Part shown: positions 1 to 6,463 of the stretch, one piece after another
Layout of the letters: every line of letters begins with the position of its first letter
How positions within the stretch are numbered: the first letter of the stretch is position 1
Assembly (NCBI GenBank): GCA_037444445.1
Contig: JBBIMK010000044.1
Span: 4,504 to 10,966, forward strand
Direction: 5' to 3'
Source: a bacterium
GTDB lineage: Bacteria; UBP7; UBA6624; JBBIMK01
DNA: 6,463 nucleotides
Position numbers and translations under genes: made by a program
Notes under the pieces: model-generated
Databases searched by the model: none
What the model saw: only the letters and a program-made list of their open reading frames with translations
What the model was told of the DNA's origin: nothing

Positions 1-352
1 CGCCCTCATTGAGGGTGGAGGGTGTGGCAGTAGGACCGGCGGTAATCTGGGGTGGCTGGTTGACATTATTCACGGTTACAGCCACATCCCCGGTAGTAGA
101 AGCGCCAAAGCTGTCCGTGATGGTCACCCGGAGAGTGAAGGTGGTGTTGGCGGAGACCTGAGGTGCGGTCCAGGTGGGGTTCTGGGCATTTGGGTTGCTG
201 AAGGTTCCCGTGGGCGATGCGGGGGAGGTCTGACTCCAGGAGTAGGAGAGGGTATCGCCATCCGGGTCGCTGGCCGTTACGGAGAGATTCGTGGCGGCGC
301 CCTCATTGAGGGTGGAGGGTGTGGCAGTAGGACCGGCGGTAATCTGGGGTGG
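1..352 (-). repeat. Tandem direct repeat with a 297-bp period (99 codons), lying inside the surface-protein gene.
   Basis: Bases 1-55 (cgccctcattgagggtggagggtgtggcagtaggaccggcggtaatctggggtgg) are identical base-for-base to 298-352. The two copies diverge from 56/353 onward. The period is an exact multiple of 3 and corresponds to one Ig-like domain unit. The array most likely continues left of the window. Confidence 0.85.
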
Positions 353-781
353 GTTGTTGGGATTACTTGTTTTGAAGGGGATTGGACTGGTTTCAGAAAA
401 ATGATTTGCCCGGTCATAAGCCCGGACGGTCAGATTGTGATTCCCATCCGGGACGGAACGAGAATTCCACGAGCAGGAGAAAACGGAGCCAGATGACTTG
501 GCAGTGTTATCCGCGCAAGCCAGAGTGGGTTCTGAAGCCACATAAAACTCCACTCTGGCGACTATGCCAGAGTCATCGCTGGCAATTGCCTTGAGAACCA
601 CTGTGCCGGAAACCGTGGCATTGGGAGTAATGCCGCTATCCGGGGTGAGGACAGGTGGGTCCGGGTTCTGCGTATCGGGTGGTTCGCCACTGCCGCCCCC
701 TCCGCACGCAGGCGGAATCACCGTTGCCAGCGTGAAAAACAAAACTTTCAGATAATCTCCCTTATGATGTATGTCAGTCAC
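1..781 (-). CDS. Partial surface/secreted lipoprotein: N-terminal signal peptide, Gly-rich linker, Ig-like domain, then tandem 99-aa PKD/He_PIG-like Ig-fold repeats. The gene continues beyond the left edge.
   Basis: I hand-translated the minus strand (codons at plus coordinates 2 mod 3) and it is open from 805 down to position 2 with no stop. It is missing from the ORF track, presumably because it has no stop in the window. N-terminus: ...(M)KVLFFTLATVIPPAC-GGGGSGEPPDTQNPDPP, a hydrophobic signal peptide plus Cys, which is lipoprotein-like. Next comes VSGTVVLKAIASDDSGIVARVEFYV...SCSWNSRSVPDGNHNLTVRAYDRANH, a typical bacterial Ig-like domain pattern. Then NPPQITAGPTATPSTLNEGAATNLSVTASDPDGDTLSYSWSQ...FTLRVTITDSFGASTTGDVAVTVNNVNQPPQITAGP..., showing the DPDGD-L-Y-W repeat signature. 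The start is ambiguous: GTG at 787 or 781, or CTG at 751 preceded by AAGGGAG. Confidence 0.8.
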   Translation of the reverse strand, partial: MTDIHHKGDYLKVLFFTLATVIPPACGGGGSGEPPDTQNPDPPVLTPDSGITPNATVSGTVVLKAIASDDSGIVARVEFYVASEPTLACADNTAKSSGSVFSCSWNSRSVPDGNHNLTVRAYDRANHFSETSPIPFKTSNPNNPPQITAGPTATPSTLNEGAATNLSVTASDPDGDTLSYSWSQTSPASPTGTFSNPNAQNPTWTAPQVSANTTFTLRVTITDSFGASTTGDVAVTVNNVNQPPQITAGPTATPSTLNEG

Positions 782-792
782 CTCCACCTTGT

Positions 793-822
793 ATTTTAAT
801 ATATGTCAATGACAAATGTCAA
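793..822 (-). promoter_or_regulatory. Putative sigma70-type promoter for the minus-strand lipoprotein gene.
   Basis: Read on the minus strand: a perfect -35 TTGACA (822..817), an 18-nt spacer (tttgtcattgacatatat), then a -10 TAAAAT (798..793). The predicted TSS is near 786. A perfect palindrome TGTCA-A-TGACA (804..814) lies inside the spacer. Confidence 0.4.
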
Positions 823-948
823 AAATCCTAAAAATACTATATATCCTCGTAGAAGATGAGTATGATGCCGTCCTGTCGATTCCGTCTATTTTTGCTTATG
901 GTTTTTTTGCCTGCCCTCAACTCTCTCTTTCTTTCGGCGGTTTTTTCA

Positions 949-964
949 GGGAGGGTGGGAAGGG
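949..964 (+). other. Canonical G-quadruplex-forming motif GGGAGGGTGGGAAGGG, upstream of eno.
   Basis: There are four G3 tracts (949-951, 953-955, 957-959, 962-964) with loops of 1, 1 and 2 nt. The motif is on the eno sense strand, ~70 nt upstream of the eno ATG, within an ~85-nt purine-rich tract (948..1034). The motif is directly visible; its function is not established. Confidence 0.5.
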
Positions 965-1034
965 AATGGATAAAGCGTGGACAGAAGGTGGAAGGAAAGG
1001 GAGGGTGTGAGTGTGGTAAGATAGGGAAGGTGAG

Positions 1035-2315
1035 ATGGGAAGGATAGAAAGAATTGTTGCGCGTGAGATTCTGGATTCCAGGGGTATGCCGACGGTTGAG
1101 TGCACGCTTACGCTTTCAACCGGAGCAAGAGGAACTGCGTCCGTTCCCTCCGGTGCTTCCCGTGGAAAGAGGGAAGCCTGTGAACTCCGGGATGGCAATC
1201 ATCGGTTTAGTGGGAAGGGAGTTCTAAAAGCGCTCAGGAACATACAGGAAGTAATCTCTCCAACTTTATGTCAGTTACCCGCTCCAACTCAGTCCCTTGT
1301 GGATGAGACCCTTCTGCTTCTGGATGGGACGCCGGATAAGAGCCGGCTGGGGGGGAATGCGATTTTAGCGGTTTCGCTTGCCTTTGGGAAAGCCTTTGCG
1401 GAGGAACAAAAAATACCTCTCTATGAATACATCCATCATTTATATCGTGGTGAATCCGCAGGATTTAAAATCCAGGAATTTCCTGTGCCCTTTATGAATC
1501 TTATCAATGGGGGTGCCCACTCAGATAGCCCCCTGTCTATTCAGGAGTTCCTCGTAATCCCTTTCACGAAAACTGGATTTTCTACCGCTCTACGCCTGGG
1601 TGCAGAAGTCTATCATACCCTTAAAAACCTGCTCTCCGAGAAAGAGCATTCCATCTCCCTGGGGGATGAAGGGGGCTTTGCGCCAAATCTTCATCAAACA
1701 CGACAGGCGCTTGAATTTTTAATAGACGCTATTGCCCGGGCAGGCTATCGCCCCGGCGAAGATATTTTCCTCGGGCTGGATGTAGCGGCCAGCATGCTTC
1801 TCCACGACTCTTCCTATCATCTGGATGATTCCACTTTCACCACTGCTTCACTCATTTCTTTTTATGAATCTCTGTGGAAAGAGTATCCGCTTCTGTCTCT
1901 GGAGGACCCATTAGGGGAGGAAGACTGGGAAGGGTGGAAAGCCCTGACCCAACGGTTAGGAAAGGATTTAATTCTCATCGGAGATGACCTGTTCGTGACT
2001 TCTTACTCCCTGTTAAATAAAGGAATTCGGGAGGGGGTGGCGAATGCAATTTTGATTAAGCCCAATCAGGTGGGAACTTTAACGGAAACCCTGAAAGTGA
2101 TACAGCGGGCTTCTGAGGTGGGGTTCAAGGTGATTGTCTCCCACCGGTCGGGTGAGACAAACGATTCTTTTATTGCCGATTTAGCCGTGGGAGTAGGGGC
2201 GTACGGAATCAAGGCAGGTGCACCCGCCCGAGGTGAACGCCTCGCCAAATACAACCGCCTCCTGATTATAGAGTCAGAACTCTCACTAACAGGAGAAAAC
2301 TTTTTTGCCAAATGA
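1035..2315 (+). CDS. eno: Enolase (phosphopyruvate hydratase).
   Basis: The 426-aa ORF shows the family signatures: ILDSRGMPTVE, SVPSGASRGKREACELRD, NGGAHSD, IQEF, GDEGGFAPN, LDVAAS, SLEDP, IGDDLFVT, ILIKPNQVGTLTE, VSHRSGETND, IKAGAPARGERLAKYNRLL. All metal-binding and catalytic positions I could check by eye are intact. An SD-like GGAAGGTGAG lies immediately upstream of the ATG. Confidence 0.97.
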   Translation: MGRIERIVAREILDSRGMPTVECTLTLSTGARGTASVPSGASRGKREACELRDGNHRFSGKGVLKALRNIQEVISPTLCQLPAPTQSLVDETLLLLDGTPDKSRLGGNAILAVSLAFGKAFAEEQKIPLYEYIHHLYRGESAGFKIQEFPVPFMNLINGGAHSDSPLSIQEFLVIPFTKTGFSTALRLGAEVYHTLKNLLSEKEHSISLGDEGGFAPNLHQTRQALEFLIDAIARAGYRPGEDIFLGLDVAASMLLHDSSYHLDDSTFTTASLISFYESLWKEYPLLSLEDPLGEEDWEGWKALTQRLGKDLILIGDDLFVTSYSLLNKGIREGVANAILIKPNQVGTLTETLKVIQRASEVGFKVIVSHRSGETNDSFIADLAVGVGAYGIKAGAPARGERLAKYNRLLIIESELSLTGENFFAK

Positions 2316-2382
2316 GCCTGCTTCTACTGTGGAAATGGCTACTCTCTGGATTGTTGACAGGTAACAATGGGGAAAATTTCAT

Positions 2383-2390
2383 TGTATAAT
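2383..2390 (+). promoter_or_regulatory. Extended -10 promoter element TGTATAAT upstream of the small ORF / NTase cassette.
   Basis: TGnTATAAT is matched perfectly at 2383..2390. The expected TSS (~7 nt downstream) coincides with the GTG start at 2398, and no SD lies in between, which would give a leaderless transcript. A perfect TTGACA at 2354..2359 is 25 nt upstream, too far to be a standard -35. Confidence 0.4.
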
Positions 2391-2397
2391 ACCCCCG

Positions 2398-2640
2398 GTG
2401 ATTCTTACGAGTAGTAAAATAAACTTTAGCAAAAAACTCTTCTGGGATTATGAAATAACAGAGCAAGACCTAAAAAAAGAGGATGTGTTAATTTTTTACA
2501 TTTCAAGAATTCTCAATAATGGGACCCGGGATGATGTCTTTGAAATTCCTTTGGAACTCATTGAGAAGCATATGGATAGGCTTTCTCTCTCAGGAAAAGT
2601 CAGAAAATTCTGGAAGTGGTATCCGGGAGGCATAAAATAA
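2398..2640 (+). CDS. Small (80 aa) protein of unknown function and putative partner/antitoxin of the downstream AbiEii-like nucleotidyltransferase.
   Basis: The ORF is GTG..TAA. Its stop is 1 nt from the TTG start of the NTase gene, and GGGAGG (2625..2630) inside its 3' end serves as the SD for the next gene. The sequence KKLFWDYEITEQDLKKEDVLIFYISRILNNGTRDDV...FWKWY resembles, from memory, small helical proteins annotated only as a DUF (I believe DUF6922; unverified) that sit upstream of short AbiEii-family genes. Codon composition is AT-rich like its neighbour. GTG is the only conventional in-frame start. Confidence 0.65.
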   Translation: MILTSSKINFSKKLFWDYEITEQDLKKEDVLIFYISRILNNGTRDDVFEIPLELIEKHMDRLSLSGKVRKFWKWYPGGIK

Positions 2641-2641
2641 T

Positions 2642-3282
2642 TTGAAGGTCTTAACAGCACTTCAGGAAGATTTCCTGTTCACTTTTTCTAAAACAACATT
2701 AAAGGATATTTTTTTTCTTACAGGTGGCACCGCTCTTTCAGCCTTTTACCTGGAGCATAAAATTTCAGAGGATATGGATTTTTTACAGAGGAAGAAGGAC
2801 AGGTGGCAAGGGTAATGCCTCTTATGCAGGATATTGTCGTAGACCTGAAAGGCGAACTGGATGTGAAACGAAGTTTCAGAAGTTACATTGAAGTCTTTAT
2901 AACAAGAGGCGAAGAACTTTTACGCTGTGATTTTGCTATGGATTCGCCCTTCCGATTAGGTGGAAAGGTTTTCAAAGGAGAGTATGGAGTATATGTAGAT
3001 AATGCCCTGGATATATCCTGCAATAAACTCTCTGCCCTTTATGATAGAGGCGACCCAGAGGACTTTGTGGATGCATACTTCATTGACAGAGAAGTCATCC
3101 CCTTTGAAAAACTGGTGGAGGAAGCGAGGAAGAAACATATTGTCCTGGATAACTATTGGCTGGCGGTCTCTCTGGCAAGAGTGGAAGACTTCAGTGTTCT
3201 TCCACGATTGCTAAAGCCAGTTACAATTGAAGAACTGAAAAGTTTTTTCCGTCAGAAAGCGCAATGGTTGATGAAGAAGTAA
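2642..3282 (+). CDS. AbiEii/AbiGii-family nucleotidyltransferase toxin-like gene, interrupted by a -1 frame break at the T6 run 2779..2784. As sequenced it is two ORFs: 2642..2815 and 2803/2815..3282.
   Basis: The N-terminal piece (frame of 2642, TTG start) reads LKVLTALQEDFLFTFSKTTLKDIFFLTGGTALSAFYLEHKISEDMDF|LQRKKDRWQG*. This carries the NTase GG(T)AL and DxD (EDMDF) motifs. The C-terminal piece (frame of 2803) reads (F)FTEEEGQVARVMPLMQDIV...CNKLSALYDRGDPEDFVDAYFI..., with the K-L-x-A-L-x-x-R...D-F-x-D motif typical of AbiEii. Joining the two at the T run gives a ~213-aa protein of typical short-AbiEii architecture. One extra T (T7) would restore the frame. Confidence 0.75.
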
Positions 3283-3369
3283 AGAAAAGGGTCTTTGAGG
3301 CCGACCCTAAGAGTTCAGGGGTGCGGGCTTCGTTCTTTCTTGTGGTAATCTTATAGGCGGAATGAAAGC

Positions 3370-5130
3370 ATGAAGCTTAAGACGAAAATTGTTGCCACGC
3401 TGGGCCCTGCCTCCTCCTCGCTGGAGACTATTAGCCAGTTGGTAGAGGCGGGGGCGAAGATCTTTCGCCTGAATTTCTCCCACGGCGATTACCCTTTCCA
3501 CTCTTCCTTGATTCAAAATGTTCGGCTGGCGGGGGAAAAACTGGGCGTGGATGTCTGCATTCTGCAAGACCTGCAGGGGCTGAAAATTCGCCTTGGAAAG
3601 TTAAAAGAGGGAAGGGTGTTCTTGAATGCAGGGGATTCAGTGACGCTATTTGAGGGGGATTACAGCGAAGCCCCCGCTGATATGGGCCTCCCTGTGATGA
3701 TGCCCAACTTCGTGGAATGGGTGGAGCCGGGGGATTTACTGATTTTAAGAGACGGTCAGGTAAAATTAGAAGTCGCAGGGAAAGCGGCGAAAAGAAAAAT
3801 GACAGCCCGAGTCGTCTGGGGCGGTGAGGTGGTCTCCCACACGGGTATTAAGGTGATGGGCGGGCGTGAACTCCCTCCCATTTTCCCCGAGAAGGACCGC
3901 CGGGACCTGGAATTCGGTCTTGCCCACGGAATTGACATCGTGGCGCTTTCTTTTGTTCGCTCCCCCGCCGACCTTCTCCTGGTTCGTTCGTATTTAGAAA
4001 AGCACGCAACTCCCCGTTTCCTCATCGCTAAAATTGAAAAGAAGGAAGCCCTGGAAAATCTCCAGGAAATCTTGAAGGAAGCGGATGGTGTGATGATTGC
4101 ACGGGGAGATCTGGGGTTGGAAATTCCCCTCTCCCGTTTGCCTCTCGTTCAGAAACAGGTGATTCAGGAGGCGAGGATGCTGGGGAAGCCGGTCATCACC
4201 GCCACGCAGATGATGGAAAGCATGATTTATAATCCTCAGCCCACAAGAGCAGAAGCGGCAGATGCAGCCAACGCCATTTTAGATGGCACGGATGCTTTGA
4301 TGCTCTCCGCAGAAACGGCTGTCGGAAAATACCCGGTGGAAGCGGTGAAGGTTCTTGCCTCCGTGGCGGAGGAGGTGGAGAAATTGCTGGAAGAGGAATG
4401 GAAAACAGGGGCGGGATTCCCCCCCTACCAGCGAAATCCCGCTTCGCGTGACACACTCGCCCACCGAATTCCTTTCACAGATTCGGTGACGGATGCCATT
4501 TCCCGTTCGGCGGTTGACATTGGGATGCAATTAGGGGCGAAAGCCATCGTGGCTCCCACCTCTTCAGGCTATACCGCAAGGATGATTTCCCGCTTTCGTG
4601 CTCCTCTGCTCATCGGCGCCTGCTCTCCGCACTTAGCCGTTCGGCGATTCCTCTCTCTCTGCTGGGGCGTTTCCCCATTTCCCATTCCGGATACGGAAAG
4701 CACAGATGAAACCATTTCTTCCTCCATCCTCTCTCTCCAGAAAGGAGGGCTAATTTCAGAAGGTGACCTGCTGGTGATTACTGCTGGCGTCCCTTCCGGC
4801 ATTGCCGGTACCACCAACCTGCTGAAAGTTCACTTTCTGGCAGACATCCTTGCCCGGGGCATCAGTGTGGGGAGTGGCTGGATCTCCGGAACCATCGGGC
4901 AGGAGTTTGCCCTTCTGAATTCTCTTCCGTCTCAACTGGATTCCCGGTTCACCTGCGTACTGGTTCGGGAGAAGGGCTCGGACATTCTCAAACGGGCGAA
5001 AGCAATGAACCTGATGGGCATCTTCGCCCTGCGAGAATTTCAACCATTGAACCCCGGGGTAGAAGTCACCCTGAACCTGGATACTGGCCTGGTGTATCGG
5101 GGGAAATTGCCCCGCCCCACACGATTATGA
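3370..5130 (+). CDS. pyk: Pyruvate kinase, long form with a C-terminal PEP-utilizer-like extra domain.
   Basis: The 586-aa ORF shows the family signatures: KIVATLGPAS, FRLNFSHGD, DLQGLKIRLG, IAKIEKKEALENL, VMIARGDLGLEIP, ATQMMESM, PTRAEAADAANAILDGTDALMLSAETAVGKYP. The ~95 C-terminal residues after ...LLKVHFL resemble the extra domain of Bacillus/Geobacillus-type PKs (GISVGSGWISG...VTLNLDTGLVYRG). Confidence 0.96.
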   Translation: MKLKTKIVATLGPASSSLETISQLVEAGAKIFRLNFSHGDYPFHSSLIQNVRLAGEKLGVDVCILQDLQGLKIRLGKLKEGRVFLNAGDSVTLFEGDYSEAPADMGLPVMMPNFVEWVEPGDLLILRDGQVKLEVAGKAAKRKMTARVVWGGEVVSHTGIKVMGGRELPPIFPEKDRRDLEFGLAHGIDIVALSFVRSPADLLLVRSYLEKHATPRFLIAKIEKKEALENLQEILKEADGVMIARGDLGLEIPLSRLPLVQKQVIQEARMLGKPVITATQMMESMIYNPQPTRAEAADAANAILDGTDALMLSAETAVGKYPVEAVKVLASVAEEVEKLLEEEWKTGAGFPPYQRNPASRDTLAHRIPFTDSVTDAISRSAVDIGMQLGAKAIVAPTSSGYTARMISRFRAPLLIGACSPHLAVRRFLSLCWGVSPFPIPDTESTDETISSSILSLQKGGLISEGDLLVITAGVPSGIAGTTNLLKVHFLADILARGISVGSGWISGTIGQEFALLNSLPSQLDSRFTCVLVREKGSDILKRAKAMNLMGIFALREFQPLNPGVEVTLNLDTGLVYRGKLPRPTRL

Positions 5131-6086
5131 AAGCCTTAATTACTGGAATCACTGGATTTGTGGGAAGTCATCTCGCAGAGCATTTGCTGAAGCAGGGGGT
5201 GGAAGTGTGGGGCACCACTCGCCGACGAAGCCCCCGGGATAATATCTCTCATCTTCTGGATTCTATCCGGCTGGTGGAAATGGACCTGAGGGATGCCACC
5301 GCGGTAGTAGAAGCCTTGAACGAGGCTGAACCTGAGTGGATTTTTCATTTAGCGGCTCAGAGTTTTGTGCCCACTTCGTGGCGTGCGCCCGATGAAACCT
5401 TCCAGTCCAATTGCATCGGCCAGATTCACTTGTTTGAAGCCCTCCGAGTTCTCAAAGCATCTCCGAAAGTTCTAATCGCTGGCTCTTCCGAAGAATATGG
5501 AATGGTTCTCCCGGAAGAATTACCGATTACGGAAGAGAATCCATTACGCCCCTTAAGCCCTTACGGCGTCAGCAAGGTGGCTCAAGACCTTTTGGGGTGG
5601 CAGTATCACAAAAGTTACGGCCTCCCGGTGGTTCGCACGAGAGCGTTTAACCACACCGGCCCCCGCAGAGGTTCCACCTTCGTCTCCTCTAACTTCTGCC
5701 ATCAGTGCGCCTTGATACAGAGGGGTAAGAAAGAACCTGTGGTGGAAACGGGAAACCTGGATGCGGTGAGGGATTTCACGGATGTCCGGGATGTGGTGAG
5801 AGCCTATGTCCTGGCGCTGGAGAAGGGAGTTCCCGGCGAGGTTTATAACATTGCCTCCGGCGCGGGAGTTCGCATCGGGGATTTACTTCAAATGGTGTTA
5901 GAAGTAGCAGGGCTAAAGGGGAAGGTGGAGATTCGCTCCGACCCATCTCGCATCCGCCCCTCGGATGTTCCCGTGCTAATTGGCGACGCTTCCAAATTCC
6001 GTGCCCTCACCGGCTGGATGCCACATATCCCCCTTGACCAAACTCTCTCCGACCTGTATCACTACTGGCTGGAGCAACTGAAGTAA
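5127..6086 (+). CDS. Extended-SDR NAD(P)-dependent epimerase/dehydratase of the GDP-mannose 4,6-dehydratase / GDP-6-deoxy-D-mannose reductase (Rmd)-like family.
   Basis: The 319-aa ORF has a Rossmann motif ITGITGFVGSHL, the catalytic SSEEYG...SPYGVSK (S...YxxxK), RAFNHTGPRRGSTFV (the GMD/Rmd-type NH-x-GP-R motif), GNLDAVRDFTDVRDVVRAY and GEVYNIASG. By eye it aligns along its whole length with Rmd-type GDP-4-keto-6-deoxymannose reductases. Its ATG overlaps the pyk stop (ATGA). Exact substrate specificity cannot be assigned from sequence alone. Confidence 0.88.
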   Translation: MKALITGITGFVGSHLAEHLLKQGVEVWGTTRRRSPRDNISHLLDSIRLVEMDLRDATAVVEALNEAEPEWIFHLAAQSFVPTSWRAPDETFQSNCIGQIHLFEALRVLKASPKVLIAGSSEEYGMVLPEELPITEENPLRPLSPYGVSKVAQDLLGWQYHKSYGLPVVRTRAFNHTGPRRGSTFVSSNFCHQCALIQRGKKEPVVETGNLDAVRDFTDVRDVVRAYVLALEKGVPGEVYNIASGAGVRIGDLLQMVLEVAGLKGKVEIRSDPSRIRPSDVPVLIGDASKFRALTGWMPHIPLDQTLSDLYHYWLEQLK

Positions 6087-6150
6087 GCCGTTTACTCCCT
6101 TACTTGACTTTCTGAAAAATATATAGTAGGGTAGAATGGGATGGATAAAA

Positions 6151-6463
6151 ATGAAGAGAAAATTGATAGGGTATTCCTTCCGTGCCCTCCGGGCTATTTC
6201 GCTCTTTGTTGTAGTCTTCCTCTTGCCTGCCGACACTGCGAATGGCGAAGCCCGCCGAACCCTAACCATTTCCACCTTCGGCGGGGATAACTATAATAAT
6301 TTTCAGGCTTGCTTCTTCCCGGATTGCGGACCAACGCGAAGCCCCATCATCAGTAACACGATTTCCCACCCCCTCACCGTCTGGCGCAAGGTGTGGCTGC
6401 AGGTGAATTGTATTGGGTCAAGAGATTCTGACCACCCTGAACGATTTTTTTATACCCCTCTTT
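6151..6463 (+). CDS. Partial (5' part; runs off right edge) secreted protein of unknown function with an N-terminal signal peptide.
   Basis: From the ATG at 6151 the frame is open to the end of the window (104 codons). It is missing from the ORF track because there is no stop in the window. It begins MKRKLIGYSFRALRAISLFVVVFLLPADTANG-EARRTLTISTFGGDNYNNFQACFFPDCGPTRSP..., with a basic n-region, a hydrophobic h-region and an A-x-G/A-like cleavage region. The alternative ATG at 6141 gives only a 49-aa ORF. I see no recognisable family motif. Confidence 0.55.
   Translation, partial: MKRKLIGYSFRALRAISLFVVVFLLPADTANGEARRTLTISTFGGDNYNNFQACFFPDCGPTRSPIISNTISHPLTVWRKVWLQVNCIGSRDSDHPERFFYTPL

Follow-up and report, generated by a model that had tools for sequence, protein, structure and literature searches.

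A probably degenerate toxin-antitoxin-like module pairing an AbiEii/MenT-type nucleotidyltransferase with a DUF6922-like partner protein

Introduction

Among the described systems close to the locus reported here is the MenA1-MenT1 pair of Mycobacterium tuberculosis (Rv0078B-Rv0078A), in which MenA1, a protein of only 68 aa, neutralises the DUF1814 toxin MenT1 and sets the precedent for a short non-HTH antitoxin (PMC10435456). MenT1, MenT3 and MenT4 target the acceptor ends of tRNA (PMC7450476, PMC10435456). The residues auto-phosphorylated upon induction by the antitoxin are S78 in MenT3 and T39 in MenT1, located two residues before the DxD (PMC11375011), and AbiEi has most recently been added to MenA1 and MenA3 as an inducer of toxin auto-phosphorylation (bioRxiv 10.64898/2026.01.19.700257). 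The AbiEi-AbiEii systems of Streptococcus agalactiae and Lactococcus, classified as type IV and recently proposed as type VII toxin-antitoxin (TA) systems, as well as abortive infection (Abi) systems, are bicistronic with the partner gene upstream; the canonical AbiEi has about 200–300 aa and combines a winged-HTH domain (PF13338) with a C-terminal PF09407 domain. A third counterpart is JHP933, from the plasticity zone of Helicobacter pylori (PDB 4O8S, 4OK0), which Cai et al. reported as the structure that MenT3 and MenT4 match best (PMC7450476) and which has a small gene, jhp0932, overlapping it upstream, in what was described as a "classic TA configuration" (PMC7450476).

The window, that is the whole 6463-nt stretch of bacterial DNA analysed here, carries a two-gene cassette between the enolase (eno) and pyruvate kinase (pyk) genes. 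As in MenA1-MenT1, a nucleotidyltransferase (NTase) of the DUF1814 superfamily is encoded directly 3' of a very short protein without a DNA-binding domain, and a Ser/Thr residue is found in the loop before the DxD, the equivalent residue here being the invariant Ser42, which may be phosphorylated in the same way. With AbiEi-AbiEii the cassette shares a toxin of family PF08843 with alignable motifs, the bicistronic organization and the upstream position of the partner; with JHP933 it shares the NTase fold and the presence of a small upstream gene. Since DUF1814 toxins already have one short antitoxin in MenA1, the cassette exemplifies an uncharacterised partner class for a known, MenT/AbiEii-type, kind of toxin, and the original prediction needs correcting in that a short partner devoid of a winged HTH is not unprecedented for this toxin family. 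We read the locus, with moderate confidence, as a horizontally acquired and now degenerate two-gene TA-like module, made of a DUF1814/AbiEii/MenT-type NTase and its cognate DUF6922-like partner.

Results

Layout and composition of the locus

The features recognized in the window are listed in Table 1. The two genes of the cassette are tightly coupled, with a single nucleotide between the TAA stop codon of the partner gene (nt 2638–2640) and the TTG start codon of the NTase gene (nt 2642), and with the Shine-Dalgarno-like GGGAGG embedded in the partner gene, 11 nt from the TTG. The cassette is also AT-rich, with a GC content of 35.0% in the partner gene and 41.2% in the NTase gene versus 49.8% in eno and 54.6% in pyk. 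Coupling and composition are thus as they had been read from the letters alone, whereas the extended −10 element ascribed to the cassette was retained only in part: TATAAT (nt 2385–2390) is indeed a perfect −10 hexamer, but the TG touches it directly, so that the canonical TGn register is not kept, and the −35-like hexamer GTAACA, 18 nt 5', is weak. Promoter-like sites were no commoner in the real DNA than in shuffled sequence, and the evidence for a promoter is therefore weak. Neither Rfam models nor a tRNA scan gave any match in the window.

Table 1. Features of the window and of the cassette located between eno and pyk.
Feature	Position (nt)	Strand	Evidence and remarks
Enolase gene (eno)	1035–2315	+	Left flank of the cassette; Pfam Enolase_N and Enolase_C
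Promoter-like site: GTAACA, 18-nt spacer, TATAAT	2361–2390	+	10/12 matches in promoter scan
Partner gene, 80 aa, DUF6922-like, putative antitoxin, GTG start	2398–2640	+	ORF list, Pfam PF21956, family alignments
GGGAGG, Shine-Dalgarno-like, for the NTase, in the 3'-terminal part of the partner gene	2625–2630	+	Read from sequence
NTase N-terminal fragment, 57 aa, TTG start, motif I, premature stop past the frameshift	2642–2815	+	ORF; Pfam AbiEii, E 4e-8
T6 homopolymer, 1-nt deletion site breaking the NTase frame	2779–2784	+	Alignment with contig L001, which has T7
NTase C-terminal part, −1 frame; CDFAxD, CNKLSALxDR (catalytic Lys motif), (K>E)DFVD (motif IV)	2785–3282 (start approximate)	+	
Pyruvate kinase gene (pyk)	3370–5130	+	Right flank of the cassette; Pfam PK and PK_C
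GDP-mannose-dehydratase-like gene	5127–6086	+	

Family, motifs and predicted fold of the NTase

Once its frame is repaired, the 213-aa NTase scores 44.5 bits with the Pfam AbiEii model (PF08843; cut-off 22.5 bits, E = 2.4e-11), and the N-terminal fragment alone passes the same threshold with 33.8 bits. PF08843 was also found in the intact orthologue of the metagenomic contig L001 and in the 120 homologues listed, and the repaired NTase matches 16 PADLOC AbiEii models; NCBIfam models gave no meaningful match for either the NTase or the partner. In a profile comparison (hhalign) of 56 homologues with a canonical AbiEii of 267 aa, about 50 aa longer than the NTase described here, a probability of 96.7% was obtained, with GGTAL...R-x-S-E-D-L-D-F, K-L-x-A-L-x-x-R and [KR]-D-x-x-D (motifs I, III and IV) in register. 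Pfam, PADLOC and hhalign all agree on the AbiEii/DUF1814 family, to which the NTase had first been assigned by its motifs.

The motifs of the window NTase read GG...SEDMDF, CDFAMD, CNKLSALYDR and EDFVD. Motifs I and II of the Pol-beta type, with the third acidic residue, are present as GGTALSAFYLEHKISEDMDF and CDFAMD, and motif III is present as CNKLSALYDR; in motif IV, EDFVD, the family-invariant Lys140 is replaced by Glu, with D141 and D144 retained. In the alignment of the 56 homologues (A5), invariant positions are G28, G29, R40, S42, D120, D124, K129, R136, K140, D141 and D144, and near-invariant ones D44, D46 and D97. Ser42, two residues before the DxD in the conserved R-x-S-E-D-x-D loop, is kept in the window. 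The AF2 model of the NTase, built on the homologue alignment (pLDDT 94), had JHP933 as its top fold match (E = 3e-8, TM 0.62–0.65), in spite of a sequence identity of only 19–20%, followed by CCA-adding enzymes and terminal uridylyltransferases (TUTases). On the negative side, MenT structures were absent from the top 50 fold matches.

The partner protein

The 80-aa partner gave a marginal match with the Pfam family DUF6922 (PF21956; 28.6 bits, cut-off 27, model positions 1–39 of 52), and several clear members of its own family fall below that cut-off or give no match. A word-indexed search retrieved 258 homologous matches, the 120 listed being 66–101 aa long and all unnamed or annotated as "hypothetical", and in an exhaustive profile search the family came to 106 representative clusters at 50% identity, with few exceptions standalone proteins of 70–140 aa; by comparison, 21 homologues have been reported for MenA1. 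The family is recognizable by the signature L-x-W-D-Y ... Y-L-S-R-x-L-N-x-G ... I-P ... V-R-K-F-W-E-W-Y-L, and the AF2 model of the partner is all-alpha with six short helices (pLDDT 79), whereas MenA1 consists of one long and one short helix.

Fold searches with this model gave best E values of 2.5 in the PDB (Foldseek) and 2.0 in BFVD, neither of them significant, and pointed neither to an HTH nor to any other DNA-binding fold. The partner profile retrieved no chain at E ≤ 10 among all PDB chain sequences, MenA1 of the MenAT1 complex (PMC10435456) included. The Pfam models of AbiEi (PF13338 and PF09407) were silent, and alignment to a canonical AbiEi by hhalign gave a probability of 1.6%. 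Given that sequence, profile and fold tests were all negative, the partner is neither AbiEi-like nor MenA1-like, and the view that it is not an AbiEi-type winged-HTH protein is borne out. Homology was sought, and not found, also with the protein encoded upstream of a JHP933-like NTase gene on a Campylobacter plasmid and with any PDB or viral structure. The only other match of the partner is a weak one, with phrog_31050 (E = 3e-4), a family of unassigned function.

Within the library of papers searched, none names DUF6922 or PF21956. This, together with the lack of likeness to AbiEi and MenA1, favours the proposal that the partner belongs to a different, uncharacterised class, tempered by the marginal match with DUF6922. 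The new part of the cassette is the partner family itself, conserved, of moderate size, without a known fold and, in different phyla, tightly linked to a compact subfamily of NTases.

The copy in the window is probably a decayed one

In the window the NTase gene is made of two ORFs in different frames, which are joined only by assuming one extra T in the T6 run, as the original prediction implied in speaking of a "frame-repaired" NTase. Contig L001, 95.6% identical to the window over nt 119–5311, conserves the order eno-partner-NTase-pyk and, having T7 at this site, encodes an intact NTase of 213 aa, to which the repaired NTase of the window is 94.8% identical at the protein level. Between the two contigs, nonsynonymous and synonymous codon differences are 11 and 5 in the NTase gene, 17 and 40 in pyk, and 28 and 37 in eno. 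Three of the replacements in the window NTase (R40K, K140E and G168V) affect sites that are invariant or near-invariant in the 56 homologues. In the partner gene, the ATG of L001 is ACG in the window, where a GTG remains 9 nt upstream, and the near-invariant Leu76 is replaced by proline (L76P). With damaging substitutions in both genes added to the deletion in the toxin gene, the module therefore looks like a decaying remnant; on this reading the cassette of the window is a decayed copy and its NTase most likely a pseudogene. The pair had been put forward as a candidate minimal defence or TA module, but because of the frameshift, the three NTase replacements, the lost ATG and L76P, the copy of the window is most likely not itself a working module of this kind.

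We consider it unlikely that the module is intact and functional and that the missing T at nt 2779–2784 is a homopolymer sequencing or assembly error. The sole frame-breaking lesion is indeed one base in a run of 6/7 T, the rest of the NTase ORF is open and close in sequence to the intact copy of L001, and all the catalytic carboxylates and the Lys motif are kept. Against an error stand, however, the public record of the source contig, in which the NTase is likewise called only as a 155-aa fragment (P0055), the substitutions at conserved sites with the 11:5 ratio of nonsynonymous to synonymous changes, the damage to the partner gene, and the frequency with which the toxin decays independently in the family, at about 10% of the loci.

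Still another way of accounting for the two ORFs would be that ribosomes slip by −1, in a programmed manner, on the heptamer U UUU UUA (nt 2779–2785), so that full-length NTase would be produced at a regulated low level. Admittedly, GAU UUU UUA in the 0 frame offers a textbook X XXY YYZ heptamer, and a −1 slip regains conserved sequence (...MDFLTEEEGQV...). The NTase is nevertheless encoded in one continuous ORF with T7 in L001, the closest relative, and in a single frame in 48/48 intact metagenome members and in all 56 sequences of alignment A5, and the one other frameshifted copy (L028) is broken at a different position. Programmed frameshifting, to which we assign a negligible probability, was therefore rejected. 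The preferred reading remains that of a decayed copy.

Partner and NTase are paired across unrelated loci

When metagenomes were scanned with the partner alignment as seed, 80 loci were obtained and were classed with HMMs of both families; 72 were evaluable and 8 were not. An intact NTase on the same strand, with a gap from HMM end to HMM start of mostly 1–30 nt, was present in 48 loci, and in 6 more the NTase match was cut by the contig end. Nine loci were scored as carrying NTase remnants, about 7 of which are genuine, since L090 stops some 20 nt before its contig does and L098 is probably intact, and nine lacked an NTase although 700 nt or more were available 3' of the partner. Overall, an NTase or its remnant is found downstream of the partner in about 63 of the 72 evaluable loci, and the co-occurrence of the partner family with homologous short NTases, anticipated in the original prediction, is conserved. 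After dereplication at 90% identity the metagenome loci form 55 clusters, 29 of which contain only loci with an intact NTase.

The same arrangement was observed in a species-representative genome collection, where all five loci retrieved with the partner (5/5), from Ignavibacteria, a Pseudomonadota MAG, KSB1 and unclassified MAGs, have an NTase or a remnant directly 3'. In L001, L008–L012 and L013–L022 the partner gene lies directly 5' of the NTase gene on the same strand, and the neighbourhoods all differ. Four NTase homologues with 50–74% identity each have a partner gene of 77–95 aa immediately 5', in neighbourhoods containing radical-SAM genes, an aldehyde dehydrogenase gene, pabB and an aminotransferase gene, and cysN, respectively. 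The pairing is thus a real, conserved bicistronic arrangement that recurs across unrelated genomic contexts.

Side by side with these pairs, orphan and tandem-duplicated partner-like proteins occur. Some orphan partners have other TA genes as neighbours, L075 a canonical AbiEi/AbiEii pair, L082 and L099 PIN toxins.

Decay of the NTase gene beside a retained partner gene

The NTase is reduced to its C-terminal 57–66 aa in L002–L007, L025 and L060, and to its N-terminal 25–72 aa in L012, L030 and L070; its N-terminus is deleted in L056, an internal deletion is present in L008, and L028 carries a frameshift, at a position other than that of the window. In all of these loci the partner gene is intact. 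Independent NTase lesions with the partner kept are therefore frequent, and the window is one further case. Loss of the NTase with maintenance of the partner is what is expected of a toxin-antidote pair, since an antidote left alone stays harmless.

Acquisition of the cassette

The cassette is AT-richer than its flanks, in the window as well as in 32 of 37 further loci (median difference −5.5 GC points); its context is unrelated between lineages and its distribution is patchy across phyla. From the composition and the varying context we infer that the cassette was inserted, and it appears to have been horizontally acquired between eno and pyk, in accordance with the foreign nature attributed to it from the start. 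As for the vehicle, no integrase or transposase was found, the direct or inverted repeats flanking the cassette are only short, chance-level ones, and no relatives were found in viral contigs. Plasmid and phage relatives (four plasmids and one phage record) are distant, with 29–33% identity. An origin from a mobile element or a phage was not retained.

These data also bear on the possibility, in our opinion quite improbable, that the NTase subfamily is not toxic at all, being a benign enzyme that modifies RNA or small molecules together with a co-translated accessory factor, in a cassette of metabolic or regulatory function. Not every DUF1814 protein is linked to an antitoxin or has been shown to be toxic (PMC7450476), the genes around the cassette are housekeeping ones, in most loci with neither mobile-element nor defence genes next to it, and relatives in viral contigs are missing, as said. 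On the contrary, the conserved catalytic motifs are common to this NTase subfamily and to proven toxins, the cassette has a patchy distribution and a foreign composition, it decays often, and some of its copies adjoin other TA genes (MazE, PIN, AbiE). A TA-like module is still the reading adopted below.

Discussion

By analogy with MenT1, MenT3, MenT4 and AbiEii, the intact NTase would add nucleotides onto RNA 3' ends, most likely onto the acceptor ends of tRNA, with translation being blocked as a consequence. The partner would most likely act as the antitoxin, probably through direct binding to the NTase, and, as proposed by analogy with MenA1, MenA3 and AbiEi, it may also induce auto-phosphorylation of the conserved Ser42 in the R-x-S-E-D-x-D loop. 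In the window the toxin gene would have been inactivated by the 1-nt deletion in the T run, with further damage accumulating in both genes.

The partner is regarded as most likely an antitoxin from gene order, tight coupling, co-occurrence and analogy. Two observations point in the opposite direction, namely a charge pattern that is reversed with respect to many type II pairs (median pI 5.4 for the acidic NTase and 7.9 for the mildly basic partner) and the nine of 72 evaluable loci in which the partner is found without an NTase. In one locus (L105, a single short contig) the partner domain is N-terminal to the NTase in one fusion protein of 332 aa, which hints at a cis-acting variant.

Otherwise the 80-aa protein could regulate transcription, serve as a specificity or sensor subunit, or activate the NTase, as in a two-component enzyme or a CapRel-like sensor-effector. 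The mildly basic partner facing an acidic NTase, the natural fusion of L105, which is more easily understood as a cis-regulatory or sensor module than as a labile antitoxin, and the orphan and tandem-duplicated proteins retrieved by the searches would all be compatible with such a role. We nonetheless judge it rather doubtful, as the searches revealed neither an HTH nor any other DNA-binding fold in the partner, a small upstream gene 1–30 nt apart from a large downstream one is the classical antitoxin-toxin arrangement, and the repeated loss of the NTase with the partner retained is the pattern expected if a harmless antidote is left behind. The antitoxin reading is therefore preferred.

A further step, which we propose only tentatively and hold less firmly than the TA-like nature of the module, is that the DUF6922-like proteins of 75–100 aa form a third, structurally new class of antitoxins of DUF1814 toxins, unrelated both to AbiEi/MenA3 and to MenA1 and present across many uncultured phyla, which would neutralise the NTase by a binding that triggers auto-phosphorylation of Ser42.

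What is already known here is the toxin family and the existence of a short non-HTH antitoxin, MenA1; the new element is which protein the partner is. The copy in the window, being most likely a remnant, has little biological consequence for its host. The family to which it belongs clearly displays the decay of a toxin with retention of its antidote. The DUF1814 NTases, MenT and AbiEii, are actively studied, and how unrelated antitoxins all silence them is an open question, for which the partner family, found beside a compact NTase of 213 aa, offers an independent system to test the generality of antitoxin-induced auto-phosphorylation. If the reading of Ser42 is true, the auto-phosphorylation rule would reach a third unrelated antitoxin fold.

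Frameshift site of the NTase gene

At the site where the reading frame of the nucleotidyltransferase (NTase) gene is broken, the 0-frame reads GAU UUU UUA CAG, within which U UUU UUA follows the classical X XXY YYZ pattern of -1 slippery heptamers; slippage by -1 at this point would bring translation back into the conserved downstream NTase frame. Leaky expression of the full-length NTase from the broken allele is conceivable. The heptamer is probably coincidental, since it is not conserved in the relatives, where a run of seven T and a single frame are found.

Coordinates of the features described in this section
Feature	Location
5' part of the minus-strand gene	window 1-760
Direct repeat, ~55 nt	window 1-55 and 299-354
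Cassette border, eno 3' end	window 2295-2315
Slippery heptamer and 0-frame reading	window 2777-2787
C-terminal part of pyruvate kinase	window 4840-5130
pyk stop/next start overlap	window 5127-5130
Partner-NTase fusion, protein P0308 (332 aa, single ORF)	L105:1491-2489
Orphan partner-like gene with a convergent canonical AbiEi (273 aa)/AbiEii (267 aa) pair	L075:2131-4370
Orphan partner gene with a downstream gene of ~920-950 aa	L049:2989-6066
Orphan partner gene with a downstream gene of ~920-950 aa	L051:2992-6073

Fused, tandem and orphan forms of the partner

Both domains were also found joined in one protein, P0308, composed of a partner-like N-terminal domain (residues 28-93), a linker of ~27 aa and an NTase of full length, whose Pfam AbiEii match spans residues 124-264. 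This fusion is known from one short Logan contig, and may be an assembly artefact. Two distant family members, P0326 (182 aa) and P0329 (201 aa), carry two partner-like domains in tandem, a hint that the domain might act as a dimer.

In three loci (L075, L082 and L099) the partner-like gene is an orphan, without a downstream NTase, and adjoins other TA genes, namely the canonical pair of L075 listed in the table and, in L082 and L099, a PIN-domain toxin pair. These orphans form a divergent subgroup with the signature …PVNPxLVWDYxIPP…RRFWEWYF…. The orphan of L049 and L051, of 102 aa, has an extended C-terminus, and the gene directly 3' of it resembles, by eye, a pyruvate phosphate dikinase or PEP synthase gene; if it is one, the partner family would adjoin a gene of central carbon metabolism for the second time, which is probably a coincidence.

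As for charge, the median pI was 5.4 for the NTase and 7.9 for the partner in the aligned families (8.9 for the partner copy in the window), a pattern opposite to that of many type II TA pairs.

Genes flanking the cassette

The GC-rich (58%) beginning of the window, where no ORF was listed, covers the 5' portion of a gene that lies on the minus strand and extends beyond the window; the counterpart of this gene in the close relative L001 encodes 426 aa with Big_7, He_PIG and Cadherin-like Ig repeats; a near-perfect direct repeat mirrors these domain repeats. At the cassette border the enolase C-terminus departs from that of L001, being longer by 7 residues (…GENFFAK) because the L001 stop codon is a Gly codon in the window. 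On the other side, pyruvate kinase counts 586 aa, with the PK_C match stopping at residue 488 and no Pfam match over the last ~100 residues; 4 nt (ATGA) are common to its stop and the start of the next gene.

Decay of the NTase across loci

Beside an intact partner gene, the NTase has been inactivated repeatedly and independently in L002-L007, L008, L012, L025, L028, L030, L056, L060 and L070, by internal deletions, terminal deletions or a second frameshift. Across these loci decay is one-sided, the putative toxin being gone and the partner retained.
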